This document shows, piece by piece, positions 1 through 64,000 of a DNA stretch of 64,000 bases; position 1 is the first letter of the stretch, and each line of letters starts with the position of its first letter. The DNA comes from an uncultured cyanobacterium. GTDB lineage: Bacteria > Cyanobacteriota > Cyanobacteriia > Cyanobacteriales > CAWCAG01. The position numbers and the translations under genes were made by a program. The stretch lies in contig CAWDOD010000004.1 of NCBI GenBank assembly GCA_963803805.1, forward strand, positions 416,001-480,000. Reading direction: 5' to 3'. The notes below the pieces were generated by a model, which had not been told where the DNA came from, ran no database searches, and was given only the letters and a program-made list of their open reading frames with translations.

Positions 1-700
1 GGTTAACCGTTTCGCAGCCTAAAAAAATAGATTCCCCTAAGCGAAGATTGTTGATTTTGCCAACATCTTGGGCAGATTTATACCACTCATAATTAGCGGA
101 ATTGCCCCCTGAAACTATTGCTAAACCAAGCTGAAACTCTTTTTCTAGCATCTCAACTAATTGGGATAACTCATTCATATTCTTGGCATCTGGTTTGATA
201 CCGCCATAACAAGCTAAATTGCAGCCAATACCCACAACTTTTAGATGAGATAAAGTAAGAGTCTTCCTGATAAATTGATAAAGATCCTTCGGGAGTATCC
301 CTTCACGAAGATCACCCAACTCCACCATAATAATTACCTGATGATTTTTATGATGTGCCTTGGCATAATAGGAAAGTTTTTTCAGAGTTTCGATTTCAGT
401 GTTGAGGCTAATATCTACACTTTCAACCACAGATTCAGCTTTGCTTAAAGGAGTGCGTAGAAGCACAAACTGAGTTGAAATTCCGGCTTTTTTCATCTTT
501 TGGATATTTTCAAGGCGGGAGTCAGCAATGAATTTAACTCCCCCTTGAATCATTGCCTCAATAATAGCAGGTTCTCCTAAAACTGCTTTAGAAACTCCCA
601 TTACTGAAATACCTTTTTGCCCATAAAGTTCGCATAGCATCCTGGCATTTTCTTGTATTTGGCATAGGGAAATTTCTATTCTTGGCAAGAATGATTTCAT
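1..700 (-). CDS. Alanine/ornithine racemase-family PLP-dependent enzyme (partial; runs off window)
   Basis: Manual translation from ATG at 700: MKSFLPRIEISL...GVSKAVLG (PLP Lys)...IADSRLENI...MVELGDLREG...SGGNSAN...LRLGESIFLG; fold-type III racemase motifs; starts 3 nt after the DUF1611 stop. Confidence 0.8.
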   Translation of the reverse strand, partial: MKSFLPRIEISLCQIQENARMLCELYGQKGISVMGVSKAVLGEPAIIEAMIQGGVKFIADSRLENIQKMKKAGISTQFVLLRTPLSKAESVVESVDISLNTEIETLKKLSYYAKAHHKNHQVIIMVELGDLREGILPKDLYQFIRKTLTLSHLKVVGIGCNLACYGGIKPDAKNMNELSQLVEMLEKEFQLGLAIVSGGNSANYEWYKSAQDVGKINNLRLGESIFLGCETVN

Positions 701-703
701 TAA

Positions 704-1825
704 TTATCTTATTGCCAATACAGGAGTTCTTGCTAATTTCTTGCCCTGGATTTTTTGATTTAATTTGGGGAAATTCTTGACCAAGGTTTGCACAATTTTC
801 CGACAGCCATAACTCAATACATCCGTTGTTGGCAATTTAAACCGTTGCTCATAATCCTCTATAATACTGATAATTTCTTTCTCTTTTAAGTTCTCGTGGC
901 TTAAAGCGATCGCCATTACCCTAGCTGGAGAAATCGCTTCAATCAGTTTGATTTCTCCTTCCACAGTTGGCATTGCTAAATGAGGGAAGTCGCACCGAAA
1001 CTTCCTTGCTGGGGGATGTTGCAGGATGATGCCGTCGGGCATACTTCCTTTCAAAATGCCAACAGAACTCATAAAAGCGGGATGACTCACAGCACTCTGT
1101 CCCTCAACTAAAATGATGTCGGGGCTTTCGTTGTTAAAGGCTTGAAGAACAGAGTTTTCTATTTCACCAATCACAAACTGGGAAATAAGTGCATCCATTG
1201 ATACGCCGTACATTGCCCCCTGCATCAAGCTAGTTTGTCCTGTTGCTACTAGCAACGAGTTAATGCCGAGATTGTTGAGTGCTTTGTTGAGTTCTACTGC
1301 GGTAGTCATTTTTCCACAAGCGCAATCAGTACCTAAAACAGCAATTACAGGGACATTGACTTCAGCTATGTGACCCGTAAAGACGTGCAAATCATTTAAT
1401 TGCGGCGGTTTTCTGATATCTTTAATTTGGATCTGATTTTGGGCAGCTACCTCAACAAACTCCTGATCGTCGGAGAAAAATTGATGAAGACCATTAATAA
1501 TATTCATGCCTTTTTCCATAGCTTCCAAGATTAAAAACCTCTCTTCTATGGATATATAAGCATCTAAAGGAGCCTTGCCATAAATATAACAGCTTGGCAC
1601 TTCTGAAAGTTTTCTCAAAGCTTCATCTAGGTCGGTAAAAATGGGAATATTGCTTCTTTTTTCTCCTAATACTTCCCCAGCATCCTGTCCAGCTAAGGAA
1701 CTATCAATAACGCCAACAATGGTATAAATTTCAGAGTGGCGAACCAATGCTGCGGCAGTCTTTCCATCTACTAAACCAAACTGATTTTCACAGTAAACCA
1801 AGGCTGTTTCTTTTACGATTGCCAT
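704..1825 (-). CDS. DUF1611 domain protein (DgcN-like, P-loop)
   Basis: GKTA, GTDCACGKMTT, ATGQT and VEGQSA motifs typical of DUF1611. Confidence 0.85.
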   Translation of the reverse strand: MAIVKETALVYCENQFGLVDGKTAAALVRHSEIYTIVGVIDSSLAGQDAGEVLGEKRSNIPIFTDLDEALRKLSEVPSCYIYGKAPLDAYISIEERFLILEAMEKGMNIINGLHQFFSDDQEFVEVAAQNQIQIKDIRKPPQLNDLHVFTGHIAEVNVPVIAVLGTDCACGKMTTAVELNKALNNLGINSLLVATGQTSLMQGAMYGVSMDALISQFVIGEIENSVLQAFNNESPDIILVEGQSAVSHPAFMSSVGILKGSMPDGIILQHPPARKFRCDFPHLAMPTVEGEIKLIEAISPARVMAIALSHENLKEKEIISIIEDYEQRFKLPTTDVLSYGCRKIVQTLVKNFPKLNQKIQGKKLARTPVLAIR

Positions 1826-2124
1826 TGAAATAATTTCCTTAAAATGTGTTCCTAAATCTTCAAGAAGTTTTTTTGTAGTTAGTAAACTCCTCTAAAAGTT
1901 TAGGGTCTGTTTTGATGCAAAAATTTCCCGCAGAATTTCCTTGATTTGAGTCCTTTACTTTCGCAAAGAAAGTTCTCAAAAAACTTTATGCAATAAGAAA
2001 TATTATGATCTAAACTTGATTCTTTAAAAAGCTTAAGTGATGTTGATTTTGTAGCGAAAACTTCAGACCTTAATTGAGTTCCGTTTTAAATTAGCTTTAG
2101 TTTAATCGTAACACATTATACAAA

Positions 2125-2877
2125 TTATTTTACATTTTGATTGCTCGGATTTAATAGTTTGATATCGTTACCTTTAACTTTGAATAGCCCAGTTTCTTTC
2201 AGCAACTCCCCCAATTTCTTATAACCATAGGATCTGGAGTCAAAGGAAGGGTCCATTTTCAACAACTGCTGTCCAACAGTTCCAAGATTAGCATTGCCAT
2301 CATCACGAGCAACATCTTCATATGCTTCTTTGAGTAATTTGTTTAACTCTTCTTTTTGTTTGGTTTTAGTACTTGATCCAACTTGTTTAGAATCACTTAA
2401 GAATGAACTAGATGATCTCTCAGTGCTACCATCTAGCAGTTCAGTGTATACAAATCGGTCACAGGCAGCTACAAAAGCTTTGGGAGTTTGTCGCTTGCCA
2501 AACCCATAGACGGCTACACCATCTTGTCTAATTCTATGAGCTAGTCTTGTAAAGTCACTATCACTTGAAACAATGCAAAAGCCATCTAATTTGTCTGTGT
2601 AAAGCAAATCCATTGCATCAATAATTAAAGCGCTATCTGTTGAATTTTTACCTGATGTATAGCCGAATTGTTGTACAGGAACAATAGCAAAATCATTAAG
2701 CATCTTCTTCCATGTATTCATCTGGGGACTTGTCCAGTCACCGTAAACTCTTTTGATATATGCAGTTCCAAACTTAGCAATCTCTTTTAATAAAGCTTCT
2801 ACAACACTAGGGCTAGTATTATCTGCATCGATTAATACTGTCAACTTGTCAGATCTAAACTGAACTTCTCCTCTCAT
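2125..2877 (-). CDS. NYN domain (LabA/DUF88) protein with C-terminal OST-HTH/LOTUS domain
   Basis: LIDADN, YGDW, GKNSTDSALIIDAMD, SSDSDF; C-terminal FDSRSYGYKKL. Confidence 0.9.
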   Translation of the reverse strand: MRGEVQFRSDKLTVLIDADNTSPSVVEALLKEIAKFGTAYIKRVYGDWTSPQMNTWKKMLNDFAIVPVQQFGYTSGKNSTDSALIIDAMDLLYTDKLDGFCIVSSDSDFTRLAHRIRQDGVAVYGFGKRQTPKAFVAACDRFVYTELLDGSTERSSSSFLSDSKQVGSSTKTKQKEELNKLLKEAYEDVARDDGNANLGTVGQQLLKMDPSFDSRSYGYKKLGELLKETGLFKVKGNDIKLLNPSNQNVK

Positions 2878-2969
2878 AAATCACCATCCGGAAAACAATA
2901 AAATCTTTATTTACCTTATGTGATTATGATATCAAGAATTTTTCAGTGTATCATCAGGTTTGAGGATTT

Positions 2970-3854
2970 TTAAAGCATCTTTTTAAAAACCACATTCTTA
3001 AACAAATCATTGGCGATCGCAGTTCCTAATAAAATTAAACTGCAACCCAGGATCATAGAAGCAGTTATTGCTTCTTGTAAGAAAATTGCCCCCCAAAGCA
3101 TTGCAAAGATAGGAATCAAATAAGCAACGGTTAATGCTTTTGTGGAACCTACGTTGCTAATTAAGCGAAAATAGAGGATGTATGCCAAAGAGGTTGAAAG
3201 TAAAGCTAGACCAAACAAAGCCATTAAGCTTAAGGGGGTTGGTGCAGCTTTTGGTATGGTGAAAGGAATTGCTGGTAAGAGGAATAAAGGAGCAAAAAGT
3301 AAACTGCCTGTAGCAATAACTAAAGAAGGAACCCCACAGAGTTGCTTTTTTATGTAGGGAGCAGCAATGGCATACATCAATGTTGCTACCAACACAGCAA
3401 CTACTGCCAGCAAAGAAGTTGGCGTAATCACAAAACTTCGCCAGCCGACTAAAACAACTACCCCCCCTAAACCTAATGCTAATCCTATTGTTCGAGTGGG
3501 TGTGAGCTTTTCTTTTAACCAAATAAAAGCGACAATGCTACCAAATAAGGGAGTTGTGGCGTTGAGAATGGAGGTGAAGCCAGCCGGTAAAAATAGACTA
3601 GCAAAGGCAAAGAGTAGATATGGTAGTGCTGCGTTGCAACAACCGATTAGGAATAAAGGCTTTGCATAACGACGTATTTCTCCTAGCAAATCTAGTTTGA
3701 CTGCAAGAGGTAAAAGTGCTAAACCTGCTATTAAGACGCGGCATTCCATTAGCCAAACTGGACCGAATACCGGGGATGCTATCCTCATAAATAAAAAAGA
3801 TGCACCCCAAAGGGCAGCTAAGAGTAGAAGTTCACCAATATCAGAAATTTTCAT
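2970..3854 (-). CDS. EamA/DMT family transporter
   Basis: LWGASFLF, SILNATTPLF, about 10 hydrophobic segments. Confidence 0.9.
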   Translation of the reverse strand: MKISDIGELLLLAALWGASFLFMRIASPVFGPVWLMECRVLIAGLALLPLAVKLDLLGEIRRYAKPLFLIGCCNAALPYLLFAFASLFLPAGFTSILNATTPLFGSIVAFIWLKEKLTPTRTIGLALGLGGVVVLVGWRSFVITPTSLLAVVAVLVATLMYAIAAPYIKKQLCGVPSLVIATGSLLFAPLFLLPAIPFTIPKAAPTPLSLMALFGLALLSTSLAYILYFRLISNVGSTKALTVAYLIPIFAMLWGAIFLQEAITASMILGCSLILLGTAIANDLFKNVVFKKML

Positions 3855-3955
3855 TACTTATTTTTGAAAAACAGCTATTGGCTGTTAGCTTTTTTACTTT
3901 AAAACTACTCTTAAAAATCAACAAAAATGAGGCAATTTTTTACAGTTTTGTATCC

Positions 3956-4426
3956 TTAACTAAGTCGTAAATTACACTCTAAAATCAACTTCTTATTTTC
4001 TACAGAATAGGGCATAATTTCCAAAGCTTTTTCAAATGCTTCAATGGCATAGCGATAATTGCCCAAGGCAGCTTGAGACAAACCTAAACCATGCCATGCC
4101 CCAAAATGGATGGGATTGAGTTGTACAACTTGCAGGCATTTCTCTCGTGACTTTTCATATTCCCCTTGCATATAGTAGAGAACCCCTAAACGATTCCAAG
4201 CTTCAGCAAAATCTGGCTGATTTTTAATAGTGGTACTCAGTAACTCTTCAGCTTGAGTCACCTTGCCTGCTTCTAACAAAATCTGAGAACGTCTCAGTAA
4301 CTCTAAACCGAACTCACCTTTCTGTTCAAACCATCTACGCCAAAGCTGATCGGTAGCAGAAGCGCGGATTTGCTCGTCAGGACTTTTAAGATTTTCTATT
4401 AACTGAATGACTGATGATTTTTCCAT
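3956..4426 (-). CDS. Tetratricopeptide repeat protein
   Basis: PDFAEAWNRLG, PIHFGAWHGLG TPR motifs; ATG at 4426 preferred. Confidence 0.85.
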   Translation of the reverse strand: MEKSSVIQLIENLKSPDEQIRASATDQLWRRWFEQKGEFGLELLRRSQILLEAGKVTQAEELLSTTIKNQPDFAEAWNRLGVLYYMQGEYEKSREKCLQVVQLNPIHFGAWHGLGLSQAALGNYRYAIEAFEKALEIMPYSVENKKLILECNLRLS

Positions 4427-4609
4427 TTTAAGCAAATGTTTCTTGGGGTACTACTTCAATCTATTACCAACTTAAGCTTTCCCCTATCTAACTGGCAAGG
4501 GAACAACCAACATCTTATCTTACCAAACCCTGTAGTTGTACAGTTTATTTGTGGAGGTAGGGAGCAGGAAGGAAGAAATAAACTTATTACTTATTACTTC
4601 CCCCATCTC

Positions 4610-6325
4610 CTAAATACCATGACTTTTGCCAATTACCCAATGACGACGAAAAAATCTAGCTAAAGAACTTTCTTCTAAGGATAAATAAATTGGTCTACCG
4701 TGGGGGCAAGTACGGGGATTATGAGTATTTTTCCAACTATCTAAAAGTTGCTGCATTTCCTTCAAACTCAAAGGAGTACCGTTACGAATAGCACTACGAC
4801 AAGCTGTAGCAACTTGGGCTTCTTGTAAACTTCCACCTTGACTAAATTCTAAAAGAGCAGCAGCACAATCTGAGCGTTTTTCTAGCATGGCAGGAACATT
4901 ACGAATTGCCCATAATTCTTCTCCAAATGGCTCTATATCCAAGCCCAAACTTTCCAATTGGTTTAACTGGGCTGGCTTTAATTGGGCAAGGATAATGGGC
5001 TTTTGTAAAGGCACTAACCGCCAGTCCGTTAATAACTGTTCATACAAAACTCTCTCATGGGCAATATGTTGTTCAATTAACCACAAACCCGTAGAATGTT
5101 CAGCAACAATATAGGTTTTATTAATCTGTCCTACGGCTTTTAAAGCCATAAAACTAATTTCATTTTTGCTTATTTCTTCCTTTTTGGGGAAGATTTTTTC
5201 TTGGGTATGATAGTTACCTTTTTCTTCGGAAACTTTAAGTAACTGACTGATTTTTTGATTATATTTCCCGCTAGGAAGTTGAGCATTACTTAGAGAAAAA
5301 GCTTTTTCAATACCTTGACTAACTTGCTCTCGCCAAAAATCAAGATTATGTAAATAAACCTCAGTTTTAGCTGGGTGGCGATTCCAATCAATTTGACTGG
5401 GGCAAAGTTGTAAATGAAGTAAACAAACCGGATAGCGATCGCGGGGTAAAGTACGAGCAAAAGCCCTCAACATTGCTTGTTCCAACTCTGGCGATCGCAC
5501 AAAGCGGCCATTAATTGCTACCCGTACCCAATCAAAGCGCCGCCGATGACAGCGATCCGGCAAACCCACTAATAGCTGGAGTCGTGCAGGAGTATTGGTG
5601 TAATTTTCTGAGTGTAATTCTTGGGGTAATTCCACCGTCAGACTTAAGGGTTGTAAATCGCTTTGCTGTACCTGCCTAAGAATCTGGGGTAAAATTTGTT
5701 GAGCCGTTTTTCCGGGACTAATACTGAACCAAGGACGTTGATTTTGCCATGCTTGCCAAGTAACCTGGGGATGACAAAGGGCAATTTGCTGGACAATCTC
5801 CTGTACACTTCTCAGTTGCTGAGGCATCCCCGGCAAACCTTGGCGACGCACAGGAATGCTCCCAAAGAGATTGGAGATGGTAACAATTGTGCCAGGGGCA
5901 ATAGCTGCTACATTCTCCTCTACGGGTTCTCCTTGTTGGCTATAGGCGACTCGCCAACCAACCCCTTCTGCTTCAGTGGCTGGGCGGCTGAGGATTTCTA
6001 CCTCAGAAAGTTGAGCTAAACTGTGTAAAGCTTCACCCCGAAATCCTAAGCTGGTAATCTTCCACAGATCACTGCTGTTGTAAATTTTGCTAGTGCTGTG
6101 GGGTAAGGCACACAATCTTAAATTGCTTAAATCCATGCCCACGCCATCATCGGCAACCTGCACCCGCCACAAATCTGGCTCCAAAGAAAGTACTATCCTA
6201 GTTGCTCCTGCATCCAGGGCATTTTCAACTAATTCCCGCACCACTGCCGCAATTGAGTCAACAACCTCACCTGCCGCAATGAGATTAATTACATCAGTTG
6301 GTAGAGCTTGAATCCGATTTGTCAT
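4610..6325 (-). CDS. mutL: DNA mismatch repair endonuclease MutL
   Basis: IAAGEVV, ELVENALDAGA, LGFRGEAL, EQHIAHER, ACRSAI, CPHGRP. Confidence 0.97.
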   Translation of the reverse strand: MTNRIQALPTDVINLIAAGEVVDSIAAVVRELVENALDAGATRIVLSLEPDLWRVQVADDGVGMDLSNLRLCALPHSTSKIYNSSDLWKITSLGFRGEALHSLAQLSEVEILSRPATEAEGVGWRVAYSQQGEPVEENVAAIAPGTIVTISNLFGSIPVRRQGLPGMPQQLRSVQEIVQQIALCHPQVTWQAWQNQRPWFSISPGKTAQQILPQILRQVQQSDLQPLSLTVELPQELHSENYTNTPARLQLLVGLPDRCHRRRFDWVRVAINGRFVRSPELEQAMLRAFARTLPRDRYPVCLLHLQLCPSQIDWNRHPAKTEVYLHNLDFWREQVSQGIEKAFSLSNAQLPSGKYNQKISQLLKVSEEKGNYHTQEKIFPKKEEISKNEISFMALKAVGQINKTYIVAEHSTGLWLIEQHIAHERVLYEQLLTDWRLVPLQKPIILAQLKPAQLNQLESLGLDIEPFGEELWAIRNVPAMLEKRSDCAAALLEFSQGGSLQEAQVATACRSAIRNGTPLSLKEMQQLLDSWKNTHNPRTCPHGRPIYLSLEESSLARFFRRHWVIGKSHGI

Positions 6326-6692
6326 ATAAAATCTGTTGGAGTAGCCCCATGGATTACCCTTGTTCAAATTCTCCTCTGAGACAGCATCTTCACTGGTAGC
6401 ATTAGGAGATTTTACATCCTGGGTGAACGATATGGCAAAAACTGGGGAACATGGAGCAAGGGACTTATACTTTATAGTTTAACTATAAATGCCATTTTAA
6501 TTTTTGCGATCAGCTTAGAGGAGTGCGCGGAGTGCGATTGCCTCTAAAAAAACAACAAATCAGTAAGGATATCTCCCTAGATTTTCAAGCAGACTTTTAT
6601 AACAACCTGCTTGGCTTGCTTAATTTGATATTTTTGAATTGGTTTAATTTCAACCACTGCATTATTGTAGATGAAGATAGAACTAGGACATC

Positions 6693-6992
6693 ATGAAACT
6701 AGATTTAATATATTACTGTCAAGATAGAGGTTTACCTAGTGAGTGGGATTTGGAAGGCTGCCAGTTAGGTAATATTAACTTGATTGTTGGTAAAAATGCT
6801 TCTGGAAAAACAAAAACTCTTGAAGCTATTGTCATCATAGCTGGATTTTTGTCTGGTGAACTAGATATAAAACCAGAGCGTAGTATAAGAGAATGGAAGC
6901 TTATTTTTGACTCTGATGATGAGGTATTGGTATCAAGAACAAACAAATATTCAAGACTCACTGAGAATAGACTCCAAAATCTCTGGTGTTAG
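6693..6992 (+). pseudogene. Truncated ABC/AAA-type ATPase N-terminal fragment
   Basis: INLIVGKNASGKTKTLEAI Walker A only; no Walker B; 3' end overlaps an opposite-strand gene. Confidence 0.65.
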
Positions 6993-7175
6993 TCCTCTAG
7001 ATTTAGCTCTGTCGCTAATTTCATCCATTAGTTCTCGGAGTAAAGCAATATCTGAATCTGCTTGCTTTTGGAGTAAAAAACTAATTATAGCTTGGATTGT
7101 TTTACGTTGTTGTGGAGAGGAAGATTGGTAAGCTTCTGCAACTTGTGGTGTAACTTCGATAGTGATTTGATTCAT
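6951..7175 (-). CDS. Small antitoxin-like protein
   Basis: 74 aa MNQITIEVTPQVAEAY...AKSRGLTPEILESIL resembles cyanobacterial antitoxins normally upstream of PIN toxins. Confidence 0.6.
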   Translation of the reverse strand: MNQITIEVTPQVAEAYQSSSPQQRKTIQAIISFLLQKQADSDIALLRELMDEISDRAKSRGLTPEILESILSES

Positions 7176-7280
7176 GAGCTATTTATCGTGTTTCTGGTTA
7201 AAGCTAAAGCATAAACAACAATTATTGGTTTTAGCTAGCAAGAAATGTTATCTTGCTAACCTTTGCTTAACGTTAGTGTT

Positions 7281-7442
7281 TCACTTTTTTCTAGGTTTAT
7301 CTCTGCCTTGGTTCGTTTTACCCATCTTCTTATCTGGAAAACTAGGCTTTGGAGAAGGAGAAGGTTTGGGGATTGGTGGCTTCGATGGTTTTGGAGGTGT
7401 ATTAGAATTATTCGAGGAACTTGCACTTTGAGAATCTTCCAT
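7281..7442 (-). CDS. Putative 53-aa Pro/Lys/Ser-rich peptide
   Basis: Manual translation MEDSQSASSSNNSNTPPKPSKPPIPKPSPSPKPSFPDKKMGKTNQGRDKPRKK; hairpin TAGCAAGA-N7-TCTTGCTA downstream near 7236-7259. Confidence 0.4.
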   Translation of the reverse strand: MEDSQSASSSNNSNTPPKPSKPPIPKPSPSPKPSFPDKKMGKTNQGRDKPRKK

Positions 7443-8015
7443 GGTTGATGTCAACGAAAATAAAGTCTCTAATAGTCAATATAAAGGTTCGATTTTAGAG
7501 ATAATCTTAAAAGATGCTGATGAATCTCTTAAGCTTTTGCATTCTGATTCTAATTCCATTAATACAAGATTGGCTTTTTTAATTGGGTTTAATGCAACTT
7601 TCGCAAGTTTTTTATCAAAATTGCCCTATTCAAAAATTGAAGTTCTAGAAAAAGTTGATAGCTATTATTCTTATAAAAAACAATTACTAAGCATATTAGC
7701 GATTGTTATTGGATGGTTTTTACAAATAAAGCCTGTTATAGCTCTACTTATCTGTTTTTCAGTTACTTTAGCAATCTATGCTATAATCCTTCTCCTATTC
7801 CAATAGTTATTTATCCTAATGAAATGCTTAAGGAAGGTCAAGATTGTGATGAGGAAGATTTTATCAAAGCAATAATTGAAAACAGAGATAAGACAATCAG
7901 AAGAATTGAAAATAGGATTTCACAAAAAGCTTCATATCTTAAGTATTCTCTTGTTACATTAGGAGGAGCAGCATTACTTACAATAGTTGATATACTTATA
8001 AACGTTAATGTATAG
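7441..8015 (+). CDS. Membrane protein, Pycsar-effector-like topology, split by a 1-nt frameshift near 7785
   Basis: ORFs 7441-7806 and 7713-8015 join into about 191 aa if one A is added at 7785-7786; three hydrophobic helices. Confidence 0.55.
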
Positions 8016-8131
8016 CATTATTGATGATTCGCCTACTCAATTTGCCACCCAAATAAATTAAGACACAGTACTAAGAAGGGAGAAGGAAGAAGGAAAAAGC
8101 ACATCGCCTTAACCTCCAACCTTCTAAATTT

Positions 8132-9712
8132 CTAACCCTTAACTTTCAAACTACTCAAATCCGCCAAATTCCCCTCAATCACAGCACCCCGCTTATTCGC
8201 ATCAAGATGGCGCAAAATCTTATAGATAGTTTCAACCTCTTCTATTGCACCAACCTTATCTGCAACCTCCCTTAAAGATAAAGGTTCGCTTGTCTCTTGC
8301 AACAGATTCATAACCTTGGTTTGTAACTCCAACACCGATGCTGCTGCCTTCTTCCCTGCTTCCACACCAGGTTGATGATAGGCATTAATATTAACCAAAC
8401 TGGCATACAATCCTACAGCCCGTTCATAAAGAGCAATTAACGCACCCACAATGCGCTCATTTACTTCTGGTACTGTAATCGTAATAGAATCTCGCTGATT
8501 TTCATAAAGTGCTTGGCGCGTACCCTGCAACAATCCAGATAGATAATCCCCTGCGGTTACGGAAGGTTCAACTTCTACGGACTTTCCTTCTCTGTCTTGC
8601 AATACTTCAATAAAAGTAGCAAAGAAGTTAGGTACACCTTCCCTTAACTGTTGTACATAGGCGTGTTGATCTGTAGAACCTTTGTTACCATAAACTGCAA
8701 TACCTTGATAAACAGTATTACCATCTAAATCTTTTTCCTTACCCAAAGATTCCATAACTAACTGTTGCAGATAGCGACTAAATAGCAACAAGCTATCTTT
8801 GTAAGGGAGAATTACCATATCTTTTTCCCCTTGACCATTCCCTGCAAAGTACCAAGCTAGCGCCAACAAAGCTGCGGGGTTGGTTTTTAATTCAGGTTTC
8901 CGGGTCAAGATATCCATCGCTTTTGCACCATCTAACATGGCTTGAATATCGATACCCTGACAAGCCGCAGCCACTAAACCAACTGCTGATAATTCTGAGG
9001 TGCGCCCTCCAACCCAATCGTGCATCGGAAAGGTGGTTAACCAGTTTTCCGAGGTGGCAATCTTGTCTAACTTACTACCTTCCCCGGTAATAGCCACCGC
9101 ATGGGAAGAAAAATCAACGTGGTGGGTTTGGAAAGCTTTTTTAACTTCCAACATTCCGTTGCGAGTTTCGGGAGTACCTCCGGATTTAGAAATAACTAAA
9201 ACTAAGGTTGTGTTTAAATCCGGAATTTTAGCTATGGTTGCATCTATTCCCGCCGGATCGGTGTTGTCAACAAAATGAATCTTTAAAGGTGCATCCGTTG
9301 GGGCTAAAGCTTCGGCGACAAATTGGGGCCCTAAAGCTGAACCACCAATACCCACCGAAAGGATATCAGTAAACTTATCCGCACCAGAAGGCTGAATTTC
9401 GCCACTATGCACCTTGCTAGCGAAGCTTTTAATCTTCTCTAAGGTGGTGACAATATCTTCTTTTAACTCTCCATTAGGAGCTAAATCAGCGTCTCGCAGC
9501 CAATAATGTCCCACCATACGGTTTTCATCAGGATTGGCGATCGCACCTCCTTCTAAAGCCTCCATATCCTTAAAAGCTTGCTGGAATTTTGGTTCCATTT
9601 CAGACACAAAAGCATCATCAAACCTCATTCGGGATATATCTAAATAAATTCCCAGGTCTTCATCATAATAAAGCCAGTCTTGGTAGCGTTGCCAAAGGGC
9701 GGTGGCATCCAT
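8132..9712 (-). CDS. pgi: Glucose-6-phosphate isomerase
   Basis: [44 protein letters not shown]. Confidence 0.97.
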
Positions 9713-9915
9713 AAATCAACCTCAAAACTTAGTTCTCACCATTGGTTAGTTTAGGCTACCTTTCCCCTTCTCGGCTTTTCCTTTATTCTTTCCTCTACTT
9801 TACTTAGCTCAATCCATTACTTTGTGGGGAATACAGTAGTTTATTTAACAAAATCTCAAACTTATGTTAAGATTTGTATAGCGTTACAAACAAATATACT
9901 AAGGGTCTAATTTTT

Positions 9916-10095
9916 ATGAGATATACAACAGAAGATGGTGGCCGTTTAAATAACTTCGCAGTCGAACCAAAAGTTTATGGTGCGGATGCCCCTAATAAAA
10001 ATCAACAGCGTAACTATATTATTCTTGGTGTTGGTGCTTTAACTCTTGTTGGTGGCTTAATGGCGGTTGCAGTAGCAGTTTCCAACGTCAGCTAG
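9916..10095 (+). CDS. psb34: Ssl1498-family / photosystem II assembly factor Psb34
   Basis: MRYTTEDGGRLNNFAVEPKVY plus a single TM helix. Confidence 0.8.
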   Translation: MRYTTEDGGRLNNFAVEPKVYGADAPNKNQQRNYIILGVGALTLVGGLMAVAVAVSNVS

Positions 10096-10140
10096 AAAAA
10101 ATATCTTGATATAATTCAACTAAAATTTAATTTTAAATTG

Positions 10141-10180
10141 GGAAGATTGGGCTTAAAAGACCAGTCTTTCTTATTATTTT
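10141..10180 (+). terminator. Putative intrinsic terminator
   Basis: GGAAGATTGG...CCAGTCTTTC hairpin followed by a T-rich tract. Confidence 0.5.
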
Positions 10181-10236
10181 TGGGACTTAGACTAATTCTC
10201 TGTATAGTTTAAATAAGTAAGAGTCTAAACAGATAC

Positions 10237-11028
10237 ATGAAATTGCTCATCAGCAACGACGACGGCATTTTTGCCTTGGGAATTCGTATTTTAGCCAATA
10301 CCTTAGCTAAAGCAGGACATGAAGTTATTGTAGTTTGTCCTGATAGAGAACGTTCTGCCACAGGTCATGGCTTAACTTTACATAGACCAATTCGTGCTGA
10401 GATTGTTAGCTCTGTTTTCGCTCCCCAAGTGGTAGCCTGGTCTTGTTCAGGAACTCCTTCTGATTGTGTTAAGTTCGCCCTTTCTGCGGTGTTAGATAGT
10501 CGTCCAGATTTTGTCCTAGCAGGCATTAATCATGGTTCAAATTTAGGTACAGACATTCTTTATTCTGGTACTGTTTCTGCGGCTATGGAAGGGACGATTG
10601 AAGGCATTCCTAGTATTGCTATTAGTTTAGCTAGTCATAGTTGTCAAGAATTTCAACCCGCTGCTAATTTTGTGGAGAGTTTATTAACTACTTTAAGTAA
10701 AAATTATTTGCCGGAAACTACTTTGATTAATGTTAATGTTCCTGCGGTAACGGAGCAAGAAATAGCTGGAGTTATGTTAACCCGTCAAGGTTATCGCCGC
10801 TACACAGAAATTTTTCAAAAAAGGTTAGATCCCCGTGGCAAAACCTATTATTGGTTAGCCGGAGAAGCAGTAGAAGAAATAGAACAGCCAGAACATATTC
10901 ATTTACCTGCAAGTGTTCCTACAGATGTTCAAGCTATTAAAAAAAACTACATTACTTTGACTCCTCTGCAATATAATCTTACCGATGTTAAAGGTTTTTC
11001 TGCTTTACAAGGGATGGAAAATTTGTAG
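10237..11028 (+). CDS. surE: 5'/3'-nucleotidase SurE
   Basis: [30 protein letters not shown]. Confidence 0.97.
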
Positions 11029-11071
11029 ACAACACAGTTGATTCTCAAATAAAAGCTTTTTTACTTTCAAA

Positions 11072-11737
11072 CTAACTATAAACCCCTTCAATTTGCTTGG
11101 AAAGCTGCTGCATACAAAATCTAAAGTAATAACTTAGCCAACTTACAATTCCCAGTATTTTAAATCCTTCTTCAACAATATGATGTCCTGGCAAATTACT
11201 AGGACCCATATCAACAATTGTTGAGAGCAAGAAGCAGGCAATAGCTAATAAAATAAACAAAAAATCGGAATAAAAAATTGTTTTCCAGAATTTATAGATA
11301 AATCCAGAAATCAGTATTCCATAAAAGATAAAAACCAATAGCTCTGATAGGTTCTTCATTTTTCTGGGTATATCTCCAGAGCCGTACAAGATTAGATAAA
11401 AATTTTCATGAAGCAGAAACAAATCATCAAATAAAAGTAGCATTGATAAAAACCCGGATGATATTAGGAATAAAACTACCCGGCGCTTGCCCCTTGCTTC
11501 ACCATATCGTGAAATCAGGAATGAGCTAAACAAGCATATAGTTACGGTTGCACACCAAAATAAATTGCCAATTTGAGATAAGACACCGGTGTAAGGCGCT
11601 TGTTGGGCAAAGCCATTGGGATCTGCAACCAGTTGTTCGGGGTAAATACCAGTAGCTTTTGCTATGGAATAAGCTAGAACAATTAAGCAAATAACTGGAA
11701 GATAGACCTTCACTAGAGTTCGGAAAGGGACTGACAT
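11072..11737 (-). CDS. Multi-pass membrane protein of unknown function
   Basis: About 6 TM helices; FDDLFLLHE and HHIVEEGFK motifs. Confidence 0.7.
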   Translation of the reverse strand: MSVPFRTLVKVYLPVICLIVLAYSIAKATGIYPEQLVADPNGFAQQAPYTGVLSQIGNLFWCATVTICLFSSFLISRYGEARGKRRVVLFLISSGFLSMLLLFDDLFLLHENFYLILYGSGDIPRKMKNLSELLVFIFYGILISGFIYKFWKTIFYSDFLFILLAIACFLLSTIVDMGPSNLPGHHIVEEGFKILGIVSWLSYYFRFCMQQLSKQIEGVYS

Positions 11738-12047
11738 GGTATAGAAAAAACTGTAAACTTAATTTTGTTGAGTTAAACTAATCTTAACGTAACCATAACT
11801 TTAGCAAAAATTGCTGTCATTCTTCTTTCACAGAAAATAAAGGAAGAGTTTGTTACTACCGTTGCCCCAAAACTAAGCGTAAAAGTGCTTAAGCCCAAAA
11901 TAATACTAAGCTTGTTTAGAGAAATAATTAAGTAATTTGAAGTTTTTTTTCTTTTCCTTAATAAACTTTTCTTAACCCTCAGCTTATTTAGTTTAATGAA
12001 AAAGTTAACAAGAAATTAAATTTTGATTAAACTAAATTTAACAAAAC

Positions 12048-12779
12048 ATGAAACTAGCCATCACATACTTAGCTGTAGCTGTAGGGAATATAGTTTTTTT
12101 CACTTCACTATACATTCTGTTTCCTACCTTGAGAGATAATCTTGTTCAAGAAGACAAGTTTCTGGAAAATTTAACCGCTTTAGTCTTTTTCCAAGGTTTT
12201 ATTGTCGGTATGATTGGACTCTACAAATTCAAGAAACTACCCAATAAAAAACTTTATATTCTCATACCCTTAATTTCTTTGCTAGGTTTTCTAGACGAGT
12301 TAAGCTTTGGTGAAAGAATAGTCAATTTTCAAGCACCTGTAATTGCTGGACAAAAAATAGATGCAGCCCATGATTTTTTTAATTTGTTCTATAAGGTAGG
12401 TTACAAAAAGATCGTCTATCCGCAATTTGTTGAGCCTCTCACAGAGATCTTGTTAAACAACGCTTTCATATTATTTCTTTTAGCTATTTGCTTATTAGGG
12501 GTGATTTTTAAATATAGAAAACTATTGTTTATATACTTAGCATCTCTCTGGTCTAAATTGCAGGATCTATTTGGCAATAAGTGGTGGGCAAACTTACCCT
12601 TAAAATTCTCTCTCGTCGCTCTGATTTTTCTCTTTATTTCTACAGGAATTGAACTTCGCTTGTTTGGCAAGCTTCCCGAAAGGCAATTTATAGAAGAGTT
12701 ATCAGAAGTAAATATGGCAATAGGATTTTTGTTTGCTTCTCTTTCTTTATGGTATGGTTCAAGAATATTTAAGAACTAA
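12048..12779 (+). CDS. Multi-pass membrane protein of unknown function
   Basis: About 6 TM helices; EDKFLENLT, FLDELSFGER, FIEELSE motifs. Confidence 0.7.
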   Translation: MKLAITYLAVAVGNIVFFTSLYILFPTLRDNLVQEDKFLENLTALVFFQGFIVGMIGLYKFKKLPNKKLYILIPLISLLGFLDELSFGERIVNFQAPVIAGQKIDAAHDFFNLFYKVGYKKIVYPQFVEPLTEILLNNAFILFLLAICLLGVIFKYRKLLFIYLASLWSKLQDLFGNKWWANLPLKFSLVALIFLFISTGIELRLFGKLPERQFIEELSEVNMAIGFLFASLSLWYGSRIFKN

Positions 12780-12963
12780 ACAATAATACTAAACCAAACC
12801 AGGCTTAATTGCAGAGATTGTTCGTTAGGGTAAGCTAGAGGCCGTACCGCAGCATCAAGGAAACCATTGTATCTCATGTGCCATGTGATTTGTAATTGCT
12901 CTATTTCAGATGGCTTTAGTGCCGAAAAAAAGGTTAACTGGAATTAAAAAAATAACTTAAAGT

Positions 12964-13809
12964 TTAGGACTGCTTGAAGCGATGTTGGCGCAGTAAACCA
13001 TATTTGGGGGCAAACACCATAGCAGCAACAAAAAATACTGTTAGTAGTACCACAATGCAACCACCTGTTGGTACATCCAAATGATAACTAAAATAAACTC
13101 CTAACAGGCAAGATAAGACACTGCTAGCAACAGAAATCATTAGCATTCTCTCAAAGCGATCTGTTAATAAATAGGCTGTTGCCCCAGGAGTAACTAGCAT
13201 GGCTACCACTAAAACAATGCCTGCGGTTTGTAGGGCAGTAACAATAGTTAAAGCTAATACTGAGAGTAGAGTATAGTACATAAACTGGGTATTCAAACCA
13301 ATAGCCTTAGCATGATTGGGATCAAAACAAAATAACAATAGATCCTTGCGTCGTAAGGTGATTATTATCAAGGTAAGCAACCCGGCAATGAGAGTTTGCA
13401 GGATATCTTGGGGGGAAATCCCCAAAACGTTACCAAATAAGATATGAAATAAATCTATATTGCTAGGAATTTTTGTTGAGAGGACTAAGCCAAAAGCGAA
13501 AAAGCCTGTGAACACTACTCCAATTACCGCATCTTCTTTGAGGCGGGTTTTAGATTTTACATAACCGATTGCTACCGTTGCCCCAAAACCAAAGATAAAA
13601 GCACCTACAGCAAAAGGTATACCGAGTGCATAAGCTACTACTACCCCAGGTACAACAGCATGGGAAACGGCATCTCCCATCAATGACCAGCCTTTTAGGG
13701 TAATGTAACAAGATAGTACAGCACAAACTATACCAACAAAGGTGCTTACCCATAGGGCTTTAACCATAAAACCACTTTGCAATGGTACGACAAACCAATC
13801 TAATAACAT
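12964..13809 (-). CDS. mntB: Mn/Zn/Fe ABC transporter permease (MntB-like)
   Basis: SLMGDAVSHAVVPG, KEDAVIG, LFGNVLG, FDPNHA. Confidence 0.85.
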   Translation of the reverse strand: MLLDWFVVPLQSGFMVKALWVSTFVGIVCAVLSCYITLKGWSLMGDAVSHAVVPGVVVAYALGIPFAVGAFIFGFGATVAIGYVKSKTRLKEDAVIGVVFTGFFAFGLVLSTKIPSNIDLFHILFGNVLGISPQDILQTLIAGLLTLIIITLRRKDLLLFCFDPNHAKAIGLNTQFMYYTLLSVLALTIVTALQTAGIVLVVAMLVTPGATAYLLTDRFERMLMISVASSVLSCLLGVYFSYHLDVPTGGCIVVLLTVFFVAAMVFAPKYGLLRQHRFKQS

Positions 13810-13827
13810 CTTTTTCCCCAGGAGAAT

Positions 13828-14832
13828 TTAAAGAGCAAAACCTAAAGCCTTTTTTACCCTAATCAGAGTTGCTTGTGCCACGGTTTCTGCTTTTTGTTGC
13901 CCTTCTTTTAAGATAGATTGCAAATAACCTTTCTCTTCTTTTATCTCTTGATACTTCTGTTGAATTGGTTGTAAAGTAGCAATAGTCGCTTCTGTTAATA
14001 GGGGTTTAAATTGTCCCCAACCCATACCTTCAGCTTCTGCTGCTACCGCTTCTTTAGTTTGATCAGAAAGTAAAGTATAAAGAGTTAAAAGATTATGACA
14101 TTCTGGTCTTTCAGGATCATCAAAAGCTAAACCTTTAATGGGGTCAGTTTTTGAGCGTTTAACTTTTTTAGTGATTACTTCGGGAGGATCAAGAAGGTTA
14201 ATGCGACTTAAATCTGAAGGATCAGATTTAGACATCTTCTTTGTACCATCGCTTAAACTCATAATCCTCGCCCCTTCTTTACGGATCAAAGGTTCAGGAA
14301 GTTTTAAAACCGGCTGTTTTTTCTTACCAAAACGGTCATTAATTCTAATGGCAATGTCGCGAGTTAGTTCTAAATGCTGTTTTTGATCTTCCCCTACAGG
14401 TACTTTATCTGTATCGTAAAGCAAAATATCCGCTGCCATCAGCACCGGATAATCTAACAAACCAACACTAACATTTTCCCCTTGCTTAAGGGCTTTTTCC
14501 TTAAACTGGATCATTCTTTCTAACCAGTTAAGGGGAGTAATGCAATTAAGTAACCAAGTTAACTCACTATGGGCAGTAACTTGAGATTGAATAAAAAAGG
14601 TTGAACAAGAAAGATCAATGCCACAAGCAAGACAAATAGCAGCAATATCTAATGTATCTTCTGCCAGACGTTTAGGATCATGGGGGACAGTAATCGCGTG
14701 TAAATCCACCACACTAAAAAAGTTTTCATAATCACTCTGTAATTCAACCCAATTACGAATTGCTCCAAAATAGTTACCTAAATGGGGGTTTCCGGTAGGT
14801 TGAATGCCAGAAAATACTCGCTTTTTAGCCAT
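13828..14832 (-). CDS. trpS: Tryptophan--tRNA ligase
   Basis: SGIQPTG, HLGN, VGEDQKQH, KMSKS. Confidence 0.97.
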   Translation of the reverse strand: MAKKRVFSGIQPTGNPHLGNYFGAIRNWVELQSDYENFFSVVDLHAITVPHDPKRLAEDTLDIAAICLACGIDLSCSTFFIQSQVTAHSELTWLLNCITPLNWLERMIQFKEKALKQGENVSVGLLDYPVLMAADILLYDTDKVPVGEDQKQHLELTRDIAIRINDRFGKKKQPVLKLPEPLIRKEGARIMSLSDGTKKMSKSDPSDLSRINLLDPPEVITKKVKRSKTDPIKGLAFDDPERPECHNLLTLYTLLSDQTKEAVAAEAEGMGWGQFKPLLTEATIATLQPIQQKYQEIKEEKGYLQSILKEGQQKAETVAQATLIRVKKALGFAL

Positions 14833-14905
14833 GTTAATTTTGAAGTTTACTACTTAATAACTGCCCAAGAATTTTGATTATATCCCTTTTCTTAGGAGTA
14901 AACTT

Positions 14906-15400
14906 ATGTACAGTATGAGCGATGGTGCAAAAGTTGCCAGACAAGCAACCAGAGACATTGAAACCTGGCTGCGGAGTATCTCTCAAACTCTTAGTGTCGT
15001 TAACGTAGAAGATGATCCTCTGTATCAAAAAGTAGATGTAGATTTAATCCTAAATACAAAAAAAGGTTCCTACAAAATTGAGATAAAAGGCGATCGCTAC
15101 CATAAAACAGGCAACTTTTTCTTTGAAACCCACAGTAACCAGGAAAAAGAAACTCCCGGCTGCTTTCTTTATACTGAAGCCGACTGGATTTTTTACTACT
15201 TCGTTATTCCTGGCACTCTTTACCTGCTACCTATGCCAACAACAAGAGATTGGTTTGTTGCTAACATTACCCGCTTTCAAGAAAGAGCAACCACTACCAA
15301 AACTGGTAACAGTTTTTATACTACCCTAGGAAGACTGGTTCCTATTACCGATGTCCGCACAGAAGTAGAAAAAGTACAGCAATTTAGTCTCCCAAAATGA
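14906..15400 (+). CDS. Hypothetical protein with PD-(D/E)XK-like fold
   Basis: VDVDLIL...IEIKGD...FFFE pattern. Confidence 0.55.
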   Translation: MYSMSDGAKVARQATRDIETWLRSISQTLSVVNVEDDPLYQKVDVDLILNTKKGSYKIEIKGDRYHKTGNFFFETHSNQEKETPGCFLYTEADWIFYYFVIPGTLYLLPMPTTRDWFVANITRFQERATTTKTGNSFYTTLGRLVPITDVRTEVEKVQQFSLPK

Positions 15401-15403
15401 AAA

Positions 15404-15916
15404 CTAGTCGGGTAAGCTAGACTTAAACTGTTCTAAAGCCATAGGAGTGAGGGTAACTTTAATATCTAATTGTTGCTTCTTGTCTCGCATCAAAAAAACA
15501 AAATTCTCTCCCACTTTATCCCCGACAAATTGCGGATCTTTTAGTTCAATTTTTTGATAAATAAGCTGGGGATTAGCGATGCGGATCACGATTTGAGGCT
15601 GAGATTGTGGATAGACATAAAGTTTCTGATTTTTGGGGTCAAAAGTAAGCTGGCGGGGAGTCATATTACGCTCATCTTCAGAACCAGATTTGCGCCAATA
15701 CAAAGTGATACCACGAACTTGAGGATTTTCAATAGTTAACTTTTCATCAAACTTCTGCTTTTCCCAATTGATATCACTCAGACTGCCACTTTCCGGGATT
15801 AATCTTTGGGCCCAGGCAATCTCTCCTAAGCTTTCCCACCACTGACTAATAGTAGCAAAATTCTCTGCTCCTTGAGGATCATTACTATTAGCCTCCCAAG
15901 TAAATTGCTCTTCCAT
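15404..15916 (-). CDS. Hypothetical protein
   Basis: 170-aa ORF with ATG; no recognised motif. Confidence 0.65.
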   Translation of the reverse strand: MEEQFTWEANSNDPQGAENFATISQWWESLGEIAWAQRLIPESGSLSDINWEKQKFDEKLTIENPQVRGITLYWRKSGSEDERNMTPRQLTFDPKNQKLYVYPQSQPQIVIRIANPQLIYQKIELKDPQFVGDKVGENFVFLMRDKKQQLDIKVTLTPMALEQFKSSLPD

Positions 15917-16002
15917 AATTTTCGGCTCATCAAAAGATTTTTTTAACTTAGAATTATTGCTAGTTTAATCTCTCGTGCTACAATAACAAAGGACTGAAAA
16001 AA

Positions 16003-16076
16003 CGGGGCGTAGCGCAGCTTGGTAGCGCACCACTTTGGGGTAGTGGGGGTCGTGGGTTCAAATCCCGCCGCTCCGA
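16003..16076 (+). tRNA. tRNA-Pro(GGG)
   Basis: CGGGGCG acceptor stem, anticodon arm CCACT-TTGGGGT-AGTGG, T-loop GGTTCAAATCC; CCA not encoded. Confidence 0.96.
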
Positions 16077-16261
16077 CTTAACAAATCGACAAAAAGCACC
16101 CCAAAAAAGCTTTCTCATTTTTACAATATGGGAAGGCTTTTGTTTTCAAGAGTTAATAGTTTTCTCCTTAGATAGCAGACAACAACTAACCCTTGACCTA
16201 ATATTATGAATATTTAGCCGGATTTAGATATTCTCTTAAAAGGAACAAGCAAGGAACAAGC

Positions 16262-17752
16262 ATGGCATCCATTCGCGAGTTGCACAAACAACTGGTTCGT
16301 AAAGAACGCTCAGCAGTTGAAGTTACCACAGAAACTTTAGAGCATATAAAGGCCTTAGAGCCGAAACTCCAAAGCTTTTTGTGTATAACAGCAGATTTAG
16401 CCCTAGAAACCGCAAAACAGGTGGATGCGAAAATTGCTGCTGGGGAAGAAATTAGCTTACTAGCAGGAATTCCCATTGGCATAAAAGACAATATGTGTAC
16501 CCAAGGTATTCCTACTACCTGCGCTTCCCAAATCTTAAAAAACTTTGTCCCTGCTTACGAATCAACAGTTACCCAAAAATTAAAGAATGCGGGGGCTGTT
16601 ATGGTTGGCAAAACTAACTTAGATGAATTTGCCATGGGTAGTTCCACAGAAAACTCTGGCTACCAAACTACTAGCAATCCTTGGGATTTATCACGAGTAC
16701 CAGGAGGCTCCTCTGGAGGCTCAGCAGCAGCCGTCGCTAGTCAAGAATGTGTGGTTGCCCTTGGTTCCGATACAGGTGGCTCCATTCGTCAGCCTGCCTC
16801 CCTGTGTGGGGTTATTGGCATGAAACCTACCTACGGTTTAGTTTCCCGTTACGGTTTAGTTGCCTATGCCTCTTCTTTAGATCAAATTGGTCCTTTAGCC
16901 ACCTGCGTTGACGATGCAGCTATTTTATTGGGGGCGATCGCCGGTTACGATCCCATGGACTCCACTAGTTTAAAGGTGGAAATTCCCGACTATAGCAATT
17001 TGCTTAAACCGAACTTTCAGCCTAAAGGAAGATTGAGAATTGGCGTAATTAAAGAAACCTTTGGTAGCGCCGTAGATTCAGCCGTAGAAGAAGCAGTCAA
17101 AACCGCTATTGAGAAGTTGCAAGAATTAGGGGCAGAAATTCAAGTAATTTCCTGTCCTCGCTTTCGTTACGGCTTGCCAGCTTACTATATTATTGCCCCT
17201 AGTGAAGCCTCTGCTAACCTAGCCCGTTACGACGCTGTTAAATATGGCATACGCAGCGATGCAGACAATCTCCTTGATATGTATACCCAAACCAGGGCTG
17301 AAGGGTTTGGTACAGAAGTTAAACGGCGAATCATGCTCGGAACCTATGCCCTTTCTGCTGGTTATTATGATGCTTATTATCTCAAGGCCCAAAAAGTTCG
17401 TACCTTAATTAAACAAGATTTTGAAGCAGCTTTTGAAAAGGTTGATATTTTGGTTTGTCCCACTTCTCCTACCACCGCCTTTAAAGCTGGGGAAAAAACC
17501 ACCGATCCTCTAAGTATGTATGCCTCTGATCTGATGACAATTCCTGTTAATTTAGCAGGCTTACCTGCCCTCAGCATACCCTGTGGCTTTGATAAACAGG
17601 GATTGCCCATCGGGATGCAATTTATTGGTAAAGTGCTACGAGAAGATTTGTTACTGCAAGTTGCTTATGCCTATGAGCAATCTACGGATTGGCATTTTAG
17701 CAAAGCACCTATTTCAATAATGCCTAACGGCAACGGCAAAGCCTTACAATGA
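16262..17752 (+). CDS. gatA: Asp/Glu-tRNA amidotransferase subunit A
   Basis: [36 protein letters not shown]. Confidence 0.97.
17721..17748 (+). repeat. Short dispersed repeat (TGCCTAACGGCAACGGCAA...), copy 1
   Basis: Near-identical copies at 23444 and 28419; split copy at 59525/59677. Confidence 0.8.
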
Positions 17753-17868
17753 TCATTGATTCAGTATATGGCTTGCGGTTATTCATTGTGTTAGGTTTTT
17801 TGCGAGTGCAGTTGAGGGCAGTGTCGTAAACTTGATTTGCATTGTACTGGTCAGGATTGATACAAGAA

Positions 17869-19389
17869 ATGGAAGATTGGACTCAGGGTTACGTTGCCGA
17901 TGTCAGCTATGACTATAGTTTTTTTCCCGAACTAGCCCCCATTAACATTGCTTTCAACCTTCTAGATAGTCGGTTTTGGCCGCCATCCCTAGAGAAAGTT
18001 AACTACTGTGAGTTAGGCTGTGGCCAAGGGTTCACAACCAATGTCCTAGCCGCTGCTAACCCACAGAGTGAATTCTGGGGACTCGACTTCAATCCCACCC
18101 ATGCAGCAGAAGCCCAGCGTCTCGCTGAAGCTGCTAACCTCAAGAATATCCACTTCTGTGATCAGAGTTTTGCAGAGTTTCTCAAAACGGATACGCCTCA
18201 ATTTGACTTCATCACCTTACATGGCGTGTATTCCTGGATTAACGATGATAATCGACGTATTCTTGTTGACTTACTGCGACAAAAACTGAAATTTGGAGGT
18301 GCTGTTTATCTCAGCCATAATACCCTACCAGGTTGGTCAGCAATAATGCCTTTAAGAGAACTCATGGTGCAATATGCAGGTAGCACCAGTAATTCAAGTA
18401 TTGGGAAGGTAGAAAAAGGACTTAAATTTGCTCAACATCTCCAAACCCTTAAAGCTAGATATTTCCTAGAAAATCCTGTGGTTAAGCAAGATTTAAAAGA
18501 GATGCAGGGAGATTCCCGAAATTACCTAGCCCATGAATACTTCAACAATAATTGGCGACCTTTATACCATTTTGAAGTGGCACAGCAACTGGCTGAGGCT
18601 AAACTCACCTTTGCTACCTCAGCAGATATTGATGATCAATTCCATGATCTGAAACTGGATAAAAGTCAGTTAAATCTTTTGTCAGAGACGACAGATTTAA
18701 CCCTACGTCAAACTATCAGAGACTTTTTATTCAATACTCGCTTTCGCAGGGATCTTTATATCAAGGGGCCAATTAAGCTACCAGCTTTGGAACAAGTTGA
18801 AATTCTCAGTAATTTTCGCTTTGCTCTAGTTGTTGATCCAGAAGATATCGAATATGAAATTGACCTTGTTGGTCGCCCAATTAGGCTGGATCAGAAAATC
18901 TATCAACCTCTGATTGCGGCCCTAGCAGAGCGTCCCCAGACCCTCAGAGAGCTGATGAGACAACCTGCTTTAACAAAGCTAGATTTCGCCTCTATTGTGC
19001 AAGCACTGAAAATATTGATAACCAACTATAGTGCTGTTCCTGCCTTACCAGAGGAAGGGGAAGCGGAGCGGAAAGAGTCTGTAGCTGGCTTTAATGCTGC
19101 TGTCCTGAAGCGGGCTAGGTTTGGGGCCGATACACAAATTCTTGCCTCACCAACGACGGGAAGTGGCATCGATATTAGTCGCTCTGAACAACTCCTGCTG
19201 TTGGCTCATCTGCGTCAGGGAGATCCGGTGCAGTTTATCTGGAATATTTTGCAGGTTCAAGGAGAAAGGCTGATTAAAGATGGCAAACCTCTAGATTCCC
19301 CAGAGGCGAATCAAGCTGAGTTAAAGGAGCAGATTCAACAATTTGGAAGGACCCGTTTACCCTTACTAAAGCGTTTAGGATTAGTCTAA
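17869..19389 (+). CDS. Class I SAM methyltransferase with methyltransferase regulatory domain
   Basis: ELGCGQG, FDFITLHGVYSW, NTLPGW, YLAHEYFN, FRRDLY. Confidence 0.85.
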   Translation: MEDWTQGYVADVSYDYSFFPELAPINIAFNLLDSRFWPPSLEKVNYCELGCGQGFTTNVLAAANPQSEFWGLDFNPTHAAEAQRLAEAANLKNIHFCDQSFAEFLKTDTPQFDFITLHGVYSWINDDNRRILVDLLRQKLKFGGAVYLSHNTLPGWSAIMPLRELMVQYAGSTSNSSIGKVEKGLKFAQHLQTLKARYFLENPVVKQDLKEMQGDSRNYLAHEYFNNNWRPLYHFEVAQQLAEAKLTFATSADIDDQFHDLKLDKSQLNLLSETTDLTLRQTIRDFLFNTRFRRDLYIKGPIKLPALEQVEILSNFRFALVVDPEDIEYEIDLVGRPIRLDQKIYQPLIAALAERPQTLRELMRQPALTKLDFASIVQALKILITNYSAVPALPEEGEAERKESVAGFNAAVLKRARFGADTQILASPTTGSGIDISRSEQLLLLAHLRQGDPVQFIWNILQVQGERLIKDGKPLDSPEANQAELKEQIQQFGRTRLPLLKRLGLV

Positions 19390-19457
19390 TTTAGTTCTTG
19401 GTAATACCTGAATAAATTTGTGGGTTACTGATATAGAATAATAGATTAAAAAACAAC

Positions 19458-21359
19458 TTACTCCACAGTCACTGACTTAGCTAAATTACGAGGCTGATCC
19501 ACATCTAAACCCCGCCTTGCCGCAATGTGATAGGAAAGCAGTTGTAAAGGAATAACTGCCAGGATTGGGGAAAGTAACTCTTCTACTACTGGAACAGATA
19601 GAATATCATCAAAAGTTTCCACTGCTTCAGAGTCTTCCCCTGGGGCAACACCAATTAAGCGAGAATCCCTTGCCTTGGCTTCTTGGGCATTAGAAATCAC
19701 TTTCTCATAAACCATTCCTGGCATAGCGATCGCCACTACAGGAACTTTATCATCCAACAGGGCAATGGGACCATGTTTCATTTCTCCAGCAGGGTAGCCT
19801 TCAGCGTGAATGTAGCTGATTTCTTTGAGTTTCAAAGCCCCTTCTAAAGCAATGGGGTAGTTGATGCCTCTACCTAAAAAGATGAAGTCGCGGGTATCAC
19901 TAAATTCATGGGCTAACTCTTCAATTTGCGACTCTTGGGTAGTAAGAATTTCTTCCATTTGCCCTGGTAATTGCCGTAAACCAGCGATAATTACTCCTAA
20001 ACGTTCTGGGGTAATGGTTTTACGTTGATAAGCTAAATCTAAAGCAAGGAAGTAAAAAGCCATTAATTGGGCGTTGAAGGTTTTAGTTGCGGCGACACCA
20101 ATTTCAATACCGGCATGGGTATTAATAATTTGCCCTACCATTTGGGCAATAGTACTTTCAGGACGATTAGTAATACCTAACAAACGGGCTTGGAAATGGG
20201 GTTCTAAAGCTTTACGACGTTCCTTTTCCGTTTCTAAAGCGGCGATGGTATCGGCAGTTTCTCCTGACTGGGTTACGCCGATGGTGAGGGTATTCGCAGC
20301 GATGGGGGAAGGGGCATAACGAAATTCTGAGGAATATTGAACGATGGTGGGAATGCCTGCTAACTGTTCCAGAAGATATTTACCAACTAAACTAGCGTGC
20401 CAACTTGTGCCACAAGCGAGAATTTGGATTTGTTGAATATTTGCTACTAAGCCCTCATCTAAGGCTAAATTGATGGGAGCTACATCAGGATTTTCTTGAG
20501 GATGCCAGAGAGGGTTAAGATAAGCTTCGATACAAGTACGCACTACTCCTGGTTGCTCATAAATTTCTTTAAGCATATAGTGGCGGAAGCCTTGCTTTTC
20601 CACCAAGATGGGGTTTAAATCTAAAGTGCGAGGAGTTTTGCGGAGGCGGTTTCCCTCTAAATCGTAGACTTCTACTCCCATGGGAGTTAGTTTGGCAATT
20701 TCCCCATTTTCTAAGGTGAGGACGGCATGGGTATGGGGAACAATGGCGGGGGTATCAGAGGCACAGAAGAATTCTCCTTGTCCAAAACCAATGGATAAAG
20801 GTGCTTGTTGCCGCACAACAATTAATTCATCGGCGTAGTCAGCGCAAACCACAGCAATAGCAAAGGCTCCTTTAAGTTTACTAACAGCCATTCTTACGGC
20901 TTCTAAAAAGGGGCTAGGTTCGCGAAAATCAGTAGGAGGGGTTGCGGGCAAAAATTGGGAAATGAGGTGGGGAATAACTTCTGTGTCGGTTTCAGAGAGG
21001 AATTGGCAACCTTGCTTCTTCAGGCTTTCTCGTAGTTCCCGATAATTTTCCACAATACCATTTTGTACCACTGCTACTCGCTTTTTGGTATCTAAGTGGG
21101 GGTGGGCATTATGTTCTTCTGGTTTACCGTGGGTAGCCCAACGGGTATGTCCAATACCTATTTTTGCTGGGTTGACTTCCCTTTCTACTTTTTCTCGGAG
21201 ATTAAAAAGTTTACCCTTAGCCCGAACACAATTGATTTCTCCTTCTAATACCGTAGCTACTCCTGCTGAGTCATAACCGCGATATTCGAGTTTCTCCAAG
21301 CCTGCAATTAAGATGTCGGTAGCTACTTGAGTGCCGATATAGCCCACAATTCCACACAT
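19458..21359 (-). CDS. glmS: Glutamine--fructose-6-phosphate aminotransferase
   Basis: MCGIVG, LEYRGYDSAG, GHTRWATHG, PRNLAKSVTVE. Confidence 0.98.
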   Translation of the reverse strand: MCGIVGYIGTQVATDILIAGLEKLEYRGYDSAGVATVLEGEINCVRAKGKLFNLREKVEREVNPAKIGIGHTRWATHGKPEEHNAHPHLDTKKRVAVVQNGIVENYRELRESLKKQGCQFLSETDTEVIPHLISQFLPATPPTDFREPSPFLEAVRMAVSKLKGAFAIAVVCADYADELIVVRQQAPLSIGFGQGEFFCASDTPAIVPHTHAVLTLENGEIAKLTPMGVEVYDLEGNRLRKTPRTLDLNPILVEKQGFRHYMLKEIYEQPGVVRTCIEAYLNPLWHPQENPDVAPINLALDEGLVANIQQIQILACGTSWHASLVGKYLLEQLAGIPTIVQYSSEFRYAPSPIAANTLTIGVTQSGETADTIAALETEKERRKALEPHFQARLLGITNRPESTIAQMVGQIINTHAGIEIGVAATKTFNAQLMAFYFLALDLAYQRKTITPERLGVIIAGLRQLPGQMEEILTTQESQIEELAHEFSDTRDFIFLGRGINYPIALEGALKLKEISYIHAEGYPAGEMKHGPIALLDDKVPVVAIAMPGMVYEKVISNAQEAKARDSRLIGVAPGEDSEAVETFDDILSVPVVEELLSPILAVIPLQLLSYHIAARRGLDVDQPRNLAKSVTVE

Positions 21360-21530
21360 GATCCCCTTCACTCCTACTCTGGTTTCGATTCAGACTTCAA
21401 ACATTTTAGGTGGTATTCGGGATAATTGATAATTGACAATTATTGAATCTGTGTGTCTTTTGATACCTTTACTAAATCAGCAAATAGCCATTAACGGGGA
21501 AATCTGACTGTTTGGGAAGGCGATCGCAAT

Positions 21531-23417
21531 TCAGCTATTCAAGTAAGTATAACTATTCAAACTACGCTCATAATTTTGCAGTAAAAGTCGCGACTCCGCT
21601 AAGGTAATCTTCTCTTCTTGCAGGGCTTTTTCTGTACGCTGACGAATCTTCTCTATTAAAGCTTGAGCATCATATTCTACATAACTGAGAACCTCAGCGA
21701 TTCCATCCCCTTTCACAACTCTTTCTACTTCATAACCTTTGGCTGTCGTTTTAATATGCACTAAATTAGTACTACCAAATAGGTTATGAAGATTGCCCAT
21801 AATTTCTTGATAAGCTCCAACTAAAAACATTCCTAAACAGTATTGAGAGTTATTTTTTAAGGGGTGAAGTTCTAAAAGGTTTTTAGGTTTATGGGTATCA
21901 ATGAATTGGTCAATTTTGCCGTCACTATCGCAAGTCAAGTCTGCCAGAAAGCCTTTTTGGGTGGGCTTTTCTCCTAAGCGATGGATGGGCATAATGGGAA
22001 AAAGTTGGTTAATTGCCCAGGTGTCAGGGGCTGAACGAAAAACAGAAAGGTTTATATGATAAATAGATGCTAAAGATTGAGCTAAATTCTGCAAATCTTC
22101 AGGAACATATTCTTGATGTTCGGTAATTTGAAAAATCTTTTCGCAACAAGCCCAATATAACTGTTCTGCCCTTGCCCTTTGTTGCAAACTTAAATAACCA
22201 AAACTAAATAAACTAATTGCTTCTTCTTTGAACTGAATAGCATCGTGGTAACTTTCTTGATAATTTTCTAGGTTAATTGTGTGATAAGTTTCCCAGAGAT
22301 TGCGAATAATTAAATGTTCTTTTTCGGTTAAAACTTGAGGTGGTTGAGAAAGGATATCACTGGTATCAAGAACATCAAAAATAAGTATCGATTGATGGGA
22401 AGCGATCGCCCTGCCACTTTCGCTAATCAAAATCGGCGCAGCTATATTTCTTTCTTCACAAACTTCAGATACTTCTGCCACAATATCGTTGGCATAGTTT
22501 TGCATATTATAGTTTTTGGAACCATGAAAGTTCGTTTTAGAGCCATCATAATCTACTCCCAAACCACCACCCACATCAAGGTATTGCATATTTGCCCCTA
22601 ACTTCACTAGTTCCCCGTAAATCTGACTAGCTTCGCGAATAGCATCTTTAATGACACTAATGGCGGAAATTTGCGAACCAATATGGAAGTGAAGAAGTTG
22701 CAAACAGGACAACATTTCTGCTTTGTCTAATTGCTTAACCACTTCTAAAATTTGCGGTATGGTTAAGCCGCACTTTGCCCCGTCTCCAGTAGAATTGCCC
22801 CAATGCCCTGAACCTCTACTGTTGAGTTTCGCCCTTACCCCCAAAGTGGGGGCAATACCTAGTTTTTGACTAATTTCTAAAACTAAAGCTAATTCCGATT
22901 GCTGTTCAATGACAATTACCGGATTTTGCCCTAGACGCTTTGCTAACAAGGCAGTTTCTAAGTAGGCATAGTCTTTATAGCCATTACAAATTAATAGTGC
23001 TTCTGAAGGTTCTAAAGTTGCTAGGGCGATGGTTAATTCTGGTTTTGAACCTGTTTCTAAACCAAACTGGTAGGGTTTACCAAAATGAACTAAATCTTCA
23101 ATGAGATAGCTATGTTGATTGCATTTAACCGGATAAACACCGCGATAGGTATTTGGATAGTTATATCTAGCGATCGCCTTAGCAAAACAGCTATTTAAAC
23201 GTTTGAGGCGAGTAGCCAGGATATCCGGGAAGCGAATCAGTAAAGGAAGTTCAATATCCCTTTCTTGTAAGGATTGTACCAATTCCCACAAATCTAAAAC
23301 CTGACTGGAATCCCCTTGAGGAGAAACTATCACATGACCATGAGAATTAATACTAAAGTAAGGTTCTCCCCAACTTTGAATGCGATATAATTTTTGACTA
23401 TCTTCAATAGACCACAT
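21531..23417 (-). CDS. speA: Biosynthetic arginine decarboxylase
   Basis: YPVKCNQ, GSKPEL, HFHIGSQ, DVGGGLG, TCDSDG, GAYQEIMG. Confidence 0.95.
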   Translation of the reverse strand: MWSIEDSQKLYRIQSWGEPYFSINSHGHVIVSPQGDSSQVLDLWELVQSLQERDIELPLLIRFPDILATRLKRLNSCFAKAIARYNYPNTYRGVYPVKCNQHSYLIEDLVHFGKPYQFGLETGSKPELTIALATLEPSEALLICNGYKDYAYLETALLAKRLGQNPVIVIEQQSELALVLEISQKLGIAPTLGVRAKLNSRGSGHWGNSTGDGAKCGLTIPQILEVVKQLDKAEMLSCLQLLHFHIGSQISAISVIKDAIREASQIYGELVKLGANMQYLDVGGGLGVDYDGSKTNFHGSKNYNMQNYANDIVAEVSEVCEERNIAAPILISESGRAIASHQSILIFDVLDTSDILSQPPQVLTEKEHLIIRNLWETYHTINLENYQESYHDAIQFKEEAISLFSFGYLSLQQRARAEQLYWACCEKIFQITEHQEYVPEDLQNLAQSLASIYHINLSVFRSAPDTWAINQLFPIMPIHRLGEKPTQKGFLADLTCDSDGKIDQFIDTHKPKNLLELHPLKNNSQYCLGMFLVGAYQEIMGNLHNLFGSTNLVHIKTTAKGYEVERVVKGDGIAEVLSYVEYDAQALIEKIRQRTEKALQEEKITLAESRLLLQNYERSLNSYTYLNS

Positions 23418-23443
23418 GAGGGATAGTTATCAGTTATCAATGA

Positions 23444-23470
23444 TGCCTAACGGCAACGGCAAGCCGAACA
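23444..23470 (+). repeat. Short dispersed repeat, copy 2
   Basis: TGCCTAACGGCAACGGCAAGCCGAACA within CAGTTAT-like heptamers. Confidence 0.8.
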
Positions 23471-23561
23471 ATGATCAGTTACTAGCAACTAGCCATTGAT
23501 CATTTTATTAACAAAGAATAAACTGATATGGTCACATTATCGAACATTTAGTAGGTAAAGG

Positions 23562-24191
23562 GTGAGAGCATCAATGCTCAGTTCAACAAATAATTCTCTA
23601 CCAAAACAAGAAAGTCCTAATATTGTCAAAAAGCTAGTCAGTCATTATCCTGTGGCTTTTTTTACTACCATAGGCATTTCCGTAGCCATTGTGGGAATTA
23701 GTGCTATGACTGCACTATTAGATCCTGGGGAAATTGAACCTCCTGCTTCGCGATCTTTACCTTCCCCAACAGTTTTTGAAGAACCTGAACCAGAATATAA
23801 TCTACCTCCTTTGTGGTTAATTGGGGCGATTATAACTAGTGGAGTAGTGGGTGTTGTTTTGGTGAGGCAGGGCTGGAAACATAAAGCTTTGTTAATTAAG
23901 CCCCTCAAAAACTTAAAATTCAACCTGCCCAAACCGCAGAAGAAGCGGCGAATTGTTCGTAAAAAGCGCCCGAAAGCAAGTTTAAACCTGCCTCAGATTT
24001 CTGCTGGTTATAATCAACAACCAAACCTAGAACCACAAGTTACAGTACTACCTCCTCATCAACCCAACTCTTTAGATGACAAAAAACAAACTTTAGCCGA
24101 AGAAATGGACTTGCGTAAGGAGTATTCTCTGATTTCCTTAATGCGGACAGGAGAACTTAAAAAATCTCAGCAAATAGAATTAACCCCTTGA
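23562..24191 (+). CDS. Hypothetical membrane protein (2 TM)
   Basis: Two hydrophobic helices, basic linker, C-terminal LAEEMDLRK. Confidence 0.65.
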   Translation: MRASMLSSTNNSLPKQESPNIVKKLVSHYPVAFFTTIGISVAIVGISAMTALLDPGEIEPPASRSLPSPTVFEEPEPEYNLPPLWLIGAIITSGVVGVVLVRQGWKHKALLIKPLKNLKFNLPKPQKKRRIVRKKRPKASLNLPQISAGYNQQPNLEPQVTVLPPHQPNSLDDKKQTLAEEMDLRKEYSLISLMRTGELKKSQQIELTP

Positions 24192-24269
24192 CAGAAGAAT
24201 AATTCTCATCTTAACTCCTAGTATCGATATGGGCTGCGATCGCTCTTTCTATATAGGAAGGTTTTGGCT

Positions 24270-25508
24270 ATGGGTAATCCTTTTACTAATTGGTTGTATT
24301 CTCTTAAGTTTCGTGGTGCTTTGAAACAAGGCAACGAAAGAAAAGCGAAACAAATTTTGCAGGAAAGGGAAGGGGCAGGGGCTAAACTTTCTTTGTTACA
24401 ACAGATTTATCGTAAACAGTTAAAGACAGAACAATCTTTAGATTTTTATAAGCGAGAGTTAGCCACAGCATCAGGGCGTTGGCAACATGATTTACCAGAA
24501 GAAGTTTCTCAACCGAGGCAAGAAAATTTAGTTTCTCCCAACTCAGAATTTATTCATTTTATTCATACAAGCTACAAAATTGTTCAACAAGGTGAACATG
24601 AATTGCTTTGTACCGGCATAGAAAAACGAACTTTTAGAGAGTTTGAATCAGCCTTAGCAGACTTTCTACAAAAAGAATTTGCTAAAGTGCCAGAAAGCAG
24701 ACTTAAAGAAGAATTGAGTTTAGCTATAAACGATTTCCAACATGAACAAGAATATAATTTTAAGCTTAGTCCTCACACTTACTTAATGAGCGGTTTTTTG
24801 GATAATGTTTATAGTAATTATCTCGCTTGGTTTTTGATTTATGAAGCAGGTTTAATGCCCCAAACTATTCGGTTACTAGATATCGGGGCAGGGGTAGGAA
24901 ATGTAGTTTACGGGTTGGCTTTACTTTTAGAAAGTACTAAATATTTTTCAAGGATGCCACGTTTACATATTTCCTATTACTCGTTAGAAAAACAATCTTT
25001 GCTTCAATTAAGAGGATTGCAATTTTGGCGCAATTACCTAGAATCACACCAAGCTGTAACTAATACTTATTTCCGCCTCGACACTACCGATATTCTTACC
25101 TATGATCCTAAAACCAGTTCTATACCTAATAATTTCTTCGATTTTATTGTTATTTCCCACTACTCTTTTTCAGAAGTAGCACAGCAAGAAAAAATTAATC
25201 AGATTTATCAACAAATTTGGCAAGCAAGTTTAGCCGATAACGGTTATGTTTTGCTTATAATAGATAGAAAAAATTTGGGGAGTGACCAAGATGATTCTCA
25301 AAAAGAAAGTTGTGATACAGAAGATAGTTTAATAATTCATTTACTAACAGAATTGGGTTTAAGTTTAGAATGGTATAAGCATATTAGTTCTACCCAAGAT
25401 AGTTTAGTAGAAAAACAATATCTTAATCCTCTTAAATCTCAATACTTACAAGAGGAAATCAAGCCATATTATAGCATTGATGACTATATAATTTTAGCTA
25501 AAAAGTAA
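24270..25508 (+). CDS. Hypothetical protein with a SAM-methyltransferase-like domain
   Basis: LLDIGAGVG motif I, FFDFIVISH, LADNGYVLLI. Confidence 0.65.
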   Translation: MGNPFTNWLYSLKFRGALKQGNERKAKQILQEREGAGAKLSLLQQIYRKQLKTEQSLDFYKRELATASGRWQHDLPEEVSQPRQENLVSPNSEFIHFIHTSYKIVQQGEHELLCTGIEKRTFREFESALADFLQKEFAKVPESRLKEELSLAINDFQHEQEYNFKLSPHTYLMSGFLDNVYSNYLAWFLIYEAGLMPQTIRLLDIGAGVGNVVYGLALLLESTKYFSRMPRLHISYYSLEKQSLLQLRGLQFWRNYLESHQAVTNTYFRLDTTDILTYDPKTSSIPNNFFDFIVISHYSFSEVAQQEKINQIYQQIWQASLADNGYVLLIIDRKNLGSDQDDSQKESCDTEDSLIIHLLTELGLSLEWYKHISSTQDSLVEKQYLNPLKSQYLQEEIKPYYSIDDYIILAKK

Positions 25509-25529
25509 TACGACTCTGTTGACTATTGA

Positions 25530-26105
25530 CTATTGACTATTCCCTATTCCCTCTTTAATAACTCGACAAGGATTACCTACTGCAATAACATTATTTGGTA
25601 TATCCTTCGTCACAACACTACCTGCACCGATAGTTACATTTGAACCAATAGAAACTCCAGGACAAATAATTACTCCACCACCAATCCAAACATTATCTCC
25701 AACTTTAATAGGTGCAGCTAGTTCTTTACCAGACAATCTAACTTGGGGGTTAGTAGGATGATAAGCCGTATAAATTTGTACTTTTGGTGCTAATAAAACA
25801 TTATCTCCGAAGTGTACTGTATTGCAATCGAGAATTGTACAATCATAATTTGTATAAAAGTTATCACCAGCAAAAATATGACAGCCGTAATCACAGTAAA
25901 ACGGAGGATTAATGATGGGATTTGTACCAACTTTACCAAACAAACTACGAACAATCTCTTTTCGCTTATTTACTTCATGGGGTTGAGAAAAATTGAAAGA
26001 GTACATTAGCTGACACGCTTTTTCGTGCATCATTGCTAATTCTTTGTCTGTAGGCAAATATAACTCTTCGCTGAGCATTTTCTCCCTTTCTGTTTTTTCT
26101 TTCAT
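25530..26105 (-). CDS. maa: Maltose/sugar O-acetyltransferase
   Basis: PPFYCDYG, hexapeptide repeats, IGAGSVVTKD, GNPCRV. Confidence 0.9.
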   Translation of the reverse strand: MKEKTEREKMLSEELYLPTDKELAMMHEKACQLMYSFNFSQPHEVNKRKEIVRSLFGKVGTNPIINPPFYCDYGCHIFAGDNFYTNYDCTILDCNTVHFGDNVLLAPKVQIYTAYHPTNPQVRLSGKELAAPIKVGDNVWIGGGVIICPGVSIGSNVTIGAGSVVTKDIPNNVIAVGNPCRVIKEGIGNSQ

Positions 26106-26848
26106 AAAGCATCCTTAATAACAGAATCAATCAACTTTTGCATTTGTTCATAATGAGAACCTCGCCAGTAAATTTGATCGCATTTATTACAACGGTGGAA
26201 CTCATTAATATATTGTCTAGTTTTTGGGGGGATACGCTCAAAAACCTCCTCTTTTTCAACTGCTTCCAAACTCCCATTACAACGAATACAACGTCGGAAA
26301 GGTTGTATTAAATTACTAAGCTTGAAACGCTTCAAAACCTCCGTTAATTGTTCTTCTGGATTAGTAGAACGAACATAATAACCGTGGGTAACTAAGCTAC
26401 GCATTAATAGCCCCGTATCGCGAGTTAATAAAATGCGATTTTCGCGATCAGAAATTATTGCTAACTCCTCGTCATCGTAATCATTACGATACCAAGTATC
26501 AAAACCCAACATCCGCAAAGAAGAAGCAAGCTTACCTAAGTGAACATCTAAAATAAAAGTAATAGTTTGCGGTAAATCTGGTCTTAATTTGATTAAGGAA
26601 ATATTTTCTGGGTTTAATGAAATTGGATAAACTTCAATGGAATCGCCATCTTTAACGGAATAAGAAAAATCTACACTTTGCCCATTAACTACAATTTTAT
26701 CAACTTCAGTATGAGGAACGCCCAAAGACTCTATAGTATCTTTAATAGAAGGGTATTTTTTAAAATCGTAGTCAAAACTAACTTCCTTCTTTCGAGAAAG
26801 CAAAAAGAAGTTCAACTCCCCATAAAACCTATAATTTGCTTTAAACAT
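26102..26848 (-). CDS. Mut7-C RNase domain protein with N-terminal ubiquitin-like domain
   Basis: SIKDTIESLGVPHTEV, DVHLGKLA..LRMLGFD, CIRCNG...CNKC...YWRGSH. Confidence 0.9.
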   Translation of the reverse strand: MFKANYRFYGELNFFLLSRKKEVSFDYDFKKYPSIKDTIESLGVPHTEVDKIVVNGQSVDFSYSVKDGDSIEVYPISLNPENISLIKLRPDLPQTITFILDVHLGKLASSLRMLGFDTWYRNDYDDEELAIISDRENRILLTRDTGLLMRSLVTHGYYVRSTNPEEQLTEVLKRFKLSNLIQPFRRCIRCNGSLEAVEKEEVFERIPPKTRQYINEFHRCNKCDQIYWRGSHYEQMQKLIDSVIKDAL

Positions 26849-26923
26849 TGATCATTTATCATTAATGATAGCTTTTCTTTCGTCTAAGCTAAGTAGTGCA
26901 AGATTCGATTTACCCATTACCCA

Positions 26924-27430
26924 TTACTTATCCCCATTCCCACCACCTTGAATATGAACTAAATTATCAAGATTATCCCCATTGATTTTATAAGCAGCAC
27001 CAAAACCAACTACAAATTTACCTTCCGTTGGAGTTAGTTGAAAAATACGAAAATCAGGTAAATCTCGGAAAACATTAATCAATTCTCCAAAGCGTTTCTC
27101 AAAAAGATCAGCTAATTTATGCCACTCTTGGCTTTCCCTAATTATTAATTCCGCAATACAATCAAAAGTCAAGCGGCGACGAGCAAAAACTTGTTGACTT
27201 TTAGACTCATCCTCGATAAACATAACACTTACTTTACCAACAGCAGATAAATTGCGAGTATGGGTAGAAAGACCACTTACAAAAATATAAAAGTTTTTTG
27301 ATTCATCTTCGACAAAAGGTGCATAACTAGCATTAGGTTTACCTTCCGTATTCACTGTACTAAGAATAATACTTTCAAACAAGCTGGTAAAATCTTGATA
27401 AGCAGCTTGTGCCTGTTTAATGTCGCTCAT
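26924..27430 (-). CDS. HugZ/pyridoxamine 5'-phosphate oxidase-like (split-barrel) protein
   Basis: PNASYAPF, SGLSTHTRNL, FARRRLT, VVGFGAAY. Confidence 0.85.
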   Translation of the reverse strand: MSDIKQAQAAYQDFTSLFESIILSTVNTEGKPNASYAPFVEDESKNFYIFVSGLSTHTRNLSAVGKVSVMFIEDESKSQQVFARRRLTFDCIAELIIRESQEWHKLADLFEKRFGELINVFRDLPDFRIFQLTPTEGKFVVGFGAAYKINGDNLDNLVHIQGGGNGDK

Positions 27431-27535
27431 GAATTTTGTTAGAAACTGTAAACTTTCAACGATTTTAACAGCATTAAGTTGAGGGATAATTTTGATAAAA
27501 GGTTATCCTTATACCCCTTACCCTAACTAAACCCA

Positions 27536-27844
27536 GTGTTTAAATTCCTCAACTCACTCCTCAACAGACATCCAGAACAAGTTAAAGCCAACGTAGAAAT
27601 CTATACTTGGCAAACCTGTCCTTATTGTATTCGTGCCAAAATGCTTTTGTGGTGGAAAGGTGTTAACTTCACAGAATATAAAATTGACGGCAACGAAGAA
27701 GCAAGAAACCAAATGGCCCAACGTGCCAACAATAAACGGAGTGTACCGCAGATTTTTATTAATAACCAACATATCGGTGGTTGTGATGATCTTTATGCTT
27801 TGGATAGTCAAGGAAAGTTACAACCTTTGTTGGCTGATAGCTAG
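27536..27844 (+). CDS. grxC: Glutaredoxin 3
   Basis: CPYC, SVPQIFI, GGCDDL. Confidence 0.92.
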   Translation: MFKFLNSLLNRHPEQVKANVEIYTWQTCPYCIRAKMLLWWKGVNFTEYKIDGNEEARNQMAQRANNKRSVPQIFINNQHIGGCDDLYALDSQGKLQPLLADS

Positions 27845-27932
27845 TTGCTAGTTGCTAATAGGAAACAGACTAAAGATAATACTTTTTCCCCATTTCCCCC
27901 TGCTGCCTACTCCCTACTCCCTTCCATTAAGT

Positions 27933-28418
27933 ATGATTCCTGATGAAGCCAGCTATTTAATTCATAGACGTTGGATGGGTAGGGCTTTGGAACTTGCTAA
28001 AGAAGCGGGTGAAGGGGGTGATGTACCTGTAGGTGCATTGGTAACAGATGGGGCAGGAAAACTGCTTGCCGAAGCTAGCAACCGTAAAGAACAAGATCAA
28101 GATCCTACAGCACACGCAGAGATATTGGCTTTGCGTTCAGCCGCTTTAACTTTAGGTAACTGGCATCTTAACCAATGTACCCTATATGTGACCCTAGAAC
28201 CTTGTCCTATGTGTGCTGGGGCAATTATTCAAGGACGGCTAGGTTTGCTCGTTTATGGGGCAGATGACCCCAAAACAGGAACCATTCGCACTGTTGCTAA
28301 CTTTCCTGACAGTCCTTTCTCTAACCACCGTTTGTCCGTCATCGCTGGTGTCAGGGAAGCAGAATGCCGCAAGCAGCTAAAAAGTTGGTTTATGCAAAAG
28401 AGAATTAGTAATCAATAA
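27933..28418 (+). CDS. tadA: tRNA adenosine(34) deaminase
   Basis: VPVGA, TAHAE, TLEPCPMC, GADDPK; ATG at 27933 preferred. Confidence 0.92.
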   Translation: MIPDEASYLIHRRWMGRALELAKEAGEGGDVPVGALVTDGAGKLLAEASNRKEQDQDPTAHAEILALRSAALTLGNWHLNQCTLYVTLEPCPMCAGAIIQGRLGLLVYGADDPKTGTIRTVANFPDSPFSNHRLSVIAGVREAECRKQLKSWFMQKRISNQ

Positions 28419-28445
28419 TGCCTAACGGCAACTGTAAGCCGAACA
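28419..28445 (+). repeat. Short dispersed repeat, copy 3
   Basis: TGCCTAACGGCAACTGTAAGCCGAACA directly after the tadA stop. Confidence 0.75.
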
Positions 28446-28546
28446 GTTACCAGTTATCTTAGTTGTTACTTAACTTCATAATTATTTTGACAGCTTACTA
28501 GTACATAAGTACTATAATGTGAACGATAACTACCTCCGCATTAATT

Positions 28547-29029
28547 ATGAAAGTAGTCTGCCCCCAAAAAGCTAACCCTGTTGAAACAAGAAGGGAGGAA
28601 ACAAAGACTTTTCAGACATCTTCTCAAGTAATTCAGTCTTTACCCATAGAGAAATTTGCAGTACAAAGAGGTACGACAATCAAGCAACGGTTAGGAGAAA
28701 GCTTAGAAGATTTAGAAACCCAAGTACAACAGGTTAACTTATTATCTGTTCAACTAGAAAAATCTGTTTTACGTTTAAAAGCGATCGCCGATTATATTGA
28801 CTTGTCTAGTCGTTATCTTAGTCCCCGCCAAAGCCAAAGAAAACACGTGAGTATTTGCGAATATCCTTCTACCCAAATCCCCACTATTAGACAAAAAAAC
28901 GATGGCCACTTTGTTTTAGTATCTCGTCATATTGATATATTTAAAGCTGAACGCGAAGCTCGTTCTGTTGCTCAAATGCTGCGACGATGGACTCATAAAA
29001 AGCGTAAGATTCCTAGAAAAGAAGAGTAA
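28547..29029 (+). CDS. Hypothetical protein (coiled coil, basic)
   Basis: 160-aa ORF; C-terminal IDIFKAEREA. Confidence 0.65.
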   Translation: MKVVCPQKANPVETRREETKTFQTSSQVIQSLPIEKFAVQRGTTIKQRLGESLEDLETQVQQVNLLSVQLEKSVLRLKAIADYIDLSSRYLSPRQSQRKHVSICEYPSTQIPTIRQKNDGHFVLVSRHIDIFKAEREARSVAQMLRRWTHKKRKIPRKEE

Positions 29030-29123
29030 AATATTTAAGTAGCAAGTAATAAACTTTACTTGTTATTTATATCTATTACTTGTTACTTCTCTTCTGCTTT
29101 CCAATGTTTAATAATAAATGATA

Positions 29124-30683
29124 TCAGTCTTCTGAATTCTGACCTTGAACTCCCCTGACAATTCTCGATAATTGCGACTTTTCATCAACAGCAATACGAG
29201 TAGGAGAACCACTAATAATCCGTTCGTAATTACGGAAAGAATCTTGAATTTGTGGGCCGTCTTTACTAATTATATACTCTCGAATGCCTTTATCATGCCA
29301 AGAACCGCGCATTTTAAACACATTTATTGCCCTAGACATTTCTCCTCTAATTTCTACATACTGCAACATAATAATTGTATCTGTAATTGTAGAAATATGA
29401 GACTCGGTAATCGAATCTGACCCCATAAAACGGTCTGTTGTATTAGTAAAGAAACCGGTTATTTCTTCTTGTTTAGCATAACCAGTAACACCAATCACAA
29501 ATTGTCGAAAAGCATTGTTACTAACTCCTCGTGCTAAAGCAGAAAGAGAGTCAATAGCAATACGGGATGGTTTAAACTCAGCAATTTCTGATTTAATAGT
29601 TTGCAGGTGATCTTCTAAACCAGCAGATTCTGGATAGCAACAAAGAAGTTTTAATAAACCCTTATTTTCCATCTCTTCAAAATCTATACCCCAAGAAAAA
29701 GCATTGCGAGAAAGTTGCGCCCGCGATTCTTCATAGGCAAATAAAATACACCTTTCTCCTTTGGCTCTACCTTCTTGCAAAAACTTACTAACTAATAAAG
29801 TTTTGCCTGTCCCTGTTGCCCCTGTCGCTAAAATAATTGAATCTTTAAAAAAGCCGCCGCCACACATTTCATCTAAGATTTTGATGCCGGAAGAACGACG
29901 TACATTAGAAGATCTTTGGGTAAGGCGCATAGCACCCAGAGGAAAGATATTAATGCCATTATTAGTAATAGTGAAAGGGTACTCTCCTTTCATATGAGTT
30001 GTTCCCCTCAGCTTCAATATTTCTACAGTTCTGCGGCGACGTTCTCCTTCCAAAACATTACGCATTATCACTACATTATCAGAAACAAATTCTTCTACTC
30101 CAAAACGAGCAACTCCTCCATATTCATCTGTTCTCTCCGTTGTCATAATACTTGTTATACCTATTTGCTTAAGCCTAGCTACCAAGCGAAATATTTCTCT
30201 TCTAACTACAGAAGCACCATCATATTGTTGAAAAACTGCTGTCACTGAATCAATAGAAATTCGCTTGGCTTTGTACTTACGAATAGCATATTGAATACGC
30301 TCTATCAAAGCAGAAAGATCGAAATTTCCAACTACTTCCTGCCCCTCTGGATCAGGAGAAGCATCGAGAATAAATAATTTACCTGCATCAACAAGTTTTT
30401 TTAAATCCCAACCAAAACTATAGGCGTTTTTAATAATATCTGTAGGCGATTCTTCAAAGGTAACAAAAATTCCTGGCTCATCGAAATACTTAATACCAAT
30501 ATAAATAAATTGAACAGCCAAAAGAGTTTTACCAGTTCCCGAAGTACCACTCACTAAAGTTGTTCTATGTACCGGCAAACCTCCGTGACTAACTTCATCA
30601 AAGCCTTCAATCATTGTCCGAATCTTTTGGACTCCTAGGGAGGCTAAATCTTTTTTTTGTTGATCTTGATTAGAATTACTCAT
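29124..30683 (-). CDS. kaiC: Circadian clock protein KaiC
   Basis: Two P-loops (GTSGTGKT, GATGTGKT); SHISTITD phosphosites; 519 aa. Confidence 0.98.
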   Translation of the reverse strand: MSNSNQDQQKKDLASLGVQKIRTMIEGFDEVSHGGLPVHRTTLVSGTSGTGKTLLAVQFIYIGIKYFDEPGIFVTFEESPTDIIKNAYSFGWDLKKLVDAGKLFILDASPDPEGQEVVGNFDLSALIERIQYAIRKYKAKRISIDSVTAVFQQYDGASVVRREIFRLVARLKQIGITSIMTTERTDEYGGVARFGVEEFVSDNVVIMRNVLEGERRRRTVEILKLRGTTHMKGEYPFTITNNGINIFPLGAMRLTQRSSNVRRSSGIKILDEMCGGGFFKDSIILATGATGTGKTLLVSKFLQEGRAKGERCILFAYEESRAQLSRNAFSWGIDFEEMENKGLLKLLCCYPESAGLEDHLQTIKSEIAEFKPSRIAIDSLSALARGVSNNAFRQFVIGVTGYAKQEEITGFFTNTTDRFMGSDSITESHISTITDTIIMLQYVEIRGEMSRAINVFKMRGSWHDKGIREYIISKDGPQIQDSFRNYERIISGSPTRIAVDEKSQLSRIVRGVQGQNSED

Positions 30684-30857
30684 TTTTATAGCTAAAAATC
30701 TTAAAATTCGCTAAATTAACTTTTAATAACTTGATATTGTATGGCAATTGCTTTTGAGGTATGAAAACAAAGATGGCTAACACTCTTACTCTTAAGCAAT
30801 CTCTTACTTACCAATATATTTAGAACTGCTATAGGTTAATCAAATATTTTGAAGGCT

Positions 30858-31172
30858 TCAAGTTTCAAAATCTCCATCTCTGATTTCTTCATAAAGAAGA
30901 TCTAGACCAATTAAAACCTTTTCACGATCAGAAAGATCACCAATGATTTTTCTTAAAGGTGGGGGCAAAACCTTAGATAAAGTAGGGGTGGCTAGTATTT
31001 TATCTTCCTCAGCAAGTTGAGGATTTTTAAGAACATCAATTACTTTAAGGGCATAGACTCCTTTAAAATCTTGTTCAAGAATGTTTTTGAGAGTTTTTAA
31101 AGCCCTAACGGAGTTAGGAGTATTTCCAGCTACATAAAGTTTGAGAACGTAGGTTTTTTGAGAGGCACTCAT
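30858..31172 (-). CDS. kaiB: Circadian clock protein KaiB
   Basis: [27 protein letters not shown]. Confidence 0.98.
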
Positions 31173-31191
31173 AATAGTCTTTACCTATTCA

Positions 31192-32175
31192 TTAATCTGT
31201 TAAAGATAAAGCTTCCAAGCTAGGATTTTTTCTGGGTATAGAACGACGATACATTTCACCAAGATGAGCAATAATATCAATCAAAGTGAGACGATAGTCA
31301 AGTAAAATATCTTCACTACGACCTTCTATTTTAAGTTGTTGTGAGAATTCATCCATTATTTCCATGTGAATTTCGACAATTTTGGCTACAGAAAGGTCAG
31401 CAAAAAAAACTTTATTAACAAATTTATCAATTAATTCGTTTACTTGAGTATCAGAGTTAAAATAATTAAGAATGATTTGGCGGTATTCATAACGAAAATT
31501 CTTCAATAAATCATCTTGCTGATCACGAGTAAGGTTCTCAAAGAAATCGTGAGGATTTCTTTTGTAATATACGCCTAAGTAGCCTAACCTTTCCTTTAGT
31601 TTTTCTTCTAAACGTTGCTGCTGTAGTTTGAGGGATTTGAAGCTAGTTTTTGGAGAAGCATTTTTCCAAGGAATAGACTGCGTAGGTAAAGCTTTATTTG
31701 GGGTTAGTTTGATAAATTTAGTTAGTGCTTGCTCAATATTAGTAATGATTTTATCGCTTCTCCTCAAAGGTAGTTGAACCTCGGCTGTATGATAATAATG
31801 GATTATGCAGCAAGGGTAGCTATCGGTCGCTTTTTGAGATAAGTTATTGCTTTGGTATTGTTCTGGTAAATTATTGGGTTTGATAATTACTGCGGGTAAA
31901 AGAACTCCTAATTCGCACAACCTTCTAGTTACCTCTAGTAAAAATAGGGGTGGTGCTTGATGTAAAATTAAACAATCAATTTGCTCTTGATTTGGCTCCA
32001 CAAATTCAAAGAAGTCTTGAGATGAACCTAAAATATTTAAGTTATAATACTCATCCTCTAAATATTTTTCTAGGGAAGATATTAATTCCTTTTTTTTGGT
32101 CAAAGCACAAATTGATAGTTTTGACAATATAGGATTATCGGTATTAGAGTCTATAGATATTTCTTGATCTGCCAT
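31192..32175 (-). CDS. kaiA: Circadian clock protein KaiA
   Basis: KLKERLGYLGVYYKR, LLDYRLTLIDIIAHLGEMYRRS. Confidence 0.97.
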   Translation of the reverse strand: MADQEISIDSNTDNPILSKLSICALTKKKELISSLEKYLEDEYYNLNILGSSQDFFEFVEPNQEQIDCLILHQAPPLFLLEVTRRLCELGVLLPAVIIKPNNLPEQYQSNNLSQKATDSYPCCIIHYYHTAEVQLPLRRSDKIITNIEQALTKFIKLTPNKALPTQSIPWKNASPKTSFKSLKLQQQRLEEKLKERLGYLGVYYKRNPHDFFENLTRDQQDDLLKNFRYEYRQIILNYFNSDTQVNELIDKFVNKVFFADLSVAKIVEIHMEIMDEFSQQLKIEGRSEDILLDYRLTLIDIIAHLGEMYRRSIPRKNPSLEALSLTD

Positions 32176-32495
32176 ATTTCATAGCTAAGCTCATAACAGC
32201 AATTCCTTAATAAAAACTTAACATTTATCGGGCTAACAAAAAACCAACTTTTATTGATAAAGCCCTCGTAATTTTAATTTATTGTAAGCTTTATGCTTTT
32301 TAGGCTCTCTTCAGGGCAATAATTAGATTGGTATCATCTGATTCCTCAAGCAAATATACTCACTATTTCTTTGAATTAACTCCTCTTAGCCTTGAGGCTG
32401 AATAATTTATTTTCTTAAACGTTTCAATACTCTCCAACCTGATGGAGATTTTCTACTTTTAGCTAGATTATGTCTTTTCTTTAAGCAAGTTTTTT

Positions 32496-35400
32496 ATGTT
32501 TAGCCCTAACCTCACTCTCAAGCAATTCATCAAGCAAGTTCCTAAATGCGACTCCTCAACAAACTTAGAACAGTTGTTGGCTATATTTAATGATTCCCAA
32601 GCCCAAATAGTCGCAGTTGTAGATCAACAGCAATCCTTGCTGGGAACCTTACAGTTAAAAAGTTTAATCCCCTATCTACTTCAACGACTCCTACCCCAAA
32701 ATCTCAACTCTCAAAAAATATTTAACCTTAGTCAATTGCCAATTAGCTCATTAATCAAGTCAACCATTCTTCTCAAAGGGGAGATGAGTGTTGAGGCATT
32801 TTGGTTATATTTACAAACTCATAAAGGCAACTCAAAAGAGCATTGCAACTACGCCCTAGTAGATGAAGAAGAACGATTTCTAGGCTTTTTGGATAGCTGG
32901 TTACTAGTAAAATCTTTATTACCCCTAGCTATTCAAAATCCAGAACCATTCACCACAGCACCAATTAACATAACTCAAGCAATCAAACTCTTAGAACAAC
33001 TACCTCTTCCTTTGATGCTAGAAAGTCCTGAAGGGGAAGTACTCAGCCAAAATTATACCTGGCGATCGCAAATTGGTGAACAGCATAATCAAGAATTAGT
33101 TAGACCGATGGCTAGTATGAGCGCTATTTCTGCTCCAACTTTAGATCATCGTAGTCCATTAGCAGTGGGAACTGCGGTTAATCGTTGGTGCAGCTTAGCT
33201 CAAAATCAAGAAGATTCTTTAGAACAACAAAATACTCCTTCCCACCTAGCTTTTCAAATTGCCAACGAACAAAGATTAGAGGAAAGAGACTGCCAAGTAC
33301 AAGATCACTTTAATAATCGGGAAAATTTCTCTTCTTATTCCAGAGTCACTAGAACTAAAACAGAAGGTGCTTGGCAGTTTGATCGTCTCCCCTTTTACCT
33401 TCATGATCTTCAACAGCACAATAATACTTTAAACTACAGCAGATACAATCATCCTCTGTGGTTAGTAGTTGCTACGGATGTCACTGAACAGCAACAACTT
33501 TGTAAAGAACTAGCTGCAAAAAACGCCGATTTAATTCAGCTTAATCGTTTAAAAGATGAATTTTTAGCTTGTATCAGCCACGAACTAAAATCTCCCCTCA
33601 CTGCTGTAGTTGGACTCTCTAGTTTGCTTAAAGAGCAGCGCTTAGGAGAACTAAATCAGCGCCAAGCCCGTTATGCCGGCTTAGTTTACCAAAGTGGTCG
33701 TCATCTGATGACCTTAGTAAATGATATCCTAGACTTAACTCGCTTAGAAACAGGACAGTTAAAATTAAATCCTGATGTTGTCAAAATTAGAACCGTTTGC
33801 GAACGAGCTTATCAACAAGCCTTACCACAACAATCCACAGAAAACAGCCAAGACAATTCCCAGCAACATCAACCTCAATTTAACCTGGAAATTGAACAGG
33901 GCTTAGAGATGATTGTTGCTGATGAATTACGTCTGCGTCAGATGCTCAGCCATTTATTAGACAATGCTCTTAAGTTTACACAAAATGGGGGAGAATTCGG
34001 TTTAAAAGTTAGTCTCTGGGAAGGCTGGATTGCTTTTACAGTTTGGGATACAGGCATTGGCATTCCCGCCGATTCTCAACATTTAATCTTCCAAAAATTC
34101 CAGCAGTTGGAAAATCCCCTTAGCCGTCAGTTTGAAGGTACTGGCTTAGGATTAGTTCTAACTCAACGGCTAGCACACGCCCATGGGGGAGATATATCAT
34201 TTACCTCCCAACCGGGACAAGGAAGCCAATTCACCTTGCTATTGCCTCCCACCCCTCCTTCTGATAACCTTAACCAAAGCTCAGAGCAAGACTTCCCTGA
34301 TGCCAATCACAACTGCTTAGTATTAGTAATTGAAGCGGTTCCTAAATACATCGAAGACTCCACAGAGCAACTGAGAAATCTTGGTTATCGTGTCGTTATT
34401 GCTCGTTCAGGAACAGAAGCTCTAGAGAAAGCTCGGCAACTACAACCTAGAGCTATTTTACTTAATCCCTTGCTACCCTTACTATCAGGCTGGGATGTTT
34501 TAACCTTACTCAAAGCTGATAGTCAAACTAAAGATATTCCAGTTTTAATAACAGCAACCAGAGCAGACAAAAAACGAGCAGAACAAAATAATGCTGACGG
34601 CTTTTTGAATCTACCCATAGCTAAACAAACTTTGAAAAAGAGTCTAGCTTGTTTAGGAGAACTACCTAACTTAGAGTTGAAAGGTTTAACTATTTTGCGG
34701 CTTAACCCTAATCCAAGTCAAGGAGACTGGATTAACTCCAGCTTTGAATCAGCCTTGAGTCGTTATTCATCTCACCTAAATTATCGTATCTTAGAAGCTG
34801 ACGATCTTGAACAAGCAGAAATAATCGCCCGAGTCTGGAAACCTGATGTTATGCTCCTTGATGGTGTAGAACTAGAAAATCCCTATAATTACTTACAAAG
34901 TCTCAGCCAGTATAGCTACATCGCCTCTCTGCCTTTGGTTACTCTAGATCATAAAAATACCCAGGCAGCGAACCAAATTCCAGGCTTATCAGTATTTCCC
35001 TGTTTGGTTCCTTTCCAAGAACAAAATATTCCTGCCTTAATCCAAGTTATCCAAGTAGCAGCAGGAATGAATCCTCAACAGAATATTTTGGTGTTCGGAG
35101 AGTGGGGTAGAGAAGGTTTGGCTGAACGTCTTAATTTACAACTTTCTGTCTCAGGGAGTAGTGATGGTGAGTGGTTGCAAGCATTAACTCATTACCTACA
35201 AACTGCAGGGTTGAAAACCTCTCTTTCTCATTCCTGGACGGAAGTAGAAAGTCAAATCGAACACCAAAGTATTAGCCTGCTGCTACTTTATTTAGAAAAT
35301 GTTACCCTTAGCCCTAGTTTAGTAGCAGGGTTAAAAAGATTAGCTACTCAGGAAATAAAGCCTCAAATTCTCCTTTTAGACTGTCGCTATCAAGAACAAG

Positions 35401-35552
35401 ACCTGAAATCTGTAGATTCACAACTAGAATCTTTACTAGAAAGTGTAGCAACAAAAATTATTCGAGGTCGCTCTCAACCCACAAGCAAGTTACTTGAACA
35501 AATTAATCAAATGTTTGGAGAATGGTCGCCAGTAGAAAGCAAGATAACCTGA
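32496..35552 (+). CDS. Hybrid sensor histidine kinase (CBS-like N-terminus, HisKA, HATPase, receiver-like domains)
   Basis: FLACISHELKSPL, LLDNALKFT, DTGIGI, GTGLGL; receiver-like C-terminal repeats. Confidence 0.9.
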   Translation: MFSPNLTLKQFIKQVPKCDSSTNLEQLLAIFNDSQAQIVAVVDQQQSLLGTLQLKSLIPYLLQRLLPQNLNSQKIFNLSQLPISSLIKSTILLKGEMSVEAFWLYLQTHKGNSKEHCNYALVDEEERFLGFLDSWLLVKSLLPLAIQNPEPFTTAPINITQAIKLLEQLPLPLMLESPEGEVLSQNYTWRSQIGEQHNQELVRPMASMSAISAPTLDHRSPLAVGTAVNRWCSLAQNQEDSLEQQNTPSHLAFQIANEQRLEERDCQVQDHFNNRENFSSYSRVTRTKTEGAWQFDRLPFYLHDLQQHNNTLNYSRYNHPLWLVVATDVTEQQQLCKELAAKNADLIQLNRLKDEFLACISHELKSPLTAVVGLSSLLKEQRLGELNQRQARYAGLVYQSGRHLMTLVNDILDLTRLETGQLKLNPDVVKIRTVCERAYQQALPQQSTENSQDNSQQHQPQFNLEIEQGLEMIVADELRLRQMLSHLLDNALKFTQNGGEFGLKVSLWEGWIAFTVWDTGIGIPADSQHLIFQKFQQLENPLSRQFEGTGLGLVLTQRLAHAHGGDISFTSQPGQGSQFTLLLPPTPPSDNLNQSSEQDFPDANHNCLVLVIEAVPKYIEDSTEQLRNLGYRVVIARSGTEALEKARQLQPRAILLNPLLPLLSGWDVLTLLKADSQTKDIPVLITATRADKKRAEQNNADGFLNLPIAKQTLKKSLACLGELPNLELKGLTILRLNPNPSQGDWINSSFESALSRYSSHLNYRILEADDLEQAEIIARVWKPDVMLLDGVELENPYNYLQSLSQYSYIASLPLVTLDHKNTQAANQIPGLSVFPCLVPFQEQNIPALIQVIQVAAGMNPQQNILVFGEWGREGLAERLNLQLSVSGSSDGEWLQALTHYLQTAGLKTSLSHSWTEVESQIEHQSISLLLLYLENVTLSPSLVAGLKRLATQEIKPQILLLDCRYQEQDLKSVDSQLESLLESVATKIIRGRSQPTSKLLEQINQMFGEWSPVESKIT

Positions 35553-35574
35553 GTTAAAATATTTCCGAGTTAGA

Positions 35575-36162
35575 ATGAGGGCGATCGCACTCAAAGTTTG
35601 GTCTTTAAGGAGGATTTGGGTAGTGGAGCATTTATGGTCGAATTTAAGTAAATCAACAGGATTTGTAGGGATTACTTTAACTACTGTTGCTATTTTAAGC
35701 TTCAATAGTAAACCCGCTACTGCCCAAGCTGCCTATGGAAGTTATGTTGGTGTCGGTCCGACTTTTGGTTTAACTGAAGCTAGTGATGGTGAAGGGGGAT
35801 CAGAAGGAAGGCAAGTTGGCGGAGTCATAGCTGTGCGCTACAAGCTACTAGAAGTGCCAATTTCTCTACGAACCCAAGCTTTAATTGGTGAAGGAGTTGC
35901 CGTTGTACCAACAGTTTCCTATGATATTCCTATCAACTGGCAAACGGACGCTTACTTAGGAGCAGGGGTTTCCTTTGCTAACGGCAGTGATCCTTCCCCG
36001 GTGGGAGATCAAACGAGTTTTGCTCTACAACCTGGTGTTGATTATGTCATTCCCAATAGCAACACAGTGGTATTTGGCAATGCTGTAATCGCTTTTGATG
36101 CCTATCGTAACGGTGGTGGTACGGCTATTTCTATACAAGGCGGCGTGGGATTGAGGTTTTAA
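35575..36162 (+). CDS. Putative outer-membrane beta-barrel protein
   Basis: Signal-like AQA, GSYVGVG, YLGAGVSF, terminal GVGLRF; start uncertain. Confidence 0.7.
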   Translation: MRAIALKVWSLRRIWVVEHLWSNLSKSTGFVGITLTTVAILSFNSKPATAQAAYGSYVGVGPTFGLTEASDGEGGSEGRQVGGVIAVRYKLLEVPISLRTQALIGEGVAVVPTVSYDIPINWQTDAYLGAGVSFANGSDPSPVGDQTSFALQPGVDYVIPNSNTVVFGNAVIAFDAYRNGGGTAISIQGGVGLRF

Positions 36163-36266
36163 TCAATAATTCAGTTATCTAATGATCAATAATGCCTATT
36201 AGTTGTATAACCTATCTGCTAGATATTGGTGTCTTATCTGAATATTTTTAATCCTTGGAATTTAGT

Positions 36267-37145
36267 ATGAATGAAAGAATTGCTTTTTTAGGATTAGGAG
36301 TTATGGGCGGCTACATGGCTGCTAACTTAGCTAAGGAAGGTTATCTGGTTAAGGGTTGGAATCGTACTCCTGATCGTCCTGGAGTTGCAATTGCTACCGA
36401 TGGTGGTGTCGAGGTTGTTTCCTCCTTGGAAGAGGCAGTTAAGGGGGCAGATGTTGTCTTTGTTTGTGTGGGAGATGTACCGGATGTTGAGGAAGTTATC
36501 TTAAGCAAGGAAGGGGTGGCCGAATATGCTGTTTCTGGTACATTGGTGGTGGATATGAGTACCATTGGTACTGAAGCTGCCAAGAGAATTGGCACAGCCC
36601 TAAAAGCAAAGGATATGCACTTTCTGGATGCCCCTGTTTCCGGAGGAGACGTGGGGGCAAAGCAAGGAGTCCTGACGATTATGGTAGGGGGAGAAGAAGA
36701 AGATTTTGTCCAATGCCAACCCTTGTTTGCAGCTATGGGTAAAAATATTCGCCTTTGTGGACCGGTAGGTAGCGGACAAGCTGTTAAAATGTGCAATCAA
36801 GTTCTTGGTGCTGTTCATATGGTGGCTTTGTGTGAAGCAATGCAACTGGCACAAAAGTTGGGTATTGACCCTAACTTAATTATAGAAGTTTGTAGTACCG
36901 GAGCCGCTAGTTCTTGGGCCCTTTCTAATTTAGGAGAGAAAATTATTCAGCAAGATTATCAACCTGGTTTTGCGATCGCACATATGCTCAAAGATTTGCG
37001 ATTAGTGAAAGAATCTGGTGCTGTAAAAGACTTACCGGGGGTAGAAATTGCGGAACGATTATTTAAAATAGTTGAGGAACTTGATGGCGATGGGGGGAAA
37101 GAACAAGGTACTCAAGCAATGATTCGAGCTTATTTAGAAACATAG
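36267..37145 (+). CDS. NAD(P)-dependent beta-hydroxyacid dehydrogenase (3-hydroxyisobutyrate/tartronate semialdehyde reductase family)
   Basis: FLGLGVMG, DAPVSGG, GSGQAVKMCNQ, KDL. Confidence 0.9.
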   Translation: MNERIAFLGLGVMGGYMAANLAKEGYLVKGWNRTPDRPGVAIATDGGVEVVSSLEEAVKGADVVFVCVGDVPDVEEVILSKEGVAEYAVSGTLVVDMSTIGTEAAKRIGTALKAKDMHFLDAPVSGGDVGAKQGVLTIMVGGEEEDFVQCQPLFAAMGKNIRLCGPVGSGQAVKMCNQVLGAVHMVALCEAMQLAQKLGIDPNLIIEVCSTGAASSWALSNLGEKIIQQDYQPGFAIAHMLKDLRLVKESGAVKDLPGVEIAERLFKIVEELDGDGGKEQGTQAMIRAYLET

Positions 37146-37291
37146 ATGAACCAACAAAAATATCTCTACTTTTTTATTATTTTTTATCTATAAAATAGTA
37201 GCAAAAAAATCAAGAATCACTCTGGATTTTGCTCTAACAATTTAATGTAGTTAGCACTATACTAAGTTAGCTACGTAATAACAAGTAACCT

Positions 37292-37900
37292 ATGGATATA
37301 CCTGTTAAATCAAGCTACTTGCTGATTCAAGATGCGAATATTCATTATCTCGAAGCAGGGAAAATTGATGCTCCTAGTGTTGTTTTCCTTCATGGAGCCA
37401 CTTTTAATGCCCAAACTTGGCAAGAAATTGGTAGTTTAGAAATCTTGGCTAAACAAGGTTATAGAGCGATCGCCGTAGATTTACCTGGTTGTGGCAACTC
37501 AGAAAGCCTTTCTACAGGATCTTTACAGGAATTTATTCCAGAGTTTTTTGCCAAACTTAGTCTTGATTTGCCAGTTTTAGTAGCCCCTTCTATGAGTGGC
37601 GGTTACAGTCTCCCTTTCATTGTCAAACATCAAGAGAAATTAAGAGGTTTTGTACCTATTGCTACAGTAGGAATCTCTCGACTAGCTGAACAATTAAAAA
37701 AGGTTACCACTCCTACTTTAGTCATTTGGGGCAACCAAGACCCGCTCATTCCCCCCACCCAAGCAGATGTTTTGGTAGGAATAATGCCCAATGCCCAAAA
37801 AGTAATTTTAGAAGATTCTGGTCATGCTTGCTATTTAAGCGCTACTGAGCAATTTCATGAATATTTAATGAACTTTGTAGCTAGTTGTACGTCTATATAA
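37292..37900 (+). CDS. Alpha/beta hydrolase (ABHD14-like)
   Basis: FLHGA, DLPGCG, APSMSG nucleophile motif, WGNQD, GHACY. Confidence 0.85.
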   Translation: MDIPVKSSYLLIQDANIHYLEAGKIDAPSVVFLHGATFNAQTWQEIGSLEILAKQGYRAIAVDLPGCGNSESLSTGSLQEFIPEFFAKLSLDLPVLVAPSMSGGYSLPFIVKHQEKLRGFVPIATVGISRLAEQLKKVTTPTLVIWGNQDPLIPPTQADVLVGIMPNAQKVILEDSGHACYLSATEQFHEYLMNFVASCTSI

Positions 37901-38119
37901 ATCAATCAGTAATTGCTAGTAGGTGCTAATTCCTGCAATTAAAATCTGCTCTTTGGAACCAATTAAATAAAATAATAACCAGAAAGTATCTGGAGTAAAT
38001 TTGCTATGATAACAGCCATTAAGCTAGGGTATTTCTGGCAAGAAATTATCTTCAACTTAAGTGAAAAGCAAATCTCCTTACCCTAGCCAGTCAAATAATT
38101 AACTTCAAAAATATCTTTT

Positions 38120-39748
38120 ATGAAAGTTTTACTTCTTTACCCTTTATTTCCCAAAAGTTTCTGGTCTTTTGAAAAAACCCTAGAGTTACTAGGCCATAAA
38201 GCTATGCTTCCCCCTTTAGGGTTAATAACCGTAGCTGCTATCCTACCCCAAGAATGGGAATTTAGGTTAGTTGACCGCAATGTGGGGGATGTTACTGAAG
38301 CTGATTGGGAATGGGCAGATTTAGTTATCCTTTCGGCAATGATCGTCCAGAAAGAAGATTTACTAAACCAAGTTAAAGAAGCAAAAAGAAGAAATAAAAA
38401 AGTAGCAGCAGGAGGCCCCTATGTTACGGCTTTATCAGAGGAAGTAAAAGCAGCAGGGGCTGACTATCTTATTTTAGATGAAGGGGAAATTACCATGCCC
38501 CTTTTTGTTGAAGCTTTAGCTAGGGGAGAAACATCAGGAACATTTAGTTCTGAAGGTGTCAAACCTGATGTTACCAGCACTCCTGTTCCTTTGTTTGAAT
38601 TATTAGATTTTGATGCCTATTCAGAAATGGCTGTACAGTTTTCCCGTGGCTGCCCTTTCCAATGTGAATTTTGCGATATCATTGTTCTCTACGGTCGCAA
38701 ACCCCGCACCAAAGCACCAAAACAGTTGATTGCTGAGTTAGAAAGACTCTACGAACTAGGCTGGCGACGCAGCATTTTCATGGTGGATGATAATTTCATT
38801 GGTAATAAGCGCAACGTGAAATTATTACTCAAAGAATTGCAACCCTGGATGGCAGAAAAAGGCTACCCCTTCACCTTCGCCACAGAAGCTTCTGTGGATT
38901 TAGCTAATGATCAAGAATTAATGGATCTTATGGCTGCTTGCAACTTTGGGGCAGTTTTCTTAGGGATTGAAACCCCCGACGAAGGCAGTTTAGCTGTCAC
39001 AAAGAAATTCCAAAATACCAGAGATCCCCTTACTGAGTCGGTGGAAAAAATCATCCATTCTGGTTTACGAGTTATGGCGGGATTTATCATCGGTTTTGAT
39101 GGAGAAAAAACTGGGGCAGGCGATCGCATTGTGAGGTTTGTAGAAAAAACCACCATCCCCACGGCAATTTTCAGTATGCTACAAGCCCTGCCTGATACGG
39201 CACTGTCACACCGCCTCAAAAAAGAAGGAAGGCTACGGGAAGAATCAGCGAATATTAACCAGACTACCTTAATGAACTTTGTTCCCACCCGTCCCTTAGA
39301 AGAAATTACTGGGGAATATATACAAGCATTCTGGGATTTATACGAACCAAAACGCTTTTTAGAAAGGACTTATCGCCACTATCGCCTGTTAGGAGAAGCA
39401 CCTTGTCATAACCAAGCCCGTCCTAAAAGAAAGAAAAGTTCCGGGGGACAAAAGCGTCCTATCGGAATGCTAATTAAAGCAATGTTGACGATCTTCTGGC
39501 GACAGGGAGTAGTAAGGGATACTCGTTGGCAATTTTGGCCTTATTTATTTAGTATGCTGAAGCATAACCGCCGAGGCATCGGCAGCTATTTAGGAGTTTG
39601 CGCCCAAATTGAGCATTTTCTGGAATATCGCCAAATTGTTAAAGAGCAAATTGAAGCCCAGTTAGCTATATTTTTAGCAGAAGAAGAGAAGTTGCAAGCT
39701 AAGTTAGCCCAACAAGAAAAAGAAGAAAGCTTAAAAGTGACTGCTTGA
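38120..39748 (+). CDS. B12-binding radical SAM protein (DUF4070-type)
   Basis: PPLGL, GGPY, RGCPFQCEFC. Confidence 0.9.
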   Translation: MKVLLLYPLFPKSFWSFEKTLELLGHKAMLPPLGLITVAAILPQEWEFRLVDRNVGDVTEADWEWADLVILSAMIVQKEDLLNQVKEAKRRNKKVAAGGPYVTALSEEVKAAGADYLILDEGEITMPLFVEALARGETSGTFSSEGVKPDVTSTPVPLFELLDFDAYSEMAVQFSRGCPFQCEFCDIIVLYGRKPRTKAPKQLIAELERLYELGWRRSIFMVDDNFIGNKRNVKLLLKELQPWMAEKGYPFTFATEASVDLANDQELMDLMAACNFGAVFLGIETPDEGSLAVTKKFQNTRDPLTESVEKIIHSGLRVMAGFIIGFDGEKTGAGDRIVRFVEKTTIPTAIFSMLQALPDTALSHRLKKEGRLREESANINQTTLMNFVPTRPLEEITGEYIQAFWDLYEPKRFLERTYRHYRLLGEAPCHNQARPKRKKSSGGQKRPIGMLIKAMLTIFWRQGVVRDTRWQFWPYLFSMLKHNRRGIGSYLGVCAQIEHFLEYRQIVKEQIEAQLAIFLAEEEKLQAKLAQQEKEESLKVTA

Positions 39749-39780
39749 TTTTCAAAGGCTAATAGCTAATTGTCTTACTT

Positions 39781-39826
39781 TTCCATCTCTCTAGCTTATA
39801 AAACCGCTAGGTGAGATGGATATTTT
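39781..39826 (+). terminator. Putative terminator hairpin
   Basis: TCCATCTCTCTAGC...GCTAGGTGAGATGGA followed by a T-rich tract. Confidence 0.55.
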
Positions 39827-40085
39827 GTTAGGATTATGTTCAGTAATTAGGGACAGAAAGGCAATATTTTAGGATGCTTTGTGTGATGAAATGCTATTCC
39901 TTGCCCCCTTAACCGTCAATTTTCAATTATACAGACCACTAGCTTGCACTTAAGTTTTTGACATCCTCTATAGGGATAAATCTAGAGTTATAAACAAGGT
40001 TATTTAGAATCTCTAGAGACAGATGTACTAGGACAAAGCATTTAATTAAGCTAACGAAGTATCATTAAAATGCCTTGAACCTATC

Positions 40086-41600
40086 ATGACCTCTTTACCT
40101 GGAAAACCAGCTTCTTTTTGGATTGATTCTACTCTAGAAACTAATTATCCCACCTTAATTAATGATGTTACTGTTGATGTGGCTATTGTGGGAGGTGGGA
40201 TTGCTGGTATAACCGCAGCAATGCTTCTTAAAAATGCTGGTAAAAGCGTTGCAGTTGTGGAAGCCAAAAGTATTGCTACAGGAGTTAGCGGACATACTAC
40301 AGCGAAAGTTACCTCTTTGCATCAACTAATTTATGCTGACTTAATTAAAGAGTTTGGTGAAGATAAAGCGAGGATTTATGCTGAGTCTAACCAAGCAGGG
40401 GTTGAACAAGTAGCGGATTTGGTTGCCCAAGAAGGAATTGATTGTGACTTTAGTCGCCAGAGTACCTATACCTTTGCAGACTCTGCTAAACATCTTGACA
40501 AAATTGAAGCTGAATGTGAAGCTGCCCTGAAAGTTGGCTTGCCTGCTTCTTTTGTGACAGAAACTTCCTTACCCTTTGCAATTGCTGGGGCAGTTAAAGT
40601 AGATAATCAAGCCCAGTTCCATGTTCGCAAGTATCTACTCCACCTAGCTGATAAAATCGCTGGGGAGGGTAGTTATGTTTTTGAGAATTCGAGGGTAGAA
40701 AAGATTGAAGAAGGTACGCCTTGTGAGGTAATTACAAGTCAAGGGAAGGTAAAAGCCCAAGATGTTATTGTCGCTACCAACTTACCCATCCTTGATCAAG
40801 GGTTATTCTTTGCTAAATCCTATCCTAAACGTTCCTACATTATTGGTGCAGCTATTGACCCAGAAAAAGCACCGGAAGGGATGTTTATTGGCGTAGGGGA
40901 TGACTATCATTCCATTCGCACCACCCCTTACCAAGGAGGCAAACTCTTACTCATTGGTGGTGGTGGACATAAGGTTGGGGCTATTTCCAATACAGAAGAA
41001 AAGTACCTTGCTTTAGAAGCATATGGACGTTCTCAGTTTGGCATCGATAATTTTGATTATCGCTGGTCTAGTCAGGATATGGTTTCTTTTGATAAGTTAC
41101 CTTACATTGGTAAACTAACCCCAGCTAACAAGCATATCTATGTGGCCACAGGGTTTAGTCTTTGGGGTATGAGTAAAGGTACAATGGCAGGAATGCTGCT
41201 GAAAGATTTAGTTTTAGGGCAAGAAAACTCTTGGGCTGATCTTTACGAAGCCACCCGTGCAACTCCTTTTGTGACTAAGGAGTCTTTGAAGAACAATGCT
41301 GAGGTAGGATTAAATTGGATTGGCGATCGCTTAAAAGCCTTGAAAAATCCTTCCTTAGCTGATGTTGGTGTGGGTGAAGGTAAAATTGTTCTTGTGGATA
41401 AAGAACCTACGGCGGTTTATAAAGACGAACAAGGAAAAATCCATGCTGTTTCTCCCGTTTGTACTCATTTAGCTTGTATCGTTAATTGGAATAGTGCCGA
41501 GAAGAGTTGGGATTGCCCCTGTCATGGGGCGCGTTTTACTTGCGAAGGTCAAGTAATTCAAGGGCCAGCAATTAAAAATTTGGAGAAGAAAGTTATTTAG
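40086..41600 (+). CDS. FAD-dependent oxidoreductase with C-terminal Rieske domain (YhfW-like)
   Basis: GGGIAG, GHTTAK, CTHLAC...WDCPCHG. Confidence 0.92.
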   Translation: MTSLPGKPASFWIDSTLETNYPTLINDVTVDVAIVGGGIAGITAAMLLKNAGKSVAVVEAKSIATGVSGHTTAKVTSLHQLIYADLIKEFGEDKARIYAESNQAGVEQVADLVAQEGIDCDFSRQSTYTFADSAKHLDKIEAECEAALKVGLPASFVTETSLPFAIAGAVKVDNQAQFHVRKYLLHLADKIAGEGSYVFENSRVEKIEEGTPCEVITSQGKVKAQDVIVATNLPILDQGLFFAKSYPKRSYIIGAAIDPEKAPEGMFIGVGDDYHSIRTTPYQGGKLLLIGGGGHKVGAISNTEEKYLALEAYGRSQFGIDNFDYRWSSQDMVSFDKLPYIGKLTPANKHIYVATGFSLWGMSKGTMAGMLLKDLVLGQENSWADLYEATRATPFVTKESLKNNAEVGLNWIGDRLKALKNPSLADVGVGEGKIVLVDKEPTAVYKDEQGKIHAVSPVCTHLACIVNWNSAEKSWDCPCHGARFTCEGQVIQGPAIKNLEKKVI

Positions 41601-41695
41601 CTTTGTTAGCAGAAAGCCTACTTTTTACCCAATCTGGCACAAAATTGAGATGCTGGATTGGGAGGGGTGTGATTGCAATTATGACTTCCCCATTC

Positions 41696-41731
41696 TTACA
41701 TCTTTAGAACGAGTTACATCTTTAGAACGAG
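41696..41731. repeat. 18-bp tandem duplication
   Basis: TTACATCTTTAGAACGAG x2, perfect. Confidence 0.9.
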
Positions 41732-41802
41732 TGCAGTAAGGAATCAAGAATGTTAAGAAGGGTAAAGAAAGTGAAATTTACCAGACTACTGCACAGAACA
41801 AA

Positions 41803-43041
41803 TTGAGACATCTAAGAGACATCCACTTAAAAAACTTACTTCTTCTGTTTAGTACAGGTCTATGCTTTTGGTTAAGCATAACTTCCTTGCTGCCTGTTCT
41901 ACCCGCTTATATTCAAGATGTAGGGGGAACACCTCAGCAAGTAGGTTTTGTTATGGGTAGTTTTGCCATTGGTTTGCTACTTAGCCGTAACCCCATGGGA
42001 AATCTTGCTGATCAACGCAGCCGTAGGCTAGTAATCTCCATTGGTACTCTAGTAGTAGCGATCGCACCTTTAGGCTACCTATTTGCTAAATCAATTCCGA
42101 TTTTAATCCTCCTACGATCATTCCACGGCATTAGTGTAGCTTCTTTCACCATTGGCTATAACACCTTGGTTGTCGCCCTGTCTCCCCCTAAACAGCGAGG
42201 GCAAACCATTGGTTATATGAGTTTAGTCATTCCCCTTGGTTTAGCATTGGGGCCAGCTTTTGGAGGATTACTACAAGAACAAGTTGGTTACGCCTCCTTA
42301 TTCCTTTTATCTTCTGGCATTGGTTGGCTGGGTTTGCTTTTATCTTGTCAAATTCATGAACCAGTTAAGGAAAACAATGCAACCAACTCTCACAAGCAGG
42401 AAACTTCCCCTCCAAATTCTTTTTGGCAAACTGTCTCCAGTCCGCGTTTAAGGGTTCCCACTACAATTCTTTTACTCATTGGTTTAGTCTTTGGTACTTT
42501 AATAACTTTTTTGCCTTTATTTATCCGTCATATTCATCTAAACCTCAACTCAGGTTGGTTTTATACTGCTGCGGCGATCGCCAGTTTTAGTGTACGCATC
42601 TATACAGGTAAAGCCTCAGATTATTATGGCAGGGGAATATTTATTACAGGTAGTTTGGTTTGCTATGCCGTTTCCATGGCAATTTTAGCTTCAGCAAATA
42701 GTTCAGTAGCTTTTATTATTGCCGCAGTATTAGAAGGGGCAGGGGCAGGAATCCTCATACCAATGACTATTGCTTTAATGTCTGATCGTTCCCTAGATGA
42801 TGAACGTGGTAGAATTTATGCTATTTGTTTAGGAGGATTTGATTTAGGTATTGCTATTGGTGGTCCAGTTTTAGGTTCTTTAGCTGAGTTTTTGGGTTAT
42901 CGAGGAATCTTTGGCATAGCCGCTATTTTAGCAAGTTTAGCCCTAATTGTTTTCCTAACTCAATCAAGCAAAAGTTTCGGTCATTCTTTACGCTTTGCTA
43001 CAGGAAAAGAGAAAGATATTTATGCCTTAAAACAATCTTAA
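41803..43041 (+). CDS. MFS transporter
   Basis: GNLADQRSRR and GKASDYYGR motif A; about 12 TM. Confidence 0.9.
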   Translation: MRHLRDIHLKNLLLLFSTGLCFWLSITSLLPVLPAYIQDVGGTPQQVGFVMGSFAIGLLLSRNPMGNLADQRSRRLVISIGTLVVAIAPLGYLFAKSIPILILLRSFHGISVASFTIGYNTLVVALSPPKQRGQTIGYMSLVIPLGLALGPAFGGLLQEQVGYASLFLLSSGIGWLGLLLSCQIHEPVKENNATNSHKQETSPPNSFWQTVSSPRLRVPTTILLLIGLVFGTLITFLPLFIRHIHLNLNSGWFYTAAAIASFSVRIYTGKASDYYGRGIFITGSLVCYAVSMAILASANSSVAFIIAAVLEGAGAGILIPMTIALMSDRSLDDERGRIYAICLGGFDLGIAIGGPVLGSLAEFLGYRGIFGIAAILASLALIVFLTQSSKSFGHSLRFATGKEKDIYALKQS

Positions 43042-43089
43042 TTTCATGGCTCATTAAATTTGGGTTTGATTTTCACAGATGTCTATTAG

Positions 43090-43656
43090 TCACTTACGAA
43101 CAATAACTACCGTACCTTCACTAACTTGTTCATACATCTGTTCAATATCAAGATTACGCATCCGCAAACAGCCGTGGGAGACGGCTTCTCCTATTGACCC
43201 TTCTTGATTACTACCATGGAAACCAATTTGGTGAACATCGTCTCCATCAGACCAAAAACCAATCCACCTTGAGCCTAAAGGATTGTCGGGGCCAGGGGGA
43301 ATTACTTCTCCGGTAATAGGTTGATACCAAGCCGGGTGATCATTCATGTCCTTGACTAAAAAAGTACCTGTGGGGGTTTCCCAACCATCTTTACCAACGG
43401 CTACAGGATAGCTAGTAACTAACTCGTCAAACTCATATAAAGATACTTCGCGATCGCTTAAATCTACTACTAAACGACTACTTAAAGAAGCTGATAGTCG
43501 TAATAAAGGTGAAGAAGTTAGTTCTGCTGGGGTAAACTCTTGTTCAGAAGTTGCGGCGATCGCCCGTTCGGTTTTTGGTCGCTTTCCTTCCCAAAATAAG
43601 GCGCCAGCAGTCATAAAACAGAGAAACATGATACTAAATTGCACAGAATTAGTCAT
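43090..43656 (-). CDS. L,D-transpeptidase (YkuD)
   Basis: YPVAVGK, TPTG, NPLG, IGFHG, SHGCLRM. Confidence 0.92.
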   Translation of the reverse strand: MTNSVQFSIMFLCFMTAGALFWEGKRPKTERAIAATSEQEFTPAELTSSPLLRLSASLSSRLVVDLSDREVSLYEFDELVTSYPVAVGKDGWETPTGTFLVKDMNDHPAWYQPITGEVIPPGPDNPLGSRWIGFWSDGDDVHQIGFHGSNQEGSIGEAVSHGCLRMRNLDIEQMYEQVSEGTVVIVRK

Positions 43657-44336
43657 TGGTCACAACTAAGCATCGCTACGTAATTTTGAACCTGGAGGTC
43701 AATGCCTGTAATAGCAGTTCCTACAACTACAGCATAGGCTCCCCATTCTAGCGCTTTTTTAGCCATAGATGGAGAGGCAATTCCTCCTTCACAAATGGCG
43801 GGGATATCTAATTTTGTGACCATTTCTTGCAGTAATTGCCAACCGGGAGGAGATAAATCTTTAGTTTGGGAAGTGTAGCCATAAAGAGTTGTACCCACAA
43901 GATCCGCCCCTGCTTGTGTGGCGGCGATCGCATTTTCTATGGTATCAACATCAGCCATGACTAATTTATCTAATTCTTGGTGAATGCGACGAATTAATTC
44001 CTCTAAAGTTTCGCCGTTAGGACGTTTTCTGTTTGTCCCGTCAATAGCAATAATATCAGCACCCGCTTGGGCGATCGCCACAGAATCACTAAAGCGCGGA
44101 GTTATATAAACTTCGCAACCTGGAATTTGCTGTTTCCATAAGCCAATAATTGGTACATCTCCAATTTTCTCTCGTACGGCTTGAACATGATCAGGAGTAT
44201 CCAACCGTACCCCCATTGCACCACAGTTGATTGCTGCTTTAGCCATAGCTGCAATTATTGAAGGGTGGTGTAAAGGTGAATTTGTTGGTGCTTGACACGA
44301 AACAATCAGACTATTTTTTAAGGAAGTTAAGATCAT
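43653..44336 (-). CDS. nanE: N-acetylmannosamine-6-phosphate 2-epimerase
   Basis: LIVSCQA, PIIGLWK, VYITP, GTTLYGYT, VVVGTAIT. Confidence 0.93.
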   Translation of the reverse strand: MILTSLKNSLIVSCQAPTNSPLHHPSIIAAMAKAAINCGAMGVRLDTPDHVQAVREKIGDVPIIGLWKQQIPGCEVYITPRFSDSVAIAQAGADIIAIDGTNRKRPNGETLEELIRRIHQELDKLVMADVDTIENAIAATQAGADLVGTTLYGYTSQTKDLSPPGWQLLQEMVTKLDIPAICEGGIASPSMAKKALEWGAYAVVVGTAITGIDLQVQNYVAMLSCDQ

Positions 44337-44453
44337 TGATTATTAATCATTAAGCATTAAACCCACATTGGGCCGATAGTTCATCAAAAACAATAATTAA
44401 AAGGTTTGATCGTCAATCTTGTCAAGAAGTTCTTCTCTCTCATGAACAGGACA

Positions 44454-45437
44454 CTATCGATTAACTCTAATCTTAGCTAAATAAATAAAGAAAGGCGCAC
44501 CTACTAATGCTGTCATAATACCAACAGGTATTTCTTGAGGTTGTATAATTAACCTAGCAGCAATGTCCGATGCTAAAAGCAATATGGCTCCTAACAAGGC
44601 GCTGTAGGGCAAAATCCAACTATAGTTGACCCCAACTAAAAACCGCGCTACATGGGGTACAACTAAACCCACAAAACCAATTGCACCAGCAACAGCAACA
44701 GCACTACCATCTAACAGAATAACACAACCCAAAGCCGCTAGTTTGACCAAAGCGGTTCTCTGCCCCAATCCCTTTGCTACATCTTCTCCTAAATTCAACA
44801 CCGTGATTTGCCGCCCAAGGATGAGACTTAAAGCCATGCCTATGGCTATATAAGGAATAATTTGCCCAAATAGACTAGCATCAGCACCGGCTAAGGAACC
44901 AGCTAACCAAAAACGGATTTCTTCTAGGGTGCGTTGACTAATAATTAAGATAGCAGTGGTGAGGGAAGTTAGGAAAGCACTAATGGCTGCACCAGCAATG
45001 GTTAAGTTGAGGGGGGTAATACCACTGCGCCCTAAAGAGGCTAAGAAATAAATACTAATAGCTGTGATACCAGCCCCGGCAAAGGCACACCAGATATGAA
45101 AACTTGGTGAGCCTGTACCGAACAAAAAGATTCCCATCACCACAGCAAAGGCTGCACCGGAATTAATGCCTAAGATGCCAGGATCAGCTAAGGGATTGCG
45201 AGTGATGCCTTGCATAACAGCCCCGGAAGTAGATATGGCTGCACCCACAATCATAGCAGTTAGGGAGCGCGGCAAGCGAATGCTACGAATAATCAAATGT
45301 TCCGTTGAACCGTCAAAGGCAATTAAGGATTGATAAATACTCTTTCCCGGAATAGCCGTTGTCCCAAAGGAAATACTCAGTAATAAGCAGGTTAGGAGTA
45401 GGATAAGTCCTGCAATTAAGCCATAAACTCTTTTCAT
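44454..45437 (-). CDS. Iron-siderophore ABC permease (FecCD family)
   Basis: IRLPR, RNPLADPGILG, FWLAGS, LGEDVAKGLG, GFVGLVVPH. Confidence 0.92.
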   Translation of the reverse strand: MKRVYGLIAGLILLLTCLLLSISFGTTAIPGKSIYQSLIAFDGSTEHLIIRSIRLPRSLTAMIVGAAISTSGAVMQGITRNPLADPGILGINSGAAFAVVMGIFLFGTGSPSFHIWCAFAGAGITAISIYFLASLGRSGITPLNLTIAGAAISAFLTSLTTAILIISQRTLEEIRFWLAGSLAGADASLFGQIIPYIAIGMALSLILGRQITVLNLGEDVAKGLGQRTALVKLAALGCVILLDGSAVAVAGAIGFVGLVVPHVARFLVGVNYSWILPYSALLGAILLLASDIAARLIIQPQEIPVGIMTALVGAPFFIYLAKIRVNR

Positions 45438-45541
45438 TGCTCATTTTTCTATTATTGAATGAGTTAACCTAATCTTCCGCAAGTTATTGGAGTTGGGCTT
45501 ACACATTTGACTTCTCGAAACTTCTATTGACTATTAACTAG

Positions 45542-47488
45542 TTAAAGCAAACTTGCCACTGCTTGAACCACTTGTATCGGCATAACTGGCTTAGATAAGT
45601 GTAGGGCAAATCCGGCTTTTCTAGTCCGTTGCTGATCCTCTTCACTAGCATAGGCTGTTAGGGCGATCGCCTTCACAAGAGAGCCGTTAATTTCTTGACT
45701 TTGCTGTAATTGGCGCATCAAATCATAACCATCCTCTGTGGGCATGGCGATGTCACTAATCAAAATCTCTGGGCATTGTTCCTGAAAGGCAATTAAAGCT
45801 TCCTGTACAGAAGCAACGGCAGTTACCTGGGCGCCACAATCACCTAGCACCAAAGCTATTAATTCCCGACTATCAGTATCATCTTCTACTAGCAGTATCT
45901 TGATATTTTCTAGTTTAGGAAGTTGAGTTTTTGCCCCTCCTTGACTAGAGATATTTGTTTGTTTAGTTGAGTGAGTTGTTACATACAAAGGTAGTTGTAC
46001 AGTAAAAGTTGAACCTCTTCCTCTACCTGCACTGTAAGCAAAAATTGTGCCGCCGTGCATCTCAACTAAATAACGTACAATTGCTAGCCCCAACCCCAAT
46101 CCACCATACTGACGCTTCGAGTCACTTTTTACTTGGCGGAAGCGATCAAAAATATAAGGAAGAAACTCCTTTTCAATACCAATGCCTGTATCCTTAATTT
46201 GAATTTGAGCATAGTCTTTTACCTGTTCAATCTCAATGCTAATTGTTCCCCCCTCTGGGGTAAACTTAATGGCATTGTTAAGCAAGTTCCAAATTACTTG
46301 TTGCAACCTATCAGGATCGCCAGAAACCAAACCGACATTTTTCTCTAGGTTAGTTTGCAATTCAATTTTCTTAGCTTGGGCTGCGATACGAATAGTATCA
46401 AGGGAAGCATTGATAACCCTTTGCAGCGGTAGTGGCATCACTTTTAGTTGCATTTTGCCACGAATAATCCGAGAGATATCAAGCAAGTCTTCAATCAACT
46501 GGGCTTGGGTGTAGGCACTGCGTTCAATAACTTCCATTGCCCTGGTGCTATCTTCGGGACTCAGTTGGTTGCCCTTAAGTAGCTGTAACCAGCCCAGCAT
46601 ACCATTGAGAGGAGTCCGCAACTCGTGGGAAAGGGTAGCAAGAAATTCATCTTTGAGGCGATTGGCTAATTCGGCTTCTTCCCTAGCTTGCTTTTCCCTT
46701 TTGAGAAGTTCAACCCTCTCTTGTTCAGCTTGTTTTTGCGCTGTTATATCTTGTAAAGCTCCTTCATAATACAACAACTTTCCTTGATCATCTTTAATTG
46801 CTCTAGCGCTGTGGCGTACCCAAATTAAGCTATTGTCATAACGGCGCAATTGTGCTTCATAGTTGTTAAGCTTGCCTGTAATGTGGAGTTGATTTTTCCA
46901 AGCATTATAAGTTTCCCCGTCAACATGGGAATTAATTTGTTTATTTAGCAATAACTCCTGGGGATTTTCATAACCCAGTAATTGAGTTAAGGTACTATTT
47001 GCTTCGATAATTTCTCCGGTGGAAGTGAGGCGATAAAGTCCTACAGGTACGCCTTCAAACAGCCGACGATAGCTTTTTTCTAGTTCTTGTTTTGCTCTGT
47101 GTTCTTTTTCCCTTTTCCAAACTGAACGCACTACTTTAGCTAAACGTAGATAATGCTTAGGAGATTTGATTACATAGTCATCTAAACCACTCTTCATGGC
47201 TTTAACAGCAATTTCTTCACTACCAGTACCTGTAAACATGACTACTGGACATCTAGGCTTGCGCTTTTTGACTCTGTGCAAAATATCAAGCCCTGTTATC
47301 CAACGTAATTGGTAGTCAGTAATTACGAGGTCAAACTCTTCTTTTTCTAGTAAAGTAGCGAAAGTTGCTCCGTCGAATGTTTCTATCACTTCTAAAGAAT
47401 TGAATTCCCGGTTGAGTTCCCGTAAGGCAAGGGCCCTATCATTAGGGTTATCATCAATTAATAATATCCGTAATTTTTCACCAGTCAT
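45542..47488 (-). CDS. Hybrid kinase REC-PAS-HisKA-HATPase-REC
   Basis: ILLIDD...ITDY; SHELRTPL; NAIKFT; ISDIAMP. Confidence 0.92.
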   Translation of the reverse strand: MTGEKLRILLIDDNPNDRALALRELNREFNSLEVIETFDGATFATLLEKEEFDLVITDYQLRWITGLDILHRVKKRKPRCPVVMFTGTGSEEIAVKAMKSGLDDYVIKSPKHYLRLAKVVRSVWKREKEHRAKQELEKSYRRLFEGVPVGLYRLTSTGEIIEANSTLTQLLGYENPQELLLNKQINSHVDGETYNAWKNQLHITGKLNNYEAQLRRYDNSLIWVRHSARAIKDDQGKLLYYEGALQDITAQKQAEQERVELLKREKQAREEAELANRLKDEFLATLSHELRTPLNGMLGWLQLLKGNQLSPEDSTRAMEVIERSAYTQAQLIEDLLDISRIIRGKMQLKVMPLPLQRVINASLDTIRIAAQAKKIELQTNLEKNVGLVSGDPDRLQQVIWNLLNNAIKFTPEGGTISIEIEQVKDYAQIQIKDTGIGIEKEFLPYIFDRFRQVKSDSKRQYGGLGLGLAIVRYLVEMHGGTIFAYSAGRGRGSTFTVQLPLYVTTHSTKQTNISSQGGAKTQLPKLENIKILLVEDDTDSRELIALVLGDCGAQVTAVASVQEALIAFQEQCPEILISDIAMPTEDGYDLMRQLQQSQEINGSLVKAIALTAYASEEDQQRTRKAGFALHLSKPVMPIQVVQAVASLL

Positions 47489-47602
47489 GATCTTAAGTCA
47501 GTGTTGAGTTAGACAGGTTATTTTGGTGAAGGCAGGGAGTGGGAAGGGACAAGTAGGAAGGAGGAGTAGAGGTTTAGTCCTATTCCTGTCTTTTCTAGAA
47601 GC

Positions 47603-48055
47603 TTAGTTATTAAGTAGTCTTGGTCTTTGGTTAAGATTAAACCAGTATTTGTGGACTTGATCAGTTAGTTCAACTAAATCTTCAAAGGTGACAGGTTTAA
47701 CTAAATAAGAATTAATTCCTAAATCATATGCTTTATCAATGTCAGGACTTTCTTTAGAAGAAGATAACACAATTACAAGGGTACGTTTAATTTCGGGCTG
47801 TTGGCGCAACCAAGCAAGGACTTCTAAACCAGAACGACGAGGAAGTTTGAGATCAAGAAGAATTAGTGCCGGCAGAGGGTAGCGATTACGATTATTATAG
47901 GGCTCTTGGCAAGACAGGTAAGCAACAGCTTGATCACCATCAGTAATGGTTTCTAGATTAGCGTTGACTTGAGCTTTACGAAAGGCCCTTTTGATGAGCA
48001 TTATATCGTTAGAGTCATCCTCTACAAGCAAGATTGTTTCTCGTTCATTACTCAT
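47603..48055 (-). CDS. Single-domain response regulator (Rcp1-like)
   Basis: ILLVEDD, ILLDLKLP, NSYLVKP, YWF. Confidence 0.92.
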   Translation of the reverse strand: MSNERETILLVEDDSNDIMLIKRAFRKAQVNANLETITDGDQAVAYLSCQEPYNNRNRYPLPALILLDLKLPRRSGLEVLAWLRQQPEIKRTLVIVLSSSKESPDIDKAYDLGINSYLVKPVTFEDLVELTDQVHKYWFNLNQRPRLLNN

Positions 48056-48143
48056 CAAATTTTGCTCCTGTCTTGATTTTTTAGCCGCTCAATAACTAAC
48101 TAAATTCTCCTTATTATCCAATAAATCTAACTCTATATTAAAT

Positions 48144-50312
48144 CTATTCAGTATTCAGTACGTTTTCGATCCAAAAGCGACTACCCTCTCCTAATGTCGA
48201 TTCTACTCCGGCACTTCCCCCCAGACGTTCCATACCTCGGCGAACAATGGCCAAACCAATTCCAGTGCCGGGATAGGTTTCGTTGCCATGCAAGCGTTCA
48301 AAAACCTGGAAAATACGCTCTTGATGTTCTGGGCTAATACCAATACCGTTATCGACTACCCAAAGCCTAACTAAGCCATCATGTTCAGTAGCCCTAATTC
48401 TGACCACTGGTGTTTTTCCCCCCGCGACAAACTTGAGGGCATTACTAATTAGGTTACTGACAACCTGTACCAAAACTGTACGATTGCCAAGCATTTCTGA
48501 TAAAGATTCTTCGACAATTATTTGTGCTTGTCTGGCTTTAATCTCTTTGTTTAAAGGCATAATCGCCTCGGAAACAACATTATTGAGGTCAACCCCATAG
48601 AGGCGCATTTGAGTTTCACTGAGGCGAGAATAAGCCAGTAAATCTTGAATTAATTTGTCTAATTGCTGGGAAGAGTTGACTAAGCGAATGGCGTATTCTC
48701 GCCCCAAATCATCGAGTCTATTGCCATAGTCTTCCAATATAGCAGTGGCAAAGCCTTGCAAAGAGCGTAGGGGCGCTCTAAGATCATGGGATACAGAATA
48801 AGTAAAAGCTTGTAATTCTTGGTTAACTTCTTCGAGTTGAGTAGTGCGTTGGGCGACACGCTCTTCTAATTCGCTAGTATAGCTCTGGATTTGCTGATAC
48901 AAACGGGCTTGGTTAAGAGATATCGCTACTAGGTTACTTACTTCACTAGCAATGTCTATTTGCTCAGAAGTGATTTTTTCTGGCTGTTCTAACCATAGTT
49001 TGAGAATACCCAAGGTTTCGTCTCCCACTTGTAAAGGAAAGCCGATAAATTTATTAACTCCTTGAGTTTCTAAGCTAGACATTTCCGGGGAAGAGAAGAG
49101 AGAAACCTCTCCAGAGGCATAACTTGCTCCTTTTTGAAACTGCTCAATCATGGCTCCAAAAACATCAAGATTTTCCTGAAAACCCACCCCAGCTATACTT
49201 TCACCACGTCCTTTAGTCATGAGGATTGTTGCAGTTTGCTCCTCAAAGTCAAAAGTAGCGATGGTAACTCGCTGACAGGAGATTAATTGCTCTATACGTT
49301 CAATGGCAATAGCAGCAATCTCCGCCGGTTTTTGCGCTGCTAGAATCGCTTTATCAAGTTGGTGTAAGCTTTCTAACCTTGTAATGGTTTGGCGGAGAGA
49401 TTTTTCTAATTTCTTGCGCTTACTGACATCCTTAGCGATGGAAATTACCATGCGCCTACCATCAGATAATGTACCTAAAGGGGCTGAACTAAAATCCCAG
49501 ACACGAGTTTTCCCTCTGGCAGTATTAATGGTAAATTCCCCTTCATTCACCCTGCGTTTTAAGTCGTAGAGTTGATTGATTGTTGTTTGTACAGTTTCTT
49601 GTTTTTTGCCGTAGGCTTTTTCTACCCATTTGCCAATGGTGGGGATGTCGGCCAAAGTATAACCTGTCAAATCTATCCAAGCTTGGTTAATTTGCAAAAC
49701 TGTACCATCTTCAGCATGGATAACAATGGGGTAGGGGGCATTCATAATCGCCCGACTTAAACGGGCTTCGCTTTCTTGTAGTGCTTTCCTAATGGCGATG
49801 CGATCGCTAATATCTTCGATTACGGAAATAAAATACTTAGGTTTCCCAGTTAAATCTCGGAAAAGGGAGACTGTTAGATCAATCCAAATAATTGAGCCAT
49901 CTTTGCTAATGTAGCGTTTCTCCATAGAGTAATTGCTAATTTCCCCTGCTAACATTTGTTTCACATAACCTAAATCTGCGGCTAAATCTTGGGGATAAGT
50001 AACCTCTTGAAAAGTTTTCTCTAGTAATTCTTCGCGGCTGTAACCAATGATGCGACACATTTTCTCATTAACCCGCAACCAGCGCCCATCTAAGCCCACG
50101 TGGGCAATACCAACAGCCGCTTGTTCAAAGGTACTCCGGAACCTTTCTTCACTTTCAGTGAGGGCAAGATCACTTTTTTGGGAATCCACCTTTTCTCGAT
50201 GAATATTTGATTCCTGAAGTTGAGTTAGGGTGATGTTCTGCCATCGCAGTTTAAGAGCAAGATAGATGACTAAAATGATTAATAGGACAATAACAACGCT
50301 AGCAAAGATCAC
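48144..50312 (-). CDS. Sensor histidine kinase TM-PAS-PAS-GAF-HisKA-HATPase
   Basis: FEQAAVGIA PAS; FTYSVSHDLRAPLR; GTGIGLA; GTG start uncertain. Confidence 0.9.
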   Translation of the reverse strand: MIFASVVIVLLIILVIYLALKLRWQNITLTQLQESNIHREKVDSQKSDLALTESEERFRSTFEQAAVGIAHVGLDGRWLRVNEKMCRIIGYSREELLEKTFQEVTYPQDLAADLGYVKQMLAGEISNYSMEKRYISKDGSIIWIDLTVSLFRDLTGKPKYFISVIEDISDRIAIRKALQESEARLSRAIMNAPYPIVIHAEDGTVLQINQAWIDLTGYTLADIPTIGKWVEKAYGKKQETVQTTINQLYDLKRRVNEGEFTINTARGKTRVWDFSSAPLGTLSDGRRMVISIAKDVSKRKKLEKSLRQTITRLESLHQLDKAILAAQKPAEIAAIAIERIEQLISCQRVTIATFDFEEQTATILMTKGRGESIAGVGFQENLDVFGAMIEQFQKGASYASGEVSLFSSPEMSSLETQGVNKFIGFPLQVGDETLGILKLWLEQPEKITSEQIDIASEVSNLVAISLNQARLYQQIQSYTSELEERVAQRTTQLEEVNQELQAFTYSVSHDLRAPLRSLQGFATAILEDYGNRLDDLGREYAIRLVNSSQQLDKLIQDLLAYSRLSETQMRLYGVDLNNVVSEAIMPLNKEIKARQAQIIVEESLSEMLGNRTVLVQVVSNLISNALKFVAGGKTPVVRIRATEHDGLVRLWVVDNGIGISPEHQERIFQVFERLHGNETYPGTGIGLAIVRRGMERLGGSAGVESTLGEGSRFWIENVLNTE

Positions 50313-50329
50313 AAAAAAAGTGCCATTAG

Positions 50330-50518
50330 TTATGGAGGAAACTCATACTCTTCAGGATACCGAAATACAGAGGCTAATGACTTCAACATCCAACTACCCT
50401 GTCGCCCGTGACTTTCAAAATGATGTTGTACAACCCTCACAGGATATTGTTGAGCAATTTCTATAGTGCGATCGCCGCTAAAAGAATCTACAACAATAAC
50501 ATCATCTCTATCAACCAA
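50330..50518 (-). pseudogene. Glycosyltransferase family 2 remnant
   Basis: DDVIVVDSFSGDRTIEIA...VRVVQHHFESHGRQ; lacks both ends. Confidence 0.7.
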
Positions 50519-50674
50519 AATTCCTAAATCTTAAATCCGAAGCTTCCTTTTAGTTTAAAAAACCTTTGTTGGCACTTGGGTATGAATTAGGGTTTACATT
50601 TGTTTTCAGGGATAATCAAGAAATCACAGAAAATTTGTAAGCAATATAACTTATTAGTTATTAGTTGAGAATAA

Positions 50675-51680
50675 ATGCAGTTCATAGATCGAGCAGAAAT
50701 AGAAGTAGAAGCTGGTAAAGGCGGCAATGGTATAGTCGCCTTTCGCCGGGAAAAATACGTCCCCGCAGGAGGTCCTGCAGGGGGTAATGGGGGGCGAGGT
50801 GGTTCAATTTTCTTCAAAGCAGTAGAAAATTTGCAAACTCTGTTGGACTTTAAATATGCTCGTCATTTTAAAGCAGATGATGGTAAGCGAGGAGGGCCAA
50901 ATAATCGTACCGGGGCATCAGGGGATGACTTAATTGTGGAAGTTCCTTGCGGTACAGTAATTTATGAGCTTGAGAGTGGAGAATTATTAGCAGATTTAGT
51001 TACCCCTCAACAAACCTTTTGCGCTGTCAAAGGAGGCAAAGGAGGCTTAGGAAATCAACATTTCTTAAGTAACAGCAATAGAGCGCCGGAATATGCCTTA
51101 CCTGGTTTGCCAGGGGAGATTAAAAGTCTGCGCTTAGAATTAAAACTACTAGCAGAAGTGGGCATAATTGGCTTACCTAATGCGGGTAAGTCTACCTTGA
51201 TTGCGGCCCTTTTCAGCAGCCCGTCCCAAAATAGCCGATTATCCCTTCACCACTTTAATACCTAACTTAGGTGTAGTTCGTAAACCGACTGGGGATGGTA
51301 CTGTATTTGCAGATATTCCTGGTTTAATTGAGGGCGCTCATACAGGAGTAGGATTGGGTCATGACTTTCTACGCCATATCGAACGTACTCGTCTTTTATT
51401 GCACCTAATTGATCTTACTGCAAGCGACCCCATTGCTGATTATCAAACTATTCAAGCAGAACTAAAAGCTTACGGCCACAGTTTAGCTGCTCGACAGCAA
51501 ATTATTGGTTTAAATAAGTTGGATGCAGTAGACAAAGAAACCTACACCCTAATTGCCGAAGAAGTTTCGCAATTAACGGCTGCACCCATTTTTGGTGTTT
51601 CTGCGGTGGCAGGAATTGGGCTTGATGCTTTGTTGCAAAAGATTTGGCAAACTTTAGATGATTTGCCGGATACTCAATAG
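50675..51680 (+). CDS. obgE: GTPase ObgE/CgtA (1-nt frameshift at TTTT 51210-51213)
   Basis: [24 protein letters not shown]; then [20 protein letters not shown] in the next frame. Confidence 0.93.
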
Positions 51681-51875
51681 TTTTTCCGGGACAACTACTT
51701 GATTTGCTTGGAAAAGGGCAAGTGTTATTTCTTTAGACAGTTAAGAGTCAGACAAAAATTATTTCTTCTGGCATAGAAAGCAAACTTAAGCCCAAGACAT
51801 TTTTCGCTATATATAAAGATTGCTTTCGGTCAGTTTACAGGGAAAATTAGTTTGTGAAGTTTGCAAAAATGTCGA

Positions 51876-52397
51876 ATGAATAAAATGAATAAAATAATTT
51901 CAGCTTACAAACGTCTAGGATTGGCTCGGATTTTGAGCGTTTTCCTCGCAGGAGTCTTTTTATTGATCACTACAGCTTGCGGGGATTCATCTTCTCTTAA
52001 TGCTTCACCAGGAAATACAGATAAGGTAATTCCTAACCAAACTGAACTTTATGACACTATTCAACCTCGTGAAGGGGGAATGAATCAATATAGCGATACC
52101 GATCCTCGCCAAAACACCTCTGGGGTAAAAGCTAAGTCAAAAGCAGCTATGGACAAAGCAAAAAGCAATCTCAACAGATCAGAAAACCCTCAAGAATTTG
52201 CCGAAAGTTTTAAAAAAGGTGAACCAATAGGAGAAAGAGTTGAAAACTTCGGTGAGGATGTAGGTAGTTCGGTTAAAGATTTCTCAAGCAATGTTTCCGA
52301 AGGTGCGAAAAAGAATTTTGAAAATCTGCAAGAAAATATTAAATCAGCCCCAGAATCTTTGAGTGAGAAAGCTAAGGTACTTAAAGAGAATATGTAA
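51876..52397 (+). CDS. Putative lipoprotein (stress-protein-like, helical)
   Basis: Lipobox ITTAC; GGMNQYSDTDPR motif. Confidence 0.7.
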   Translation: MNKMNKIISAYKRLGLARILSVFLAGVFLLITTACGDSSSLNASPGNTDKVIPNQTELYDTIQPREGGMNQYSDTDPRQNTSGVKAKSKAAMDKAKSNLNRSENPQEFAESFKKGEPIGERVENFGEDVGSSVKDFSSNVSEGAKKNFENLQENIKSAPESLSEKAKVLKENM

Positions 52398-52483
52398 GTC
52401 TAATCGATAGGTAAAGGGTAAAGGAACATTTTTAACTACAAAAACTATCCTTTAACTTGCCTAGACATACTAGCTAATTTTCT

Positions 52484-52646
52484 GGCGTTGCTGAATTAAA
52501 GTTATGAATTGCTTTTGTTGACTATAATTAATGCCCCCTAAATCCCCCAATTTAGGGGACTTTGAGTTTTGGGGGACTTGAAATTCTTTTCTCCCCCCAG
52601 ATTCCGAGGGCAGGGGGACAGAGTTATCTCGACGATCAGCAGTGCC
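52484..52646. mobile_element. MITE-like element with nested G/C-run palindromic repeat
   Basis: TIRs GGCGTTGCTGA / TCAGCAGTGCC; internal CCCCCTAAATCCCCCAA...GGGGACTT...CCCCCCAGA...GGGGCAGGGGG. Confidence 0.6.
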
Positions 52647-52655
52647 ATTTTTTTT

Positions 52656-52692
52656 TAATGTAGAGATATTTCTTAGAAATATCTCTACATTA
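52656..52692. repeat. Perfect 18-bp inverted repeat (GTAG-type REP or bidirectional terminator)
   Basis: TAATGTAGAGATATTTCT-T-AGAAATATCTCTACATTA between convergent genes. Confidence 0.8.
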
Positions 52693-52733
52693 TTTTGTTT
52701 ACTAATGGATAATTATCTATTGATAAAGCCCCT

Positions 52734-54746
52734 CTACAAATCGCACCAATTCACTTCTTGCCCATTTTCAGTAATGCAGCCATCCTTAATCTTTAACTCC
52801 CTACCTAAAAATGTCGTTAAGCTGAAGCTAGGACGAACATTTACTGGATAAATTTCGTAGGCTAAAGATTGTTCTAGCAAAATGCCAATAGCTACTTTTT
52901 CCCCCATCACCAGGCTGTCGATATAGTCGGTGTAGTAATGTACCCCAGCCATATTTCGCCCCATGGAGATGTTGGCAGCAAGCTTGTTTAACTCATTCCC
53001 TACTGTTAAGGGTGTTTGTCCTAAATTCGTCGCTTCTCCCAGTTGCTTTCCCTCAGATACATAGGCAAGGGGTAGATCACTATCCTTCTGATACTTATCA
53101 CGAGGAATAATTGCTAAATTTCCCTCACGCTTCACCAACAAAGCATCAGTATCAAAAAAGGCTTTAAGCATAGTCACACAAGCCCCTGCAACGGTAGCGT
53201 GTCCTGCACCATAGGATGGGTGCATTGGTGAACCTTCCGGGAAAGCCATGGGTAGTAAGGCGGTTTTATCTCCTATATTCTCATTAGGATGCTTGAGATA
53301 TTTTCGCAGGTCATTCTTTTTCTCACTATTCTGCTCACCATTGTGTTCTTTGATAAGTTCGAGAAGGTTAATGCCTCCTTGGAGGGTATTGAGAACATCA
53401 TATGTCTGCTGTAATTCCTCAATCCCTGTAATTTTGTTCAAGTTAATTGCTTCCATCCAACCCCCAAGGGCCTCTGGACGCTGGCGACAGTGGACGTTAA
53501 ACTTTTGATACCGTACTGCTTTCAGGGCGCGAGTTGCTACTTCTGTAACTAAGTTAAGAATGTGGGGACCACCAAACAAAGCGAAGCCATCAACTCTACC
53601 CAAACCACTAGCACTCTTTTGTTTAGCTTGGTCTGAGAAAATATTACTAAGCTGTAAAATGCCTGGCTCGAAGGGTGCTTTGTGGCCTAGAAGAATTAAA
53701 CAAGCATTGAGATAAGCTTCGTAGAGAGCATCAAAGTGAACGTAGGTTGCGAGATCCCGCAGGGTAGTTATAAAGCGTTTATCCTGCTCAAATTTATCAA
53801 ACCCCTTCAAATTGGCCCCATCTTGAACATCAAGAAAAACATCCCAGGTAGTCAGGTGATCCAGCCCTGAAAAGGCGAGAATGACCTTTTGCTCAACTTT
53901 TACTGCACCATAGTCAATTAATCCCTTTGTAATATTTTCCTGGCTATTTTCAGGCCCAGGAGTACCAATAAGAAGAAACTGGGATAAATAAGGGCCAATT
54001 AAATCCCCTGATGTAGCACCTCGGAAAATAGTTTGCTCATCTAAGTACTTCTGAGAATTCAATTGGCGTTTACGTCGTTTTAAGCCCGGTGCAGTGGGCA
54101 TCTCGTTTTGCATCCAGGGTAAGGAATTGAGGTGTTGGATCGCCTTTTGAACCTTGTCGTTACCAGTTCCTTTTTGCAACTCACTAAAATAAACATCCCG
54201 TAAAAGAGCTAGCCAGTAAACCTCTGCCATTTCAAAAGTGAGTTGCTCTGAACCCAATTTTGGGGCTGGGGGCATGGTGACGCTGTGGCTGTCGGGGCCG
54301 TGCATTTCAAAGGTTAAGCCTGCTGAGGAAGTTTCCCAACCTCGTTTTTTGACACGATCCTCAACACTTCGCCAACTAATTTCACCATTGGCTTCTGGGG
54401 TTTTACCAAGTTGTAATTGAGGATCATTAAAGAAATCACCTTTGTGGGTTGCTACGCGGAAACGTTTAAATTGTTCGGGTTCGACTAAACCGTTTTCCTT
54501 ATGGGGTAGCCCTTTGGTAAAAGAAGCTACAAACGATTGGTTTTGGAATTTTGCTTCATCACCGTTGGCTTGGTGTTTAGCCCCACAGTTGGTTAGCCTT
54601 ATTGCTTGCCACCGTAGCATTTTAACCCTGAGTTCCCGTAAATGCCTTAGCCCAAAGAAACCACCCAGAAAAAATTTGCGTACTAGGTTTTCTTTTTCTA
54701 GCTTCTCTCTGTCCAGGAAATCACTTAACTGATTGCTATTATTCAT
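52734..54746 (-). CDS. Vanadium-dependent haloperoxidase (bromoperoxidase type)
   Basis: YQKFNVHCRQRPE, HPSYGAGHA, RNMAGVHY vanadate-binding motifs; FTKGLPH, GPYLSQF. Confidence 0.92.
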   Translation of the reverse strand: MNNSNQLSDFLDREKLEKENLVRKFFLGGFFGLRHLRELRVKMLRWQAIRLTNCGAKHQANGDEAKFQNQSFVASFTKGLPHKENGLVEPEQFKRFRVATHKGDFFNDPQLQLGKTPEANGEISWRSVEDRVKKRGWETSSAGLTFEMHGPDSHSVTMPPAPKLGSEQLTFEMAEVYWLALLRDVYFSELQKGTGNDKVQKAIQHLNSLPWMQNEMPTAPGLKRRKRQLNSQKYLDEQTIFRGATSGDLIGPYLSQFLLIGTPGPENSQENITKGLIDYGAVKVEQKVILAFSGLDHLTTWDVFLDVQDGANLKGFDKFEQDKRFITTLRDLATYVHFDALYEAYLNACLILLGHKAPFEPGILQLSNIFSDQAKQKSASGLGRVDGFALFGGPHILNLVTEVATRALKAVRYQKFNVHCRQRPEALGGWMEAINLNKITGIEELQQTYDVLNTLQGGINLLELIKEHNGEQNSEKKNDLRKYLKHPNENIGDKTALLPMAFPEGSPMHPSYGAGHATVAGACVTMLKAFFDTDALLVKREGNLAIIPRDKYQKDSDLPLAYVSEGKQLGEATNLGQTPLTVGNELNKLAANISMGRNMAGVHYYTDYIDSLVMGEKVAIGILLEQSLAYEIYPVNVRPSFSLTTFLGRELKIKDGCITENGQEVNWCDL

Positions 54747-54920
54747 GATTCGCTTTGTTTAAAAGAATCCAAATGACCCAATAGTAGTAATCACATCTTG
54801 ATGAGCTATATGTGAGTTCACAAGACGCGATATTAATATTGCTCATCAACAGGAGTTATGTGAGTTCCGGGGTGGATATTAGAAGCAACATAAATCTTTA
54901 CTTTTTTGCAAAGATGTGTA

Positions 54921-55733
54921 TTACTCCAAAAAGTTACTACTAATCAAATCTACTTGAAATACCTCAGCAAATGCTTCAGCTATATCTTGCTGCACTACCT
55001 CAAACTTAATTCCTTGTCTAAACTGAGCTAAACTAGCAACTGGTTTGTTGGCAATACCACAGGGAACAATGCGTTCAAAACCCGTAAGATCAGGACAGAC
55101 GTTAAGGGCAAAACCGTGCATAGTAATCCAGCGACTAACTTTAATACCAATAGCCGCCACTTTATTTCCTTCTACCCAAACTCCTGTTAAACCAGGTTCC
55201 CGCACTCCAGGAAGCCCGTAATTTTTTAAGACTGTGATAATTACTTCTTCTAATTGGCGTAAATACCAATGCAAATCCTGCTGATAGTAACGCAGATTAA
55301 GAATAGGATAACCGACTAGTTGCCCTGGACAGTGGTAGGTAACTTCTCCTCCTCGCTCGATACGATGAACTTCCCAATTGCTATAGTGAGGGGAAAATTT
55401 GAGAAAATCTAATTTAGCTCCTTTGCCCAAGGTATAAACGGGGGGATGCTCTAACAATATAAGTACATCATTAAGGTTAGGGTTTTCTTTTCTTTGGGCA
55501 ACTAAGGCAAGTTGTTCTTGCCAAGCAGTTTTATAGGCTGTTAAGCCTCGATTATATAGCACACATTGCCTGTTCAATTCAACAGCATTTATAGCTTTTA
55601 CCTGGGAATTTAGTTTAAAAAATGTCAAGGGATGCAAAGGATAATAAAGAGTATTTCCGGAAAATATGCTTTCATCTATACAAAGTGTTAAGCTAAGGTT
55701 ATAGAGCAAGTTGTCAAGGAGGAAACTTCTCAA
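54921..55733 (-). CDS. lipB: Lipoyl(octanoyl) transferase (true start probably near 55600)
   Basis: [37 protein letters not shown]. Confidence 0.95.
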
Positions 55734-56070
55734 ATCTCACTCCAAAGCTTAGCCAGAGTATAGCTGAAGAAGAACTATCTTTTTAGTTTAAACGCACATA
55801 TTGCACATATACATTCAAAGTCCTTTTTCAGACAAAATCATCTCACAGCCTAGTAAGAGTAGTAAAGTTGAGCTTTGTTGTCAAGATTTAGAGACAATTT
55901 TTATCTTCAATAAATGTTTCAATTAACCAATTTTCTTAGTTGGGGAAAGATATAGGCTTTATACCATATCAATGGCAAAGATTTAATTGAGTATCTCCAG
56001 CTTAAAAAGGAGACAGTTTTCTTCTTTGCTGCCAACAGAAAACTTAGCAGAACGAAATGGAGTATCCAAT

Positions 56071-56736
56071 ATGAAGCTTTTAATCCAGGGCAATAATATT
56101 GTAGTCACCGATGCAATTCGTGAGTATGTTAATACCAAGTTAGAAAAATCTGTTCGACACTTTCAAAATATCACCAGTACTATTGATGTACACTTATCGG
56201 TAGGACGCAATCCCCGGATCACAGGCAGACAAAAAGCAGAGGTTACAGTTCATGCTAATGGTACTGTCATACGCGCTCAGGAGAGTAGCGAAGATTTGTA
56301 CGCTAGCATTGATTTGGTTTCTGATAAAATAGCCCGTCAGCTACGCAAGTATAAAGAAAAACATTTGCATAATAAGACTCATGCCCAACCTAAAACTGGG
56401 GTTATGATTGAAGATGAGCCAGTGGTAGGAGATTTAGTGGGCGATCGCACCCCTGAATTACCTAGTGAGGTGGTACGGACAAAATACTTCACTATGCCAC
56501 CAATGAGTATAGAGGAGGCTTTAGGCAATTTACAGTTAGTTGACCACGATTTCTATATGTTCTGCAACGAAGAAACAGGACAAATCAATGTTATTTACCA
56601 ACGCAATCATGGTGGTTATGGTGTGATTATACCCCGCCCTAGTAATAGTGAAAGCAATGGTAAGAATGGTAGTAATGGCCATGTTAAAGAAGCAGACTAT
56701 GAATCATTAGAGGCATATCCTGCTGCCCAGGTTTAG
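56071..56736 (+). CDS. lrtA: Ribosome hibernation factor (long HPF, LrtA)
   Basis: [42 protein letters not shown]. Confidence 0.93.
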
Positions 56737-56773
56737 GATTTAGGGTAGTAGCGGCAGTGGGGGAAAGAAGTTG

Positions 56774-57793
56774 TTAGTTTTCTCGAATAATTAGAGTATA
56801 CTTTCCCTTACTGCCGGACTCATAACTATTAACAATAATGCGATAGGTATCTTCTTTTGGTAAAGTAATCGTTAGCCGAGAATTTTTATTTTCGTTGCTA
56901 ATATCGTCATTTTCGCCGATTACCTGATTATCAGAATTAACTATAGCTAAATAAGCATCAAAGTCTTCGCTTTTTAAGGAAATAGTTATTGATTGGGCTG
57001 TAGTTCCTAGAAAAGGATAACTATCATATAAACTGCTATCTGAACTAAGAGCGTTATCTCCTTCTTCTAAAGCTCCTTCTTTTACCATTAAAGGTAGGGA
57101 ATCTTCATAGCTTTGGGCATAAGCGATCGCACAGAGATTGCCAAAAACAGAATGAACATCACAAGCAACTCCTGTGGCACTGTAGTTTGGTTCAAGGATA
57201 TTTTGTCGATGGATGCGGTTAGGAATACCATCATCAATAACCATCAACATAACAATATCCTGAGCGGAACTACCGCCGTAACTAATATTTTCTCCTCGCT
57301 TTCCTGTGACAATACCGTAGAGGGTAATCTTTTCCTCAAGTTTAATAGAATCCCTAGGTATCCCCTGATTCGTACTAATCCCTTCTTTTACCAAATCCTT
57401 TGCTGCCATAGACATACCGTCAAACGTTGTTAAAGGCGGCAGAGGTTGCCTTTGGCGTAGTACGGTAATTGCTTCATCTAAAGCACTAACCCCTTCTTTT
57501 GTTAAGACGATAGTACGACCAGGTATTCTTAATAAAGTATCGCTGTAATATTGTCTCATCTCCTCTAGCTGATCAGCATAAGCAGCCGGGTTTGTTCGTA
57601 CCTGGTTAATTTGGGCAATAATTTCTTGCTCCAAAACTGATTGTATGATGGGGCTGACTCGTGTAGGATTCGGTATTTCGCTTTGTGCTATCACCTCCCT
57701 ATCTTTTTCATTGGCGAAGGATGATGTAGCGTCGACTCCACCCCATAACAGGGAACTCACTAACAAGGTTGAAGATATTATTTTTAGCTGCAT
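56774..57793 (-). CDS. Secreted CAP/SCP domain protein with C-terminal PPC domain
   Basis: Signal peptide; INQVRTNP, GENISYG, DDG...HRQNI; FDAYL...ENDD...GKYTL. Confidence 0.85.
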   Translation of the reverse strand: MQLKIISSTLLVSSLLWGGVDATSSFANEKDREVIAQSEIPNPTRVSPIIQSVLEQEIIAQINQVRTNPAAYADQLEEMRQYYSDTLLRIPGRTIVLTKEGVSALDEAITVLRQRQPLPPLTTFDGMSMAAKDLVKEGISTNQGIPRDSIKLEEKITLYGIVTGKRGENISYGGSSAQDIVMLMVIDDGIPNRIHRQNILEPNYSATGVACDVHSVFGNLCAIAYAQSYEDSLPLMVKEGALEEGDNALSSDSSLYDSYPFLGTTAQSITISLKSEDFDAYLAIVNSDNQVIGENDDISNENKNSRLTITLPKEDTYRIIVNSYESGSKGKYTLIIREN

Positions 57794-57891
57794 AGTTAAT
57801 TTTAGTGATCCTCAAGGTTAAGCCATTATAAAAGAAAATTCCCGAATCTTCCTAGTGAAAAGCAAATTATTTAGAAATGTATCAATGGCTT

Positions 57892-57947
57892 ATTGCTATT
57901 AAATATCAATATGCTATCCTAAGCTTATTGTGAATAATTACTATCAA
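57892..57947 (+). promoter_or_regulatory. Tandem Fur-box-like sites upstream of the small peptide gene
   Basis: ATTGCTATTAAATATCAAT (57892-57910) and ATTGTGAATAATTACTATCAA (57927-57947) resemble a TTGA-N-AAT-N-ATT-N-TCAA palindrome. Confidence 0.45.
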
Positions 57948-57957
57948 GAGGTGCATC

Positions 57958-58095
57958 ATGACAGTCAAATCCCAGCCAGTAAAACAGAGTAAGATTGAGA
58001 TTGAAGTCAAAAATCTTGCCCCGGAAACTAATACAGATACCACCGTTAAAGGTTATCAAAGTGGAGCCTTTGATGGGGATGATGGCTCTGATTAG
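57958..58095 (+). CDS. Putative RiPP precursor peptide, 45 aa, Asp/Gly-rich C-terminus
   Basis: RBS AAGAGGTG; MTVKSQPVKQSKIEIEVKNLAPETNTDTTVKGYQSGAFDGDDGSD; same strand, directly upstream of the JmjC gene. Confidence 0.7.
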   Translation: MTVKSQPVKQSKIEIEVKNLAPETNTDTTVKGYQSGAFDGDDGSD

Positions 58096-58127
58096 TTAAG
58101 ATACTTTTTAAAATTGGTTTAGATTCA

Positions 58128-58234
58128 TATAGCAATTATTAGTACCATGAGGTAAGCCTTAGACTCTATTTTTGCTAATAGCTAGTGGCGAATGGCTAAT
58201 AGAAATGTACCTCCGCAGCTTGGGAATTGCTATA
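58128..58234. mobile_element. MITE-like element
   Basis: TIRs TATAGCAATT...GAGGTA / TACCTC...AATTGCTATA. Confidence 0.65.
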
Positions 58235-58246
58235 TGTCTTTTTTGG

Positions 58247-58275
58247 GGAAGTAAAATTGTTACAATTTTGCTTCC
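58247..58275 (+). terminator. Stem-loop between peptide gene and JmjC gene
   Basis: GGAAGTAAAATTGT-T-ACAATTTTGCTTCC. Confidence 0.6.
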
Positions 58276-58350
58276 TTCCTTAGTTTAAGTAAAAGAGATA
58301 ACTTAATCTATTGCTGAAAAAGTATTTATAGCAATCATCCAAGAAATAAC

Positions 58351-59531
58351 ATGGAAAATCTCTCTATTAACTCTGTGATCGCAGAAATTTTATCTCCCTA
58401 CGAATTAGTCGAATTTTTTGAGAAGTATTGGACGCAAAAGAGCATTTTTATTCCTAATAATGGTCGTCGCTTCAACCAGATTTTCTCCTGGCAAAAACTC
58501 AACCATTTACTTAACTTTCATGAGTTCGATTACCCCTCTCTACGTTTAGCTAAAAATGGAGAAGTTTTACCTCCGAAAGAAAACGCTCATTTCCTGAAAC
58601 ATTGTCAAGAGGGAGCAACTTTAATCATTGATCGTTTACACAAACTGGTTCCTGAAGTAGGGCGTTTTGCCGCAGCAATCAAAGATGATTTAGGTCATCC
58701 TTTACAAGTAAATATGTATTGTTCTTGCCCCAAGTACAGGGATTCAAGTGTCATTATGATACCCACGAAGTATTTATTTTACAAGTAGATGGCTGTAAAC
58801 AATGGCATATTTTTGCTGATACAGTTAAGTACCCTTTAAAAGAAGAGAAATCATCTGCTCATTGCCCCCCCGAAAGTGAACCTTATTTAAGCTGTATCCT
58901 CGAACCTGGGGATGTTCTCTATATTCCGAGAGGACATTGGCATTATGCTAAGACAGTAGATCAACCATCTTTACACCTTACTTTAGGGGTACATTGTTTA
59001 ACGGGAATAGACTTTTTGCAGTGGTTAACAAAACAGCTAAAGGAAGAACAAGAATGGCGAACTAATTTACCGGTGATTAATAATAACTGTTCTGTTTCTC
59101 TCAACAAATACTTAGATAGTTTAACAGGGAGTTTAGCTAATTATTTACACACTAACAACTCTAGTGCTGAATATGCACAATATATAGCCAATTCAGAAAA
59201 TCTCATTCCTAAGTATGCCTTTCCCTATCAAGCGGGCTACCAAATTTTTGCCCAAGGTATCAACACAAAGTTTATGCGTCCAAAGTACCAGCGATCGCAG
59301 ATTATAGAATTACCAGGACAGCAAGGTTATAAAATTATAGTTTGGCACAAAGAAATCATCTTAAAAGGTGTCCCCAAATCTTTTGTTAATAAGTTATTTC
59401 ATCAAGAAACTTTTACTGGTATAGATGTAGCCAGTTGGTTGTCAGAGGATTTTGATTGGGAAGTAGATATTGCCCCGACTCTACGGCGTTTAGTTACAGA
59501 AGGAATTATTTTTGTTGTCAATGATGCCTAG
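58351..59531 (+). CDS. JmjC/cupin-4 (YcfD/RoxA-like) 2OG-Fe(II) hydroxylase, 1-nt frameshift at about 58727-58731
   Basis: FFEKYW, GATLII, GFKCHYDTHEVFILQVDGCKQW, LEPGDVLYIPRGHWHYA, SLHLT; winged-helix-like C-terminus; about 393 aa when joined. Confidence 0.85.
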
Positions 59532-59863
59532 TAAGCTGGCAGGTATTTATATTGTCGATGGGGGGAGGTAATGGGTAATAGGTAATGGGTAAGAATTACA
59601 GCTTATCATCTTAGTTAATTCAACAATATAAGGCTTTGTGATCGCACAATTTTTTTGCCTACAAGTAACATAAAATACGGCAAGCCGAACATTGCTCAGT
59701 TATCAATAAATATACTTAAAAAATAAAATCCATAATCTCTCTGAAGTTAATTGCTAAATTCTTGCATTAAGATGAAAGTCAAGATTTACTCAAATTCCTT
59801 ATTAAACCTAGGAGGAGTGAGAAATCATCTTTTAGTAACAAAAAATTAAATCCCATCTAATTT

Positions 59864-60871
59864 ATGACTCCTTTCTTCTGTGCCAACCTGTCTCGTCAGC
59901 TAGGGGAAGACATCATTGGTAGCGCTCCCTCTTACCAAACCTACATCATGGTAGAATGCCCTTATCCTTGGGCAGAAAATGCCTTTAAATCTCAAGGCGT
60001 TCCCCAAAACTTAAGGGAGTTGGTAGCAGAAGTTAAGGAAGCCAACTTATCTATTCGCTTTCTTTTAACCTTACCCCCGCAACCAGATCCAGAAAATCAG
60101 ACGCGGGTATTAATTTTCCAGAAACAGTCAGGGCTAGCTGTCGGTTATAAGAAACAAGCAATTAAGGTAAGCAATATCACAGATGTTGCACCACTATTAA
60201 ATAAATACTTAACATCAGAAGGTTTGCAAATTGAAGGTAAAGCCAGTAGAATCAGAGATTTCTTTGTTTGCACCCATGGAAGCCATGATAAATGTTGTTC
60301 TCGCTACGGTTATCCCTTCTTTCGCCAAGGTGTAGCTATGGTTGAGAAGCTAGGTTTAGAGGATGTAGGTTTTTGGCAAGTAAGTCATATTGGGGGACAT
60401 AGGTTTGCCCCAACCTTAATTAGCCTACCTGATGGCAGGTATTATGGGGCTTTAGACCAGGAATCTTTACAAGCAATCCTCTTACATCAAGGGGATATCA
60501 CTTGCTTAAACAGAGTTTATCGCGGTTGGGGGCTTTTACCCAGAAAAGTCCAAGTTTTAGAAAGAGAATTAATCTTACGCCACGGTTGGGAATGGTTATC
60601 TAATTCTGTTAGTTGTCGTATTCTTCAAGATTTTCCTGAAAAGAATTTAACCCAAGTAGAGTTATTTTGCCAAACCAGCAACGGAGAGACTTGTGCTTAC
60701 CAAGGAGATATTATCATAGATGAAAGTAAAACTCTGACTATGCCAGGTTCTTGTCATGCAGACAAGGCATCAACCTTTGTTAAGTATACTGCTACAAATA
60801 TTCGTCAAGTAACTAAAGTACAATCTCTAGATCATAAGCGTTCTGTATCTAGAGTCGAAAAATCAGCTTAG
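59864..60871 (+). CDS. Sucrase/ferredoxin-like (thioredoxin-like 2Fe-2S) protein
   Basis: VCTHGSHDKCC...G, SHIGGHRFAPT, YRGWG. Confidence 0.9.
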   Translation: MTPFFCANLSRQLGEDIIGSAPSYQTYIMVECPYPWAENAFKSQGVPQNLRELVAEVKEANLSIRFLLTLPPQPDPENQTRVLIFQKQSGLAVGYKKQAIKVSNITDVAPLLNKYLTSEGLQIEGKASRIRDFFVCTHGSHDKCCSRYGYPFFRQGVAMVEKLGLEDVGFWQVSHIGGHRFAPTLISLPDGRYYGALDQESLQAILLHQGDITCLNRVYRGWGLLPRKVQVLERELILRHGWEWLSNSVSCRILQDFPEKNLTQVELFCQTSNGETCAYQGDIIIDESKTLTMPGSCHADKASTFVKYTATNIRQVTKVQSLDHKRSVSRVEKSA

Positions 60872-60899
60872 AGGCAATAAATACTATGATAAATGAGAT

Positions 60900-62807
60900 A
60901 TGGTGGTATTGAAAAAATGGCAATGGCTCTTACTAATTAGTCCTATTGCTGGATTAGTTACCTTCTTGCTAATCTCCGCAGGGTGGCAAATTCATCAATG
61001 GGGTATTAATTGGATATGGGGGCTATTTATCCTCATCTTAGCTGGGTGGCGTTGGTTATTGGTAAAATGGACTCGCCCTGGTATTGGGGAAATCGAGACT
61101 GCTGTAGCCGAAGCAGAAGCAGAATTAGCCACTGTCCAAGCAGAAACAGCCAACCTTTTAGCCTCAAATGATCTGATTACCAAAACGGTAGAAACGGCCT
61201 TACAAAGCACCTTAGAAACCGCTAGAAATGACCTTCCTATTTGGGAAGATTGGACTGCATTTTGGCAACGTTGTCAAGAATTAATTGTTGCTGTTGCCCA
61301 TGCCTACCATCCGGAAGTTAAATATCCTCTACTCAACATCTATATTCCCCAAGCTTACGGCTTAATGCGAGGAACTGTAGATGATATGGATCGTTGGATG
61401 GAACAACTATCTCCAGCCTTAAATAAAGTTACTGTCGGACAAGGCTTTGAAGCCTATGAAGTTTATCGTAAACTAGAACCATCAGCACGCAAACTCCTGC
61501 GCGTCTGGAATTTTGCTCAATGGTTCCTAAATCCCGCCGCCGCTTTAGCGAAACAAGCTAGTCAGGGTTATAATAACCGTGCAACGGAACAACTTTTAGG
61601 GAATTTGGGGCAGATGCTGCGAGAAGTCGCCCTACGGAATCTCTGTAAACAAGCTGTAGCCCTTTATGGTAGTGACTCCTTACCAGAATCAACCTTTAAC
61701 CTTTCTACCCCTAGTTTACCCAAAGCCCAAAGCCAAACTCTCCAAGAAATTTTAGCAACCGCAGAACCGACTGAAGTTGTAGAGCAAAAACCTGTTAATA
61801 TTCTGTTGGTAGGTAGAACTGGTTCAGGTAAAAGCAGTCTGATCAATACCCTCTTTCAAGCTGAAAAAGCCGAAGTAGATGTTCTTCCCAGCACCGATAG
61901 ATTGCAAAGTTACCATTGGCAGGTTCCTAATGGAGAAAGCCTCACCCTTTGGGATACTCCAGGATACGAACAGGCAAATCGTACTGAGTTAAGGGAGTTA
62001 GTACTAGATTATGCCATTAATGCCGACCTTCTGCTACTCGTTACTCCCGCCCTTGATCCTGCCTTACAAATGGATGCAGACTTCCTAGAAGAAGTTGCAA
62101 CAGTAGTAACAGAACTTCCTACCATTACCGTAGTGACTCAAGTAGATAGGTTGCGCCCCATTCGTGAATGGCAACCTCCTTATAACTGGCGAGATGGTAA
62201 CAGTGCCAAGGAGACATCGATCCGAGAGGCAACAAAGTATCGCGCCGAACTTTTAGGGCAGTTTTGCAACCTCATTCTTCCTACCGTTACCAGAGATGCC
62301 AAAACAAACCGCAATCCTTGGAATATCGAAGAATTATCTCTAGCTTTAGTAGAAGCGATCGCCCCGGCTAAACAACTACGTTTAGCCCGTTTCCTGCGCG
62401 ATCGCGAAGCCCGCAGTCTTGCTGCAGCGAAAATAATCGATCGTTACACATTACAAATGGCTACAACCCAAGGGCTAACTGCCTTGCTGAAAAGCCCTGT
62501 CTTGCAATTCATCTCTACCATGTCTACGGGATCACCCACCTTAGCCTATGCACTCTCCCAAAAAATTCCTGTAGAACAGTTACCCGTAGTTATTGGTAAA
62601 CTGCAAATGGGGTACGAACTTCATTCGCTTTTAGAGCCAGATAAATCCTTCGACTTACTTTCTCTTTGGAATTTGTTATTAGAGAACTCTCAAACCCCGG
62701 ATCGCAATGCTTGGGCTTTCGGTCATAGCTTGGTAGAATACTGGACACAAAATCTGACAAAAGAGCAATTGTCAGAAAGATTTGCTTATTATTTACAACG
62801 AACTTAA
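60900..62807 (+). CDS. Membrane-anchored Era/YeeP-like GTPase family protein
   Basis: 2 N-terminal TM; GRTGSGKSS, DTPG, TQVD. Confidence 0.85.
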   Translation: MVVLKKWQWLLLISPIAGLVTFLLISAGWQIHQWGINWIWGLFILILAGWRWLLVKWTRPGIGEIETAVAEAEAELATVQAETANLLASNDLITKTVETALQSTLETARNDLPIWEDWTAFWQRCQELIVAVAHAYHPEVKYPLLNIYIPQAYGLMRGTVDDMDRWMEQLSPALNKVTVGQGFEAYEVYRKLEPSARKLLRVWNFAQWFLNPAAALAKQASQGYNNRATEQLLGNLGQMLREVALRNLCKQAVALYGSDSLPESTFNLSTPSLPKAQSQTLQEILATAEPTEVVEQKPVNILLVGRTGSGKSSLINTLFQAEKAEVDVLPSTDRLQSYHWQVPNGESLTLWDTPGYEQANRTELRELVLDYAINADLLLLVTPALDPALQMDADFLEEVATVVTELPTITVVTQVDRLRPIREWQPPYNWRDGNSAKETSIREATKYRAELLGQFCNLILPTVTRDAKTNRNPWNIEELSLALVEAIAPAKQLRLARFLRDREARSLAAAKIIDRYTLQMATTQGLTALLKSPVLQFISTMSTGSPTLAYALSQKIPVEQLPVVIGKLQMGYELHSLLEPDKSFDLLSLWNLLLENSQTPDRNAWAFGHSLVEYWTQNLTKEQLSERFAYYLQRT

Positions 62808-62827
62808 TACCATTCACCATTGAACAT

Positions 62828-62924
62828 TAGACATCTCCGGAAAAGACGGAACAGGGAACAAAAGGAACAATTGATGATTCTGAATAGGAAAATTGATGTT
62901 ATTTTTGATTTTAGGAGATATCTA
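62828..62924. mobile_element. MITE-like element
   Basis: TIRs TAGACATCTCC / GGAGATATCTA. Confidence 0.6.
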
Positions 62925-62972
62925 TTACAAGTCTAATATATCTTTGAGACAACTAAAGAAAAATGGTATAAC

Positions 62973-63239
62973 CTACTCAACCACAATACACCATTCATGA
63001 AGCTTATATTCCACACAACCATTCTTAACTAAAGGGTCTGCGGCTACAATTTCTTTTGCCTGTGCTAACGAAGTAGCTTCAAAAAGTAGCATTCCTCCCC
63101 CTAATTCTCCCCAATAACCACTCCGGGCCTGATGCCCTTTAGTAATCAAATCCTTAACATAAGCTTTATGGGCAGGAACGTATTGATCAAAGGTAGATTT
63201 ATTAACAATTCCTTTCTCTATTTTGACAAACCAAGACAT
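62973..63239 (-). CDS. YciI family protein
   Basis: VPAHKAY, GGGMLLF, ADPLV. Confidence 0.88.
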   Translation of the reverse strand: MSWFVKIEKGIVNKSTFDQYVPAHKAYVKDLITKGHQARSGYWGELGGGMLLFEATSLAQAKEIVAADPLVKNGCVEYKLHEWCIVVE

Positions 63240-63283
63240 TTTTTATTAAGGCTATTTTTAACTAAATAATTGATAATTAAATT

Positions 63284-63484
63284 ATGTCTAAATCTCAACA
63301 TCGCTTTTTTATTGCCTTGCTACCCTCTGTGGCAGTACAGCAATATGCTAACCAAGTCAAACATAACTTCGTGGAAGTTTACAACTCCTGTGCGGCCCAA
63401 AAATCTCCTCCTCTAGAACTAGCAACGTTTCTGCCTACCCTACTTTATCGCTTCTATAATACTATTTGGTCAGCTTTTGGCTAA
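63284..63484 (+). pseudogene. 2'-5' RNA ligase (2H) family N-terminal fragment
   Basis: RFFIALLP...AAQKSPP ends just before the expected HITL motif. Confidence 0.7.
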
Positions 63485-63503
63485 TTTAATCCAATCACCA
63501 ATT

Positions 63504-64000
63504 ATGTACAGTCGTCGTTATTTCTTGTTAGGTATAGGTTCAGTAGCTCTGGGGCAAATGGCTTCGGGGTGTAGCATTGGTGCTAAGCTTGACCTAAGAG
63601 TACGATTGCTGAAAGACTCGATTCCACCTCAACTGTTACGCAGCTTTCGTCAAGAATCACAAGAGCGCATTGCTTTAAATTTTAGAGCAGAAACTCAATT
63701 AGCTGGTTTGTTTAAGGATCTAGAGATTTGGCAAGAAGAATCTCAGCAAAAAAACACTCCAAACAAGCTAGTTCTCCCTTTACGTAGGTTAGTACGCTTA
63801 AGTCCTCCGGCAACACCAGATTTACTAAGTTTAGGGGATTTTTGGTTAACTGGGGCAATCAAGGAAAAATTGATTCAACCTATTGATGTTAAACAACTTC
63901 CTTTATGGAAAGAATTACCTCCCCGTTGGCAAGAATTAGTTAGACGCGACGAAAAAGGACAACTAAGCAAGTCTGGAAAAATTTGGGGCGCACCCTATCG
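63504..64000 (+). CDS. Extracellular solute-binding lipoprotein (polyamine ABC type), partial
   Basis: MYSRRYFLLG...ASGC signal; LLKDSIPPQLL, LGDFWL..AI, IWGAPY; open at window end. Confidence 0.75.
   Translation, partial: MYSRRYFLLGIGSVALGQMASGCSIGAKLDLRVRLLKDSIPPQLLRSFRQESQERIALNFRAETQLAGLFKDLEIWQEESQQKNTPNKLVLPLRRLVRLSPPATPDLLSLGDFWLTGAIKEKLIQPIDVKQLPLWKELPPRWQELVRRDEKGQLSKSGKIWGAPY

Follow-up and report, generated by a model that had tools for sequence, protein, structure and literature searches.

A conserved trio of acidic-peptide, JmjC oxygenase and Suc_Fer-like genes in filamentous cyanobacteria looks like an undescribed way to a metal-binding peptide, probably under iron control

The window analysed here is a 64,000-nucleotide stretch of one contig from an uncultured cyanobacterium, and it carries a cassette of genes for an acidic peptide, a JmjC oxygenase and a Suc_Fer-like protein. 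The peptide gene (57958-58095, plus strand) starts with ATG and encodes 45 amino acids, made up of the leader KIEIEVKNL, a linker and the C-terminal core FDGDDGSD. Its ribosome-binding site AAGAGG (57946-57951, plus strand) was read directly 6 nt before the ATG; the stretch ATCAAGAGGTGCATCATG at this site shows no difference in the sister genome, and GGAG-type sites occupy the same place in other loci. An earlier sequence-only reading of this DNA had proposed the 45-aa ORF with its ribosome-binding site and had noted that it was missing from the ORF track. We found it to be a real gene, and its length, below the 60-aa default of an ORF list, fits that absence.

The peptide in the window matches a peptide profile (E 7.9e-12) that in 74 of 80 cyanobacterial loci, spread over many genera, gives exactly one match, on the strand of the JmjC gene and upstream of it. 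The sequence-only reading had staked its proposal on the existence of a conserved upstream peptide, and the homologues carry one with an IEIEV-type leader and a D-rich tail. A small D-rich ORF was also present upstream of the JmjC gene in 9/9 orthologue loci from relatives. The leader is conserved as KIQ[IV]E[IV]K[ED]I, the linker is variable, and D39, D42, G43 and D45 are nearly invariant; among 68 peptides collected by pattern, the D-x-D-G-x-D core occurs once in 47, twice in 7, three times in 8 and not at all in 6. Judged from these alignments, this layout of a kept leader, a variable linker and a repeated core is precursor-like. The codons differ from those of the sister genome at 13 synonymous and 7 nonsynonymous places, and a co-occurring contig has three variant letters, each at a third codon position and without effect on the amino acid (codons read by eye). 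The gene is single copy in its own genome. No signal peptide was found in the main-clade peptides; the upstream D-rich proteins of a distant clade (L006, L008, L009, L010) begin with hydrophobic segments that appear signal-peptide-like when read by eye. Pfam gave no match for the peptide or for the longer upstream proteins of L008 and L010, NCBIfam gave none for the peptide, and the ESM Atlas returned no usable match to a Microcoleus-type peptide.

In the spacer behind the peptide gene, a MITE-like dispersed repeat (58120-58240, unstranded) with 31 matches in its own genome has been inserted; the sister genome's spacer lacks it, contigs fork at it, and we place it outside the system. It is followed by a terminator- or attenuator-like hairpin (58245-58277, plus strand) of 15 pairs with a T-rich tail, located 3' of the peptide gene; one such hairpin was found against 0.2 +/- 0.4 in shuffled sequences. 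Strong hairpins are common in the spacers between the peptide and JmjC genes that were read in other loci, with differing sequences. The stem-loop suggested earlier after the peptide ORF thus persists as this hairpin, while another part of the region is mobile repeat. With 58120-58240 being a dispersed repeat, the whole spacer (58096-58350) was ruled out as a regulatory stem-loop.

The JmjC gene (58351-59531, plus strand) encodes an Fe(II)/2OG oxygenase of the ribosomal-oxygenase type and is broken in the assembly at 58726/58727, where it has one base fewer than the sister genome, so that the ORF falls into two pieces, 58351-58788 and 58719-59531. In a read-derived contig from run X1 there is an extra G behind 58726, which restores a Trp and the frame; the contig is otherwise identical over 1062 nt and has the G at depth 6.31 of 6.31, a result from one contig at a depth of about 6.3 and from a run that may be the source sample. 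Assembly and contig differ by 1 nt at a second place, 59560, as would be expected if the assembly contained consensus errors. Because the read-derived contig carries the missing G, the frameshift is probably an assembly error, and the repair of the enzyme that had been foreseen for its expression is probably unnecessary.

The C-terminal fragment of the JmjC protein matches PF08007 with 88.3 bits against a cut-off of 22 (E 3.9e-25). H135, D137, H198 and K150 are invariant in 81 sequences, and the H-Y-D...H triad and the Lys align with the H/D/H/K of NO66 (HYD, GRK and IH residues); in the window, their codons lie at 58752-54 (His), 58758-60 (Asp), 58797-99 (Lys) and 58941-43 (His). These data bear out the earlier identification of a JmjC/cupin-4 oxygenase with intact HxD...H and K residues. 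The AF2 model (pLDDT 89.3) has a three-part architecture of a JmjC barrel, a helical arm and a C-terminal winged-helix-like domain. Its full-length fold matches in Foldseek include NO66 (E 1.6e-23), MINA53 and YcfD (1.4e-18), and the alignments to full-length NO66 and YcfD span 392-446 columns. By its sequence, the protein is a 2OG enzyme of the ribosomal-oxygenase type in which no catalytic residue is missing, and sequence and model together make it look competent. NCBIfam had no match for either fragment or for an intact orthologue. Many members of the family bear the automatic JGI name 'ribosomal protein L16 Arg81 hydroxylase'.

The Suc_Fer-like gene (59864-60871, plus strand) encodes a protein with a thioredoxin-like ferredoxin domain that matches PF06999 with 97.5 bits against a curated cut-off of 34.9 (E 1.4e-27); the claim that a sucrase/ferredoxin gene follows the JmjC gene, with all genes on one strand, agrees with this match and with the plus orientation throughout. 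The predicted [2Fe-2S] ligands are C136-X8-C145 and H175-X3-H179, and C136, H138, C144, C145, H175 and H179 are invariant in 70/70 Suc_Fer-like sequences. In Aim32, the CX8C...HX3H motif binds a bis-His [2Fe-2S] cluster, as described in the available part of PMC8482512. A PDB sequence search with the Suc_Fer-like protein gave 0 matches, and Foldseek returned weak matches only, among them the fold of the Aquifex thioredoxin-like [2Fe-2S] ferredoxin (E 2.5e-3, TM to target about 0.6). The closest Suc_Fer homologues in genomes without a match to the JmjC protein have 41-46% identity, and in 4 of the 6 places examined they sit in siderophore-type clusters, among genes for a TonB-dependent receptor, Peripla_BP_2, MFS, an ABC exporter and NRPS; the other two places (L153, L156) lack such a setting. 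Next to the Suc_Fer homologues from JmjC-less genomes, the peptide profile found nothing (best E 2.2). The earlier suggestion that the ferredoxin-like protein may act in iron release fits the siderophore-cluster context of these close homologues.

The acidic-peptide gene, the JmjC gene and the Suc_Fer-like gene are a kept trio in filamentous cyanobacteria. The Suc_Fer-like gene lies directly 3' of the JmjC gene in 69 of 80 loci, and a distant JmjC clade (L005-L010) has kept the upstream D-rich ORF and has no adjacent Suc_Fer gene. The JmjC gene itself is present in only 12 of the 61 related genomes searched. When every ORF of at least 90 aa within 3 kb was clustered over the 80 loci, the only widely shared genes were those for JmjC, Suc_Fer and a GNAT protein, and no conserved protease, exporter or receptor gene was found within this distance of the cassette. 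Protease and exporter genes serving the cassette could sit elsewhere in the genome.

Two box-like sites stand before the peptide gene. One is a 21-bp palindromic Fur-type box match (TTATTG..N..TCAAT; 57890-57910, unstranded; PWM 12.0 bits) that overlaps the presumed core promoter; the other, weaker site (57925-57945, unstranded; 10.8 bits) lies between the presumed promoter and the ribosome-binding site and may be functional. Fur-like sites upstream had been claimed from the sequence, and the two matches agree with this, but they are weak, both below the genome-wide PWM threshold of 13 bits, and the PWM found no 21-bp box before the JmjC gene in this window. Across the loci analysed, the box TTATTGAgAAAaATTaTCAAT lies at a median of -24 from the JmjC ATG (IQR -28 to -22), and with a PWM refined on the same sequences that it later scored, the box before the JmjC gene outscores the best shuffle in 85% of 80 loci. 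The peptide gene has a copy as well, some 137 nt ahead of its ATG, and the arrangement TTATTGC...TCAAnATGCTA of the site at 57890-57910 was also read directly in the sister-clade loci L002, L003/L016, L031 and L092. The reverse complement of the box resembles the Anabaena FurA consensus given in the available part of PMC4005646.

When the window's own genome was scanned with the PWM, the top intergenic matches, with 36 neighbouring ORFs in all, lay before dpsA, a fur-family gene, sufE and feoA (two boxes), and also before sodN, acsF and a thioredoxin gene. With the columns of the PWM reversed as a control, none of 20 ORFs was such a gene, and the head-to-head count of about 4-6/36 against 0/20 is not significant. 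Counting matches to the published FurA 19-mer was dropped as a test since it did no better than AT-rich control windows (at least 13/19 matches in 50% and 60% of two cassette zones vs 46% of the controls), and it was replaced by the PWM and the genome-wide scan. The iron link made earlier is thus kept in part: the conserved Fur-type box points to it indirectly, but the 19-mer count gives it nothing over controls. We make the Fur assignment of the box softly, from its sequence. A PerR-type paralogue could recognise a similar box, because dpsA, sodN and a thioredoxin gene are among the PWM matches. Overall, the trio is probably under iron control.

We infer that the trio is an iron-responsive peptide-modification cassette in which Asp hydroxylation would yield a metal-binding peptide that may be exported, and we give this reading about an even chance. 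The strand-prone N-terminal leader, KIQ[IV]E[IV]K[ED]I, would dock on the JmjC enzyme, which would then hydroxylate residues of the C-terminal D-x-D-G-x-D core, most likely the invariant Asp residues at their beta carbon. The product would be an acidic peptide whose hydroxy-Asp and carboxylate ligands bind a metal, most likely Fe(III). The Suc_Fer-like bis-His [2Fe-2S] thioredoxin-like ferredoxin would most likely serve as the reductase of the iron-peptide complex and so release the iron, and a Fur-type repressor would silence the operon when iron is plentiful. In a complex prediction, the JmjC protein and the peptide scored 0.59 against 0.01 for the best of 3 controls, which is in the weak band: of 157 solved complexes 116 reach the mark, as do 2 of 215 mismatched pairs, and at or below 0.60 there are only 18 of the 157 solved complexes yet both passing mismatches. 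A score in this band is more often wrong than right unless the pairing is likely beforehand. In the prediction, the partner had a pLDDT of 49 or more, and agreement between the runs covered 65% of contacts or more. The strongest form of the proposal would make the product the first ribosomally encoded siderophore-type metallophore, with beta-hydroxy-Asp ligands for Fe(III) made by the JmjC enzyme, a new bis-His [2Fe-2S] ferric-chelate reductase and Fur control; this form we consider doubtful. The same type of reductase would then also be used in classical cyanobacterial siderophore clusters, and the system would be widespread in filamentous cyanobacteria, with Trichodesmium, Moorena and Microcoleus among them.

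The genetic linkage would be explained equally well if the peptide were a dedicated substrate that stays in the cell as a sensor or regulatory protein and is not a metallophore. Its hydroxylation state could report Fe(II), O2 or 2-oxoglutarate, as with FIH and the PHDs in animals, or could tune a partner protein. 2-Oxoglutarate is a key carbon/nitrogen signal in cyanobacteria, the enzyme belongs to the protein-hydroxylase branch of NO66, MINA53 and YcfD, and the lack of a conserved exporter or protease nearby and of a signal peptide in the main clade would suit an intracellular role. However, one to three tandem cores are seen more typically in precursors that yield a product than in a signalling protein, the siderophore-cluster context of Suc_Fer and the Fur-type box point to metal handling, and the distant-clade proteins start signal-peptide-like; we regard a sensor as unlikely. 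The peptide might also be a partner and not a substrate, delivering metal to or inhibiting the JmjC or Suc_Fer protein, for example as an Fe(II)/Ca(II)-binding mini-chaperone or a pseudo-substrate, with the true substrate elsewhere. Conservation together with the enzyme would be expected of such a partner, the complex prediction says only that both may touch, and the N-x-D-x-D-G-x-D pattern presumably resembles the first part of Ca2+-binding loops. A leader with a repeated core and a highly variable linker nevertheless fits a substrate better than a fixed partner, and RiPP pathways give precedent for dedicated small substrates beside 2OG hydroxylases; this role seems to us quite improbable.

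If the enzyme were an ordinary ribosomal oxygenase, it would act on a ribosomal protein, and the upstream ORF would be unrelated or a regulatory leader ORF. Its closest solved relatives are indeed NO66, MINA53 and YcfD, and the automatic JGI name says the same. Against this stand the identity to YcfD of only 16-17%, a patchy distribution that is odd for a core ribosome modifier, the conservation of the peptide at the amino-acid level, leader and core, across genera, and its own ribosome-binding site and promoter-like region. In Trichodesmium, Okeania and Dapis, the peptide and JmjC genes are 500-1500 nt apart, which argues against a leader ORF or an attenuation role. Read from the sequences, the dedicated peptide and the patchy distribution argue against hydroxylation of a ribosomal protein (L16 Arg, Rpl8 or Rpl27a His), and we hold this explanation to be very unlikely. 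A different doubt concerns the organism itself, in which the cassette might be decaying, with a real frameshift, a JmjC pseudogene and an inactive system. The split ORF, one base short of the sister genome, the mobile repeat inserted in the spacer and the missing box before the JmjC gene would agree with decay, but the run X1 contig has the added G at the exact site with the frame restored, and the difference at 59560 suggests consensus errors; decay is rather unlikely.

The proposed cassette can be compared with several known systems. The ROX family (NO66, MINA53, E. coli YcfD/RoxA, a Rhodothermus YcfD-like protein and B. subtilis YxbC) shares the Pfam family JmjC_2 (PF08007) with the cassette enzyme, as well as the aligned HxD...H and 2OG Lys and the fold over the JmjC, helical and C-terminal domains. 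In contrast to ROX, the cassette enzyme has only 16-24% identity, is accessory with no ribosomal substrate implied, and comes with an acidic peptide gene of its own and, in most cases, a Suc_Fer gene. Among the Fe(III) ligands of siderophores, beta-hydroxy-Asp is a classic one, and CinX of cinnamycin and the TauD-type hydroxylases of NRPS siderophores are Asp beta-hydroxylases. Methanobactins and bufferins are modified ribosomal peptides that bind metal under metal-responsive control, a concept like that of the cassette, and the precursors of the MNIO-modified bufferins carry signal peptides, just as the distant-clade precursors begin signal-peptide-like; unlike the cassette, these systems use MNIO/DUF692 enzymes, thiooxazole or oxazolone ligands and Cu. 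According to the available parts of the respective papers, BipG is a JmjC ornithine hydroxylase acting on the RiPP precursor of biphenomycin (PMC12707348) and CzlI a JmjC Phe hydroxylase acting on that of curacozole (PMC11575548), whose top structural relative, YxbC, is also among the matches of the cassette enzyme. As described there, both are accessory enzymes acting on Orn or Phe in large multi-enzyme clusters (rSAM, MNIO, YcaO and others), whereas in the cassette the JmjC enzyme is the sole obvious modifying enzyme, with an Asp/Gly-rich core and a [2Fe-2S] protein as partner. SmaO and the HD enzyme SmaX convert Asp to hydroxy-Asp and then to aminomalonate, as far as the available text of PMC12186529 describes. 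The likeness would lie in Fe/2OG hydroxylation of Asp in a peptide and in the pairing of a hydroxylase with a second iron enzyme, but SmaX is an HD-domain protein and the second protein of the cassette a thioredoxin-like ferredoxin; SmaO, CinX and the TauD-type enzymes belong to oxygenase families other than JmjC_2, set apart here by description and not by sequence. PF06999 and CX8C...HX3H are common to the Suc_Fer-like protein and Aim32 (available part of PMC8482512). The cyanobacterial protein differs from Apd1/Aim32, which act in redox stress in yeast, in its extra N-terminal thioredoxin-like and C-terminal beta-rich domains, in having no solved relative by sequence, and in its peptide or siderophore gene contexts.

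Because JmjC enzymes on RiPP precursors are already known from BipG and CzlI, the novelty lies in the cassette and not in the enzyme type. We found no published description of the cassette in the literature searched, subscription journals and supplements aside, and in Iyer et al. 2010 (PMC2938197) neither 'sucrase' nor 'ferredoxin' occurs; the sequence-only reading had likewise recognised no described RiPP class. The trio looks like an undescribed way to a metal-binding peptide. If this is true, many bloom-forming, mat-forming and nitrogen-fixing cyanobacteria, with Trichodesmium, Microcoleus, Moorena, Scytonema and Nostoc relatives among the carriers, would own a compact three-gene route to such a peptide that escapes genome-mining tools, and the RiPP-like classes would gain one whose defining feature is a JmjC enzyme of the ribosomal-oxygenase type. 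The widespread annotation as an L16 Arg81 hydroxylase would be corrected, and the large, functionless Suc_Fer-like family would gain a testable role in iron-chelate handling. The finding would also bear on the iron supply of iron-limited marine diazotrophs, and the system is small, with two or three genes.

Other neighbours of the cassette vary. In the window these are a GTPase gene (60900-62807) and a CAP/PPC protein gene (56774-57793), neither of which was found in the other loci. The convergent GNAT gene recurs beside the cassette in 61 of 80 loci; a tblastn search with 9 queries found no GNAT orthologue in the window's own genome, and it was therefore left out of the core. A PmbA/TldD gene is near the cassette in 14 loci, all of one lineage.

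The 45-aa ORF at 57958-58095 on the plus strand, with AAGAGG six bases 5' of its ATG, is by its sequence conservation a gene, as the sequence-only reading had claimed. It is followed on the same strand, after a spacer of 255 nt, by a JmjC gene in two fragments (58351-58788 and 58719-59531; JmjC_2, PF08007, E 3.9e-25 for the second fragment) and by a gene for a Suc_Fer-like protein of 335 aa (59864-60871). The peptide had no match in Pfam, and NCBIfam added no match for the cassette genes of the window. When the 45-aa product was used in a tblastn search, matches were found upstream of JmjC in the sister genome G001 (84% identity), G002 and G016, and at every locus of the JmjC orthologues in relatives (L002-L010), JmjC was immediately preceded by a small D-rich ORF in the same orientation. 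When one genome of each prokaryote species was scanned, 223 JmjC relatives were confirmed. Among the best 80 of these (L016-L095), all records with a taxon in the title were cyanobacterial, and a few were titled 'uncultured bacterium'; the named genera were Moorena, Microcoleus, Tychonema, Nostoc, Scytonema, Stigonema, Symploca, Okeania, Dapis, Trichodesmium and others. A conserved short D-rich ORF upstream of the JmjC homologues, which the earlier reading had called for, was present in 74 of these 80 loci: the peptide profile matched exactly one frame per locus, always upstream and on the plus strand, with no second match anywhere else in the 74 loci or in the window. The six misses were three loci with just 138-775 nt of upstream DNA (L020, L074 and L081) and three Rhizonema loci; in two Rhizonema records, members of the peptide family were located somewhere in the assemblies.

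The peptide gene is single-copy in its own genome (E 5.9e-11; next best 0.028). Compared with G001, its codons had 13 silent and 7 non-silent differences, and four of the latter were clustered in the linker (codons 24-28). In the public DNA run X1, a second contig had three variant letters in the peptide gene (compared over 58011-58098), all silent and at third codon positions. The two alleles occurred together at depths of 3.7 and 3.3, so that the X1 sample contains two close strains. Among 5.8 billion proteins searched, the family formed 125 clusters, all unnamed or called 'hypothetical protein' and none with a Pfam domain; those carrying a taxon name were all cyanobacterial. In Trichodesmium, Okeania and Dapis (long-spacer loci L070, L071, L075, L076, L080, L084, L085, L087, L090 and L093-L095), the peptide gene and JmjC are 500-1500 nt apart, the spacer consists of AT-rich repeated sequence, and the peptides have up to three NFD[AS]DGGDR units. 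The gene arrangement described earlier is confirmed, and the genetic evidence all but proves the pairing of peptide and enzyme across the loci.

The peptides are 42-65 aa long (median 50). A variable N-terminus is followed by [SR]-x-S-K-I-Q-[IV]-E-[IV]-K-[ED]-I, a variable linker of about 15 residues and the core D-x-D-G-x-D, usually with a hydrophobic residue in front. The majority core type is L-N-V-D-A-D-G-S-D, and that of the window is G-A-F-D-G-D-D-G-S-D, at the extreme C-terminus. S11, K12, I13, E16, D39, D42, G43 and D45 are near-invariant. In 68 peptides collected by pattern, one core was found in 47, none in 6, two in 7 and three in 8.

The JmjC gene of the window is one base short compared with G001 (TCTT-GCCCC versus TCTTGGCCAC), by which a Trp codon is lost, and nine other orthologues of related genomes are all open, with 384-413 aa. 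Run X1 contains 0.90 of the sampled words of the stretch, and a contig from it differs from the window over 58069-59130 only by an extra G behind 58726. This G, at a depth of 6.31 of 6.31 in a single contig, restores the frame and the sequence ...YCSWPQVQGF.... A second 1-nt indel between read-derived contig and assembly was found at 59560. Because of these two differences, we consider the frameshift to be probably a consensus error in the assembly, on the strength of one low-depth contig from a run that may be the source sample of the genome; for the same reason, further apparent frameshifts of the assembly may also be consensus errors.

In a profile search against the PDB, the JmjC protein was closest to NO66 (3.9e-29), MINA53 (2.4e-25) and YxbC (1.7e-22), with weaker matches to a Rhodothermus cupin-4 protein (2.2e-12) and YcfD (1.6e-5). 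The intact HxD...H and K residues of the oxygenase had been recognized correctly: its HYD, GxK and final His align with the metal triad and 2OG lysine of NO66 and are invariant in 81 sequences. An AF2 model (pLDDT 89.3) matched full-length NO66, MINA53, YcfD and RmYcfD, and FIH more weakly. The database names of these proteins are 'cupin', 'JmjC domain-containing' and, at JGI, 'ribosomal protein L16 Arg81 hydroxylase'. A ribosomal role would agree with the last of these names, but the patchy distribution of the enzyme, found in 12 of 61 related genomes searched, and its constant peptide partner argue against it. The peptide may be in direct contact with the enzyme. When the two alignments were submitted to complex prediction in one job, with three runs and three controls, the score was 0.59 (runs 0.59, 0.59 and 0.69) and that of the best control 0.01; the partner pLDDT was at least 49 and at least 65% of the contacts were shared between runs. 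Of 157 solved complexes, 116 reached the mark for this score, as did 2 of 215 mismatched pairs, but scores of 0.60 or less belonged to just 18 of the solved complexes and to both passing mismatches; we count the prediction as weak support, a small push towards the two proteins touching.

The sucrase/ferredoxin assignment of the third gene also held (PF06999, E 1.4e-27), and a homologue follows JmjC on the same strand in 69 of the 80 loci; four of the other 11 loci end within about 420 nt past the JmjC gene. C136, H138, C144, C145, H175 and H179 are invariant in 70 of 70 Suc_Fer sequences, and C6 and C297 are kept in 68. C136-X8-C145 and H175-X3-H179 form the CX8C...HX3H motif, which in Aim32 is described as a bis-His [2Fe-2S] site (PMC8482512); a cluster in the cassette protein is predicted from this shared motif. 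The PDB held no relative by sequence, and the middle domain of the model (pLDDT 85.8) weakly matched the Aquifex thioredoxin-like [2Fe-2S] ferredoxin. A Suc_Fer match was found in 18 of 61 relatives. Seven genomes had close full-length homologues (41-49% identity) and no match to the cassette JmjC (270-aa query). Six of the nine places of the gene in JmjC-less genomes were fetched. In four of them (L154, L155, L157 and L158; G050:C28, G054:C73, G017:C142 and G008:C1:5900900-5909900), it lies among a TonB-dependent receptor with Plug domain, a Peripla_BP_2 protein, MFS_1/MFS_3 transporters, ABC exporters and NRPS modules (A-PCP-C); in the other two, the neighbours were a multicopper oxidase, or ROK and dehydrogenase genes. 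The siderophore-cluster layout of the four places connects the family with the handling of iron chelates without reference to the cassette, and the family may represent an unrecognized ferric-siderophore reductase.

A 21-bp palindrome recurs in the upstream regions (refined PWM consensus TTATTGAgAAAaATTaTCAAT). Before JmjC, its median position is -24 relative to the ATG (IQR -28 to -22), and it scores above the best shuffle in 85% of the 80 loci; a second box, about 137 nt before the peptide ATG, does so in 41%, all these scores being flattered because the PWM was refined on the sequences that it scored. The fixed position of the box is therefore a better argument than its scores. Read as its reverse complement, the box is similar to the FurA consensus of Anabaena, AAATAAATTCTCAATAAAT (PMC4005646), and the mismatch count to the FurA 19-mer was not discriminating. 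Of the Fur-like sites claimed upstream, two were found before the peptide gene of the window, but both are weak (12.0 and 10.8 bits); there is no box before the JmjC gene in the window. In the whole genome, the PWM found 161 sites of at least 13 bits. Of the 46 ORFs adjoining the 70 best sites, 36 were searched against Pfam and NCBIfam; left out were six beside sites inside long ORFs, three short ones and one duplicate. The neighbours included DpsA (NF052461, 333 bits), SufE, FeoA (two boxes) and a regulator of the Fur family that fitted models of ferric uptake regulators best, as well as Ni-SOD, AcsF and thioredoxin; a column-reversed control PWM gave no such genes among 20 of its 23 ORFs. 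The box appears to be an operator of the Fur family, probably for FurA, and PerR could also be what recognizes it. A precedent for a Fur site in the role of downstream roadblock is known from isiA (PMC8634477).

Six box-like sites lie within 25 kb at G000:C6:124000-149400 of the same genome, a stretch with dpsA (124339-124893), a LysR regulator (145828-146757) and feoA (148998-149333, two boxes) that is probably an iron-responsive gene island. At C3:13202 and C3:21460, 8 kb apart, the same box GTATTGAGAAAAATTAGCAAG precedes helicase and GNAT genes, and the segment may be duplicated.

The iron link of the cassette has several indirect supports, and Asp hydroxylation, metal binding, a reductase function and export are inferred. 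Taken as a whole, an iron-responsive peptide-hydroxylation system has about an even chance of being the correct reading, and the full version, in which the product is a ribosomal siderophore, is unlikely. JmjC enzymes hydroxylating RiPP precursors are already known: BipG acts on ornithine (PMC12707348), and CzlI, with YxbC as its top structural relative, on phenylalanine (PMC11575548). In another RiPP, an Fe/2OG Asp hydroxylase and a second iron enzyme have been reported to give aminomalonate (PMC12186529). Our literature search found no paper describing the cassette, in line with the earlier remark that it belongs to no recognized RiPP class, and Iyer et al. (2010) say nothing of an association with sucrase/ferredoxin.

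A more distant group of enzymes (L006-L010), 40-47% identical to that of the sister genome, has kept an upstream D-rich ORF, which is longer (83-155 aa), and has no adjacent Suc_Fer gene. The upstream proteins of this group have an IEVEV-like strand and tails unlike the main type: NYDYSR is repeated five times in L010, L009 has ND(Q)NVDQ repeats and L006 has DYDRDRGRGRRRR. Those of L006, L008, L009 and L010 are D/N-rich and start with a hydrophobic, signal-peptide-like stretch.

Around the cassette, no transporter or protease is generally conserved in the 80 loci. A GNAT acetyltransferase gene (about 150 aa) lies convergently on the opposite strand, about 1.2 kb past the Suc_Fer gene, in 61 of them, but a search for an orthologue in the genome of the window gave none; 14 loci belonging to the Microcoleus lineage have a PmbA/TldD gene. 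The flanking genes of the window, for a secreted CAP/PPC protein (minus strand) and a downstream membrane GTPase, are not kept beside the cassette elsewhere. The latter (60900-62807), directly 3' of the cassette and not found in the other loci, encodes 635 aa with membrane helices at the N-terminus and a GTPase domain of the dynamin/MMR_HSR1 type.

Strong hairpins are common in the spacers after the peptide gene, and their sequences differ between loci. The stem-loop noted in the window stands as a hairpin at 58245-58277, but the preceding segment (58120-58240) is a dispersed, MITE-like, hairpin-forming repeat of about 110 bp with 31 matches in the genome and is absent from the G001 spacer. 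Further copies are found, for example, at G000:C11:705005-705115, C11:652250-652357 and C4:489193-489303. The spacer between JmjC and Suc_Fer has 332 nt in the window versus about 150 nt in the sister genome and contains GGTAATG-type heptamer repeats (59556-59600). A further repeated element is suggested by the contig depth, which rises to about 54 at 59569-59600.
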